This document shows positions 1 to 64,000 of a stretch of 64,000 bases of DNA, in pieces. The stretch is from Paramoeba atlantica (Eukaryota > Protista > Discosea). Numbering within the stretch: position 1 is the stretch's first letter; each line of letters starts with the position of its first letter. The notes beneath the pieces were generated by a model, which searched no databases, was not told the DNA's origin, and saw only the letters and a list, made by a program, of their open reading frames with translations. Where the stretch lies: NCBI GenBank assembly GCA_977017575.1, contig CDRNVI010000054.1, forward strand, positions 558,001-622,000. Reading direction: 5' to 3'. The position numbers were made by a program, and so were the translations under genes.

Positions 1-1
1 C

Positions 2-637
2 CTGGAGCAACTCCAGCTCCACAGCTACCCCACGATTCTGGGGGATGGCTTCACCCTTTCCCATCTCCCCAGGTCACTCCGTAGGGTCGATGTGGTGCGC
101 ACCGGGTTATCGGGTTATCCCCTACCCCGTAAAAGTTCACATCACCCGCAGCTCACGGAGCTACGCCTCCAGGAGGCGAAATCCTCTGGGGCTCTTGATC
201 TCTCCGCCCTTCCGGTGAGTTTGCAGCAACTCGGGCTGCGGATGAATCGATTTACCGGGCCCCTTTTTCTTACGAAAGGGTTACCCCCGTCGCTCTGTCG
301 GCTCGACCTGTCAAGGAATAAGTTTACGGAGGGGCTGGAGTTAAGCGGGATGCCGTCGTCTATGGTCCTGTTGAATTTATTCGGCAACGCGCTCTCGGGG
401 TCGGTGACCTTTCCGGGTGATTTTCCCCCCTCGATGCTTTATGTGGATTTGCGGAGGAATGCGTTCGAAGGGGTTGTGGATTTTGGGGAAGTTCAGGAGC
501 ACAAGATGCTGTATATGGAATGGAGCGAGGATAATGGGGTGTTGCTGAGGGGGAATAAGTTTACGGATTGGGTTCCGAAAAAGAAATTTCACGGAAGGCT
601 CCCTCGAGGTGTTGATTTATACTGTGGTTTCCATTGA
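2..637 (+). CDS. LRR protein, divergent family member, 5'-partial (frame open from window edge)
   Basis: Repeats such as LCRLDLSRNKFTEGLEL, MVLLNLFGNALSG and MLYVDLRRNAFEG. The frame upstream of the track start (92) stays open and reads LEQLQLHS...LPRSLRRVDV. Confidence 0.65.
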   Translation: MEQLQLHSYPTILGDGFTLSHLPRSLRRVDVVRTGLSGYPLPRKSSHHPQLTELRLQEAKSSGALDLSALPVSLQQLGLRMNRFTGPLFLTKGLPPSLCRLDLSRNKFTEGLELSGMPSSMVLLNLFGNALSGSVTFPGDFPPSMLYVDLRRNAFEGVVDFGEVQEHKMLYMEWSEDNGVLLRGNKFTDWVPKKKFHGRLPRGVDLYCGFH

Positions 638-1094
638 ACTTTCCCCTCCGCGGAATTTTGAGTTTTTTTGCCCGTTTTAGCTCATTTTTGTTGCAAACGA
701 GAGATTTCGTTCCCCCAGTCATCAAACGCAATGAAAACAATCCATAATTCGAGAGAAAGTAATTTGACAAAGCGTAAACAAACAAAGTGCAGAAATATTT
801 TATACGTTCCAGAAAAATGACCCAAGAAAGCATGTGTTTTGGTCCCAGGGGGTATGGGAGGGTCCCTACAAAAAAAGGGCAGCAATGTTCTTCACCAGGA
901 AAATGAGATCTATCAAATGCTGCAAAAATGAGAAAAAATGAATAAAAGAACTCAAAATTCCGCGGGGCGGAAGATATCTTGAAACCACTGTAGGTAGTTC
1001 GAGCTGGACGTAGGAGGATTTGTATTTCTGTCTTTAGACGCTCAAATCGAAAAGGAGTTCTTGTGTCTTTTGGCACTCAAATTTTCGAAGCAGT

Positions 1095-1390
1095 GAGCTT
1101 GAAATTGGTTGTAGCCGAATTGGCAATCCGTGGTTGAGAACTGTGCGATTTCTTCTTCCTTCTTCATCGGCCTTCATAGAACGAGGAGGTAATCTTCAAC
1201 GTGAAGGGAACATTGTGGAGGTACTGTTTTGTTTGAAGTTCTCACGAAAAATCACACAAAACAGCACCTTCATAATGTTCCCTTCACGTTGATTACCTCC
1301 TCGTTCTATGAAGGCCGATGATGAAGGAAGAAGAAATCGCACAGTTCTCAACCACGGATTGCCAATTCGGCTCCAACCAATTTCAAGCTC
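1095..1390. repeat. Long foldback inverted repeat (arms ~125-135 bp, short loop)
   Basis: gagcttgaaattggtt...gggaacattgtg (1095-1217) is a near-perfect reverse complement of cataatgttccc...aatttcaagctc (1271-1390). Confidence 0.9.
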
Positions 1391-1567
1391 AACCAAAAAT
1401 TAACATATCATGATTTCTTTGCATTTTAGTTACTGGGGTGGGGACACCTTGAACTGCACTGTGGTTTTGTCTTGTTTTCAGAGAGCTGTACACAGATACA
1501 GCTGTATCTCTACTGTAGTTCAGCTCTCTGGATACATTACTGTACATTCCTTTTATATTTTGACTTC

Positions 1568-2440
1568 ATGAGATTTACGGTAGTTCTGTCCGATGCTGAT
1601 GCACCGCCACGGAAGCGGCAAAAGCAATCTGCTTCTTCAAACACTGCCACGTTCCCCTCGCGTACATCCAAAGTACGAGGCGCTACCCTGCCACAGGAGT
1701 ATGAGTTAGCTCGATTTCTTACAAACATTACCTCTGGCATGGAATCTGGACCTTCCGTATTTGGAAATACATCATTGCCTGCGTGTGAGTGGGAAGGTGT
1801 GAAGTGCTCTGGTGCTGATAAAATCATCGCTATCATGTGGGATAACCGAAAACTATGTGGTACGCCGCAATGGGAATATTTGCCACAGACTCTTACAGGC
1901 TTTTTTGCGAACAGCAACCGACTCGGGGGAAAACTGCCACTCGACGTCGTGCCTCGGAATTTGACGTGGTTGGACCTTCATAATAATGTGCTCACAGAGG
2001 AGTTGCATCTACAAGATCTTCCTCGACAAATATTTCAGCTTGTGTTGCACAAGAACGATTTTACAGGAAGGCTTGATCTCACCTGTCTGCCGGAACCCCT
2101 AGATGGGTTTTCGATTGACGAAAACGCGTTATATGGCGAGCTGGATCTGACACAATTAGCTCCGCATCAGAAACATATTTCCTTGGGTCGCAATCAGTTT
2201 ACAGGAACTCCGGATCTAAGACATTTGTCATCTGCACTAGAACAATTATACTTACAGGAGAATCAATTTTATGGTTCAGTTACCTTTGATTGTCTCCCAA
2301 CGAAAATGGAGTACTTGTGGTTGTTTGAGAACAAAGAGCTTCACGGCAAATTCCACGAAGACGAATTACCCCTCCGCTTGCGTGACGGATCGTTCAAGTA
2401 CTACAATACGTGTATTCGAAACCTGGATGTTGATTTTTAG
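1568..2440 (+). CDS. LRR protein with LRRNT_2-like cap and basic NLS-like motif
   Basis: ATG at 1568; PPRKRQKQ, SKVRGATLPQEYELARF and LPACEWEGVKC, then about 7 LxxLxLxxNxLxG repeats of 23-24 aa. Confidence 0.85.
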   Translation: MRFTVVLSDADAPPRKRQKQSASSNTATFPSRTSKVRGATLPQEYELARFLTNITSGMESGPSVFGNTSLPACEWEGVKCSGADKIIAIMWDNRKLCGTPQWEYLPQTLTGFFANSNRLGGKLPLDVVPRNLTWLDLHNNVLTEELHLQDLPRQIFQLVLHKNDFTGRLDLTCLPEPLDGFSIDENALYGELDLTQLAPHQKHISLGRNQFTGTPDLRHLSSALEQLYLQENQFYGSVTFDCLPTKMEYLWLFENKELHGKFHEDELPLRLRDGSFKYYNTCIRNLDVDF

Positions 2441-2653
2441 ATTGCTTGGGTATTCTTAGTTTCAAATAAATCACATATCAAAGACCCTTGATATGTGGGA
2501 GAATATAATGATATTTGTATTGCAATACCGCGTACACTTGGGTGGCATGCGATAATTTTGGGAGGGTATTTCTCGTACGCACACATATTTAGCGTGTGAT
2601 TTGTACCCCAGAGTACAACGTCTTCGGCCGGATGTGCTTCTTCGAACTTCCGG

Positions 2654-3013
2654 ACAGCAACTGGAAGCCGCCATTGAGGGGTCTTTCCTTAAATTGAAAC
2701 AGACCCACTCTGCAACGGTTCAGAAAACCTTGAAGAGTTTCAGGAAGCGTTGTGAAATTGTTATTAGTCGGAACGGGGGGCACTGTGGTTACTAATTGTC
2801 TTTTGCAATCCAAATTACAGAAATTATTGACATCACTAAAGTATTACAATATGTGTTTTTGACCCTTACACGAAGGCGGGTACCCCCAAACCTCGGAAGC
2901 TACCTATCCTAAAACATACAACTCTGTAAAAGCTATCCAATGCGCTATTTTTTTCCAAAATTGGACAACTTTTACGAATTTTGGACCCCCCCACCTTTAG
3001 ATTCGCACCCCTG
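2654..3013 (+). mobile_element. Tc1-like transposon 3' remnant with right TIR
   Basis: Encodes ...QLEAAIEGSFLKLKQTHSATVQKTLKSFRKRCEIVISRNGGHCGY*, near-identical to the C-terminus of 11466-12587. Ends ...cgcacccctg|TA. Confidence 0.85.
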
Positions 3014-4307
3014 TAGATCGTCTATCAGGCTACCAGGGAGAAAAGAACCTCTCCGTTGGTAGAATTTCTATTTGCGCTGTGATCGCAGCAGTTCCTCCTG
3101 AGTCGCGTTATTCGAAAGAATTATCGGAGAGGACTCCCGCTTCGATGAGCCCTCATCGGAATCTGCACTCGTAATGTAGACACAACTGGTGGTGAAGAAT
3201 ATCATCAGAGCTGTGTACGTGTTGTTTTAGAAGAGTCTCGACACTTTCCATCGGGTTCGACTGGGCGACAGATTCATGGAGCTTATCAGGTCTTGCTATT
3301 TTGTTTCCTTCTCTTTTTCTCCTATTTCTTCTGTTTCGAAGTCCCGTCTTTCTGACCTGATTGTTTCCATTGTTTGTTTCAGGAGTTCCATTATACCGAT
3401 TAGCCAGTACACCGATTAGTTGTAGTTCCAGTAGTGAGTTCCAGTATTGCATAGTAGTTCAAATATACCGATTGGTCACATCTAATATAGTTTTATCGTA
3501 CTTTTTCCAAACAAGGTTGTGTGACTTCTTCACAAGTTCCATAGTGACCTCTCTGGTTATCTTCTTCAGCTCCCCTTCGTAAAATCTTTTGAACTGACGA
3601 ATTATAAATATCATGCACTTGAATAGTGTAAGTGTACCGCCCAGGAATGCGGTGCAAGTCAAAATTCGTTGGGAAGTTTTCTTCTTCCTTCGCGGCGCAA
3701 GTTTTTCTCTCTTTCATTATCTGCTAGTATTGGTCAGTCTGTATTTTTGTATTTTTACACGAAATAATTTTCGAACAAGATATCTAGAACATTGAGTGTA
3801 ATTCTGTACGGAATAGTCGAAACTTTCTGTTCCTGTCGCCAAAAAAATGCGAACTAGAGACTCACCATTGTCCTTGTGTAAGCGTAAGTCTAACGGAGAT
3901 GCTAACATACAAAACGTAAGCTTGTGATTACAGAAGCAGTATCGTTATCGCTGGTGATAAATTGTTTTCTCTCGCTTAGACAGACGCATATACCCCCGCT
4001 CTAGTTTTTTACAATTTTCAGGAAGGAGGAGAGAAGAAAGGGAATCATCGGGAACGATACCATTTTCCGGAAGAGAGAGATGAAGGGAAGTCAACGAAAG
4101 GGTTACCATTTTCCGGAGGGGGGAGATGAAAGGTATTGGCTGGGAGGGTTAGTCATCATACATCGCCCGCCATCGGCTCCTACCTCGGAGAACTATCAAC
4201 GCAAAAGAGTAACAAATGTGTCAAATGTTGTGTAATAATATGTAATGTTCTGCAGCAGGTTTCATCCCTCGTACATGCACATTGTTAATGCGTAGTCAAA
4301 CTTACAA

Positions 4308-5000
4308 TTGAACAACATTTATTGCACTAATAATTCGACCCTTAGGGACCAGTTTTGGACAGCTAGATTTTCCATGGACGACAACTACACAAACGAGCGA
4401 AGTACCACTCATCGCCCAGCCAAAGTGAGAGGCGTTGCCGTGCCTCAAGTCTTTGACATGATGAGGTTTGTAAGCGGACTCCAGCTTCCCCGTAACAATT
4501 CGAGGTTCTCTGGTTCGTCCTGGAGCACAAACACATCCATTTGCAAGTGGAAGGGGGTCTATTGCGATAAACAAGAAAGGATATGTGCCATCTACTTGTG
4601 TAACTACGAACTTCGTGGAAAGTTGAATTGGGAGCACCTACCTTTAACGGTGCTTACGTTGAGTCTTTCGCGCAACGATTTAGAAGGAGAAGTTCTTTGG
4701 GAGCAGCTGCCGGCTCCGTTGAAGTCCATGCATCTCGGTGAAAATCAATTTACGGGTACTCCAAACTTACTGTGCTCGCCGCCGATGCTCAAAACGCTCC
4801 AGCTTCACGACAACCTTTTTTCCGGGGTCGTGGAGTTCTCGTCGCTTCCCCCGCATTTGCGGTCGCTAGATCTGCACAATAATCCTGACTTGGAAGGAAA
4901 GTTTGATTTTAAGAATCACGTAAATCTCAGCAATGTAGGGGACTCATCTTTTCCACAGTTCTACTTTAACATGGACGGGACACGGATCACAATCATATAA
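4308..5000 (+). CDS. LRR protein
   Basis: AKVRGVAVPQ, WSTNTSICKWKGVYC cap and about 5 LRRs. The true start may be the ATG near 4373. Confidence 0.85.
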   Translation: MNNIYCTNNSTLRDQFWTARFSMDDNYTNERSTTHRPAKVRGVAVPQVFDMMRFVSGLQLPRNNSRFSGSSWSTNTSICKWKGVYCDKQERICAIYLCNYELRGKLNWEHLPLTVLTLSLSRNDLEGEVLWEQLPAPLKSMHLGENQFTGTPNLLCSPPMLKTLQLHDNLFSGVVEFSSLPPHLRSLDLHNNPDLEGKFDFKNHVNLSNVGDSSFPQFYFNMDGTRITII

Positions 5001-5226
5001 ATACGGTGCCCGTAAGTATTACAGGAACCATACCAGGTAACTTAAAGGAAAATAATTACTAAAGGAAAATTGTAGTTGTACCCATCGGTGTTCGATGGTA
5101 TGTCTCGAGAGAGAAGCATCAGGCAGTTCTACTGTAACTGTACTACCATTGTATATTTATGGTGTTCTACAGCACTTGTATGCTAGCATATTTTTGTGCT
5201 ATATTCTAGTGTTCCGAATTTGCTGC

Positions 5227-5994
5227 ATGTTTCCCCTGGTGTTTTCGCACGATTCTCCCGAAATTCTGGCTAAACGACGTAAAATCAGCACCACCGATGG
5301 ATCGACATTACACTTTAACCGGACCTCGTTAATACGAGCTGGAAGGATAAGTCAGGCTACTCTACCAGTAGAGTATCAACTGGCACGACTGGTGCGAGAT
5401 TTCGAGAAGTTGCACGATTCCTGGAGTACCGACACCCCTGTGTGTGATTGGTACGGTGTAAAATGTAACGAAGACGATAAGATGACTGAAATTGATTGGG
5501 ACGAGCAGAAAATATCTGGCCCGTTGTGTATTCAATATTTCCCACAAACTCTTGTCCTGTTCAGCGGGAGAAGGAACGCCATGACCGGACATATCGTACT
5601 GAGCGATCTTCCGTTAAAACATGAGGCATTAGACATTGCGCAGAATCAGTTTCAAGGAGAACTGGACTTACCATCTCTTCCGCAAACCATGAAATCGCTT
5701 TTTCTGAACAATAATATGTTTACTGGCGAAATTGGCCTCACAAATCTTCCTCCACACTTAGAAAAGTTTTCGCTCTCGTTTAATCGACTAAGTGGGACTC
5801 TCGATCTTACCTCCCTTCCTTCGACTTTGAAGTTCATGGGATTGACTTGCAATATGTTTTCAGGTATTGTTGACCTAACGCATTTGCCACGCTCTGTCAA
5901 AAAGGTGTTCCTAGTGGGTAACTCCGATCTACTGTGCCGCAAGAAACACGAATCAGAGTTACGCTCTGCAGTAAATTTTGGCTTCGGTGCTTAA
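5227..5994 (+). CDS. LRR protein with NLS-like motif
   Basis: ATG at 5227; LAKRRKIS, ATLPVEYQLARL, WSTDTPVCDWYGVKC and about 6 LRRs. Confidence 0.85.
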   Translation: MFPLVFSHDSPEILAKRRKISTTDGSTLHFNRTSLIRAGRISQATLPVEYQLARLVRDFEKLHDSWSTDTPVCDWYGVKCNEDDKMTEIDWDEQKISGPLCIQYFPQTLVLFSGRRNAMTGHIVLSDLPLKHEALDIAQNQFQGELDLPSLPQTMKSLFLNNNMFTGEIGLTNLPPHLEKFSLSFNRLSGTLDLTSLPSTLKFMGLTCNMFSGIVDLTHLPRSVKKVFLVGNSDLLCRKKHESELRSAVNFGFGA

Positions 5995-6444
5995 TCCCTG
6001 ACTCTTTAGAATTTTATTGGAGGTATTGACATCAGTGAAGTCTCACTCAAGGAGATTAATCACCGTCTCAAAGTCTGAATAAAACAATCTTTGAGTTACA
6101 ATAAAAGTCTGACCAGAACGGCCTTTTGTTTCATATACTGTATTTACATGTGAGGGGCTGCGGGGGAAATCTCGCGAAACCTCGTGAAACCTCGCCATCC
6201 GCAGCCTCTCATGTATTTGGTTTCACACTTCTGAAGTGTATAAAACTTTCTGAAACTACAATCTGAAGTGTATCAAAAAGATATAAACTGAAGTTTATTA
6301 ACTGAAGTCTTCAGTCGGAAAATGAGGTATGTAACCCGGGGTGCGGAAATATATGAGTGTAGGTACACTATACATGTATAAGTGTATACATGTATAAGTG
6401 TAGGTGCAGTGAGCACAATAAGGTCGATGAACGGGACGCCGCAA

Positions 6445-6590
6445 CGCATTAACAAGGGAGGTCGCCCTAGAAAGCTCTCTGAGACTTCGATAAGACGATA
6501 AGAGCGTCTAATTCAGAGCCGGGCGGAAAGGACTGCTGTGGGAGTGCGGAATCGTTTCTGCCGTGAAGGCATCGGCAATGTTTCTTTCAA
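6445..6590 (+). mobile_element. Degraded Tc1-like transposase N-terminal fragment
   Basis: Translates KGGRPRKLSETSIRR*ERLIQSRAERTA, with a GRPRKLS motif typical of Tc1 N-termini. Confidence 0.35.
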
Positions 6591-7043
6591 TTTTGACCTT
6601 GTTGAACCCCTCCTGCGCGTACCAGGGGGGGGCGTGGAAAATTATCGCCGCGGCATACTCTAACACTTCCCTGCGCTTTGGACCACCGAGCCCCCTAATA
6701 ATTTTTTTTCTTTTATTATAACTGTGTTTCTCTTTGTATTTTCACTGTTTTTGTTCATTTTTTTTCAATAATCGAGGGTAGAGCGGTAGTTATACAACCA
6801 CCGCAATACATATTAAGTAGAGTAATATCTTTTATAAAACATTTTCTTACAACAATGTTCAACATGAGAAAGTGTAATCCGTTTCTTGAGATACTCTATA
6901 TACTTAGATTTACGTAATAGATCATCTGTATGATACAGATATGTTTTATTTATAATACAGATAAGTATACATCTGTATATAATTGATCGTTACAACTTTT
7001 ATAATAGATCGTTACAACTTTAATACACGTAATAGTAGTCTTA

Positions 7044-7736
7044 ATGGCTCATCCTGGAAATGATCTGCACGCTATTTTCCTCATGAGCGCCGATATCTCA
7101 TATCGTGCAAGCAAAGTTCGTGGCACTGTGTTACCACAGGAATACACACTGTCTAGATTTGTGAGTAATCTAACGACCAGACAAACATCATGGAAAGAGA
7201 CCACTCCCGCTTGTGAGTGGCGATAAGTAGTATGCAATGAGGAAAAACAAGTGATATCTCTACAGTGGGAAAACACAATGTTCGAGGGGGATATCTTTGA
7301 TGACGATTACATACCAGACTATCCTGCGTTGGCAGGTGAACTCCTGTGGGAGTACATGCCATGTGCGTTAATTTCCTTTACTGCGTACCTTCAGGATTTA
7401 GTAGGCCCTGTTCAACTTTCTGTACTACCAAATTCTTTAAAAAAGTTTGATATTTGTATGATCAAATGTACCGGGCTCTTAGATCTGGTACATCTGCCCA
7501 GCACCTTGGAATATTTGGATTTAAGTTTTAATCAATTTGAGGGGGAGATTGATCTAACTCAGCTTCCCGGATGTCTAAAGCATCTGGACCTAAGTTCCAA
7601 TTATCTCTGTGGTAGTTTGGACTTGACCCTTGTCTCCGAAAATGTGCACAAATTCGTTCTGTCAAAAAATTACTTTGCTAAGCCGCACGTTGTGCCTAAA
7701 AATGTAGAATTTGGAGATCAGAAAGATGACGAATAG
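7044..7736 (+). pseudogene. LRR gene with one in-frame TAA (7224-7226)
   Basis: ORFs 7044-7226 and 7251-7736 are in the same frame: ACEWR*VVCNEEKQVISLQW. The paralog at 26718 has ACEWKYVECNPDKQ. Confidence 0.85.
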
Positions 7737-8387
7737 TCATTAGTCATTATTCAGCGAACCATCCTTCGTATGTCTATCAGTGGAGGGCGGCACTTATTAG
7801 ATCGTACGAAAATAAATTAAATCAGGTATCTTGCGTTCAAACTGTACGGTACGGTCTGAGTTTGGGTACAGTCTGTGCCTAAAATGACCATTTTCACCTT
7901 TTATCTTTAAAAGACATAATTGTTAAAAACTATATTTTCAAAAAGAATCAAAGAATAGATTTTTCTCAATTGATTAGCGGTACTTGAACCACATACTACC
8001 AACTTTTTACGCCATTTGTCTGTGGACTACTCCGGGTGGATTGGCGTTTGTCACATCCATATGCTAATAATGGTCGAAAATGTGGTTTTCTGTCTGAGGA
8101 ACCACTTTTTCAGAGAGCAGACATGCTATGCTCTCGCGTGGAGTAGTTCCTCGGAAGATCGAATGTTTCAAAAGACTGGCAGTCGGATCGAAATGCCCCC
8201 TAAAAATTCTGGAATTCGATAACCTTTTACCTCTAAACTGCAATATTGCGTTCGGCTCCTTGTAACGTAGCAATGCAAGCTCGTCGATGTATTCATTCGA
8301 TATAGTATAAGGATAATTCTGAAATTCACCATATTTTGGCTATTTGAGGAGGTTCGCATTTTATCTTGTTTCTTCTTTTCCGTTCTC

Positions 8388-9128
8388 ATGTTTCCAAATG
8401 TTCATCTCGCCGACATCTCAACGACACGTCTCGGTAGAGTCACCGCGGGGGTTCTGCCACAGGAATATCAACTCGCAAAACTCATTCAGAACATCTCGAA
8501 CCCGCGTCCGTCATGGAGTGCACAAATCCACGCATGTAACTGGCACGGGGTCACTTGTGTGGACCAGCGTGTTCGTGAGATTTCCTGGAGTGCGAACCCC
8601 TTTGGTTATTCACCTCCACTGAGCGGTTCGCTCGACGTGATCCATCTTCCGGTCTCGGTTACCAAGTTTTTCGTATCTCATCAGGGGTTAAAGGGTGAGG
8701 TAACATTGGGTCATCTTCCCCCTACCCTTTCAGACATAAGTGTGTGGAATAATTTGTTTAGTGCAAGTCTGGATCTGCCGGCTCTACCCCCGAGCATGAG
8801 GCAGGTGGATATGGGGAAAAACAAGTTCGTTGGAAATATCTGTTTAAGTGAGCTTCCAGTGGAAATTGAGAAACTGGATCTTTGCCATAATTCTCTTACC
8901 GGAGGTCTTGAGTTGAACGCACTTCCGCACGGCATGCAGATCTTGTCTCTCCACCACAACCTCTTTTCAGGGCTGATTGATTTCATGCACCTTCCCCGAT
9001 CGCTGTTCTGCCTGGACGTAAGATGTAACGAAGCGTTATGTGCTGAAGTAAAGAGGTCAGAACTTCCGCAGCACGTAATTGATAACCCGTTTCGTCTCCT
9101 GAGTACGAATATTGTTCTTATTAACTAA
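8388..9128 (+). CDS. LRR protein
   Basis: GRVTAGVLPQEYQLAKL, WSAQIHACNWHGVTC and about 6 LRRs. Confidence 0.85.
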   Translation: MFPNVHLADISTTRLGRVTAGVLPQEYQLAKLIQNISNPRPSWSAQIHACNWHGVTCVDQRVREISWSANPFGYSPPLSGSLDVIHLPVSVTKFFVSHQGLKGEVTLGHLPPTLSDISVWNNLFSASLDLPALPPSMRQVDMGKNKFVGNICLSELPVEIEKLDLCHNSLTGGLELNALPHGMQILSLHHNLFSGLIDFMHLPRSLFCLDVRCNEALCAEVKRSELPQHVIDNPFRLLSTNIVLIN

Positions 9129-9666
9129 GTTATGGTGTTGAGAGATATGAGAATGTATTCAAAACGTAAACAAGGGAAGCCATATACAGTGGAAAACTTT
9201 TTCTATACTTGATACAACAGAAAAATATTAAACTTAAATATTAACAACCTAAATATAAATATAATTCTTCTTGACATCTACTGCTCATCATTCCCTTTTG
9301 CTTTTCCTTATTCTTCCTATCGGGTTTGTTTTTCACTTCTAACTCATTGTTACCCTAACCCATTGTTCCTAACTCATAGTTCAAAGTGGTCAATGCTCCA
9401 TGTCCACACCACAGTACATAAAGAAACGAATTTCAGAGCTTTGCGATAGCACGTTTTCCTCTCAACTGCGCCACGAGGGTGTTGCTGATAGTTGTAGCCC
9501 ATTGGAGTACACGGGGACGAAACATGTGATCTCCAACACGCATACAGCATACGGCTTCGAGCTCTTCATAAATCGGTATTAATTAATACCCTTTTTTCAT
9601 GTCTGCGTGAAAAAATTTTATTTGAGAGGTTGTGCAGTTATCTTAACGAAATACGGGAGGGAAATA

Positions 9667-10236
9667 CCGTGAAGGTACTTATTAACGGAATAAAAATCAT
9701 TGGAATAAAAATTAACGGAACAATAATTAACGGAATAATTATTATTTTTTAGATTTTCACCGAAATCTTCCCAAACATTTTTATCGGTGGTCGGTCTGTT
9801 CATCAACAAAATTCAAAATATTTCTCTCCGGAAGAAAAAATACGACGTCACCGCGAAAGTATGAATTGATTACGACGTATCCGCAGAAGTTACAAGATAG
9901 ATGTAATGAAAGGTTTTATCCAACCAAATCACGTTACTGATATTGACTAAGGCTTTGATATCTTTAAGAACGTTTAGTATGTTTTCATATCATGTTTACT
10001 TGGGTTTTTTCCGCTCATTTCTAAGGTTGGCCTTGTTTTTCCGTCATGTAAACATACGTAATTGGATTTCTTAATATGTTTTGAAGATTTTTTGAAAATC
10101 TTCTCATTAATGTTTTCTCTTGACGCTTAAATTTTGTTACGAATTTCGCAAAAAACATTGGAATAATAATTAACGGCATAATTTCCTCCCAAAAAAATCC
10201 GTTAATTATTATTATTGATAATTAGTACTTTGACGG
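9667..10236. mobile_element. MITE with TA flanks
   Basis: TA|ccgtgaaggtacttatt ... aattagtactttgacgg|TA imperfect TIRs; internal attaacggaa repeats. Confidence 0.5.
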
Positions 10237-10797
10237 TAAATTTATATCACGCGCATTTGATACGCTAAAGGGGGTCTCACATTCGATACGGTCATTGGTT
10301 ATTCGCAAATCAAATAGCGCTTGTGCAAACTTTTCGTCCTTCTTTACAGCCCTGTATGCACCCACGCAGCGGGCAGAGGTTGGATGAATGGGAGCGTAGG
10401 ACGCCTACCTCCATTTCCGTTTCATACCGGGCGAGCCGGAAGAGAATTTAATTCGGTTAGCACGCATACAACGTGTCTACCGAAAGTCTAATCATTCTTC
10501 GCGTGGTTCATCGGACCATGCGGGGTCCTCGCGCCGCGTCCAGATCACATAACTCCCGAAGATTGCACTTCGGATCATGTGCTGTACACAGGAAGATGCC
10601 TCTTCTTCCCCATGGAATGGGACACTGACTCGTGAGGAGGTCGTGTTAGGCATTAAACACGCTCCTATTTCAAAAACTATCGAACAGCAGGGTACTTTTT
10701 CTGCACGAGGCTTGAACATTAACTGGTTGTATTTGTTTCGTTTGCGCCGATGCGCCTCAGCGAGGTTCTCTTCCCAAGGTATTGTGAGTTCGATAAT

Positions 10798-10912
10798 TAA
10801 TATTTTTTCCCTTTGGTCCTCACCACGTACGGTGTCCCCGGCCCCGGGACTCTGGTACAAAAATGGTACTGTAGGGGCGTGCGCTAATGGGCTCGGGGGA
10901 TGACAAAAAAAA
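10798..10912 (+). mobile_element. 115-bp retrocopy of the CRE-like element 3' end with A-tail and 8-bp TSD
   Basis: Matches 31765-31991 with an internal deletion, ends gggggatgacaaaaaaaa, and is flanked by TCGATAAT at 10790-10797 and 10913-10920. Removing it restores EYIIELTIPW in the host. Confidence 0.85.
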
Positions 10913-11170
10913 TCGATAATGTATTCGCATACATTCTTGAGTTGCACCCAGCCATCTGGCCGCAACAACGATAGATCGTTTACCATCCAGTCCGGGGGGT
11001 TGCGCAGTCCCGGAATGTCAAAGTTGGCTTTCGAAGTGTACGGAAACTTTAGGAGATGAGTCGCGAGCTCTTGAAGCAGCAGATTATGTCGATAGGAGTA
11101 TCGTCCTTGTTCCAAGGATACGGTAGAGGAGGAGAGGACGTGACGCGGTGTTTGTATTTCTCTAGAACAT

Positions 11171-12783
11171 CTGGGGTGCGAATCTAAAGGTGGGGGGGGG
11201 GTCTAAAATTCGTAAAAGTTGTCCAATTTTGGAAAATAATAGCGCATTGGATAGCTCTCACAGAGTTGTATGTTTTAGGATAGGTAGCATCCGGGGTTTG
11301 GGGGGTACCCCCCTTTCATGTAAGGGTCAAAAACACATATTGCAATACTTTATCTTTTTTTTTAGACGAAGGTAACTATATTTAGATATATTCGCCATCA
11401 TTTGTGCAAAGGGGCGATACTTTAGTGATGTCAATAATTTCTGTAATTTGGATTGCAAAAGACAATTAGTAACCACAGTGCCCCCCGTTCCGACTAATAA
11501 CAATTTCACAACGCTTCCTGAAACTCTTCAACGTTTTCTGAACCGTTGCAGAGTGGGTCTGTTTCAATTTAAGGAAAGACCCCTCAATGGCGGCTTCCAG
11601 ATGCTGTCGATTTCGGGGTCGAAGAAGATTTTTGTCTGTGTCCATCACAGACCACAAATTTTCGATCGGATTCAGGTCTGGAGATTTTGCAGGCCAGGGG
11701 AGAACGGAAATTCCTGTATCACGGAACGTGGCACGCGCCTTGTTGTGGGCCGGGCAGTTGTCCATGGCAATCGTGGCCGCTGGATGTCGCTTTAAATATT
11801 GAAGAAAGCCCCGTGGCTTTTTCATAGCCTGATCAAAAATTTCACCCGTAACGGTGAGTTTCTGGCCTTCTGAATTTCGAGGAGGGAAAATGTGGAGATG
11901 GAAGCCGTGTTTGAGGCTCACACCCATCCAAACCATAATCCCATTTCCGCCGTACCATGATTCTAGCTCGCCTCGTTGTTCCTTATGGGGGTCCGTCCTC
12001 CGACAAAGGTAAGTTCGCCCGGAACGCCCACGACCGCAAGTAAACTTCTTTTCGTCACAATAAACAAAATGAAGGAGTTGAGCGTCGCTCTTCTCGAGCA
12101 TCGCCTTACAAAATTGCAACCGTTTCTCCTTGTGTTCGAGTGTGAGTGATGGTCGTCGCCGAAGAGTGCGGAGCACAACGCCTTGCTTCTTCAATGTGTC
12201 GACTAGGGTCCGTCGACTGCAGGTGAATCCTTGGCTACGGATCTCTCGCAGAAGATCGCTCCAGCTCTCTACGCCGTAAACAAGGTCGCGATACCCCTCG
12301 TCGACAAGCTTGAGAGCCACATCCAGGAACGCAGGGGTAACCACCGTCGAGACACGCTCTCGGGATGCCGTTAACACGTCACCCGTAAGGGTAAAACGTT
12401 CAACCCAACGTTTTACAGTGTTCTCATGAACACCAAAGTGCTGCGCCGTAGCGGAGTACGATCCTGTGCGCTCGTATTCCGCCACCAAAAGCATGCGGTG
12501 ACTCTCTTTGACGGGGGCGGGGGAAGAATACGATCTATCGCTCAGTACTCCACGGGAAGTCCTCGAGCGAGCGCGCATTTGGGGCATTTTCTAGTAAAAA
12601 ATGTAATTCCTGCGAGGGAAAAAAGCGAAATGTGGTATCAAAAAATATGTACGTTAAAATCACAGGATTTTAATGCGCCTAAAACATACAACTCTGTGAG
12701 AGCTATCCAATGCGCTATTATTTTCCAAAATTGGACAACTTTTACGAATTTTAGACCCCCCCACCTTTAGACCCGCACCCCTG
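11171..12783 (-). mobile_element. Full-length Tc1/IS630-like DNA transposon with ~110-bp TIRs
   Basis: TIRs at 11171-11279 and 12677-12783 (caggggtgcg..tctaaaggtgggggg..). Inserted at a TA within the host CPIC codons; the left TSD is degraded. Confidence 0.92.
11466..12587 (-). CDS. Tc1/IS630-like transposase, intact, DD32E
   Basis: N-terminal HTH (ATAQHFGVHENTVKRWV); catalytic motifs YCDEKKF, AMDNCPAH and WPAKSPDLNPIENLW. Confidence 0.93.
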   Translation of the reverse strand: MPQMRARSRTSRGVLSDRSYSSPAPVKESHRMLLVAEYERTGSYSATAQHFGVHENTVKRWVERFTLTGDVLTASRERVSTVVTPAFLDVALKLVDEGYRDLVYGVESWSDLLREIRSQGFTCSRRTLVDTLKKQGVVLRTLRRRPSLTLEHKEKRLQFCKAMLEKSDAQLLHFVYCDEKKFTCGRGRSGRTYLCRRTDPHKEQRGELESWYGGNGIMVWMGVSLKHGFHLHIFPPRNSEGQKLTVTGEIFDQAMKKPRGFLQYLKRHPAATIAMDNCPAHNKARATFRDTGISVLPWPAKSPDLNPIENLWSVMDTDKNLLRPRNRQHLEAAIEGSFLKLKQTHSATVQKTLKSFRKRCEIVISRNGGHCGY

Positions 12784-13440
12784 TATGGGGCACGTCGTAT
12801 TTGAGTGTGATGATATTCCCCATCTGCGGAGAGCGGCGCAGGAGGGGAGAGGTGTCAGGGTCATAATCGATGCTGCAAATCGGGAAAGCTTATAGTTCTT
12901 TATTCCGTTTATCGCTGCCGCAAAATGTTTAGCTGTGTCAGGATCAACCGGTAGGACCCACCATTTTGAACTTATTGGGGCCCGTTTTTTCAGTTTCTGT
13001 AACGTGTTCGTTTCATACTGTTTGCGTAGGATGTCCTTGACTCGGTTGAAATCTGCAAGATCATCAAGAGTATAAGTTGCTGGTCTTATCAAGCCTCGGC
13101 GGGGTACATTCTTCTCTTCCTCTATTCGGGAGCGGAGGGATTGTAGCACATTCGGGTCACAAGAACTTTGCATATGGCAAAGAGCTTCCCCGGTCCAAAG
13201 GTGCCATAATTGCGATGCGCTTGTAAGATTCCATCCGCGTGAGGTATATAAGCTTTCAGTACTGGTGGCAGAGGCAAAGTTCATCCACTTCTTGATATGG
13301 TGGGTGGCTCTCTTTTGTAGCCTCTCACTGAATGAGTAAGGCTAGCATGAACAACGAATTGAAAGCGCAATTCGGATAGGACGGCATGTTGGTAGATCCA
13401 TAGTTTGGATGAGAACCTTTGGATTAAACCTACCTTTGGA

Positions 13441-15130
13441 TTAGACCCGTAGTGGATTAGGAGGTTTCTGAAGGCCTCCTTGACCTCCTTGTGGCGGGAG
13501 GCCTGGGTTTTCCCCTTAACCTTCTTACAATCCAGTGCGTGTACGCAAAACTCCTCGTTGCGGAGGGTTGCACCGCACACGCACTGGAGCTCAGGCTCCG
13601 AGGTACGGGCGACCAAGTACCGGAGACGGGCCGTAGTCTCCCACTGCGGGTCCCACATGTAGTACTCCGGCCGGTTGGGCCACGCATTCATCCACTTTGT
13701 GGAATGAACGTTCTGAATCTGCCGCATGCAGATCAGTTGCGTGGTGGATGGGCCTTTCAGTAGGGCCGCCTCGCAGAGGGAGCGACGCTGATCTTTAGTC
13801 GACTGGCCTTGAGGTAGGCCTTGCAGGACACATTTGGCCTTGGCCTGCATGCCCTCGGCCTTATGCTCAAAAGGGATGTTAAGCCCTAGTGACTTAATCT
13901 CCCCTTGCATTGCCTCCAGGGCCGCCCCGCACACCTTGGGCTCCCCTGCAAAGGTAACATCATCCAGAGACGCCCAGACTTTGAGGGTTCCAGGGAATTT
14001 AGCAGCCACTTTGGCTATGGCCCCGTGTATCCCTATGGCGAATAGGATAGGAGCCATAGGATCACCTTGCTTAACCCCTCTGGAACTTATAATAGATGTA
14101 CCTTCCCCCAAGTGGAGAGAGCTAGCCTTCCCGTAGCTAAAGAGGGTGATACCCTCCAGAGGGAGTAGCTTCGGGTCCCCCTCCAGGGCCCGGAAGATGA
14201 CAGACCGCGAGATATTGAAAGCATTTTCCAGGTCCGCAGCCACTATGATTTCATCGGGCCTGTCCCGGAAGTGCTGTATATAATATGTTCACACCCTTGG
14301 GTGTATCGTGCTCCGAACTGGAGTCCTTGGAAGAATGTGGGGAGGTGTTCTCTCACTTTCTCCGGGGCCAGAAGACCGGCGACCTTCAGAAGGCATTCCC
14401 CCATCGCTATGGGGCGGTACGAGGAGTGATGTCCAGCTGGGGCGCCCGGCTTGGTAAATAGTTTCAACGATGCCCCCGTAAGCAGCTCGCGCATCGAGGG
14501 ACGGAGAGAGTTGGTTAGTATTCCATGTATGATCCACGTGACTGTGTCACGTGGACCGTCGTCCATTAGAACTGGGGTTACGAGTTCTTTAGTCCACCCC
14601 GTCGGGCCCGGGGCGCGAAGCGGTGCCAGGCTTTGGGCCTTTCTAGCTACATCCGCAGGGGAAGGCAGGGACCCGTGTCGGTCCTTATTGTAGAGATATT
14701 TCCCCGTGGTGTAGGGTCCCCCAGAAGGATGAAGTCGTTTGGCTTGTGCAAGGGCTGCCGCGGGATTGGCCGGTGGGTCGAGCGGTGCCTCCAGAATTTT
14801 GGCGGCTCTCGAGAAAGCTTCTGCTCTAATCAGTTCCGTCGCGCGTTTGACCGCCGACATAGGGGAGCCATTGGCCGGGTTGGGGGTGGTCGGGGCCGAG
14901 GTTTCTGAGCCCTCAAGGTGAGCTCGCATGCGTAGTTCGCGTGCAAGCTGTCTTTGCGATAGCTTGTCCTCCGGGAAGAAAAGGAAGCGCTTAACAGCGA
15001 GAAGGAGATTCCAAGCCGTCTTTATCTTCCCCTGTTCAGATTTCCCTAGGAAGTCGTGGCATACACTTAGCACGTACTCTCTCCATGCGGGACATTGAAT
15101 AGCGTACATTATCACAGCTCCATAAACACG
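13441..15130 (-). mobile_element. CRE/SLACS-like non-LTR retrotransposon fragment (frameshifted, internally deleted, 3' truncated)
   Basis: RAPGPTGW, YRPIAMGE, AADLENAFN, GVKQGDP, ASLDDVTF and CVCG...HALDC. Clear paralog of 27740-31991. Confidence 0.85.
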
Positions 15131-15411
15131 CTAGATACCGGTCCCAAGCCCGTCGTTCTCGTGAACAAAAAACGAGAAAGTGTGAGGGAAGAGCGCAAAT
15201 CAAACGCAATATTAAACTTATAAGTTACTGAAATAAGCGGATGATAAAAAACAAAGGGCCTGTATTTCTTTCTTGAACTCATTATTTACAAGTCCACTTA
15301 TTTATTCATCTACTTTACGTATTGCTTTTCTCCAAAATTCTAATAATAAGGAAATGCTTGGGAATCGGCCTGGCACGACATACTGCGCAGCCCTCTATTA
15401 ATAATCAAATT

Positions 15412-16775
15412 CGAGGTCTTTTCGAAGACTCCGTGTCCGGAGGGTGCACGCTCCGGAGGTAGTCATCTGCCTCCGAGGTCATTCGTGACTCCCTCCCCTC
15501 GGGCATGTGTTCCGAATCATGTTTGGTATAGTATTCGAGGTCTTCTTGTAGACTCCGTGTCCGGAGGGTGCACGCTCCGGAGGTACAGTAAACGTCACTA
15601 TTCTCAGAATGCTCAGTTGTACGTTGACACAGAAAAAACGGCTTTTTTGTCGTTTTTCGTCACTATTCTCAGAATTGGTCTGTTGAACGTTGACAGGCAC
15701 TTTTTTATGAGGTCAAATCCCAATTCTCATTTTTAAAAAAGAAAACGTTTCGCAAGAAACACGTTAGCAGCGGAGCAACTGGCCGCTTTGGGTGCACAAA
15801 AATGACCCCCAGTGATCTCCAACTATCTCCTCGGTTTACGGAGTCGCCGCTCTATCAGTAGAACACCGCGCAGTCAAACAGCGCCAGTTTTCCTTTTGTG
15901 TAATAGCGTTTTGTTTTCAGAAAAACAAAGTTTCATTACTCGTAGTCACTTAAATCAATGTTGTCTTTTCTTTTTTTGGTCTCACTAAGACATTTGTGTG
16001 CCAGTAATAGACCCCCCCCGCAACAGAGATTGGACGATTTTTCGGCTGACCCTCAGTAACAGAGATTTGGTTCGGGAGGGTGGTTGGAGGGGGGGGGGGT
16101 GTTTGGGCGGGTGGGGGTCGCTGGGCTGGGTGAGGGTGGTTGCGCGGGAGCGAATGGCGTAGTTGCGGGGTTGTCAGGGCAGAAAATCAACGAACTCGTG
16201 AGTAAAAAAGGTTTTTTCCCACCAAAAAAGCATACCCCCCCAGTAACGGAGATTTGGCCATTCGGGTCCAAACTCTCCAGTGAGTGAAGATGAAGCAGTG
16301 AGTTAATCATTGAGAAAACGAAAGCGCTTTTTTTTCAATTCTCATTTTTGAGTGTAAAATTGAATTGAACGTTGACACATGACAGAAGCTCCATTCTCAT
16401 TTTTCAAGGTGCATTCTCATTTTAGCCAGTTGTACGTTGACAGCCCAATTCTCATTTTTAGCGACTCTCAGAATAGTGACGTTTACTGTAGTCATCTGCC
16501 TCCGAGGTCATTCGTGACTCCCTCCCCTCGGGCATGTGTTCCGAATCATGTTTGGTATAGTATTCGAGGTCTTCTTGTAGACTCCGTGTCCCGAGGGTGC
16601 ACGCTCCGGAGGTAGTTATCTGCCTCCGAGGTTATTCGTGACTCCCTCCCCTCGGGCATGTGTTCCGAATCATGTTTGGTATGGTATTCGAGGTCTTCTT
16701 GTAGACTCCGTGTCCCGAGGGTGCACGCTCCGGAGGTAGTCATCTGCCTCCGAGGTCATTCGTGACTCCCTCCCT
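15412..16775. repeat. 124-bp tandem repeat (~3.7 units) split by a MITE
   Basis: Unit tagtcatctgcctccgaggtcattcgtgactccc...gcacgctccggagg starts at 15460, 15584/16489, 16613 and 16737. Confidence 0.9.
15586..16488. mobile_element. 903-bp non-autonomous Tc1/mariner-type element
   Basis: TA|cagtaaacgtcactattct ... agaatagtgacgtttactg|TA. Removing it restores the 124-bp repeat unit exactly. Confidence 0.88.
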
Positions 16776-17188
16776 GGTTTATTAAGACAGCGTCGTTAAT
16801 CCATTTCTGTTCGAACTATTTCTCATGTTACTCGTATTACGACTTGATGCAATGTCGCTGTTACGAGACTGTGGTTCTGCAGCATTTCGATGTCCAGGTA
16901 TCCATCTTATGCTGAGGTGTAACTTCTTTTCTACCTTCCATTTCGAAATAAATCTTACGATCGAGAAAAAGCGAGACACTGCGATATCTTTTCGCAATTT
17001 CGATTTTTGTGGCGATGTTTGTCTGTGGCGAGAGCCATTCTTTATTGTGCAACAATTTCGAAAGTTCCGTGTAGTTCAAAAAAAGGTACTTTGTCTGAGA
17101 AATGTTTCCGAACAACGCGGTATAAACCACTAAAAACAATGTCTAAAAATAATTAACTTTCATTATATAAATTGCCTTCTCACTTTAC

Positions 17189-17693
17189 ATGCGGCGCTTA
17201 ACCCTACGCACTATCGTGCAGCTCACATGTTCGGATATTCAGGAACCGTCGACTAAACGACGTAAAGTCGAAAGCCCAATACCTTCCAACACTCATTCTG
17301 CTGAAGAAACTACAAAGACGAGATCGCGTATTGCTAAAGTGAGCGCTGCGAATTTACCTCAAGAGTATCAACTCGTTCGTCTCCTCGCGGAAGTCCACAA
17401 CTTGGACGAATCGTGGAGTCTTCACACGCCAGCATGCGAGTGGGAAGGTGTGAGTTGTAACGAGCGGGAAGAAGTCAGCCACGTGAGATGGACCCAACGA
17501 GATTTGTCAGGTACTATGAACTTGATTTATCTCCCACATAGTTTGTACGATTTTGATGTGCTTGGGAACGCGCTAGAAGGGACAGTGCCTCTCACGCGCT
17601 TGCCTTCGGAACTGCGATCACTAACTCTGTACGAAAATCGGTTTGCAGGCGAGTTGGACCTGACTTCTCTTCCGCACTGCTTCGAAGATTTGG
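17189..17693 (+). pseudogene. LRR gene (KRRKVESP subfamily), 5' part, disrupted by a nested retro-insertion
   Basis: Near-identical to 35031, 44280 and 51949 up to ...CFEDLA; resumes at 22740. Confidence 0.9.
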
Positions 17694-17723
17694 CGATAAA
17701 GATACAGTTTCTGTACCTTGTTG
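17694..17723 (+). other. Spliced-leader-like relic 1
   Basis: cgataaagatacagtttctgtaccttgttg; carries the kinetoplastid SL core ACAGTTTCTGTAC followed by a 7-nt tail ending TTG. Confidence 0.75.
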
Positions 17724-17996
17724 TTCATCCTTTCTTTCCCCGGCAACGGGCATACTCTTACTGTATTTTCATGCCCGTTGCCGGCCGGCACTAACTACAC
17801 TACTACTCCAAGCTAAGCATCCATCCCGACTCGCTACGTCGGTGAAACCCCTCAGTTCATCGACGGAAATGGGACCAAAACCACTACGAGCCACAGAGGA
17901 AGACGTAACGCAGGCTCTTGCAACTTTTCACCGGGGGTCATCGGGTGGCGCTTTTGGGCTACGCCCTGAACACGTACAAGTGGCACTAGAGAACAC
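17724..17996 (+). mobile_element. 5' fragment of a CRE-like retroelement following SL relic 1
   Basis: Encodes PLRATEEDVTQALATFHRGSSGGAFGLRPEHV, resembling the RT-upstream 'F..GS.GG..GLRP.H' motif of CRE-type elements. Truncated by the next SL-headed insertion. Confidence 0.55.
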
Positions 17997-18028
17997 AACG
18001 ATAAAGATACAGTTTCTGTACCTTGTTG
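17997..18028 (+). other. Spliced-leader-like relic 2
   Basis: aacgataaagatacagtttctgtaccttgttg, 33 nt upstream of the ATG (18062) of the R2-like element. Confidence 0.78.
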
Positions 18029-21000
18029 TTGTTGTTTTTTTTTCTAAACTGTATCTCCAACATGTCCGACAATCCCACTTCTCCGCGGAATGTTGACGAT
18101 GCGCTGCCGGACCTCCCTCGAGCTTCCGGCGGCGTACAGACGCAAACCCTGCACTTCGTCCACAGCAGATCACGGCCCGTTAAGATACGACGCCTCACTG
18201 ACCTGCATTGGACGTATTTCCCGGACATTAAGACCGCGAGCCAATGGTCCATAGTCAGACAAAGAATTCCATCCCGACAAGGTGCGGAAGTAGCTATCAC
18301 GAAACTGCTGAGTAAGTGTGCATCAGCACACGATCTCGTAGCTGAACACACCACCTTTGAGGAGCTCGTGGAGCATAACGCGTGCGACTATATAAAGGTT
18401 ACGAGGAATGAACACCCCTACACCATCTCCCTGCACCCAAACTGGGTCTCGATGCACACCGACCCTGCCCTCAGCCTGCGAGACAAGTATTCCACCCCAA
18501 GCACGCTAAATAAGGCAGCCCTGAAGGCCATACAGGGAAGAGAAATATCGGGACTGAAGCACATAAAAATCGAGCTCATAAGAAACCAGGAAACACCAAG
18601 CACTGAAACCGCGGAATACGAGAAGCCGCGCAGGATAGAAGAATCCCCTCATAAAATCGCTCCCCCACGAACGCCAAAGCCCCAGAAGGGTAAAACTGAT
18701 CAACACAAGGGACCATGCAAGCACCGCTGCTTGAGCAAACTCTCCTGTGCTCACAAGTGCTGTAAAATCTATGGACCGCTGCCGAGTGAGGACGCTACAT
18801 ATTGCTCATCAGAAGGAGCACTGCCACCTGAGATCGTCCCAGAAGGAACTGCAAATAACACCAACCCAGGAGATCCAAGTAAATATACGCCGGAAAGCAC
18901 CTCTTCGGAACCTGCGACACATACAAAATGCAACACACATGCGTCGAACGGTCACCGCAAACCTACCGTACATGATGAACCTTCCGCCCCGCATCCATGT
19001 CGTCATTCCTGCAAGAACAAAGCTACGTGCGGACATCTATGTTGTAAACGAGGCATTAAATCTTCGCATCTGGACTTTCCAACTTCCGCGACTTCTACAA
19101 ATGAAAATCTACAAACGAAGCTATGCAACGCAATATCACGGGAGGGCGCTCATACAACTTTAGAACGCGGGTTAAACCCGGCAACACAACCTCCACCTGA
19201 TGTCCAAATGGTCCCACCTGCCGAGGGAACCCAAACAGAGGGGGCCGACGTCAACCAGAACTCCGTAGCACCAAACCTCAACGACAACGATAGTGATTTC
19301 CTACTGAAAGCTGCTAAATTGGCTGGTTGGGCCATGCGTAACGTTATAAACTTCTACCGCCTTCCCAATACTAGCATCAACGGACCAACAAACGGGAACC
19401 AACATACTGTGCAAATAACGGATGCGACGTGCACTGACAACAAAGATAGCACTATGCACAACCCTGCGCCACTCCCTGACGCGACGCCTAGCAGTGCAGC
19501 GCATTACCCACAGAACACCGTACACGTGGAACCATGTCGCCACCGATGCTCGGCCAAGCTACGCTGTCTGCATAAATGCTGTAAGATATATGGACCGCTT
19601 AGGTACAATGAGCCCCTCGTCCGACCTTCTCCTCTTCCTCCTCCTTCGCACACTACGGAACTTCGAGTTCCATCATGGGATGAAACCAGCGAAAGGGAGC
19701 GCCTCCATCTGCTTGAACAACACAAAACCATAACAGGGGGGAAAATGTGCCTAAAGCTTAACGACGATCAATGGAAGGCGGTTGAAAACAAGGCATACGA
19801 TACATGCCGAAGGCTGCAATATCCAACAGTAGACACCCCGGAAATCGCAGTGAAAAACGCAGAACTCCTGGGTGCCTCTCTGGCAGTGGCGGCATACGAA
19901 ATTGCACAAGAGATTAACCCCACTAAAGGTTTCCTCACGCGATCGAAACGCGGACACGCCCGATTCAAGCACCGGCCACTTTCGTCTGAAAATGCAGCCC
20001 ACGAAATGACGAAACACATACGCAACCAAAAGAAATCACTACGCTACACACACGGAACGGAACGCCAAGAGCTCCGTCGCTGCATTAAGGAAAGTGAGAA
20101 GCTAGAGAAAACATACACAGAAGAGGCCAAAGCACATAGGAAACAGCTAGAAAGACAATGGGCCCATAGCAGATTCACGCGGAACCCGTGGACAGCAGCA
20201 TCCGAGGCCTTGGACCGCCCCTCGACCTCCGCCACCGCCGAATATCCTGAATGCGATTTGCCTACGATAGAAAAATATTTCACAGAAAGCACAGCACCTC
20301 CCGCCGAAGAGCATCGCCTGCCGCCGAACAACGTACTTGGTCCTCTACCCATCAACGAAATGGAATGGTCTCCACTGACCGCGCAAGATGTCGCAGACGC
20401 GCTCAGCAGCAAAAGAAGCGCAAGCGCGCCAGGGCGTGATACGATTACAAACGCACTTCTAAAATAATGCAAATACCTGTACCCCCGTATAGCGAACACG
20501 TTTAATGATCTTCTGCGCTACGGCGTCTGCCCGCCATGCTGGTCCTCCGCCGTAGTTAAACTCATTCACAAAGGAGGCGAAAAACACATCCCGAAAAACT
20601 GGAGACCTATCTCCCTGACTAGCGCTCTAGGCAAACTTTTCAATAGCATGATCGGACACCAAATTTTGACGCATACCGTGTCCTCCGGCCTCCTAGATAC
20701 AAGCGTTCAAAAAGGCTTTCTTCCGAAGATGAGTGGTACACTGGAACACACGCAAGCTCTCTCCGAAATATTACAATATTACCGCCGAAACAAAAGGCAA
20801 TATTGTCTCACGCAGTTTGATCTCAGCAATGCATTCGGCTCGGTCCCCCATAACATCATCTTCGAGGCACTGCGATGGGCAAACGTCTCGCCACAAATCG
20901 TGTCCTACGTTGAAAGCATGTATTCACATGCGGAAATGCGTATTAAGTGTGTCGAAGGTTTGTCACGTGTTATACCGATACACAGAGGCGTACTACAAGG

Positions 21001-22739
21001 TGATACCCTGTCGCCCATAATTTTCAACTTAGTGATGGAAACTGTACTACGATACCTCAAGCAATCGTGCCCCCGGTATGGCCTTGACTACCCAGATACT
21101 CCAAGGCATTTCCTGAAAGCCTACGTTGACGACCTGACGATACTGACTAGCAGCGATACCGACATGCAGCACGCGACCAACACACTCGAAACTGCACTGA
21201 GACGAATAGGACTCTCAATCAACGTAGACAAGAGCCGTACACAGTGCATGTCCATGCGTGAAGGCAGTGAGCACCCGGGTTACATGACCAGGAAGCCGAG
21301 ACTCAGTATCGAAGGCAAAGCGATACCACATATATGTGACCGTGGAAGCACTTTTCTTGGAATGACCATAGCACCAGGAGCACAGCAAGCGAAAGAACTT
21401 TTCAAAAAGCTGGATGTCAGACTAAGAACATGGCTTCGGAATGTCGACGAGAGTGCACACAGTCTCCCCGAAAAACTTTGGATCTACAACAGAGCGATCG
21501 TATCCCGTCTGCGCTACGCCCTCACCGTTCACCCGTGTGTCACTTTCAACTTTGTATTGCGATTGCAGAAAAGAATTACGCGTCACCTTAAGAAGTGGAT
21601 CAATGCAGCATCCACGACTTGCACCGAAATTCTTTATACTGAACGAGGGTGGAACCTTAAAAGTTTATCCAAGCTGTGGTCCGAATGCTCTATCCTAGCC
21701 TTAACACAGATGCACAAGTCGCGGGACCCATCGATACAGGCGGCACTACGAGCCCGAATCAAGCAAGAAGAAGAAAAACGATCCTCTGGTTATATTCGTC
21801 CAAGCGCTGACGCCATTCAACACCTTCATGACGCGCGGAAGGCGCAACAGATAGCCCGTGATAACCATGAATCTTACGTCATAAATCAGCTTCAGAGACG
21901 GGCACCGACAGCAGCAAAATGGTGGAGCCTCCCCTCCGAGGCTGATCTCGCGAAAGAGTTCTCAGCGGCCCTGAACAACCTCAACAGTGAAAAACTTTCT
22001 CGCTTCGCAGCTTCAGTACTAACGCTTTCACCCCTACCATCCAGAACCAATCTTCGGCTTTGGGGTCTCCGGCGTGCGAGTGTAACATGTCCCATATGTA
22101 AACTCGAACCTCAAACAACAAGGCACGTGCTCTCGGGGTGCAAAGAGTCCCTTCAGCAAGGGAGATACACCCTCCGTCATGACATGTTACTTGAAGAGCT
22201 CGGAAAACACTTGCTGCGTTCGCCGTATACCGAGAGCGTACACCTAGATATCCCCGGATTTAGGAATGCCCCGGCATGGCTCGGCACCAGTGAGGACCTT
22301 CTTCGCCCCGACGGTTTGATTACACTTAAGGATGGAAGTGAGTTCATCATTGAGCTCACTGTGCCCTGGGAAGAGAACCAGTCTCAGGCGCACGAGGGCA
22401 AATCCCGTAAATATAATGCTCTCTTCCATGAACGACGCATTAATCACCCTAGGACGACCCTTGTTGTATTCGAAGTGGGAGCCCGCGGCTCGTTACTCAC
22501 ATCTTGTCGAAACCTCAACCTCCTCTTTGACGAGGACACAAAGCTTGCGGAAAAATGTCGAGAAAGTCTAATGCAGACCGCCCTTCGAGGCAGTTTCATT
22601 ATCTGGCAGAACCGTGAGTCTGCCGTTTGGACAGAAGGACGGGTATAACGTCTGTAAAAGATAGGTCTGGGCAGCGTCATATGCGCCCCCCAGGCCTATC
22701 CGCATATTCTCTGCCTTATAAAGGTATGATAAATTAAAC
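18029..22739 (+). mobile_element. Full-length R2-like (RLE-clade) non-LTR retrotransposon with a single nonsense codon
   Basis: One reading frame 18062-22648 (~1528 codons) with TAA at 20465. RT motifs SAPGRD, WRPISL, FDLSNAFGSV, GVLQGD and YVDDL; CPIC..RH knuckle; RHD, RPDG and IIELTVPWEEN nuclease motifs; short 3'UTR ending ...aaattaaac. Confidence 0.92.
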
Positions 22740-22830
22740 TTAACTGACAACAGATTCAATGGAACTGTATGTTTGACGAGTCTGCCGGTGAATATGCAAA
22801 GTGTGAACCTTAGCGAAAATCGTTTTGTCG
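22740..22830 (+). pseudogene. 3' remnant of the LRR gene begun at 17189
   Basis: tta act gac aac aga ttc aat gga... = LTDNRFNGTVCLTSLPVNMQSVNLSENRF, colinear with the paralogs, then truncated. Confidence 0.85.
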
Positions 22831-23745
22831 GGACACTTGATAACACACTAAAAGCATTGTCTGAGAACTGTGATTTGATTGAAGTTTTCTTACAAAAGCG
22901 TATTTTTTACTTTAACTACGTCACTTAACTTATTTAACTCCGCAGTTTCCAGCCCGAAGCCTGGAGCAGGTTTCTCAAGGACCGCCATCGAAAAATATAT
23001 TACTGTCCCAGGGCTACGCTCACAGTTGGGACTTGGCAAACGGGGGCTTTTGCCTCCAGAAGTGGGTTTCGCTCACAGTTCGGTCTTGCCTCCGGAGGGG
23101 AAGACTAGGCCATTCAATTTGCTAAATTGCAAAAAAATGAAAATGTCAAAAACACCTTCGATGATTACTCATCGAAAGTCTACAACTTACCATGAGTACT
23201 CATCGAAGGTCCCCCCTAGCCGTACGTTTTAGGCGTATTAAATTTATTTATTAACGGATAAATTAATATAAATTAAAGATCTCAAAACGAAAATATGGTA
23301 TCATAACCCTACCATGACCCCTAATGCAAAAAATAAGGCGGGGCGCCTTATTGGTGGCCAGGGGTTTTTAGGGGTATTTTTATTCATTTATCCTTTAATA
23401 AATGCTTTGTCGGTAATGAATGGTAGAATTCTTTTTGAATTGATGCGCAAAAGAATTGAAGAGCCTCTGCACAAGTAAAAAAAATAGTACTCCTCCTAAA
23501 AGGAGATCGCAAGGTATATACGTATGACAGAAAAGGTTTCCTGCGTCATGCACTACAAGCCATTAATGTGGCTGTACAAAAAGGCAACGCCGCTATACTA
23601 TCCTCCGCGGTAAAAGAGTGGAGGAAGGCGGGTGTCCGCTAATGATGCATGTAAGAATGACATTGCAACATAGTCGACAGGCATTGCCGGAAAAAAATAG
23701 TAGTATTTTTTAAATACCCTTAATATTTTATCTAACTTACGTGTA

Positions 23746-24459
23746 ATGGATTCCCAAGCTCCATCCACGCGCCCTTCGAAAGTTCGTGCAGTGAGTGTAC
23801 CACAAGAAATGGATCTTGAGCGGCTCACCAGCAGTTTGTACACTCATCATGAGAGCTGGAGTTCAGATGTTTCCGCTTGCAAATGGAAAGGCATCAAGTG
23901 CAACTCTGAGGAGAAAGTTACAAACATAAAGTGGAACCATTAAAACCTGAGTGGATCCATGAAATTTGAGTATATTCCAATATCCGTTGAGACGCTCGAC
24001 ATTGAACACAACTATATACGTGGTGAACTTGTCCTAAGTGACCTTTTCCCTTTAGTAAATTTTACTGCTTTCTATCTAGGGGAGAACAAATTTACAGGCA
24101 ATCCGGATCTTACCAGACTTCCGAAGCTTTCTACTGCAGCGTGGATGGAAAGAAATGAATTGTCTGGTGATATATGCCTTACACAGTTGCCCATCGATCT
24201 GGCATATCTTGACGCTAGCGATAACTTGTTAACGGGAAAACTAGATTTGGGGGCACTCCCACGCACTCTTGAATCATTGTACTTGTCTGGAAACAAATTC
24301 GAAGGGATTATAGATTTATCGCTCGTACCGGAGAAGCTAGATGCCATTTCATTAGAAAACAATGAGCTCCTCGAAGGTACAATATTCGCGAGTAAACTCC
24401 ATCGGCGGTTAAGGAATCACATTGATGTATCGAATACCAAGCTTGTGATCTTAGATTAA
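23746..24459 (+). pseudogene. LRR gene with one in-frame TAA (23941-23943)
   Basis: SKVRAVSVPQE, SACKWKGIKC and IKWNH*NLSGSMKF; both ORFs share one frame. Confidence 0.85.
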
Positions 24460-24862
24460 GATAATAATTTAATACGCACTATGAATTTATGAATTCAGAT
24501 CCCTTTCATGAAATAAAGTATTAGAAAATAATTCATAAATTATGTGATTCATAAACATTTTTATGTTTTGTCCCTTAGCTCGATAGTCCCCTAGCTACAT
24601 ACCCGTATGGAAAATATGGATTTCCCGTAAATAAATTATTACTGTTAGTACTGTTTTGTGAACCCCCTTTATACGTAAAGAATTTCAAAAGTTCAGGTTG
24701 CCCCTTCAAGACCTTCTAAAAGTGTTCTTCTAAAAGTCCTGATAACGGCAGAAGTATAAGAAAGGGGATAATTACAATTCCTAGAGTTTTAGGATTGTCC
24801 TTTTAAAGTTCCAGAAAACTGTTTGCGCGGACGTCTCACGCGGAGCTAAGCTAAAGAACACC

Positions 24863-25415
24863 TTGTTGCCCCCTCATGTGCAACTTCTTTGTTTCTTAAA
24901 GCACGTGACGAATCCGCATTCTACATGGAAACAATCCGTCTCATTAACCGAATGGGAGGGCGTAGATTTAGATGAAGACGGAAGACCCGAATATATTGAG
25001 TTCACGAACCAACGACTAAAAGGCGAACTGAGCTGGAAGTTTCTCCTCGACACGGTCAACACTTGTATTCTTTACGGGACGGAGCTGATCGGAACGATTC
25101 CATGGAGCTCACTGCCACGGGCTCTGACTTGTCTTGAGTTACAACACTGTAAATTCTCTGGTGCTCTTACCACACGGCTGAATCAGCTTCCCGAGAGTGT
25201 CTCCACACTTAAGCTCAACGAGAACCTTTTTCAGGTCCTATAGAACTAGAGGCGTTATCTCAAAAACTCAAAGTGTTTTCCATTTCAAATAATTTATTAA
25301 CCGGGGAATTTGACCTCACTCGACTTCCCCGTACCCTTCAAACGGTTTGGGCCTCTGAGAACGGCTTTACGGGCCCTTTAGTGCTTACCTCTCTCCCACC
25401 CACGCTGGGCTCTTT
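24863..25415 (+). pseudogene. LRR gene, frameshifted near 25235 and truncated by an SL-headed insertion
   Basis: TEWEGVDL cap and LRRs; the frame shifts at ENLF/SGPIEL and ends ...LPPTLGSL at the SL relic. Confidence 0.8.
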
Positions 25416-25447
25416 AACGATAAAGATACAGTTTCTGTACCTTGTTG
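25416..25447 (+). other. Spliced-leader-like relic 3
   Basis: aacgataaagatacagtttctgtaccttgttg, identical to relic 2 but followed by different sequence. Confidence 0.78.
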
Positions 25448-25594
25448 TACTTTTTTTCCTAGCTCATCATTTCTCTCCCGGACACAGGCATATTTCTACT
25501 ATGTCAATGCCCGATGAACATTTTTCCGATGAACATGTATCGGGAAAATAATAATGTAATTTGTATCAGCTTGTATCAGTTTGTAGTAAACTTA

Positions 25595-25907
25595 AACCCT
25601 GTTCCGGGTTGTTGTGCCTAGAGCTACTTATTGTGCAGGGGGGGCACAATAAGTGGAAACGACCACTATTATTGTGCCCTCCCTCTAAAATATTTTACTC
25701 CCATTTTCTCGAACATAACTGTGTTTGTTCAGCAACGCACTCGTTAAATTGAACTCATTCTGCACATGAACGTGTTTGTGCACAAAAAAGGCGCCGCGAA
25801 GCGGCGCCAATTTTTTTTTACCTTTTTTTTGGGTTTTTCCAATATTTAGTTATTGTGCCTAGAGCCAGTTATTGTGCAGGGGGGGCACAATAACCCGGAA
25901 CAGGGTT
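25595..25907. mobile_element. 313-bp MITE
   Basis: TA|aaccctgttccgggttgttgtgcc ... ggcacaataacccggaacagggtt|TA. Confidence 0.85.
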
Positions 25908-25990
25908 TACTACAGATTGAATGTAGAGTATGTCAATACGTATTACTACGAATCTCCTACAGCATCTCATATCATTTACGCCAGCACATC

Positions 25991-26714
25991 AAACAAAATG
26001 AAGGAGTTGAGCGTCGCTCTTCTCGAGCATCGCCTTACAAAATTGCAACCGTTTCTCCTTGTGTTCGAGTGTGAGTGGTGGTCGTCGCCGAAGAGTGCGG
26101 AGCACAACGCCTTGCTTCTTCAATGTGTCGACTAGGGTCCGTCGACTGCAAGTGAATCCTTGGCTACGGATCTCTCGCAGAAGATCGCTCCAGCTCTCTA
26201 CGCCGTAAACAAGGTCGCGATACCCCTCGTCGGCAAGCTTGAGAGCCACATCCAGGAACGCAGGGGTAGCCACCGTCGAGACACGCTCTCGGGATGCCGT
26301 TAACACGTCACCCGTAAGGGTAAAACGTTCAACCCAACGTTTTACAGTGTTCTCATGAACACCAAAGTGCTGCGCCGTAGCGGAGTACGATCCTGTGCGC
26401 TCGTATTCCGCCACCAAAAGCATGCGGTGACTCTCTTTGACGGGGGCGGGGGAAGAATACGATCTATCGCTCAGTACTCCACGGGAAGTCCTCGAGCGAG
26501 CGCGCTTTTGGGGCATTTTCTAGTAAAAAATGTAATTCCTGCGAGGGAAAAATGCGAAATGTTGTATCAAAAAATATGTACGTTAAAATCACAGGATTTT
26601 AATGCGCCTAAAACATACAACTCTATGAGAGCTATCCAATGCGCTATTATTTTCCAAAATTGGACAACTTTTACGAATTTTAGACCCCCCCCCACCTTTA
26701 GACCCGCACCCCTG
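25991..26714 (-). mobile_element. Truncated copy of the Tc1-like element (transposase N-terminal half plus one TIR)
   Basis: Near-identical to 12062-12783; ends ...cgcacccctg|TA directly before the next LRR gene. Confidence 0.92.
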
Positions 26715-26717
26715 TAC

Positions 26718-27395
26718 ATGACGACGATATATTGTGGTATGTTTGTCCTAATTCGGCTAAGTGCAGTTGATGGGTCATCTCGGCCAAGCAAAGTACGTGG
26801 CACTGCTTTACCACAGGAGTACACATTGGCTCAATTTGTGAGTAATTTAACGGACAAGGAGTTAACATGGAGTGAGGAAACACCCGCGTGTGAGTGGAAG
26901 TACGTTGAATGCAATCCTGATAAGCAAGTCGTTTCTCTTGAGTGGAGCAACACGTTTCTTGATTCAGCGTTTTCTGACTACCCGTCCGTACAAGGGCAAG
27001 TGTTATGGGAATTTATCCCCAACACATTGCGTGTCTTTCGAGCCTGCCGGCAAGGCTTAACGGGGCCTGTGAAACTTTCCCTATTACCACCTCAGTTACG
27101 CATTTTCGTTATTAATCTAAATTTATGTGACGGAACGCTAGACCTGACTCTTTTGCCATGTGACTTAAAGAACCTTACATTGAATTCAAATAAGTTCGTC
27201 GGAGAAATTGACCTCACACGCCTCCCCGCATCACTTCAAAATTTGGACCTTCATAACAATAGGTTGCACGGAAAACTTGATCTTGCGAAACTTACTGAAG
27301 CGCTAATTGTCCTCAGACTTTCTGACAATTATTTCGATATTCCGGAATCTATTCCTGATCTTGTTGTGGTAGGTTCTCAGTCAAAATACTACTAA
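26718..27395 (+). CDS. LRR protein
   Basis: SKVRGTALPQEYTLAQF, WSEETPACEWKYVEC and 4-5 LRRs. The ATG at 26718 or 26739 is the plausible start, not 26355. Confidence 0.85.
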   Translation: MTTIYCGMFVLIRLSAVDGSSRPSKVRGTALPQEYTLAQFVSNLTDKELTWSEETPACEWKYVECNPDKQVVSLEWSNTFLDSAFSDYPSVQGQVLWEFIPNTLRVFRACRQGLTGPVKLSLLPPQLRIFVINLNLCDGTLDLTLLPCDLKNLTLNSNKFVGEIDLTRLPASLQNLDLHNNRLHGKLDLAKLTEALIVLRLSDNYFDIPESIPDLVVVGSQSKYY

Positions 27396-27739
27396 TGGAC
27401 ACATCGTGCAAGATTGGCATTTTCTATCGTTTCTGACTGCCTTGACTGCCACGAGTTTCACTGACAGACATTACTGAACAGTTTTTATAAAATAAGACAT
27501 TCTACATGTAAATTTATGTATAATTTTTTGTGTTTTTATGTATTTTATATTTTATGTATAACTTCCGCTCTACACTCGATGATTGAAAACAAGTGAAAAA
27601 AAGATTGAAAATATAGAGAGTGAAAATACTAATTATACTAATTAGTAATTAGTATAATATAGTATACTATAATAAATAATATAGTAATTAGTAATTATAC
27701 TAATTATACTAATTATACTAATTATAAAGAGTGAAAATA

Positions 27740-30700
27740 TAACCAGCCCCCACCCCTCCGTAGGGGTCAAGGGGCTGCCCCAGCTCTCCATCGAGGAGCT
27801 GAAGAAGGCGAGGCCGGACTTGGTCGTCCGTGTCAAGGAGCAGCACAAGTCATGTGCCTGCGACTTCTGTGGCCTCCCTTTCGTGCCAACCAGGCGGGAC
27901 AACCGCCTGTGTGAGGAGTGCGTTACTCTGCGCTCTCGGCACAGGAACGACGTTAGAGTGCGTGCCTCGACGCAAGCCTCAGGGACCCCTCCATCCCGTC
28001 CCACGTCTTCCTCTCGATCCTCCCGAGCCAACTTCACAGCCCGCAGGATCCCACGTTCTTCTTCCTCTCGGGGCAGATCCCGGAGCTTTGACTACGGTCG
28101 CCCCCACCCCCATCTTGAGGAAAGCTGCCAACGTTTCCTTCGCTCCCCTCCCCACCTCCGACAGTCGGAGCACGTCATACGTCCGCATCTCGACGCCTGG
28201 CCTGGCGACCGCCCCCCGATCACGTCGGACGCGATGGACAGCGACGCCCCCGCCCCGTCGGAGCGTTCGTTGAAACTCCCCACGCTAGGGCAACAGTTCA
28301 AGGCGATGGACGCTGTGCGCTTCAAACTCCTCCCCTCCCCTTCTAGCTCGGGGCTCCCTCTAGCCCAAACTGGAAGATGCTCTGTCTCTCTGCGTCTCCT
28401 CTCGACCCTACACTCGAAGCACGAGAGGATCTCCCTTGAGGAAATGGAGGCCCGGGCACACCGTGAGCTGACCCTGGAGGCTGTCAGTGGTCTGCACGCG
28501 GCCCAGAAAGCCATCGAGGATCGCTTTCTACTGATCAATGCGGGCCATTTGGTCTGCATCGAATGTGGGGTAGCCCAACCCCACCATGTAGCTCTACAGG
28601 CGCGCCTAGTAAAGGTGCACGGTCCCAAGCGTCTAAGGAAAGCTTCTATTGCCCTGTTAAAGGAGCATGCCCCTGAAGCCCTCCGGATCAAAACAGAGCG
28701 GTACGCCTCCATGCTGGCGTACTATGAGGGGTTCTGCGCTGAGGAAGCCCGCCTGCGCATGGCCCAGGTCAACACAGTGGCTAAAGGACCTCCATGGCTC
28801 GTGCCCCCCCTACGCTCCTTCCCTCTCCCCATTCCCAACTCCCCTCCTCCCCCCTCTCCTTTCCCCCCATCTCTACCGGCGGACAGGTCGGGCGCGTACC
28901 CGATACAGGCGAGAGCACCCTGTGGGGATGTCCCGGATAAACCATACGAGCCGATAGGGGAAGAGGTCCTCAAAATCCTCCTCGACATTGGCCCCGAGCG
29001 CTTGGGTCATATAGTCATCCCCTGCCCGCCCGAACGCTCGTTTCAAGCTACAATCAGCATTGTGGGCAACACTTTAGGGGTCCCCGGAGAGAGCCTGCTG
29101 CTGAAGGACATTTCCAGCGAAGCCACCCCCATCACCGACTCTGAAGGGCTGGACAGAGCGCAAAGAGTCGCGGTCAGCCTCTCCCTTCCCCCCTTTCCCC
29201 CAGGGCCTAGCGATGGGGCCACAGTCAGGGTGTATGACGGGACACACCACGGCATGATCTCCGCCCCAGGGGTGAGTGCGGCGCACGACATCCCCGCCGG
29301 TCTGAACGAGGTCTTGGGTATCCCCCGGATCATGACCGGTGCCTGGGAGCCCCGCAAATACGAAGAAGGGCTCCTTTGATGTTTCCTTCCCACAGAAACC
29401 CTGGTAAGCGAAACGGGCTGGACCACCCGTGTTGTTCAATGCAACCTCCGCAGAGGCTGTATCGAGGCAAACCCAGGTCCTCGTTCTAAGACGTGGCAGG
29501 CCCGGAGGGAGACCCAAAATGTCCTTACCCCCGGCGCTACAACCCCTACCCCGGGTGGGGAAGGTACTATTATGGAGGGAATCGCGGCCTCTACATCTCC
29601 TCGTAGGCCCTCCCGTCAGGAATGCGAGTGCCCCACCTCTCCTCCGCCGCCTTACCCCCATCTAGCTGGGACGGACCCTCCCTACAAGGCCCCCAGTGTC
29701 ACGCCCCCCAATACCCAAGGCGCGGTGACGGAGCCGGGTGACATCACGCCCTCCCCGGACAGCCTGGCACAGCTCCTTGAAAGGGGCTCGCTGCGTACCC
29801 TATACGCAGTTCAATGCCCTGCCTGGAAGGACTACACTAAGTCTGTGTGTAGCAACTTCCTGGGGAAGTCGTATGAAGGCAAAATTAAGATCGCCTGGGA
29901 TCTACTCCTCGGGGTTAAACGGTTTCTGTTTTTCCCCGAGGACAAAGTGTCCCAAAGGCAGCTGGCTAGGGAGCTTCGCAAACGGGATCACCTCGAGGGG
30001 TCGGAAACCATAGCTCCGATCCCCCTCCCCACCAACAGCTGTCCTAATCAACTCCCTCCCCCCCACGATGAGGGATTTTCTCACCGGAGCAAACCTCAAG
30101 CTTTTCAATAAGCCTGGGGCCCCGGTGGGACATCACTCATCCTACAGGCCCATAGCCATGGTGGAGGTCCTACTGAAGCTCGCGGGGCTACTGGCCCTCG
30201 AACAGGTCAGGGACCATCTCCCAGCAGTGTTTCAGGGCCTTCAATTTGGAGCCCAATACACCCAAGGCTGTGAGCATGTCATATACGAGGTGAGAGATCA
30301 CTTTCGTGACAGGCCCGACGAGTTGGTCGTGGCGGCCGATTTGGAAAATGCGTTCAATAGCATTTCACGCGCGGTCATATTCCGCGCCCTAAAAAGGTAC
30401 CCTAACCTATCCCCAATGATAGGGATCTCCCTTTTCGGGTACGGGACCCCTAGTAAACTCCACCTGGGGGAGGGGATACATATCCCTAGCCCCCGGGGGG
30501 TCAAACAAGGGGACCCGATGGCGCCCATCCTGTTCGCCTTAGGGTTTCAGGGGGCCATCTCGGCCGTGGCAGCCAAATACTCGGGTTGCCTTAAGCTACG
30601 GGCATATATCGACGATATAACCATAGCCGCGGAATCCGAGGTGTGCGTTAAGGCCCTTGGCTCCTTGGAAAAGGAGATCAAGTTTATGGGCTTAAAGCTC

Positions 30701-31991
30701 AACATGGCCAAGTGCAAGGTGGCTACCCGCCACCCGGACCTGTACTCGGCTTTCTCGGGGAGCCGGATGCAACACGGTCCGGGGGGACTGAAACTTCTGG
30801 GGGCGTACATTGGCGCCTCGGAAGCGCGGGAAGAGGAATGGGTCCTCTCCAAGGTCCCCAAGGTCACTAATTTCTTGGGTAAACTCAAGGATTTACCCAG
30901 ACAGTGCGCCCTCCCTCTCCTCCGCCTATGCGGGAGCCCCCGGTGGAACTACATAGTTCGCACGTACGAACCGGGGGTGACCAAAAAGGCGAACCTGCAG
31001 GTGGACGCGGCCATCACCGCATGCTCCGAAGCTCTTATCGGAGGGATGGGTGCAATGGGAACGACGCCGTTCGTAAACAAACTTTTTACGGCGGACTTCC
31101 TGGGCACCATCCCCTTCGAAGACAAAGCGGAGGACATGCAGGCCAAAGCAGTCAAGGCCTTACAAGGCCAGCCCCCCGGCACCCCCGCCAGGGAGCAAAG
31201 ACGCGCCTATGGGGCGGCTGCTTTGGACAAGGCACCGTCGGCCACGCATCTGGTCTGTATGCGACAGATCCAGAACATCCACTCGACCAAGTGGATGAAT
31301 GCGTGGCCGAACAGGCCGGAGTACTACATGCGGGATCCCGAATGGGAGACCGCCGCTAGACTCCGGTACATGGTGGCCCCCACCTCCGAACCAGAAATCC
31401 AATGTGTTTGTGGCGCGGCCCTCAAAAATGAGGAGTTCTGCGTCCACGCCATGGATTGTAAAAAGGTTCGGGGAAAGACACAAGCCTCTCGCCACAAGGG
31501 GGTCAAGGAAACTTTCCGCAACCTATTAATCCAGTACGGATTCTCCCCAGACCTCGTCGAACCTAGATTCGATAACGGTCGGGGACCGGACATTTGTTTC
31601 CTTTTGGGGCGGGAGCTAGTCCTAGTGGACGTGACGGTGGTAAACCCACTGGCCCCATCCAACGTGGATAAGGAGGCAGCTGAGCCCTCCTTCACCGTAA
31701 GGCAGGCAGAGCGTGTCAAAAGGCGCACTCACGAGGAAATGGCGGGGGCCAGGGAGATGGATTTCTTCCCTTTGGCCTTCACCACGTACAGTGTCCCCGG
31801 CCCCGAGACCCTTCAGTTTCTAAATCTGGTCGCTCGGAAGGCCACCGGCAAGAAGAATGGTTGCCTCAGCCATTTTATCATGGCAATCGGGGTAGCCATC
31901 CAAAATGGGAACGCCCAGATAGCGCATGCCGCGGTACAAAACTGGTACCGCAGAGGCGTGCGCTAATGGACTCGGGGGATGACAAAAAAAA
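27740..31991 (+). mobile_element. Near full-length CRE/SLACS-like non-LTR retrotransposon (frameshifted)
   Basis: N-terminal region with CxxC motifs (27820-29379), linker (29572-30111), then RT/RLE ORF 30068-31966 (YRPIAM, DLENAFN, GVKQGDP, YIDD, CVCG..HAMDC, GPDI..VDVTV). Ends gggggatgac plus A8. The 5' boundary is approximate. Confidence 0.88.
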
Positions 31992-32264
31992 TGGGGCCCG
32001 TTTTCTCAGTTTCTCTGACGTGTTAGTTTCATACTGTTTGCGTAGGATCTCCTTGACTCGGTTGATATCTGCAAGATCATCAAGAGTATAAGTTGCTGGT
32101 CTTATCAAGCCTCGGCGGCGTAGATTCTTCTCTTCGTCTATTCGGGATGGGAGGGCTTGTAGCACATTCGGGTCACGAGAACTTTGCATATGGCAAAGAG
32201 CTTCCCCGGTGCAAAGGTGCCATAATTGCGATATGCTTGTAAGATTCCATCCGTGTGAGGTATA
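31992..32264 (-). mobile_element. R2-like element fragment (host of the 32265-38725 insertion)
   Basis: Colinear with 12976-13248; continues at 40446 and 47924. Confidence 0.85.
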
Positions 32265-32739
32265 CAGGGGGGATCACCAATATCGGTACACCCGCCATTT
32301 TTGTGCCATGTGTCCGTTTCATCTGATTTTTTTTGCAAAAGAGAGATCTCGACGCGAATATCATCGAAACGACATTTTGCGCCTATTTAAACATACCTAA
32401 AAAGTAGGTTGTGCACGACAAAAACGATTTTTCTCAAAATTTGCACATTTGAAAATGTGTTTCGGACGCAAAGAACTATGAATGTAGTCATCCATGATAG
32501 ACAACAAGTTTTCTATCAAATTTAAGTCAGGTGACTTTGAGGACCCATCAATAATGTTTAGGCCTGACGGAAGCTTAATCTGTGCCGTTTTCCCATTTTG
32601 AGCTTAATAAAAGAGAATTGTATTCTTTAATAGACAATTTGGTTACAGACTACTTATATTGTACCCATATGAACTTTTTACTACTTTTTCCACTTTTTAC
32701 CTATTTTTCGTCTATTTTAACATTCAAATCAAATCAACA

Positions 32740-33879
32740 AACCTTGAATCACACCCCAATCTTCACTCTCTTCTTCAGAGTCATCTTCTATCTCTTCATT
32801 GTCGTTATCTTCGTCGTTTCTACTTCTTCCCTTTCCACTTCATCTTTTACGGACTTCAGAGCCAACAAAAGAGCGCGGAAGCGTTCTTGTCAGCTTGTGC
32901 TCTTAAAAAACAGCGTGTGTAATGAAACAACTTCATCGGCCTTATGCGGATGCATTGAGAGTCTTCCTTGCTTTCGTATTCCCCTCTTTACAGAAGAGTG
33001 GCACGACTCGGCATTGTTCGTATGTATTCCCTCCTTTGTAACAAAACGATAATTACCTTTTGTGCTGTGGTTCACGACTCGATGATCTCTTACGGCATTT
33101 AATCCACGGTACGCCCGCCAAGCATGTGTGTTTACGATCATGCGGTAGCTATCCACTGTATGCTTCTTCACAAAATTTTGTAAAGTAGTCCTGTCACTTG
33201 TTTCAACGCGCTTCCATATAGTGCGGCCACAACTACCATCTCTTTCGATCCCAGTAATTCTAGCCATGTAAAAAGATCTTTTTCTCACTCGGCATCCCCG
33301 ATGATATTTCCGTGGAAAGAGATAGGTTTCATCAACTGCGCACCTAGAGAACTTGATTTTCTCGTTGCGTTTCAATACGGCGTTATGAATCCATAGCAGA
33401 AGTTGTTTTTACCATTTGAAAACAGTACGTCGGGCTACCATACACTGTGAGGCCAGACTTGCCATTTCGAGCCGTTGGCAAAGTTTGGTCCAAAACATGA
33501 ATTTCATTTCTGGCTTTTTTTGTTTCGAAGAAAGAAAAGTTGCGAGCCTAGTGAGGCGTTTCCTGCATTTAGCACCACAATTTCTGCGCCACCAAATGGA
33601 CAATGAGGGATTCGCCTTGTGAGGAGTGCCAGGCAATTTATGTGTAGGGCATTTTTCTTGTCGCACTATTCCATGAGATATCAGGAACGACACAAAATTA
33701 TTTGGAATATCTCCATCATGCTTCCATCGGAGAATGCACCGAAGAGCACATATTGGACAAAAATACGTAGGATAGATGTACAGAGCCAAAAAATTAACAT
33801 TAGCAAAAAAGTGCGACAAAATACAAACAAAATGAAAAACAAAAATTTGGGTACAATATAAGTTCCCATTGCCCGTCAC
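32740..33879 (-). pseudogene. Merlin (IS1016/ISXO2-like) DDE transposase, decayed
   Basis: VDETY, RKYHRG, AWRAY, HRVVNHS and GIHTNNAESCHS motifs. ORFs 33409-33879 and 32890-33375 are in frame across one TAA. Acidic C-terminal tail is frameshifted. Confidence 0.85.
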
Positions 33880-34246
33880 ACCTTGCTTGTTGGATGCGTT
33901 ATGACAATATTAATGCCCTGATTCTCCCAGATGTTAACGTTTCATCTTGTCTACATGACCATACATATTATCTTTTATAGCAAGATATTCTTCCTTGTGC
34001 TCCACTGTTCCTATTACTTCCTTCCAGTCACTGTGCATTTTTTTTGGACAAATTGGCATGTCTTACTAGCGGGTGTCTCGGTCTAAAGGCCGACATCACG
34101 GCGGCATACCTCCGCTACTGTTCCAGTAGACTAACGCCTATCTAGGTTGTATCTAGACCAACACTATAAAATGAATAGATTAGCGAGCAATGTCTAAATT
34201 GTGTTAATTTCTCTGGCCTTGCTGTTGGTCATTTAGCTGCTTACTG

Positions 34247-34576
34247 CTGTACCCCCCCTAGTTATTTGTCACTACTTTGGGTGAAAAGGTGACAGATAAG
34301 TAGGGGGGTAGGGTGTGACCGATAACTAGGCGGATCAGCGTGCGACAGATCACTAGGAAGAAAGAGGAAGAAATAAGCGATATAATAGCACCCCGCACTA
34401 CCATTCGCTCAAAAAATGCAAAAAGAAAAAATCTAAGTTTCGTTTTAAGATTATTTTGGAAAAAAATAACTGAGAAAGTGAAACATAACTAGGGGGGGTA
34501 GTCGACGGATTTTTTTTGAAGAGCCAAAAAGTGAGATCTAGTGAGGTGACGTGTGACAAATAACGGGGGGGTACAG
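34247..34576. mobile_element. 330-bp MITE
   Basis: ctgtacccccccta-gttatttgtcac ... gtgacaaataac-gggggggtacag|TA. Confidence 0.75.
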
Positions 34577-35030
34577 TATATGAACCTGGTGTCTAATATT
34601 TCACTGGGGTCGGAATCTGGTTTATTAAGACAGCGTCGTTAATCCATTTCTGTTCGAACTATTTCTCATGTTACTCGTATTACGACTTGATGCAATGTCG
34701 CTGTTACGAGACTGTGGTTCTGCAGCATTTCGATGTCCAGGTATCCATCTTATGCTGAGGTGTAACTTCTTTTCTACCTTCCATTTCGAAATAAATCTTA
34801 CGATCGAGAAAAAGCGAGACACTGCGATATCTTTTCGCAATTTCGATTTTTGTGGCGATCTTGTCTGTGGCGAGAGCCATTCTTTATTGTGCAACAATTT
34901 CGAAAGTTCCGTGTAGTTCAAAAAAAGGTACTTTGTCTGAGAAATGTTTCCGAACAACGCGGTATAAACCACTAAAAACAATGTCTAAAAATAATTAACT
35001 TTCATTATATAAATTGCCTTCTCACTTTAC

Positions 35031-35996
35031 ATGCGGCGCTTAGCCCTACGCACTATCGTGCAGCTCACATGTTCGGATATTCAGGAACCGTCGACTAAAC
35101 GACGTGAAGTCGAAAGCCCAATACCTTCCAACACTCATTCTGCTGAAGAAACTACAAAGACGAGATCGCGTATTGCTAAAGTGAGCGCTGCGAATTTACC
35201 TCAAGAGTATCAACTCGTTCGTCTCCTCGCGGAAGTCCACAACTTGGACGAATCGTGGAGTCTTCACACGCCAGCATGCAAGTGGGAAGGTGTGAGTTGT
35301 AACGAGCGGGAAGAAGTCAGCCGCGTGGAATGGGGTCGACTACATTTGTCAGGTACTATGAACTTGGTTCATCTCCCACATAGTCTGTACGATTTTGCTG
35401 TGCCTGGGAACGCGCTAGAAGGGACAGTGCCGCTCACGCGCTTGCCTTCGGAACTGCGATCGCTAGCTCTGTACGTAAATCGGTTTGAAGGCGAGTTGGA
35501 CTTGACTTCTCTTCCGCACTGCTTCGAAGATTTGGCGTTAAATCACAACAGGTTCAATGGAATTGTGTGTTTGACGAGTCTGCCGGTCAATATGCAAAAT
35601 GTAGACCTTGGCGGAAATCGTCTTACCGGCTCACTTGATTTGACGAGCCTGCCCGCTAATATGCAAAGTGTAAACCTTAGCGAAAATTGTCTTACCGGGC
35701 CACTTGATTTGACTTTGCTTCCGCCTAACATATCGCAAGTATATCTCTCTGGAAATCAGCTGTCCGGCGAACTCGATCTCCGACAACTTCCTGCAAGTAT
35801 TTTTCGACTTGATTTGTCGCAGAATAAGTTTTCTGGTGATGTGGACTTGACGAACCTTCCATCTTTCTTGATGACTTTGGACTTATCAGATAATGTGGAC
35901 TTGTGTGGCAACATAACAAGATCGCCATTTCCTGAAGATATGCAAGAGTTCGGTTTGGGCGTATATAACACACAGATAAATGTAGGGGATTATTGA
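35031..35996 (+). CDS. LRR protein (321 aa; one repeat longer than its sister copies)
   Basis: AKVSAANLPQEYQLVRL, PACKWEGVSC and about 8 LRRs. Confidence 0.92.
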   Translation: MRRLALRTIVQLTCSDIQEPSTKRREVESPIPSNTHSAEETTKTRSRIAKVSAANLPQEYQLVRLLAEVHNLDESWSLHTPACKWEGVSCNEREEVSRVEWGRLHLSGTMNLVHLPHSLYDFAVPGNALEGTVPLTRLPSELRSLALYVNRFEGELDLTSLPHCFEDLALNHNRFNGIVCLTSLPVNMQNVDLGGNRLTGSLDLTSLPANMQSVNLSENCLTGPLDLTLLPPNISQVYLSGNQLSGELDLRQLPASIFRLDLSQNKFSGDVDLTNLPSFLMTLDLSDNVDLCGNITRSPFPEDMQEFGLGVYNTQINVGDY

Positions 35997-36229
35997 TTCA
36001 AATTAAAAGATAGAGAGAGTAAAGAGAATTTAAGGGGAATAAAGAGCATGATGAAGGGAATCAAAATGTATGGGCAGGGGTTTAGGGGGGGCTTCATTTA
36101 TTCAATAAATTTTGTCTTCTGTGATTTAATAGAAGTTGTCTTACAAAAACGTATTGTTTACTTTATGTACGTCGCATGTGGCTTCTTAACTCCGCAATTT
36201 CCAGTCCCAAGCTTGGGGCAGGTCTCTCA

Positions 36230-36790
36230 ATGACTGGGGTAGGATGGGGGAGTGCTTATTCGGTCGAGTTGTACGCCTTGAATTGGATGTGTCAGTCTTG
36301 TTGATGACATTCGAACCGTATAGGGCTGGACTTGGCATGCTGCAGGGCAGTTAGACATGGTGAAGTACCGCAACACTCTCATGTTCCCGCTGGTAGGCAG
36401 TAACATTGGATGTCACATGCTGGTTAGTTATGGGGAATTGGCCTCCCTTGGGTTGTGGCAAGTCGGCGGTGACATTGCCTATGTGACAATGTGACATTGC
36501 TAATGATTGGATGTCACATGCTGGCTATTTACGGGGAGTTGGACTCCCGTGGTTGGCGCTGGTAGGCTGTGACATTCGATTGTTCTGACGAGTGAGACCG
36601 CCATCGTCCCAATAATTGCCTCTCTGAAATAGGCATACCACGGACTCGAAACTCAGTGGCCTTCCCATGCCGCAATGAACGCATAGTCCATGTTCGAGTG
36701 TTATTCCAATTAAAGTGGTGGGTTGCATCATTTATAGTTTATTAGTCAAACGTCGATCCCACTTCGAGAACAATAATGAACCTGGATTGC
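36230..36790 (-). mobile_element. Tyrosine-recombinase retroelement (DIRS/VIPER/TATE-like) 3' fragment
   Basis: An alternative frame reads TWTMRSLRHGKATEFRV...LLGRWRSHSSEQSNVTAYQR (SLRHG, GRW and catalytic-like Y), followed by short direct repeats. Confidence 0.7.
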
Positions 36791-37848
36791 CCTTCGCAAG
36801 GACCTTCCATTAACCACTGTATACCGTACTATCACTATCGCCTTCGCCATCCCCTTCATTTTACCCTTCATTATCGCCATGGTCATCCCATGATTCCGGT
36901 TTTCCGCGTTTCTTAGTGGGGGGGAGGCGCAGTGGCCGCCGTTTGAAAAACAACTAGTGGCTGGATCGGGACTTTCATATTCACGAGAATAGCAGGCCGA
37001 GGCAAATGAAGTGTGTCCTAGGGGCTAACTGACGATGAATGCACAGCATGGACTGTAATACCCCGTGACAACATCCACTTCCTTTCGGTAACCTCGGTCT
37101 CCTTTAAGCCTGCTATACCGGCCCAAAGCCCGGAGCCACGTACCAGTTCGACGGTGCGGTGGAAAGGTGGTGGAAAGAGAAATCGTAATCAAAAGAATTT
37201 GTAAAAAAATCTACTATCTAAACTTGTTTAATACTAAACTATGTTCCAGGATAGTATACCCATGCCCACTTAGTATACCTAGCCCCCCCTCCCAGCAACA
37301 GGAGCGGGAGACATACCTTTTTTAGAAGCGACAGATCCACTTTCTAGCCATCACACGGCAAGAAATCGCATTTTAAGGTCAAGGCAACATTTTTCTAGCA
37401 ACTACAGATAAATTAAATATAATTATAAATTATTTTTTGCTTTTTAGACAAAATTTAGTATACCCATACATCTCCCTAGTACGGATAGTACGGTACTTCA
37501 TAATACGGTACTTCATAAATGTTTTGTGATGAAGCGGGACCTTGACTATGAATTTCAATCAAAGAAAGCTCGTCTTTTTTATTGGTAAACAATGATGGGA
37601 TTATGAACAATGATGGGATATGATGGGAGTATGTAATGTTGGGATCGTAGAGTTCTACGGAAGAAATTGGAAAGCAGGATTCGGAGCTCGTTAGCTTCAA
37701 CGTCTCCACCAGCGTCCCCTTCATCATCCCCATCATCGTTCCCTTCGTCATACCCTCCATCCCCTTTATCATTCCCCTCATTATCCCCATCATCCGCTTC
37801 ACTCTCTGGGATTCTTTTTACCCCGTAGACGCATGTCTTCAGCTTATA

Positions 37849-38277
37849 CCGTATACCCCCCCAGGAAGAGAGATTTGGCTCTTTTTGGGCTGACCCCCAG
37901 TAAGAGAGATTTAGCCCTTATTCTGGGCAATCAAATGAGGTTGAAGCACAGAGAAGAAAACGCACAATCAAAAACAAAGAGTCAATATTTTATATGAAGC
38001 ATATGAAAATCAAATATAGTTGGGCTGGAGTCTTGGACAACGCTTTCTAACGCAAGTTGTATGCGAATGTCCGTTGTCATAACTTAAAAAAAGTAGATGA
38101 AATGAAATCAATGACAGAATGACAATTTCTTTTAGACAGAACTATTCGAAAAAGAGAAAAACTCTAAAAAAAAGGTTGTCAAAAAAGTTTGGAGAAAAAA
38201 GAAAACTGGCCTAAAAAGCAGAACCCCCCAGTAAGAGAGATTTGGTCAAAACCCACTCTTACTGGGGGGTTGTACGG
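37849..38277. mobile_element. MITE (second copy at 47046-47474)
   Basis: TA|ccgtatacccccc-aggaagagag ... ctcttactggggggttgtacgg|TA. Confidence 0.65.
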
Positions 38278-38459
38278 TAGTACCCCATTGGGGTGCAAAG
38301 GAACCTTCCTAGGCAATAAAGAAAAAGTTTCTGTAACTTTTCGTTCCCTTGCTTTTTTTGGCGATGGACCCCGCTAGATATCTGTCGCATTTTGACCCCC
38401 GTAATTATGTGTCACACCCACACCTGTAAAATTATTAATAATTTTTCCTTCTAATAATA

Positions 38460-38565
38460 CTGTCCTCCCTCCCCTTAAGCGCACACGGTCAGACCCCCCC
38501 CGTTTAAGCGCACTTTTCTAACTACTAGGTGAGGAAAACTAGGTGCGCTTAAACGGGGGGGACAG
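38460..38565. mobile_element. ~105-bp MITE (second copy near 47659-47763)
   Basis: TA|ctgtcc...ttaagcgcac ... gtgcgcttaaac-gggggggacag|TA. Confidence 0.6.
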
Positions 38566-38727
38566 TAATTATTATTAAAGAATTATTAATAATTATTAAA
38601 GTACATCCTAATGCCGAAAAGTATGGACCATATTCGCGTCGAGAACTCTCCTTTGCAACAAAACTCAGGTGAAACGGACCCAAGGACAAAAACAGGAGGT
38701 GTCCTGATATTGGCGATCCCCCCTGTA

Positions 38728-39597
38728 TTAGGCTCTTCGTTAAACGCGGTGGTTGCTTTCAACTTAGAAGTCACTCATGCTGCGCGCTTCGCGTTGAAAA
38801 ATCCCGCCGCGTTTAACGAAGAAAATTTAGCCTGGAAAACGGAAAGATTATAGCCAAAAATAGCCGAATTTCGGGTACAAATGGGGTCATTTTCGCATAT
38901 TTTTGCTCTCAGAGCACTAAATCCGACATTTGCACGTGGGAAATCACTCGCAGGCATAAATGAAAGCCTACCGAACGTATTGGGTAGAGAATACGACTCC
39001 AACCATACCATTCTTTCGACACAAAAATGCCCCTTTAGGTCCGAAAAATACTTTTTCACCTTTTTTAGTCAAAAAAGGGTCATTTTGGGGGGCGCACCAC
39101 AGTTCGAAGAAGTGATACCTTGCGAAAACAACTGCGTAGAAAGCTAGTGTAGGTCCCAAACTGTCAAAATACAATAGGGGAAACGATTTTGGAAAAATAT
39201 TTTTTTTGTCATTTTTTTCGCCAAGTTAAAATTTTTTTCAAAATTTTTTTTCCGAAAAAATCCGAACTTGGCGGACCCGTCCTGCGGATACGCGGGGGGG
39301 TCACCCCCGGGTAGGGGGGTGGAAAATGCGCGCCAAGACCCCGGCTACCCTTTCTGCGGTTTTTTTTCGAAAATTAATGTTTTCGAAAAAAATTGCTCGA
39401 CCATGCCCCCCCCCCCTGGACCCCCCCATGGACCCCCCATTTTTTTCAAATTTTTTTCTCAGTTTTGGACCACCGGAGCCCCCTTTTATATTTTTTTCTT
39501 CTATTATATTACTGTGTTCCCCTTTATATTTTCACTGTTTTTGTTCACTTTTTTTTCAATAATCGAGTGTAGAGCGGTAGTTTTACAACCACCGCAA
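38728..39597. repeat. ~0.87-kb dispersed non-coding repeat (other copies 40163-40445, 60146-61027, partial 6700-6807)
   Basis: 5' palindrome cttcgttaaacgcgg...ccgcgtttaacgaag. All four copies end gcggtagtt(t/a)tacaaccaccgcaa|t. Confidence 0.85.
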
Positions 39598-39679
39598 TGT
39601 ATGTATAATACATCTATGTATGTATATATAATGTATGTATAATTTATAACCATAAGTATTGCCCTGTATGTTGTAGTTG

Positions 39680-40162
39680 AGACAGCTGCCACAAACTGTT
39701 TTTGCGTATGCAAAAAGCAGTAGAACTCCTGCAAAAGCACAATGCAATACTTGGCGGGAAGGTTACCATACGACTCAGCGAAGAGCAATGGCGACAGGTT
39801 GAAGCGAGAGCAAGTGCACGTTGCAACGAACTTCTAAGCGATACAACGGACAGGAAGACAGCTATACGTAACGCGGAACTTCTTAGCGCCGCCCTAGCCG
39901 TATCTGCTTGCGAAATAGCGACGGAAGCGAATCCGACAAGGGGCTTCCTCATCAGAGCTAGCACCGGACACGCCCGACGAAGGTATCGACCACTCGCCAC
40001 GGAGAGAGTCGCACAAGAACTGAAACACCATCTCACAACCTTGAAAACTTCGCTACGCTATACGAGAAGTAGGACGGAACGAGACGAATTACGAGCACAA
40101 ATCAAAGAATGTCGAAAGCTAGTCAGGATACGTGAGGAAGAAGCGACGAAACAAAGAGAAGG
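39680..40162 (+). mobile_element. Internal fragment of a second R2-like subfamily
   Basis: ELLQKHNAILGGKVTIRLSEEQW...AIRNAELLSAALAVSACEIA aligns with LLEQHKTITGGKMCLKLNDDQW...AVKNAELLGASLAVAAYEIA of 18062. Confidence 0.85.
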
Positions 40163-40445
40163 GGGGTGGAAAATGCGCGCCAAGACCCCGGCTACCCTTT
40201 CTGCGGTTTTTTTTCGAAAATTAATGTTTTCGAAAAAAATTGCTCGACCATGCCCCCCCCCCCTGGACCCCCCCTATGGACCCCCCATTTTTTTCAAATT
40301 TTTTTCTCAGTTTTGGACCACCGGAGCCCCCTTTTATATTTTTTTCTTCTATTATATTACTGTGTTCCTCTTTATATTTTCACTGTTTTTGTTCACTTTT
40401 TTTTCAATAATCGAGTGTAGAGCGGTAGTTTTACAACCACCGCAA

Positions 40446-40670
40446 TAAGGTTTCAATACTGGTGGCAGAGGCAAAGTTCATCCACTTCTTGATATGGTGG
40501 GTGGTTCTCTTTTGTAGCCTCTCAATGAATGAGTAAGGCTGGCATGAACAACGAATGAAAGCGCAATTTGGATAGGACGGCGTGTTGGTAGATCCATAGT
40601 TTGGATGAGAACCTTTGGATTAAACCCGTAGTGGATTAGGAGGTTTCTGAAGGCCTCCTTGACCTCCTTC
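40446..40670 (-). mobile_element. R2-like/CRE-like chimeric junction fragment (second copy 47924-48150)
   Basis: Colinear with 13248-13490, including the same R2-to-CRE junction. Confidence 0.85.
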
Positions 40671-40821
40671 TACATAAAATAAGGGAACACTAATTAAGGG
40701 AATAATTTTTTTTGAAAACCATTTTCCCTTAATTAGTGTAATTCTTAATTAATGTTTCCACGGTATATCTCATTTTTTGTTATAATTTATAATTTATAAA
40801 AATTAATGAGAGGAAGAGTAT

Positions 40822-42920
40822 GGTGTCGCCACCGCCGCTGGCGCCGAACGCATGATTCATCTCTGTCGTCAGACGGTGACCAAGCATGCTGACGACCCAG
40901 ATTTCGTCCTGTGCAAAATTGATCTCTCAAACGCGTTTAATGACGTCTCAAGATCCGCCTTTCCCTCCTTGACTCAGAAGCACTTTCCTAACCCCCTCTC
41001 TAAATGGGTAGAATGGTGTTACGAAACGGACAGCTACGTCACCTTTGGGCAACACATTCTGCACTCCGCAGAAGGCGTTCAACAAGGCGATCCCTTGGGA
41101 CCGCTCCTTTTCTCCCTCGTAATCCATCATCTCGCGCAAATTATTAACGCTGAGTTTCCTGAAGAACTTTTCCTCCATGTCTGGTACCTTGACGACGGGG
41201 TACTTGCCGGCAAGGCGGCGCTCGTCAAGCAAGCCCTCGAAGTCATTGAGCAGGAAGGTCGACAGCTCGGACTCCTTCTTAACACTCAGAAGTGTGAAGT
41301 GACCCTACACCCCCCGTCCGCACACCTCGTGACTTTATTGATCCCTGAGATCCCATAACAAAGAATTCTCTTCGATGGCAATTTCAGCATCCTAGGCAGC
41401 CAGGTGGGATCCGCGCAATACTGTAGTGATTACCTCCGCGAACACGCCTTGGCCCCAGCATTGTCCACACTTAGCGCTATAAAGAAAATCGCCGATCCCC
41501 AAGTGGCGTTAACCCTCATCCGCCAGTGCTCTGGCTTTTGTCAGCTCGTCTTCTCCCTCCGCACCACAGCCCCTAAACCCCTATTAGATCTATGTTTGCG
41601 TCTCGACACCGCGGTGCTACAAGTTTTAGAGGACGCACTTTGCTCACTCGATCCTTCCGGATGCGCTCAGCGCTCAGCGCAGAAAAAAATATGGCGGTTT
41701 TGGACTTCCTCTTCTCTTTTCTACTCAGCGGGGTACGCTTCCTCAGTCTCCTTCGCAGCCAGCCAAGACGGATGGGATGCACTGGATGCAGAAGAATTCC
41801 GGGAGGCAATGACCCACGTAAACGAACTATCCGGAAGACCTCTCATCAACGTCCATACAGGGTACCTCTTACCAGAGGATCCTGAGTCCCCCCGGCAAAT
41901 CCAACACCACCTAAAGACCAACTAAAGAAAACACCAACTAAAGAAAGATGGCTTTCTCAAAGTGGGGATGGGGCCGCAAACTGGGCCTTTGCTCTCCCAT
42001 CCAAAGAGCTGGGGTACGCCCTTATCCCTACGGAGTTCCGCGCCCTGGCCCGTTGGTGGCTCGGGGCAGACGTCCACAATGCCCCCCGCCCTTGCCCTAT
42101 GGACAAGTGTAGCCAACCGCTAGGCCGAACCAGATGGCAGGCACGCCCTAGCTTGCAAAAGTGGCTACGGTCTACTTTCTCGGCACAACGCCCTGGTCGA
42201 CCACTTCTACGACGTGTGTACCAAGGCGCACTTCGCCCCACAACGAGAGGTTAGCCTACGGCCCTGGCGGTTGCCCCACCCGACCAGGAGACGTATTCCT
42301 CCCGAACTTTGGCCTAGCTACCGGCTTGGTATTGGACTTCTGCGTTACCCACGTTCAGTAACCCACATACATATAGTATATGTATGCTCGGGTATATGTA
42401 TGCTCGGGCATGTGTAATCACTTGGATATGCGCAAAACAAAGAAGGTTTATGAAAAATAATCAACATGTTCGTGGGATGTGTACCTCCCCAGAAAGTGTT
42501 CAATGCGTTCTATGTGTTCAATGGAAAAAAAAAGTGTTCATAGAACACATAGGTATATTATACGGACTGAGTCCGAGGTGCTAACGTGTGGAAAGCGGGA
42601 TCCTTTGCCGAGCGGTACGCTACGGAGCACAAACGGAGCGCCTCGAGGCTGAATCCCAAGGGTACAGATTCACCGCTATGGCAGTGGAATCCTTCGGATC
42701 GTGGTCCGACAGCGCGCAGGCCATTCTCCGTGAGGTCGCCGAGCGTCGCTCAGCCGCTTCACAGGGCACTCTTTCGAGAGGAAAGGCCTTCCAACGCCTC
42801 CTCACGGAAATGAATGTGACTCTAATGCGAGCCCAAGCGCGCATGCTGGTAAGTCGGATGCCCGCAGAGAACTTGCGTCCTTCGTTGCGCACGTGAGGAC
42901 GTGAAAATAATGGAAATATG
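40822..42920 (+). mobile_element. 5'-truncated CRE-like non-LTR retrotransposon, second family, decayed
   Basis: GVATAAGAE, KIDLSNAFN, GVQQGDPLGP, WYLDDG, HNALVD, RPGDV and AVESFGSW motifs. Stops, frameshifts and a ~220-bp insert near 42370-42585. Confidence 0.85.
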
Positions 42921-44279
42921 TGTGAAGCTTTAAGCGTAGTAAGTTGGAAAAAAAAGGATTTACTTTCCACGCTTCTTTCCTTGAATCTAGAACGTAGTAG
43001 TTTCTCAGGCAACGTTCCGTTAGAACTATTGCCTGGTCAGCTGGAAAAACTGGACCCGAATACTTTTTCGTGATGCTAGATTTCGGGACCGTGCCGAAAA
43101 CCGTGGTCAAACTGAGTGTCTCCCGCAATCAGTTTGCAAAGATCTTGTGATCAAAGCGGATGGATGACGTTCTGAGAGTGATGAATAGAACAACTTGTAG
43201 GTCATCATAATACACACAAGAACAATTTGTAGGTCGTCGTCGTCGTTCTCAAAATAGATAACGCACACGAATTTATAACGCGCACGAATAAAGCGAAAGT
43301 ATAAAATCACAAAACAAATACCTAAAAAAGACTATTTAAAGTGCATTAAATTCAGTAACTCGAATTTTCAGGAATTAATTTTCAGGAATTGAATTTCTGC
43401 AGGATTAGACGAGGATACACCCCCTTATCCTTGACGGAAAATAAGGCGGCAAGAAAAATAGTCAGTGTTTGCTTTTCATTCGTCCGAACGACTTTGACTG
43501 AAATCACGCCCACTGGCGCTAAATTTTTCCCCTTCAGTTCGCCGTCGACGCTAGCGCTAGTTTTATCTCCGAAAATAACATAGCTGTTCTGACGAACATC
43601 GTGCTGCGAGTACAGATGATGCGACCATCGTCTTATTCGTTGATCAATATCTGCCGGCGTGATAGCTTGAGTTTTTCCAAAAGTTCGTCAAGTCCATCAA
43701 AACACGTAACGACTCATCAACTGGAGCACCCTATTTCGAGTGATAGGGATATGACCATTCCACAGACCGAGAAGGGTTTCATGAAACTTTACCATAAAAT
43801 CTTGTCGCGAGCTATTGAAGGCTCGCTCACGCTTCCGGTCGCGACCTCCACGATTCATTCTTGATTGATAATCTTTTTCTCCGACTCGCTTTATTTTCCA
43901 TATGGTCTCCTCGGCAATATTATGACTTCGCAAGTTTTGATACGGAAGACGAAATAATTTTCAGGAGAAGTTTTCTATAGTTCCTAAACAAGGTCTTGCA
44001 GCTTTTTTATACACTATTTTACACTCGGATAGCTATGCACCGGAAAAACGCCGCTGCTTCTTTCATCGGCGGATTTCATAAAAAAATGCCCCCCCCCTAA
44101 ACAAATCTTTGGCCTTTTAGACAAAATAGCCCTATCAAAGGGGGGGCGGGCACGCGTAGCCCTATTAAAGTTTATGTCTCTTTTCCACGAAACGTAGTGA
44201 CTGATAACTACGGGGTACAGTACATTCATAGAATTATTTTTTATTTTTTAGAAAACAATAATATACATTCTAACTTTAC

Positions 44280-45176
44280 ATGCTACACTTAACGCTACAA
44301 ACGATCGTGCGGCTCACATGTTCGGATATTCAGGAACCGTCGACTAAACGACGTAAAGTCGAAAGCCCAATACCTTCCAACACTCATTCTGCTGAAGAAA
44401 CTACAAATACGAGATCGCGTATTGCCAAAGTGAGCGCTGCGAATTTACCTCAGGAGTATCTACTCGTTCGTCTCCTCGCGGAAGTCCACAACTTGGACGA
44501 ATCGTGGAGTCTTCACACGCCAGCATGCGAGTGGAAAGGTGTGAGTTGTAACGAGCGGGAAGGAGTCAGCTACGTGAGATGGACCCAACGAGATTTGTCA
44601 GGTACTATGAACTTGATTTATCTCCCACATAGTTTGTACGATTTTGATGTGTGTCAGAACGCTCTAGAAGGGACAGTACCGCTCACGCGCTTGCCTTCGG
44701 AACTGCGATCACTAACTCTGTACGAAAATCGGTTTGAAGGCGAGTTGGACTTGACTTCCCTTCCGCTCTGTTTCGAAGATTTAACCTTGCATAGCAACAG
44801 ATTCAATGGAACTGTATGTTTGACGAGTCTTCCGGCTAGTATGCAAAGTGTGAACCTTCGCGAAAATCGTCTTACCGGGCCACTTGATTTGACTTTGTTT
44901 CCGCCTAACATATGTCAAGTAAATCTCTCTGGAAATCAGTTGTCCGGCGAACTCGATCTCCGACAACTTCCTTCGGGGATTCGGCACCTTGATTTGTCGC
45001 GCAATATGTTTTCTGGTGATGTGGACTTGACGAACCTTCCATTTTCATTGATGGGTTTGGATTTATCAGATAATGTGAACTTGCGTAGCAATATAACAAG
45101 ATCGCCATTGCCTGAAAATGTGCAAGAGTACGGTTTGTGCGTATATAACACACAGATAAATGTAGGGGATCATTGA
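44280..45176 (+). CDS. LRR protein (298 aa)
   Basis: STKRRKVESP, LPQEY, PACEWKGVSC and 7 LRRs. Confidence 0.92.
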   Translation: MLHLTLQTIVRLTCSDIQEPSTKRRKVESPIPSNTHSAEETTNTRSRIAKVSAANLPQEYLLVRLLAEVHNLDESWSLHTPACEWKGVSCNEREGVSYVRWTQRDLSGTMNLIYLPHSLYDFDVCQNALEGTVPLTRLPSELRSLTLYENRFEGELDLTSLPLCFEDLTLHSNRFNGTVCLTSLPASMQSVNLRENRLTGPLDLTLFPPNICQVNLSGNQLSGELDLRQLPSGIRHLDLSRNMFSGDVDLTNLPFSLMGLDLSDNVNLRSNITRSPLPENVQEYGLCVYNTQINVGDH

Positions 45177-45419
45177 TTCAAATTAAAAGATAGAGAGAGT
45201 AAAGAGAATTTAAGGGGAATAAAGAGCATGATCAAAATGTATGGAATCAAAATGTATGGGCGGGGGCTTAGGAGGGGCTTCATTTATTCAATAAATTTTG
45301 TCTTCTGTGATTTAATAGAAGTTGTCTTACAAAAACGTATTGTTTACTTTATGTACGTCGCATGTGGCTTCTTAACTCCGCAATTTCCAGTCCCGAGCCT
45401 GGAGTAGGTCTCTCAAAGA

Positions 45420-45985
45420 CCGGGGGAGGATGGGGGAGTGCTTATACGGTCGAGTTGTACGCCTTGAATTGGATGTGTCAGTCTTGTTGATGACATTCGA
45501 ACCGTATAGGGCTGGACTTGGCATGCTGCAGGGCAGTTAGACATGGTGAAGTACCGCAACACTCTCATGTTCCCGCTGGTAGGCAGTAACATTGGATGTC
45601 ACATGCTGGTTAGTTATGGGGAATTGGCCTCCCTTGGGTTGTGGCAAGTCGGCGGTGACATTGCCTATGTGACAATGTGACATTGCTAATGATTGGATGT
45701 CACATGCTGGCTATTTACGGGGAGTTGGACTCCCGTGGTTGGCGCTGGTAGGCTGTGACATTCGATTGTTCTGACGAGTGAGACCGCCATCGTCCCAATA
45801 ATTGCCTCTCTGAAATAGGAATACCACGGACTCGAAGCTCAGTGGCCTTCCCATGCCGCAATGAACGCATAGTCCATGTTCGAGTGTTATTCCAATTAAA
45901 GTGGTGGGTTGCATCATTTATAGTTTATTAGTCAAACGTCGATCCCACTTCGAGAACAATAAGGAACCTGGATTGCCCTTCGCGA
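45420..45985 (-). mobile_element. Duplicate tyrosine-recombinase retroelement fragment
   Basis: Near-identical to 36230-36790. Confidence 0.7.
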
Positions 45986-47925
45986 GGGCCTTCCATTAAC
46001 CACTGTATACCGTACTATCACTATTGCCTTCGCCATCCCCTTCATTTTACCCTTCATTATCGCCATGATCATCCCATGATTCCGGTTTTCCGCGTTTCTT
46101 AGTGGGGGGGAGGCGCAGTGGCCGCCGTTGGAAAAACAACTAGTGGCTGGATCGGGACTTTCATATTCACGAGAATAGCAGGCCGAGGCAAATGAAGTGT
46201 GTCCTAGGGGCTAACTGACGATGAATGCACAGCATGGACTGTAATACCCCCCGTGACAACATCCACTTCCTTTCGGTAACCTCGGTCTCCTTTAAGCCTG
46301 CTATACCGGCCCAAAGCCCGGAGCCACGTACCAGTTCGACGGTACGGTGGAAAGGTGATGGAAAGAGAAATCGTAATCAAAAGAATTTGTAAAAAAATCT
46401 ACTATCTAAACTTGTTTAATACTAAACTATGTTCCAGGATAGTATACCCGTGCCCACTTAGTATACCTACCCCCCCCCCTCCCAGCAACAGGAGCGGGAG
46501 ACATCCCTTTTTTAGAAGCGACAGATCCATTTTCTAGCCATCACACGGCAAGAAATCGCATTTTAAGGTCAAGGCAACATTTTTCTAGCAACTACTGATA
46601 AATTAAATATAATTATAAATTATTTTTTGCTTTTTAGACAAAATTTAGTATACCCATACATCTCCCTAGTACGGATAGTACGGTACTTCATACATTTTGA
46701 AAAACGTTTTGTGATGAAGCGGGACCTTGACTATGAATTTCAATCAAAGAAAGCTCGTGTTTTTTATTGGTAAACAATGATGGGATTATGAACAATGATG
46801 GGATATGATGGGAGTATGTAATGTTGGGATCGTAGAGTTCTACGGAAGAAATTGGAAAGCAGGATTCGGAGCTCGTTAGCTTCAACGTCTCCACCAGCGT
46901 CCCCTTCATCATCCCCATCATCGTTCCCTTCGTCATACCCTCCATCCCCTTTATCATTCCCCTCATTATCCCCATCATCTCCTTCATCATTCGCTTCACT
47001 CTCTGGGATTCTTTTTACCCCGTAGACGCATGTCTTCAGCTTATACCGTATACCCCCCCAGGAAGAGAGATTTGGCTCTTTTTGGGCTGGCCCCCAGTAA
47101 GAGAGATTTAGCCCTTATTCTGGGCAATCAAATGAGGTTGAAGCACAGAGAAGAAAACGCACAATCAAAAACAAAGAATCAATATTTTATATGAAGCATA
47201 TGAAAATCAAATATAGTTGGGCTGGAGTCTTGGACAACGCTTTCTAACGCAAGTTGTATGCGAATGTCCGTTGTCATAACTTAAAAAAAGTAGATGAAAT
47301 GAAATCAATGACAGAATGACAATTTCTTTTAGACAGAACTATTCGAAAAAGAGAAAAACTCTAAAAAAAAGGTTGTCAAAAAAGTTTGGAGAAAAAAGAA
47401 AACTGGCCTAAAAAGCAGAACCCCCCAGTAAGAGAGATTTGGTCAAAACCCACTCTTACTGGGGGGTTGTACGGTAGTACCCCATTGGGGTGCAAAGGAA
47501 CCTTCCTAGGCAATAAAGAAAAAGTTTCTGTAACTTTTCGTTCCCTTGCTTTTTTTGGCGATGGACCCCGCTAGATATCTGTCGCATTTTGACCCCCGTA
47601 ATTATGTGTCACACCCACACCTGTAAAATTATTAATAATTTTTCCTTCTAATAATACTGTCCTCCCTCCCCTTAAGCGCACACGGTCAGACCCCCCCCCG
47701 TTTAAGCGCACTTTTCTAACTACTAGGTGAGGAAAACTAGGTGCGCTTAAACGGGGGGGACAGTAATTATTATTAAAGAATTATTAATAATTATTAAAGT
47801 ACATCCTAATGCCGAAAAGTATGGACCATATTCGCGTCGAGAACTCTCCTTTGCAACAAAACTCAGGTGAAACGGACCCAAGGACAAAAACAGGAGGTGT
47901 CCTGATATTGGCGATCCCCCCTGTA

Positions 47926-50900
47926 TAAGGTTTCAATACTGGTGGCAGAGGCAAAGTTCATCCACTTCTTGATATGGTGGGTGGTTCTCTTTTGTAGCCT
48001 CTCAATGAATGAGTAAGGCTGGCATGAACAACGAATGAAAGCGCAATTTGGATAGGACGGCGTGTTGGTAGATCCATAGTTTGGATGAGAACCTTTGGAT
48101 TAAACCCGTAGTGGATTAGGAGGTTTCTGAAGGCCTCCTTGACCTCCTTCTACATAAAATAAGGGAACACTAATTAAGGGAATAATTTTTTTTGAAAACC
48201 ATTTTCCCTTAATTAGTGTAATTCTTAATTAATGTTTCCACGGTATATCTCATTTTTTGTTATAATTTATAATTTATAAAAATTAATGAGAGGAAGAGTA
48301 TGGTGTCGCCACCGCCGCTGGCGCCGAACGCATGATTCATCTCTGTCGTCAGACGGTGACCAAGCATGCTGACGACCCAGATTTCGTCCTGTGCAAAATT
48401 GATCTCTCAAACGCGTTTAATGACGTCTCAAGATCCGCCTTTCCCTCCTTGACTCAGAAGCACTTTCCTAACCCCCTCTCTAAATGGGTAGAATGGTGTT
48501 ACGAAACGGACAGCTACGTCACCTTTGGGCAACACATTCTGCACTCCGCAGAAGGCGTTCAACAAGGCGATCCCTTGGGACCGCTCCTTTTCTCCCTCGT
48601 AATCCATCATCTCGCGCAAATTATTAACGCTGAGTTTCCTGAAGAACTTTTCCTCCATGTCTGGTACCTTGACGACGGGGTACTTGCCGGCAAGGCGGCG
48701 CTCGTCAAGCAAGCCCTCGAAGTCATTGAGCAGGAAGGTCGACAGCTCGGACTCCTTCTTAACACTCAGAAGTGTGAAGTGACCCTACACCCCCCGTCCG
48801 CACACCTCGTGACTTTATTGATCCCTGAGATCCCATAACAAAGAATTCTCTTCGATGGCAATTTCAGCATCCTAGGCAGCCAGCTGGGATCCGCGCAATA
48901 CTGTAGTGATTACCTCCGCGAACACGCCTTGGCCCCAGCATTGTCCACACTTAGCGCTATAAAGAAAATCGCCGATCCCCAAGTGGCGTTAACCCTCATC
49001 CGCCAGTGCTCTGGCTTTTGTCAGCTCGTCTTCTCCCTCCGCACCATAGCCCCTAAACCCCTATTAGATCTATGTTTGCGTCTCGACACCGCGGTGCTAC
49101 AAGTTTTAGAGGACGCACTTTGCTCACTCGATCCTTCCGGATGCGCTCAGCGCTCAGCGCAGAAAAAAATATGGCGGTTTTGGACTTCCTCTTCTCTTTT
49201 CTACTCAGCGGGGTACGCTTCCTCAGTCTCCTTCGCAGCCAGCCAAGACGGATGGGATGCACTGGATGCAGAAGGATTCCGGGAGGCAATGACCCACGTA
49301 AACGAACTATCCGGAAGACCTCTCATCAACGTCCATACAGGGTACCTCTTACCAGAGGATCCTGAGTCCCCCCGGCAAATCCAGCACCACCTAAAGACCA
49401 ACTAAAGAAAACACCAACTAAAGAAAGATGGCTTTCTCAAAGTGGGGATGGGGCCGCAAACTGGGCCTTTGCTCTCCCATCCAAAGAGCTGGGGTACGCC
49501 CTTATCCCTACGGCGTTCCGCGCCCTGGCCCGTTGGTGGCTCGGGGCAGACGTCCACAATGCCCCCCGCCCTTACCCTATGGACAAGTGTAGCCAACCGC
49601 TAGGCCGAACCAGATGGCAGGCACGCCCTAGCTTGCAAAAGTGGCTACGGTCTACTTTCTCGGCACAACGCCCTGGTCGACCACTTCTACGACGTGTGTA
49701 CCAAGGCGCACTTCGCCCCACAACGAGAGGTTAGCCTACGGCCCTGGCGGTGGCCCCACCCGACCAGGAGACGTATTCCTCCCGAACTTTGGCCTAGCTA
49801 CCGGCTTGGTATTGGACTTCTGCGTTACCCACGTTCAGTAACCCACATACATATAGTATATGTATGCTCGGGTATATGTATGCTCGGGCATGTGTAATCA
49901 CTTGGATATGCGCAAAACAAAGAAGGTTTATGAAAAATAATCAACATGTTCGTGGGATGTGTACCTCCCCAGAAAGTGTTCAATGCGTTCTATGTGTTCA
50001 ATGGAAAAAAAAAGTGTTCATAGAACACATAGGTATATTATACGGACTGAGTCCGAGGTGCTAACGTGTGGAAAGCGGGATCCTTTGCCGAGCGGTACGC
50101 TACGGAGCACAAACGGAGCGCCTCGAGGCTGAATCCCAAGGGTACAGATTCACCGCTATGGCAGTGGAATCCTTCGGATCGTGGTCCGACAGCGCGCAGG
50201 CCATTCTCCGTGAGGTTCTCCGAGCGTCGCTCAGCCGCTTCGCAGGGCACTCTTTCGAGAGGAAAGGCCTTCCAACGCCTCCTCACGGAAATGAATGTGA
50301 CTCTAATGCGAGCCCAGGCGCGCATGCTGGTAAGTCGGATGCCCGCAGAGAACTTGCGTCCTTCGTTGCGCACGTGAGGACGTGAAAATAATGGAAATAT
50401 GTGTGAAGCTTTAAGCGTAGTAAGTTGGAAAAAAAAAGGATTTACTTTCCACGCTTCTTTCCTTGAATCTAGAACGTAGTAGTTTCTCAGGCAACGTTCC
50501 GTTAGAGCTATCGCCTGGTCAGCTGGAAAAACTGGACCCGAAGATTGATGAATAGAACAACTTGTAGGTCATCATAATACACACAAGAACAATTTGTAGG
50601 TAGTCGTCGTCGTTCTCAAAATAGACAACGCACACGAATTTATAACGCGCACAAATAAAGCGAAAGTACAAAATCACAAAACAAATACCTAAAAAAGAAT
50701 ATTTTAAGTGCATTAAATTCAGTAACTCGAATTTCCAGGAATCAATTTTCAGGAATTGAATTTCTGCAGGATTAGACGAGGATACACCCCCTTTTCCTTG
50801 ACGGAAAATAGGGCGGCAAGAAAAATAGTCACTGTTTGCTTTTCATTCGTCCGAACGACTTTGACTGAAATCACGCCCACTGGCGCTAAATTTTTCCCCT

Positions 50901-52828
50901 TCAGTTCGCCGTCGACGCTAACGCTAGTTTTATCTCCGAAAATAACATAGCTGTACTGACGAACATCGTGTTGCGAGTACAGATGATGCGACCATCGTCT
51001 TATTCGTTGATCAATATCTGCCGGCGTGATAGCTTGAGTTTTTCCAAACGTTCGTCAAGTCCATCAAAACACGTAACGATAGTGCTTATACGCTCTTTCT
51101 TTTGCTTTTTCAATCAGACCTTCCCGAAATGCTCCATGATGACTCATCAACTGGAGCACCCTATCGAGTGATAGGGATATGACCATTCAATAGACCGAGA
51201 AGGGTTTCATGAACCTTTGCCATAAAATCTTGTCGCGAGCTATTGAACGCTCGCTCACGCTTCCGGTCGCGACCTCCACGATTCATTCTTGATTGATAAT
51301 CTTTTTCTCCGACTCGCTTTATTTTCCGTATGGTCTCCTCGGCAATATTATGACTTCGCAAGTTTTGATACGGAAGACGAAGAACGACACACGCACAACT
51401 TGTCTTGCACCGACAAGTGTTTTCTGCGGTATATTGATGGAGGAACAAAGGGAGGGAGAGAGGGACGTGCTGAAAGAGAATTTTGGGGAAGAGAGATACC
51501 AGGTTCTTGTCCGGAAACAAGAGGTCCGACCACATGTGATACACGAGCCACTGGAGTTCGCGAAATGATCCAGTTGCTTAACGCTCCATGCGGCACCAGA
51601 TCCTCCCGAAAATTCATAGGACAATAATTTTCAGGAGAAGTTTTCTATAGTTCCTAAACAAGGTCTTGCAGCTTTTTTATACACTATTTTACACTCGGAT
51701 AGCTATGCACCGGAAAAACGCCGCTGTTTCTTTCATCGGCGGATTTCATAAAAAAATGCCCCCCCCTAAACAAATCTTTGGCCTTTTAGACAAAATAGAC
51801 CTAACAAAGGGGGGGCGGGCACGCGTAGCCCTATTAAAGTTTATGTCTCTTTTCCACGAAACGTAGTGACTGATAACTACGGGGTACAGTACATTCATAG
51901 AATTATTTTTTAATTTTTAAAAAACAATAATATACATTCTAACTTTACATGCTACACTTAACGCTACAAACGATCGTGCGGCTCACATGTTCGGATATTC
52001 AGGAACCGTCGACTAAACGACGTAAAGTCGAAAGCCCAATACCTTCCAACACTCATTCTGCTGAAGAAACTACAAAGACGAGATCGCGTATTGCCAAAGT
52101 GAGCGCTGCGAATTTACCTCAGGAGTATCTACTCGTTCGTCTCCTCGCGGAAGTCAACAACTTGGACGAATCGTGGAGTCTTCACACGCCAGCATGCGAG
52201 TGGGAAGGTGTGGGTTGTAACGAGCGGGAAGAAGTCAGCCACGTGAGATGGACCCAACGAGATTTGTCAGGTACTATGAACTTGATTTATCTCCCACATA
52301 GTTTGTACGATTTTGATGTGTGTCAGAACGCTCTAGAAGGGACAGTACCGCTCACGCGCTTGCCTTCGGAACTGCGATCACTAACTCTGTACGAAAATCG
52401 GTTTGAAGGCGAGTTGGACTTGACTTCCCTTCCGCTCTGTTTCGAAGATTTGACTTTGAATGACAATAGATTCAATGGAACTGTATGTTTGACGAGTCTG
52501 CCGGTCAATATGCAAAATGTGAACCTTAGCGGAAATCGTCTCACCGGCTCACTTGATTTGACTTTGTTTCCGCCTAACATATGTCAAGTATATCTCTCTG
52601 GAAATCAGTTGTCCGGCGAACTCGATCTCCGACAACTTCCTTCGGGGATTCGGCACCTTGATTTGTCGCGCAATATGTTTTCTGGTGATGTGGACTTGAC
52701 GAACCTTCCATTTTCATTGATGGGTTTGGATTTATCAGATAATGTGAACTTGCGTAGCAATATAACAAGATCGCCATTACCTGAAAATGTGCAAGAGTAC
52801 GGTTTGTGCGTATATAACACACAGATAA
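47926..52828. repeat. Tandem segmental duplication of 40446-45176 (with indels)
   Basis: Same order of chimera, CRE-like element, intergenic sequence and LRR gene, offset ~7.5-7.7 kb. Likewise 35080-38727 matches 44330-47925. Confidence 0.92.
48302..50400 (+). mobile_element. Duplicate of the CRE-like element at 40822-42920
   Basis: Identical RT ORF (48332-48838) with shared lesions. Confidence 0.88.
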
Positions 52829-52845
52829 GGCTCGAGAATCATTGA
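51949..52845 (+). CDS. LRR protein (298 aa)
   Basis: Sister of 44280; differs mainly at LRR beta-strand positions and in the last codons. Confidence 0.92.
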   Translation: MLHLTLQTIVRLTCSDIQEPSTKRRKVESPIPSNTHSAEETTKTRSRIAKVSAANLPQEYLLVRLLAEVNNLDESWSLHTPACEWEGVGCNEREEVSHVRWTQRDLSGTMNLIYLPHSLYDFDVCQNALEGTVPLTRLPSELRSLTLYENRFEGELDLTSLPLCFEDLTLNDNRFNGTVCLTSLPVNMQNVNLSGNRLTGSLDLTLFPPNICQVYLSGNQLSGELDLRQLPSGIRHLDLSRNMFSGDVDLTNLPFSLMGLDLSDNVNLRSNITRSPLPENVQEYGLCVYNTQIRLENH

Positions 52846-53178
52846 ATCAAATAAAATGATAAAGAGAATTTAAAGAGAATAAAGAGAATTTAAAGAGAAT
52901 AAAGAGAAAGATGGAGAGAAAATATGTGGGCGGGGGGATTAGGGAGATCTTCAATTGTTCAATAAATTCTATTGTTTTGGAAACTTTTATAAACTTTCTT
53001 ATCTCAAAAAAGTGTACGACGTGACGTACCCCCTTGATTAATTGCTGTCGCTCAACCCCTTTGTAATGTGCGTAACAGAGAACACATCTAAAATGTGTAT
53101 GACAGACTGAACGCAATGTCTGAGAACTGTGATTTAGTATAATTTGTCTTAAAAAAAGTGTTGTTTACATTTGATTTC

Positions 53179-53735
53179 TTAACTCCTATGGCTTCTTAGC
53201 TCCGCAGTTTCCAGTCCCAAGCCTGGGGCAGGCCTCTCAAAGACCGGGTAGGAGGGGGAAGCGATCATTCGATCGAGTTGTACACCTTGAATTGGATGTC
53301 TCGGTCTTCCCGATGACATTCGAACCGTATAGAGCTGGACTTGGCATGCTGCAGGGCAGTTAGACATGGTGAAGTACCGCAACACTCTCATGTTGCCACT
53401 GGTTAATTGACGCCAGTTGGACCCCCTTGGTTCCCGCTGGTAGGCTGTGACATTGGATGTCACATGCTGGTTAGCTACGGAGAGTTGGACTCCCTTGGTT
53501 GGCGCTGGTACGCTGTGACATTCTGACGAGTGAGAGCGCCATCGTCCCATTAATTGCCTCTCTGAAATAGGAACGCCACGGACTCGAAGCTCAGTGACCT
53601 TCCCATGCCGCAATGAATGCATAGTCCATGTTCGAGTGTTATTCCGATTAAAGTGATGAGCTGCATCATTTATAAATTTATTAGTCAAACGTTGATCCTA
53701 CTTCGGGAACAATAAGGAATACGAATTGCCCTTCG
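53179..53735 (-). mobile_element. Tyrosine-recombinase retroelement fragment, third copy
   Basis: TWTMHSLRHGKVTELRVRG...MGRWRSHSSE; a small deletion shifts the frame before the catalytic-like Y. Confidence 0.75.
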
Positions 53736-55311
53736 CGAGGGCCATCCATATACTGTATGCCCCCCTTAGTTATCCTTCACCTTGTTCCCTTATTTTTTTC
53801 AAATAAAATCTGAAAATGAAACTTGCATTTTTTCTTTTTGTGTTTTAAGTGAATGATCGTGCGTGTGGTCACGAAAGGTGTTGTTGTCACGAAATTGGAG
53901 AACAGGAGTCGGAGCTCGCTGATTTAATCATTCCGTTCTTTGTGCGCTTCGTCCCCTTCACTATCATCTTCGCCATCCCCTTCACCTTCCCCTTCATTAT
54001 CATCATGGCCATCCCATGAATAAGTTTTCCGCAGCAACGTTCTGGTGAAAACAGCTGCGCAATTCACGTGATAAACAATCTGTACCGCACCTTATTCGAG
54101 GGGCTGCGGGTTAGAATTGTGAAACACCGCGAAACAGCGGTTTGTTTGTCTTTTATAGCCGGTTGAAGGTCTAAATTTCAATATTCAAGTTCATTTTTTT
54201 TTGTATTTGGTGGTGCGGTTTGTGCCCTGTATACAACGTATACGTAAGCGTCATACGTAAGCATATCCTGTATGCTGAGGAATAGCAGGCATGAGATTGG
54301 TAACCTCGACAAAGGTTATCTATAAATTGATTGTAAATTTATTGATTCATATTACAAAAAAAAGATTCATATACCTTTTATTAGTTTTCATTCACCTTTT
54401 ATTGATGCACGGAATAGCACATCAACAGGTTACGCGAGTCTTTTCTGAGCGATGTCTTTTCCGATGTGACATGTATCGTAAATGTCACGACCATTCTGGT
54501 TTTTTGTGATCTTTTCGACCCCTTACTTAGGATATTTGTGATCGTTTGTTTGATATCTATGAAGTCCTTATGACTCATTGCGCGGGATCTTTGTCATCGG
54601 ATGTGTATATTACCTGATTGGTTTGTTTGTTTGTTATCTTTGTGATCGGTTCACTTGAAATCTTAATGACCCATTATTTGTTATCTCGTTTGGGATCTTT
54701 GTGACCCACCGTTTGTGGCCTTCGTGATCTTTGTGATCAGTGCTAACAAATTTTTGAAATCTGTAAAAAAAAGGAAAGAAAAAAAGAGCTTATTAAACGT
54801 GCGGGTACAGCACGTATTTGCACACCCTGGTTCCGTATCCCAGCCTTCTTGACGCACGTCGAAAGATGTTCGCAAGATGTTAACTCTCGTTTACAATGCA
54901 GTAGATCTGTTTTTCTACCGAGGCGAGGTGGACCAACAACTACCCAACCAACACGGAGAAAAATACCTCAGCTAAGCTGCTTACCACATTCCCGTATTCA
55001 TAAATGATGTGTATCATTTATGCATGTAGGGTGTTGTTGCAAGGGAACGGACAACGTAGGTTCGGTCACGTCACGTGGTCCCGTATTAGGGTCCTGCGAC
55101 GCATACGGTCTTGTTGCTTGTGAGGCCATTAAGATACAGTAAAAGGTAAGAAAAATAAAGCAGCAAGGTATAGAAACTATACAAAAAATATACGTCTCAG
55201 ATGAGTGTGTAACACAAAATTATCCCGCTGCAGGGTTTCATTTTCCTGCTATTGGCCACAAAAAAGGAGCTTGTTTCCCCTTGTTTTTCGTTTGTACACT
55301 AAAACCTGCAC

Positions 55312-55971
55312 ATGAACCTCTTGCCGAACTGGTGGGCCGCATCGGAGTCTTCCCCCTCTCCCCAGCGTGCCGAGTTCGGAGGCAAACTCTCCGGGACGGG
55401 TCTGCCCGAGGAATACCTTATGGAGCGCGTGGTACGCAACCTCTCCCCGGGCCATCCCACATGGCGCCCCTCCGTTGCGCTCTGTTCCTGGGAGGGGATC
55501 AAGTGTGATGGGGCGCAAAAAGTGACCTGGATCCGGTGGGATTGGCGACAGTTAAGAGGCACGCTCTCGTGGGCGTTGCCCCCCGGTTTGGTGTATTTCG
55601 GCGTGCAATCCAATGAAATACACGGAGAAGTTGAATTTTCACAGCTTTCCCTACATTTGCAACATTTTTATTTGAGCGAAAATGGTTTTACCGGAAAGGT
55701 GGACCTCGCGGGTATGCCTCGAAGTTTAGATTGTATCGCATTGGACTGCAATTTGTTGAGCGGGGAAGTGGAGTTTCACGCCCTGCCACCAAATTTGCGG
55801 ATGCTCATGCTGCAGAAAAATCCGGATCTTACTGGCATATTAGAAGAAAATGTGATGCCAAGGAAAGCAGAGTACAATTTTGCACGAACACAGATAGTAG
55901 GTTGGAATGGAATGGTGCAGCGACTGATACAAAAGGGACAGGGTGCGCAAATACTGTATCAGTACAAATAG
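55312..55971 (+). CDS. LRR protein
   Basis: GKLSGTGLPEEYLMERV, ALCSWEGIKC and about 4 LRRs. Confidence 0.85.
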   Translation: MNLLPNWWAASESSPSPQRAEFGGKLSGTGLPEEYLMERVVRNLSPGHPTWRPSVALCSWEGIKCDGAQKVTWIRWDWRQLRGTLSWALPPGLVYFGVQSNEIHGEVEFSQLSLHLQHFYLSENGFTGKVDLAGMPRSLDCIALDCNLLSGEVEFHALPPNLRMLMLQKNPDLTGILEENVMPRKAEYNFARTQIVGWNGMVQRLIQKGQGAQILYQYK

Positions 55972-56389
55972 GATTCTTTGCTAGTACATATGATCGGCAC
56001 ACAATATGATATTACATATTCTCGTCTCGCTTTATAAAATCGCCTTTCGGGATACCTTTATTCCATACTCCTTGAACAAAGTGACGCTGACTTGAGGACT
56101 GTACCGGCGAGTCAGAAGATCAGTTACCATGCCGATGAGCTGGGCTTCTACTTTACATGGACGGACGAATATAAGATAAGCGTATCATAAGTGCATGATG
56201 ATTTATCCTCAATATTATGTTATATGTCTCTAAATGTAACTCGGAGTTATTCGAACTATTTTCAGTACTGTATTTTCAGCATTCATTCACAACTACTTTT
56301 GCCTGCACACCACTACTGGACTAATTTACACTAACCACAAACTAATCTACACTTATCTCAATACCCTTCTATTTCTCAATTCGGTCCGT

Positions 56390-57097
56390 ATGTCAGATTC
56401 CCTACACGAAGCAAAGAGCTCGGAAGAATTCGCGTGCCGTCTTGGACGCGTCAACCCCCGCTTTCCCCCCGAATATCTTCTTGCACAATTTCTGGAACCC
56501 TTATATCTCATCCCTATGGGATGGGAATTCAACACCACCTCGACAGCAGCATGTCAATGGTATGGAGTGCAATGCGACGCGGATCAGCGCGTCACCAACA
56601 TTGATTGGTCTCATATCGGGATGAAAAACAAAGTGAAGGATGAGACTTTACGATGGGAACGATTGCCCCCAACCCTCTTATCCCTGAGTTTGTACAGAAA
56701 CGATGAACTAAGCGGCTCTCTCCCATTAGAATGTCTTCCTCAACAAATGGTCGGTCTTCACCTGACTACTAATCAATTTTCCGGGACATTGGACTTGAGT
56801 TGCGTACCACACACGATGCAACACATGGGACTTGCTCTAAACCGTTTCAAACAGGCCCTACACTTTGACGCTCTCCCACAGGGTCTTAAGACGCTCTCCT
56901 TGAAGTACAATTTCTATCTACGCGGGACGTATGACCTCACAACGCTTCCGAGCGGTCTTGTGTTGGATCAGACCTTTTTCACAGACAGCACTCTTCTGGC
57001 TGATCAAGCGCAGGGTGGACCAAGCGTGCTCTCATGCACGAGTCCTCTCATTCCAGAGTGTGTCTTCGTTCACATGGATGAGTGCCGAATTGTTTGA
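56390..57097 (+). CDS. LRR protein
   Basis: GRVNPRFPPEYLLAQF, AACQWYGVQC and about 4 LRRs. Confidence 0.85.
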   Translation: MSDSLHEAKSSEEFACRLGRVNPRFPPEYLLAQFLEPLYLIPMGWEFNTTSTAACQWYGVQCDADQRVTNIDWSHIGMKNKVKDETLRWERLPPTLLSLSLYRNDELSGSLPLECLPQQMVGLHLTTNQFSGTLDLSCVPHTMQHMGLALNRFKQALHFDALPQGLKTLSLKYNFYLRGTYDLTTLPSGLVLDQTFFTDSTLLADQAQGGPSVLSCTSPLIPECVFVHMDECRIV

Positions 57098-58822
57098 CCG
57101 GTTGGCTTATGACCCCCAAACGGGCAACACTGGGTCACGTGGGATATGTTTTTGTTGAAAACTTACAAACGTGTTTTGTACAAAATTGTCATAGATGAAG
57201 AATATCACCAAACACCATAACAAACTGCTATAACAATTACTAAGAATTGTTAATAATACTGATAAGAGTATCGGTAGGTGATGTACTATCAGTGTCAGGG
57301 AAGACCGCGTGGAGGTCCTGACCATACTTCCCCATGCTGAGTGTGTGTCAAGTATGGGATGAAATTAGTACAGAAACGTAGGTAAGTATCGGTAGGTCGG
57401 TGTCTGTACCATCAGTGGGATAGCAGTGCCTGGGAAGACCACGTGGAGGTCCATAAAGATTCATTTAAGGATCATTAAAGAAGTTTCGAACCATTCCTTG
57501 AAGGGGCTCATCGGATAGATGCTGTTTTTTGTTCTCAATGTAGAGCATGTGCCCAAATTCTCGTTCCATATGTGTTTCGGAGTAGATCCGATTGGTTGTT
57601 TGTCGGAAGACTCGAATGTGTTTATATTTTTGAGAACCAGTGCTTTTCCAATAATCTTCCACAACTTGACGTTGCATAATCGTCCAACATGAGATCGAAT
57701 TCCGCTTCAAGAATCTCTCGTGTTCCATTATTTGCAAAAGTCGTCGCACCCTACTCTTTATCCCGAAGTATACTAACATTGCTTCAACGACAATACGCTT
57801 CATCTGATTGATAGCTTTGTCCGTAGAAAATTCCGTGTACAAAAATCCGAGTATAGCTGCTAGTGATAACACATCCGAAGATACTGTGCAAGATTTGAGC
57901 TGCCTCCCGTGGCAGTATACCACTGTTCGAAAAGTGTAAAGAAACCATTCACGCATTGAAGATCAGTCGTGTCGGATGTTTCACACAAATTGCCGAGTAC
58001 ACGGAGTGGAATAAGTAAATGAAATATTTTCATCATATTCTCCTGGTCTCACATTGTTAACGAAGTTGCTATTTCCGAGGAGTTGCTTGCTTTGAGCGCA
58101 GCTCGAATCTGCTCATACCCTGACTGCCAGCGCTTCTCATTCTTTTTAGGAAGAGTATTTCCCGTGCTTCCTTTGTATCAGTCGCTAAGCGCAAGACATG
58201 TAATCCACTCAGGTATTAATGAGGTCCTTTGTGAACACGGACGCTGCGTCTCGCAAATTATATCATTGCACAGTTGTACAACATGTGGCCAACACGGTAA
58301 AATAAATACATGATATTGAATATCATGCATTGTGCGAGAGCCAGGCAGGTGGATTTTTGTAGAATAACACATCGAATTGCAGAGAAGAGGTGCACGGTGA
58401 ATCGGACACTGCGTCTGCGAGAGCGAGTAAAATTAACTACCGCTTATTATACTAAGTAGTATAAGCATTATAAGTATAAAGATAGTAATGGGATTATGAT
58501 GAGATTGCACGTAGCTAGTATCGGAGCCTTTTTAAGGATCCCAGTTTAATGCGCAAACGATCAAGTGTCAATTGTCCAACTTCAAAATGCTTTTCAGAAT
58601 CATCAATTTGATTCTGGCGATCTGCTCTTGCTCGTCTCCATTGCTTCAATAATTCCTAAGGAAATTTCAATTCTTCATTTAGATAAAAGGGCATCTGCAA
58701 GGCTTCCTTAAGTCGCTTTTCCAATATGTTCCTCCAGGGTATGTACTTGTACATACCCTGGAGTTTACTCGTAGTGAATCACTGCGGTTCACTACGGGTA
58801 AACTCACTAACCCGGGGCGCAG

Positions 58823-59540
58823 TTTAATATCTAAATGCGCTTTAATATCCAAATGCGCTTTAATATCCAAATAAACACTTTAATATCCAAATAGGCACTT
58901 TAATATCCAAATAGACACTTTAATATCCAAATAGCACTTTAATATCCAAATAGGTTTTTTCACTTGTCCAAAACAAGGTTTTCAGTCAAATAAGTTCTGA
59001 GTCACATCATGGAAACTGTCGCACCCGAATGCTTGAAGGGCCATTCGGAAGCAGTTTCAACGCGGCGCAAAGTCGGGAAATAGAACCGGGCCTCTAGATT
59101 CCTTTTTTACGATGCAGTCGACATCAACGCGTCAAGAAAGCAACACGCAAGCCATTGAAGAACTGTAATTTCAAGTAGTGATCAAGTGGAAAGATGAAAT
59201 TGACGTTTAAGATCCAAGAAGCAAGTGAAAAGTTGTTGAAAGGAAAAGTTGAAACATAAAGTTAAAAGACAACGTGAAAGACCCTCATTGTCTTGCTATC
59301 CCCTTACCAGGCGGCACTCGACGCCTTGCGCCCCGAGCACGTCTACCCGACCGTAGCTACCAGGACGGGCTTTCAAACCCGTTCCATCGTGCAGGCTATG
59401 TCTCAAGCCTCCTTTGCGTAGGCAACTCGCAATTTAGCGTCTGCACTGGATCCTGGTTCAGCCTATTTGGATATTAAGATGCTTGCACTTTAATATCCAA
59501 ATAGAAACTTTTGCACTTTAATATCCATATAGCACTTTAA
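58823..59540. repeat. Array of 18-20-bp units (cactttaatatccaaatag) with one inverted copy
   Basis: Seven direct units at 58823-58954, an inverted unit at 59462-59482, and further direct units at 59485-59540. Confidence 0.85.
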
Positions 59541-61692
59541 TCATAGCCAAAAGGGTAAGTCGGGTAATTACCCACCTAGCGGGTAAGTGCGGGTAATTAC
59601 CCGGGTAAGTGTACCCACTTACCCGCACTCACCCACACTTACCCGCTGGGATACACAGAGTACCATGAGTGAGGTGGCAGTGTCTGTCAGGGATGACCGT
59701 GAGTAGGTACCGACCTTGCTTCCCCATGTTGAGGGTGTCAAAGGGTTTCGTAGAACTAGCTGCTCGGCGTCTGTACCATTAGTGAGATGGTAGTGCCAGG
59801 GAAGACCGCGAGGAGGTCCCGACCTTGCTTCCCTGGTTCAGGGTGTCAAAAAGTTTCGGGGGAAGCTGCCTTCATAGAAAGAGCGTAACGGACCCTCCGT
59901 AAGGGAAGATGCCTCAGGGGAGATTTGTCTTTCCGGGGAAGGTTGTGTCTTTGACTGCATAGGGAAAAGTAGAGTCGTGAAAGTGAGGTAACTGTAGTGT
60001 ACTTTAATTTAGAAACATAATTTTCAGGCTACATCCCAATTTAGAACGTGTAGAATTCTACATAGACTGCCAATTATGTTTATCGTTTGAGTAGTTTTCC
60101 TACTTTTCTCGCCAGTGTATATACGCAGCGATTACTTATAAAAATCTTCGTTAAACGCGGTGGTTGTTTTCAACTTAGAAGTCACTCATGCTGCGCGCTT
60201 CGCGTTGAAAACTACCTCCGCGTTTAACGAAGAGCCTAAAAAAGAAAAATTGGTTACGAAAGCCGAAGAGACCGGAAGGATTTGAGCCAAAAATTGGCGA
60301 TTTTTAGGTAAAAATGGGGGCATTTTTGCGTAGTTTTGCTCGGAGAGCGCTAAATCCGACATTTACGTGTGGGAAATCACTCGTAGGCAAGAATTCAAGG
60401 CTGCAGAACGTAATGGGTAGAGAATCCGACTCCAATCACACCATTCTTCCGTCACAGAAAGACCTCTCTGAGTCCGAAAATTACTTTTTCGCGTTTTCTG
60501 GCCAAAAATGGGTCATTTTGTGAGGCGTACCACGGCTCCAAAAAGGCGTACCTTGCGAAAACAACGTCGTTGAAAGATAGTATAGGTCCCAAACTATTAA
60601 AATACAATAGGGGAAACAATTTTGAAAAAATATTTTTTTTACCATTTTTTTCGCCAAGTTGAATTTTTTTTCAAAAAATTTTTTCCGAAAAAATACGAAC
60701 TTGGCAGACCCGTCCTGCGCATACGAGGGGGGTCACCCCCGGGTAGGGGGGTGGAAAATGCGCGCCAAGACCCCGGCTACCCCTTCTGCGGTTTTTTTCG
60801 AAAAATAATTTTTTCAAAAAAAATTCCGTGCGGTATGCCCCCCCCCCCTAGACCCCCCCCTAGACCCCCCATTTTTTTAATTTTTTTGTTCAGTTTTGGA
60901 CCACCGGAGCCCCATTTTATATTTTTTTCCTTTATTATATTACTGTGTTCCTCTTTGTATTTTCACTGTTTTTGTTCACTTTTTTTTCAATAATCGAGGG
61001 TAGAGCGGTAGTTATACAACCACCGCAATCTTTATATTATAGGTGCACAATGAGCTCTTGTGCTTCTATCAAACATACGTACGTATCAAATGTACGTACC
61101 TATCAAATATACGTACGTAATATAAAAAATATCGTAGATACATCGTATTTGTTTCGTACATAATATAAATCGAATGTCAGAATACAAAATGCAAATATTT
61201 TTTGCAATGGGAAAAAACAAAGCGAATGATAAGGAAAGACGGAAAAAAAACCACGTAAAATGAGAAAACAAAATTTTGAATATTTCACTTACATTATTCG
61301 GCCATAAAATAATCTTTTCAAAACATTCCCAAAAATGATTCCTGAATGCAATACAGGACTACTTCTATAGAAGTTCTACTTAGAAGTTCTACTTCTGTAG
61401 AACTACTCTTCCCCACTGAGGTCGCCATTCGATATTTCATCGTCATCGTCTGTCTCATCCTCACCCGCCACTTCATTCACATGCTCGGTTAAGTAGCCAA
61501 GCTTCTCGCTGTTGCCACGGATAAATATTTGATTAGCGATCACATGAGGTGTAATTGAAGGTTGTCGTGAATTGAACATGTACGACAATATCGATAACCA
61601 TGGATCACATTAGGTGACCAGCGGCGGCGTCCATAAGTAATGTCTTGCAGCAGTAAAAACATTCGGGAAATAGTGACGACTCACACCACCAC

Positions 61693-62292
61693 TCATATTC
61701 GTTGGCGTGCGAGCGGATCCCATCTGTAGTCCTCATATGCTACATACATGTATTCCTTCCACTCCTCCTCGGTAATGCAAAAAATTGGAGGCTCGTTACT
61801 ATTTTCTGGACGGTACAGAGATCCGGGAAAGAGATTGTTGGCGCGTTCCCAAGAAATTGGGGGAGTGTTTGATGGTCGAGCGCATTGCACTATCCAACTT
61901 GGTCTGAACCACATAACCTCCTTCCAAAATTTCATATTATGGTTCTTTTCCAGTCGATGCTTGTGATGGTTTAGTGCTTCTAGGAAACCCGGAGGTGCAT
62001 CTCGAGATGAAGCGTACTCGAAGAGTAGCTCTAATGTCTGAGCAACGTGCGCTGCCATAGGCTGCCCTATCATATCAGAAAATTTTTTTAGGGCGACACG
62101 TTCTAACCCTCCTGTCTCCCGGTGGCGTTTAACCCATCGAGAGACAGTAGCTTCACTGCATTTCATAAAAGCAGCAGTGTCTGTAATCGAACGTCCCTGG
62201 TTTTGTACCTCATGCACGCAAATTATACGTGTTTCATAAGTGATTTGTTGCGTCGAGAGGGTGCGTCTCTGGCGGCGAAGTGTTTTCGGCAT
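61693..62292 (-). CDS. 199-aa ORF with a Tc1/IS630-type HTH fused to an unrecognised C-terminus
   Basis: GRSITDTAAFMKCSEATVSRWVKRHRETG resembles the HTH of 11466-12587; no DDE motifs follow. Confidence 0.5.
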   Translation of the reverse strand: MPKTLRRQRRTLSTQQITYETRIICVHEVQNQGRSITDTAAFMKCSEATVSRWVKRHRETGGLERVALKKFSDMIGQPMAAHVAQTLELLFEYASSRDAPPGFLEALNHHKHRLEKNHNMKFWKEVMWFRPSWIVQCARPSNTPPISWERANNLFPGSLYRPENSNEPPIFCITEEEWKEYMYVAYEDYRWDPLARQRI

Positions 62293-62697
62293 AAATGATG
62301 GGTTAGAAAGAGTTAAATGGTATTTTATTCATAGTTTGATGCGCTAAAATGATAAAAAATGATAAAAGTCTGATCTTTTGCAGAATTTTCGGGGAAAAGG
62401 TTCAGTAAAATATGCTTATGACGTCACATCAGCTTCAGGGGAGGCAACAATGGTGCCAGTAGTCTTAAAAATTCGAGATCTGTTGAATGCCCAAGAAATT
62501 AGGTCAAAAGCTCGCACGGTACAATTTTTTTTGTCCTTTTTTCAAAAACAAAATCAGCCCCCCCTTTATACAACCAAAAGTCAGGTTCCCCCCTTTATAC
62601 TTCCAAAAGTACTGAAACCGGCGGAAGTATAAAGGGGGGGTGACAGTACATGTATTTATAATATTTAAAAAAAATTATAGTACTATGTAGTACTATA

Positions 62698-63813
62698 CAG
62701 GGGGGGCCATGAAAACTGACAAGGTCCGCATTTTAGCATCCTGAGGCCGTTTGAGCTGATTTTTGTTGCAAACGAGAGATCTCGTTCTGAATATCGTGTC
62801 TACGCTATTTAAAATACAAAAACGTTCACCGGAAAACATTTCCAATGAGTTACAAAAGTGAAATTTTAAAGATTTTGCAAATTGAAAAACGGGTCTAAAA
62901 TTCGTAATTTTTAGTACCACGGCCCAAAAAGTACCCAGAAAGTAGGTCTTAATAGCCAGTATTCCCACCTTCACGCTCACGTAGTATAGCGAGGCGCGTG
63001 GGAAGACTCTTTAGCGTGTTCACATACGCCTCGTGACATTCGTTCAACAAATATTCCTTGGCCTTTGGAATAGCAGCTTGTAATTCTTTTCGATTATGTG
63101 GACGAAGATGGCTGTGGATGTATTTATCCATCATGCTCCACAAATTCTCAATCAAATTGAGATCAGGAGATTTCGAAGGTCAATCAATAATTTTGATGTT
63201 TTCCAACTTACCTATTCTCCTGGCTTCCCCATGCCCTGGCGCGTTGTCAAGGACAACTGTAGCCCCGGGGCGGCGATGCATCCAGTTGAAAAACCCATTT
63301 CGTTTTTTCATTGCATTCAAAAAGACCTCATTTGTAACAGTTTCATTTTGTGCGAACTCATGGAAACACGCATCAGGCACTTCCCAACGGAGACTGGTGG
63401 CCATGAATACATGAACTCCTTTCCCCCCATACCACCTATCTATTCGTACTGGTGTTTCCTTGGGGGGGTCAGTCATTTTTGCAAGGTACGTAATTTTTTT
63501 ACCGCGTGATCCGCATCGAAAGATTTTTTCGTCGCACCACACAATACGAGACATCTGATATGGGCTGAATCCCTCAAAGTAATCAGCAAGTTGTAGTCTA
63601 GCAGCCTTGTGCTCACCTGTTAAAAAAAGGCTTGTGCGACATCGTCTTAATGACGTATCCCATCCTTTTCAAACTCTAACTTTTATTACCAGAAACGGGC
63701 TCCAAATAGCGTAGACACGATCAGAACGAGATCTCTCGTTTGCAATAAAAATCAGCTCAAACGGCCTCAGGACGGCAAAATGCGGACCTTGTCAGTTTTC
63801 GTGCCGCCCCCCC
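62698..63813 (-). mobile_element. Internally deleted Tc1-like element (second family) with ~110-bp TIRs
   Basis: TA|caggggggccatgaaaactgacaaggtccgcatttt... and its reverse complement at 63715-63813. Transposase remnant VWCDEK, VLDNAPGH, D*PSKSPDLNLIENLW, GGNTGY*. Confidence 0.85.
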
Positions 63814-64000
63814 TACGGGCTACGGTTCACTACGGGTAAACCGCAGCATCATAGTACTATAAATCTATAAAAATCTATAACAGAAAAAAGTGATCAAAAA
63901 CGTTTTGATGCTCTCTTTTAGCACCAAAGACACCATGTACAAAGTCAATTTATGACAGGCAGTTTAATAATAGTCAATTTATGACAGTTTAATCAAGTTT

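What the first reader, a model, noticed from the sequence alone, without database searches (positions are those of the whole stretch)
17694..25447. Three spliced-leader relics cap retro-insertions: trans-spliced retroelement RNAs written back into the genome
Seen: the same 30-32-nt string (aa)cgataaagatacagtttctgtaccttgttg occurs at 17694, 17997 and 25416. Each copy sits exactly at the 5' junction of an insertion and is followed by unrelated sequence, none starting with GT. Known: kinetoplastid SL exons contain ACAGTTTCTGTAC and end 7 nt later in TTG. SLACS/CZAR/CRE elements are associated with SL because they insert INTO SL-RNA gene arrays, and relict SLs from mRNA recycling are known in dinoflagellates. 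Inference: here the SL is not a target site but part of the reverse-transcribed template. The elements would be cut out of polycistronic RNA by host trans-splicing and copied to the very 5' end, so they would need neither a promoter nor a 5' ribozyme.
Basis: partly seen in the sequence, partly recalled or inferred. Interest (0 to 1): 0.88.

Follow-up and report, generated by a model that had tools for sequence, protein, structure and literature searches.

The report
Retrotransposons headed by the spliced leader
Three DNA copies of this protist's own spliced leader mark the 5' ends of retrotransposon RNAs copied back into leucine-rich-repeat genes, one as a three-part chimera, which indicates that these jumping genes travel as ordinary trans-spliced RNAs.

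Summary
The 30-mer is the 3' part of the organism's 38-nt kinetoplastid-type spliced leader (SL). About 40 real SL RNA genes carry it followed by the intron start GTATGAGAAG. At least 700 copies lie dispersed across the genome.

- **Copies 1 and 2** belong to one ~5.05-kb insertion in an LRR gene. It reads: SL, 71 nt of a SINE-like element, 199 nt from inside a second LINE, a 5-nt filler, SL, then a full-length R2-type LINE. Both internal junctions are unique in the genome. I read this as one reverse-transcription event with two template switches.
- **Copy 3** heads a SINE 5' fragment in the next LRR gene.
- **Evidence that the SL came with the RNA.** Seven young LINE copies sit at different flanks, with the SL cut at different 5' points. 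In copy 1 the SL is joined exactly after a pyrimidine tract plus AG of the SINE's longer form. That junction recurs 17 times genome-wide.
- **Still open.** How the leader is renewed in each generation is unclear. Many stacked SL relics do not follow an AG.
- **Correction.** Copies 1 and 3 are followed by related sequence, not unrelated sequence.

This scan has already reported the same phenomenon on other pieces of this genome. No kinetoplastid report turned up in the literature searched.

The parts
17189..17693 (+). 5' part of the interrupted LRR gene (host target). It ends ...E-D-L-A at the fixed LRR position L-P-x5-L-x | L-x-x-N.
   Evidence: ORF and LRRNT_2 hit. It is 97.2% identical to the uninterrupted paralogue at window 34644-35535, where both flanks are contiguous.
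17694..17723 (+). SL relic 1 (28-30 nt; SL nt 9/11-38). It heads segment A1.
   Evidence: Exact match. The SL sequence was defined from real SL RNA genes. 'cg' is shared with the target.
17724..17794 (+). A1: the first 71 nt of the short 5' form of a ~580-bp SINE-like retroposon. It contains a 16-bp hairpin (stems 17738-17753 and 17771-17788).
   Evidence: 100% identical to many genomic copies. In the long form (L055) these bases follow ...CTTTTTCCTTAG|. Fold z = -5.35.
17795..17991 (+). A2: a ~199-nt internal, sense-strand piece of a different LINE family whose ORF carries LsmAD-like and RT domains.
   Evidence: 97-98% identical to at least 9 copies, where it lies inside a long ORF just upstream of the RT domain. 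No other copy spans the A1/A2 junction.
17992..17996 (+). 5-nt filler (aacac) between A2 and SL relic 2. It could be untemplated or a garbled copy of SL nt 1-6.
   Evidence: The A2 consensus continues differently after ...ctagag. The junction is unique in the genome.
17997..18028 (+). SL relic 2 (32 nt; SL nt 7-38). It heads the LINE.
18029..22741 (+). B: a full-length R2-type (RT plus restriction-like endonuclease) LINE. The T-rich 5' UTR runs 18029-18061. The ORF runs 18062-22648 and is split by one in-frame stop at 20465-20467. The 3' end is a small stem followed by ATGATAAATTAAA; the last ~5 nt may be target.
   Evidence: RVT_1 hit. PDB R2 proteins match at 4e-32 through RT and the C-terminus, with CCHC and PD...E...K motifs aligned. 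It is 98.5-99.4% identical to six other copies, two of which have one 1550-aa ORF. The stop was checked against an intact copy.
22742..22880 (+). 3' continuation of the same LRR gene after the insertion.
   Evidence: It aligns to paralogues directly after the left flank's end point. Empty-site forms were seen in read contigs and in the genome.
25412..25447 (+). SL relic 3 (28-36 nt) at the same kind of LRR position (L-P-x5-L) in the next LRR gene.
   Evidence: Overlap with target codons makes the 5' limit ambiguous.
25448..25516 (+). C: the 5' UTR part of the SINE-like family in its long form (lacking the first G). It is ~80% identical to the sampled subfamilies. The remainder is lost or interrupted by DNA-transposon sequence.
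   Evidence: blastn against family members, alignment, TIR pair and Tc1-type HTH ORF downstream.

Best explanation
The three strings are DNA copies of the organism's own spliced-leader exon. They were written into the genome because the RNAs used as templates for target-primed reverse transcription carried the leader at their 5' ends.

**Proposed mechanism (inferred).** The elements are transcribed inside host polycistrons. They are trans-spliced like any mRNA at an AG acceptor in front of their 5' UTR, and the element's reverse transcriptase then copies the RNA from its 3' end up into the leader. The 5' end of the cDNA joins the target at a variable point inside the leader.

**Copies 1 and 2: one insertion event (inferred).** An R2-type reverse transcriptase started at an LRR-gene target and copied a complete, SL-headed LINE RNA. 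At that RNA's 5' end it jumped to an internal site of another LINE's RNA and copied 199 nt. It then jumped to a SINE RNA and copied its first 71 nt plus leader before joining the target.

**Copy 3.** This is a separate SINE insertion at the equivalent LRR position in the next gene, later disrupted by DNA transposons.

**Shown here:** the identity of the leader, the anatomy and boundaries of the inserts, the independent copies with variable SL truncation, and the AG-linked alternative junction.

**Inferred:** trans-splicing as the source of the leader in each generation, and template switching as the origin of the chimera.
For: **1. The string is the SL.** Real SL RNA genes read SL then GTATGAGAAG.... 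There are about 40 of them, including tandem arrays, beside 5S rRNA genes. An RNA-type run holds high-depth contigs in which the SL continues into varied sequences.

**2. Most copies lie outside SL genes.** The 23-mer core has at least 700 exact dispersed copies.

**3. The SL belongs to the insert.** Seven B copies that are 98.5-99.4% identical lie at six different flanks (two copies, L070 and L071, share one). Their SL starts at different nucleotides (22-33 nt retained), and the 3' end is constant. The same holds for 14 SINE copies.

**4. Splice-acceptor signature.** The long SINE form is SL|GTAC(T/A)TTTTCC..TTAG|TTCATC. In the window, the SL is joined exactly after that AG. This short junction occurs 17 times in three subfamily variants.

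**5. Recycling signature.** A new SL is joined after the internal ACAG of a relic SL in 11-13 genomic places and after AAAG in 2. Triple stacks also occur.

**6. The SL stays like the host's while the UTR diverges.** In a rough comparison, mean pairwise identity is 0.945 for the SL part and 0.64 for the next ~110 nt (that set includes one misclassified row and the chimeric A copy). Copy 3 has a perfect SL beside an 80%-identical UTR.

**7. Several families show it.**
- Two further R2-like families of the same organism (56% and 45% protein identity to B) also start with an SL relic.
- Poly(A)-tailed LsmAD/RT LINEs do as well.

**8. The chimera.**
- All three segments are co-oriented.
- Only the 3'-most reaches its own 3' end.
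- A1 and B keep their 5' ends, while A1 and A2 lack their 3' parts.
- Both junctions are unique in the genome.
- The LRR gene resumes directly after B.
Against: - **No AG at the daughters' SL/UTR junction.** Daughter copies have TTG|TTTT... or TTG|GTAC there, so they cannot regenerate the same junction by canonical trans-splicing. No SL-less source copy with a PPT-AG acceptor was found or could be searched for.
- **Most stacked relics are not AG-linked.** The commonest stacked relic, SL|TACCTTGTTG (40 of 88), follows TG. Small junction variants in B copies (extra TTGTTG, CTTGTTG, AATA, A) are also not acceptor-linked. They look like reverse-transcriptase slippage or jumping.
- **Counts may not be independent.** The recurrent junctions may include copies propagated from one event. 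Their flanks could not be fetched.
- **No read support.** No RNA 5'-end data and no junction-spanning genomic reads were available.
Confidence: 0.75

Rival explanations
1. The leader was acquired once by an ancestor of each family and is now a heritable part of the element. It is re-copied from read-through transcripts rather than added anew by trans-splicing in each generation.
For: The SL/UTR junction of B is kept in a subfamily only 85% identical (L064/L065). Daughters have no AG at the junction.
Against: - None of the B copies shows 5' transduction of upstream flank.
- SL lengths among near-identical copies range from 22 to 33 nt, and up to 36-38 nt in other families. A truncated parent cannot give these.
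- The SL part stays host-identical while the UTR diverges.
- An AG-linked short junction and AG-linked stacked relics exist.
Confidence: 0.12
2. The leader is added during reverse transcription. On reaching the 5' end of an uncapped element RNA, the R2-type enzyme jumps to the 3' end of a free SL exon or another SL-bearing RNA.
For: - The window itself documents two template jumps.
- Junction micro-variants and the 40 SL|TACCTTGTTG stacks are not explained by AG acceptors.
- R2 reverse transcriptases are known to jump between templates end to end (own knowledge: Bibillo and Eickbush 2002).
Against: - The junction is at the exact exon end in nearly all sampled copies of many families, including poly(A)-type LINEs.
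- SL intron sequence was co-copied in none of the 48 relics sampled, although intact SL RNA should far outnumber free exon (own knowledge).
- The documented jumps landed at arbitrary internal sites and brought non-SL sequence with them.
- The short SINE junction sits after PPT-AG.
Confidence: 0.08
3. The SL is target sequence. The elements are SLACS/CZAR/CRE-like and inserted into SL RNA genes or SL-like sites.
For: B belongs to the RLE-bearing R2/CRE type. Its 3' tail (GATAAA) and the LRR target (TTAAA/TTAAC) faintly resemble parts of the SL.
Against: - Upstream flanks are LRR codons or other unrelated sequence.
- Nothing SL-like follows the elements.
- No intron is present.
- The paralogous empty sites carry no SL.
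Confidence: 0.02
4. It is an assembly artefact: cDNA or chimeric reads were built into the contig.
For: Junction-spanning reads could not be checked, because the contigs of public runs break at the SL repeat.
Against: - The insert is bounded on both sides by one LRR gene.
- The same architecture recurs at hundreds of loci, with clean target flanks.
- A second assembly of the same organism shows SL-headed elements.
- DNA runs hold the element bodies.
Confidence: 0.03

Closest known systems
Dinoflagellate mRNA recycling (DinoSL relics, DinoRL) - Slamovits and Keeling 2008 (own knowledge); PMC5585692; PMC12014239
   Same: A DNA-encoded copy of the host SL lies at the 5' end of retroposed sequences. 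Stacked relics are cut at an AG inside the leader after re-expression. Here there are 11-13 plus 2 such cases.
   Different: In dinoflagellates the tagged units are host genes (retrogenes). Here they are the retrotransposons themselves: an R2-type LINE, its SINE-like partner and poly(A)-type LINEs. The host is a kinetoplastid-type organism. Many stacked relics here are not AG-linked.
SLACS / CZAR / CRE1-2 of trypanosomatids (PMC12278014)
   Same: Kinetoplastid RLE-type non-LTR elements with one long ORF, site-specific insertion and an association with the SL sequence.
   Different: Those elements insert into SL RNA genes at a fixed exon position, so the SL is target DNA on both sides. Here the SL is inside the insert at its 5' end only. 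The target is an LRR coding motif, and the tail is not poly(A).
LINE-1 chimeric retrocopies made by template switching (U6/L1 and others; PMC13174262)
   Same: Co-oriented pieces of different RNAs sit within one pair of target flanks. The 3'-most piece is complete to its 3' end, and the upstream pieces end at the junctions.
   Different: Here the enzyme is R2-type and there are two successive jumps. The leader marks the true 5' ends of two of the three templates.
SL-containing retrotransposons noted in Schistosoma mansoni (PMC5832876)
   Same: The authors saw the SL inside six transposable-element gene models. They suggested trans-spliced, retro-transcribed elements.
   Different: That was a passing remark, with assembly error left open. 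Here the junctions, flanks, copy families and acceptor use are documented.
Pr77 / HDV-like 5' ends of L1Tc/ingi (PMC1874656, PMC8190864)
   Same: They address the same problem: how a kinetoplastid non-LTR element obtains a defined, translatable 5' end inside polycistronic transcription.
   Different: Those elements use an internal promoter that gives unspliced transcripts. The elements here carry the host leader instead.

Membership tests
SL-relic retrocopies (mRNA recycling type) | A copy of the organism's own SL exon outside SL RNA genes | tested here: met
   The SL was defined from real genes. There are three window copies and at least 700 genomic copies, against about 40 genes.
SL-relic retrocopies (mRNA recycling type) | The relic ends exactly at the exon's 3' end and is followed by non-intron sequence | tested here: met
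   48 of 49 distinct sampled copies are not followed by the intron start GTATGAGAAG; two of them end ...GTTT rather than ...GTTG. All three window copies meet this.
SL-relic retrocopies (mRNA recycling type) | Stacked relics cut at an AG inside the leader | tested here: inconclusive
   There are 11-13 stacks after ACAG and 2 after AAAG, but 40 of 88 start after TG. None is in the window, and independence of the copies was not tested.
R2 superfamily (RLE-bearing non-LTR retrotransposons) | An R2-like reverse transcriptase in one long ORF | tested here: met
   RVT_1 at 3e-32. PDB R2 proteins match at 4e-32 over residues 794-1500. Intact copies have a 1550-aa ORF.
R2 superfamily (RLE-bearing non-LTR retrotransposons) | A C-terminal CCHC motif and a PD-(D/E)xK-type endonuclease | tested here: met
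   The C-x2-C...H...C, RPD, E-L-T-V and K..KY stretches align to the R2 RLE domain. The alignment is weak and no fold was made.
R2 superfamily (RLE-bearing non-LTR retrotransposons) | Site-specific insertion | tested here: met
   Most sampled B flanks, and the SINE flanks at L031, L055 and window copy C, lie at L-P-x5-L(-x)| of LRR genes in sense orientation. The B pair L070/L071 lies in AT-rich repeat, and several SINE copies have non-LRR flanks.
R2 superfamily (RLE-bearing non-LTR retrotransposons) | A 5' self-cleaving (HDV-like) ribozyme that frees the 5' end | tested here: inconclusive
   There are no Rfam matches in the window at gathering score. A retained upstream SL argues against 5' cleavage, but no dedicated ribozyme search was done.
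SLACS/CZAR/CRE clade | Insertion into the SL RNA gene at a fixed exon position, with SL gene sequence on both sides | tested here: not met
   Flanks are LRR codons or other sequence. There is no SL or intron downstream, and the empty sites lack an SL.
SLACS/CZAR/CRE clade | Phylogenetic placement of the RT within CRE | not tested
   No named CRE/SLACS sequences were returned, and no tree was built.
Template-switch chimeric retrocopies | Co-oriented RNA pieces in one target site, the 3'-most complete, upstream ones lacking their 3' parts, and unique junctions | tested here: met

The most novel reading that the evidence does not exclude
Several unrelated retrotransposon lineages of this kinetoplastid routinely use the host's trans-splicing machinery to make and cap their 5' ends. 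These are R2-type LINEs, their SINE-like partner and poly(A)-type LINEs. The leader would be renewed in every generation and copied into DNA almost to the cap. That would be a 5'-end strategy distinct from the internal promoters and ribozymes known for non-LTR elements. It would leave a genome-wide, datable record of RNA 5' ends, splice-acceptor choice and reverse-transcriptase template jumps.
Probability: 0.5. Interest if true: 0.85.

Novelty: new variant of a known kind. Interest (0 to 1): 0.7.

Why it matters
Non-LTR retrotransposons lose their upstream promoter each time they move. The known solutions are internal promoters, 5' ribozymes, or insertion into transcribed host genes.

In a genome transcribed as polycistrons, being trans-spliced like a host mRNA would give an element a capped, exportable and translatable RNA at no cost. 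The relics in this genome are direct DNA evidence that such RNAs were the templates.

The relics also act as a natural tag for the true 5' end of the template. That makes several things readable from sequence alone:
- template-switch chimeras such as the one in this window;
- alternative acceptor use;
- repeated recycling of copies.

The same families repeatedly hit one codon position of LRR genes. They may therefore shape a large surface-protein-like gene family.

Tried and rejected
- **Rfam on the window:** no family at gathering score.
- **Literature search for the SL sequence itself:** no paper. The organism's name stayed coded or unknown.
- **Relatives:** the genome collection holds none for this genome (header). 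Two distant RT homologues from other assemblies (P0015, P0019) had no kinetoplastid SL nearby, so no second species was tested. P0001 and P0004 turned out to be the same organism.
- **Read laying:**
  - All runs are kept as contigs that break at the SL repeat, so the junctions could not be confirmed or refuted.
  - The joints that skip the insert come from LRR paralogues, not from an empty allele.
- **SL docking site in B:** an 11-nt stretch of B's 5' UTR is complementary to SL nt 15-25, which suggested a docking site. The fold is not better than shuffles (z = -1.0). The stretch is kept in the 85%-identical subfamily but imperfect in a related family, so I dropped the idea.
- **SINE as an SL-RNA-derived SINE:** only GTA is shared with the intron, so I rejected this.


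Full report
**Observation**

None is expected by chance. Read with its neighbours, copy 2 begins at 17997 and copy 3 as early as 25412.

**The string is the organism's spliced leader**

The 23-nt core has at least 700 exact hits spread over the 45.7-Mb genome. The tally of 350 per strand looks capped.

Among hits followed by GTA, one class reads AACTTTAACGATAAAGATACAGTTTCTGTACCTTGTTG followed by GTATGAGAAGCTTCG.... From my own knowledge, this is the conserved start of kinetoplastid SL introns. There are about 40 such genes, including tandem arrays with a ~2.56-kb period on two contigs. In the cluster I fetched, 5S rRNA genes lie next to them.

So the leader is 38 nt, and only a small minority of its genomic copies are genes. 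A run guessed to be RNA holds a high-depth contig in which the leader continues into other sequence. Several different continuations appear as loose ends.

**Anatomy of copies 1 and 2**

An LRR gene (17189-17693) is interrupted and resumes at about 22742. Its closest paralogue, window 34644-35640, is 97% identical on the left. It runs straight through, reading ...gaagatttggcg|ttaaa.... Other paralogues supplied the insert-skipping joints seen in the read contigs.

The ~5.05-kb insert has five parts.

- **SL relic 1 plus A1.** A1 is 71 nt, identical to the 5' UTR of a ~580-bp SINE-like family with a strong 16-bp hairpin.
- **A2.** This is 199 nt, 97-98% identical to an internal stretch of another LINE family. 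That family's long ORF has an LsmAD-like domain and an RT domain.
- **A 5-nt filler.**
- **SL relic 2.**
- **B.** This is a full-length R2-type LINE.
  - It has RVT_1 hits.
  - PDB R2 proteins match at 4e-32 from the RT to the C-terminus. The CCHC and PD...E...K stretches align.
  - Intact relatives have one 1550-aa ORF. The window copy has one in-frame stop at 20465-20467.

**Why the leader belongs to the inserts**

- **B copies.** B has six further copies that are 98.5-99.4% identical, so seven copies lie at six different flanks; L070 and L071 share one. Each begins with the leader cut at a different 5' nucleotide (22-33 nt kept). Each ends with the same small stem plus ATGATAAATTAAA.
- **SINE copies.** Fourteen sampled SINE copies behave the same way.
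- **Shared 3' end.** The SINE and B share the 3'-terminal stem and ATGATAAA tail, as expected for a LINE/SINE pair.
- **Target and orientation.** Most B copies, and the SINE copies checked at LRR loci, sit in sense orientation at one position of the LRR repeat, L-P-x5-L(-x)|. Some copies of both families lie outside LRR genes.
- **No SL in the target.** Nothing SL-like follows the elements, and the empty paralogous sites have no leader. This excludes the SLACS/CRE type of association.
- **Other families.** Two more R2-like families of the same organism (56% and 45% protein identity to B) also start with a leader relic, found in a second assembly. So do poly(A)-tailed LsmAD/RT LINEs. These often lie head to tail, with the leader directly after the previous copy's poly(A).

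**Signs of real trans-splicing**

- **The AG-linked junction.**
  - The long SINE form reads SL|GTAC(T/A)TTTTCC..TTAG|TTCATC.
  - In the window's copy 1 the leader is joined exactly after that pyrimidine tract and AG.
  - The same short junction occurs 17 times in the genome, in three subfamily variants.
  - This is what re-expression of a leader-headed daughter predicts, with trans-splicing at the next AG.
- **Stacked relics.** A new leader is joined after the ACAG inside an older relic at 11-13 places, and after AAAG at 2. Three triple stacks exist. This matches dinoflagellate DinoRL (PMC12014239).
- **Host-identical SL beside a diverged UTR.** In a rough comparison, mean pairwise identity is 0.945 for the leader part and 0.64 for the next ~110 nt. 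That set includes one misclassified row and the chimeric A copy. Copy 3 has a perfect leader next to a UTR only ~80% like the sampled subfamilies. This argues for renewal from the host rather than inheritance.

**What does not fit cleanly**

- Daughter copies have no AG at the leader/UTR junction. Source copies with a genuine acceptor must therefore be assumed, and I could not search for them.
- The commonest stacked relic, SL|TACCTTGTTG (40 of 88), follows TG rather than AG.
- B copies differ by small inserts at the junction: TTGTTG in the window, and CTTGTTG, AATA or A elsewhere.
- These variants look like slippage or jumping by the reverse transcriptase. Alternatively, one variant may have been propagated. 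The flanks needed to count independent events could not be fetched.

**The chimera**

- A1, A2 and B are co-oriented.
- Only B reaches its own 3' end.
- A1 and B keep their leader-marked 5' ends, while A1 and A2 lack their 3' parts.
- The LRR gene resumes directly after B.
- Neither internal junction exists anywhere else in the genome.

Nested insertion would leave the 3' remainders of A2 and A1 downstream of B, and they are absent.

One reverse-transcription run with two template jumps explains everything. The first jump, at the leader-marked 5' end of B's RNA, supports the view that the leader was the physical 5' terminus of the template. From my own knowledge, R2 enzymes are known to jump between templates. 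LINE-1 chimeras are the closest described parallel (PMC13174262).

**Copy 3**

The leader (28-36 nt; part may be target codons) heads ~70 nt of the SINE's long-form UTR at L-P-x5-L of the next LRR gene. After that come a TIR-bounded MITE-like element and a Tc1-type transposase fragment. The 3' boundary is therefore lost, and no close paralogue was available.

**Literature**

- SL relics on retroposed host genes are established in dinoflagellates (PMC5585692, PMC12014239).
- A passing remark on SL-containing retrotransposons exists for Schistosoma mansoni (PMC5832876).
- Surveys of kinetoplastid mobile elements describe CRE/SLACS only as inserting into SL genes (PMC12278014). L1Tc/ingi are described as using the Pr77 promoter (PMC1874656).
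- I found no report of leader-headed retrotransposons in kinetoplastids.
- Earlier notes of this scan describe the same phenomenon on other pieces of this genome. I re-derived the main points independently.
- New here are the template-switch chimera, the AG-linked short junction, the stacked-relic census and the SL-versus-UTR divergence argument.

**Verdict**

I class it as a new variant of a known kind, with interest 0.7. The main open point is how the leader is renewed.

Noticed in passing
window 18046-18056 against 18011-18021: B's 5' UTR holds an 11-nt perfect complement (AAACTGTATCT) to SL nt 15-25. It is kept in an 85%-identical subfamily but imperfect in a related family. The fold is no better than shuffles (z = -1.0).
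   Followed up: partly
window 25583-25920 and 25989-26516 (-): A MITE-like element with ~60-nt terminal inverted repeats lies next to a 175-aa ORF with a Tc1/Tc3-type transposase HTH domain. Both sit directly after the SINE fragment of copy 3.
   Followed up: partly
It served as the empty site.
   Followed up: partly
L005-L030 (other contigs), 5' edge of SL relics: In poly(A)-type LINE families the relic usually starts at SL nt 3 (CTTTAACG...), with a variable T, C or A before it. In the LRR-targeting R2/SINE group it starts at nt 6-22. The cap-proximal nucleotides seem not to be copied faithfully, which may reflect cap-4 modifications.
   Followed up: no
genome-wide, e.g. C20:57441-57478, C35:33558-33595, C63:378801-378838: There are 88 stacked leader relics. 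Forty read SL|TACCTTGTTG, a boundary after TG rather than AG. Three triple stacks were seen. Whether these are one propagated subfamily or repeated events is unknown.
   Followed up: partly
L005, L007, L016, L017, L084 (directly after the SL): Unrelated families (LsmAD-type LINEs and an R2-like family) share the first UTR bases, AATTATTT(T/C)C, right after the leader. This is unexplained.
   Followed up: no
L028 (C2:553082 region): An inverted partial leader (GGTACAGAAACTGTAT) abuts a forward leader relic. It looks like a snap-back junction at the 5' end of an RT-bearing element.
   Followed up: no
L047 (C48:224118-227315) and relatives: The LINE family that supplied segment A2 has an LsmAD-like domain (Pfam PF06741, 7e-09) N-terminal to its reverse transcriptase. 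This is an unusual partner domain.
   Followed up: no
L044 (C3:779000-788999): Real SL RNA genes here are interleaved with 5S rRNA genes on the opposite strand. An SL-headed SINE copy lies about 4.5 kb downstream.
   Followed up: partly
L066 (C20:396800-402800), locus position ~4086: One B copy is itself interrupted by an SL-headed SINE copy, so these elements also land in each other.
   Followed up: no
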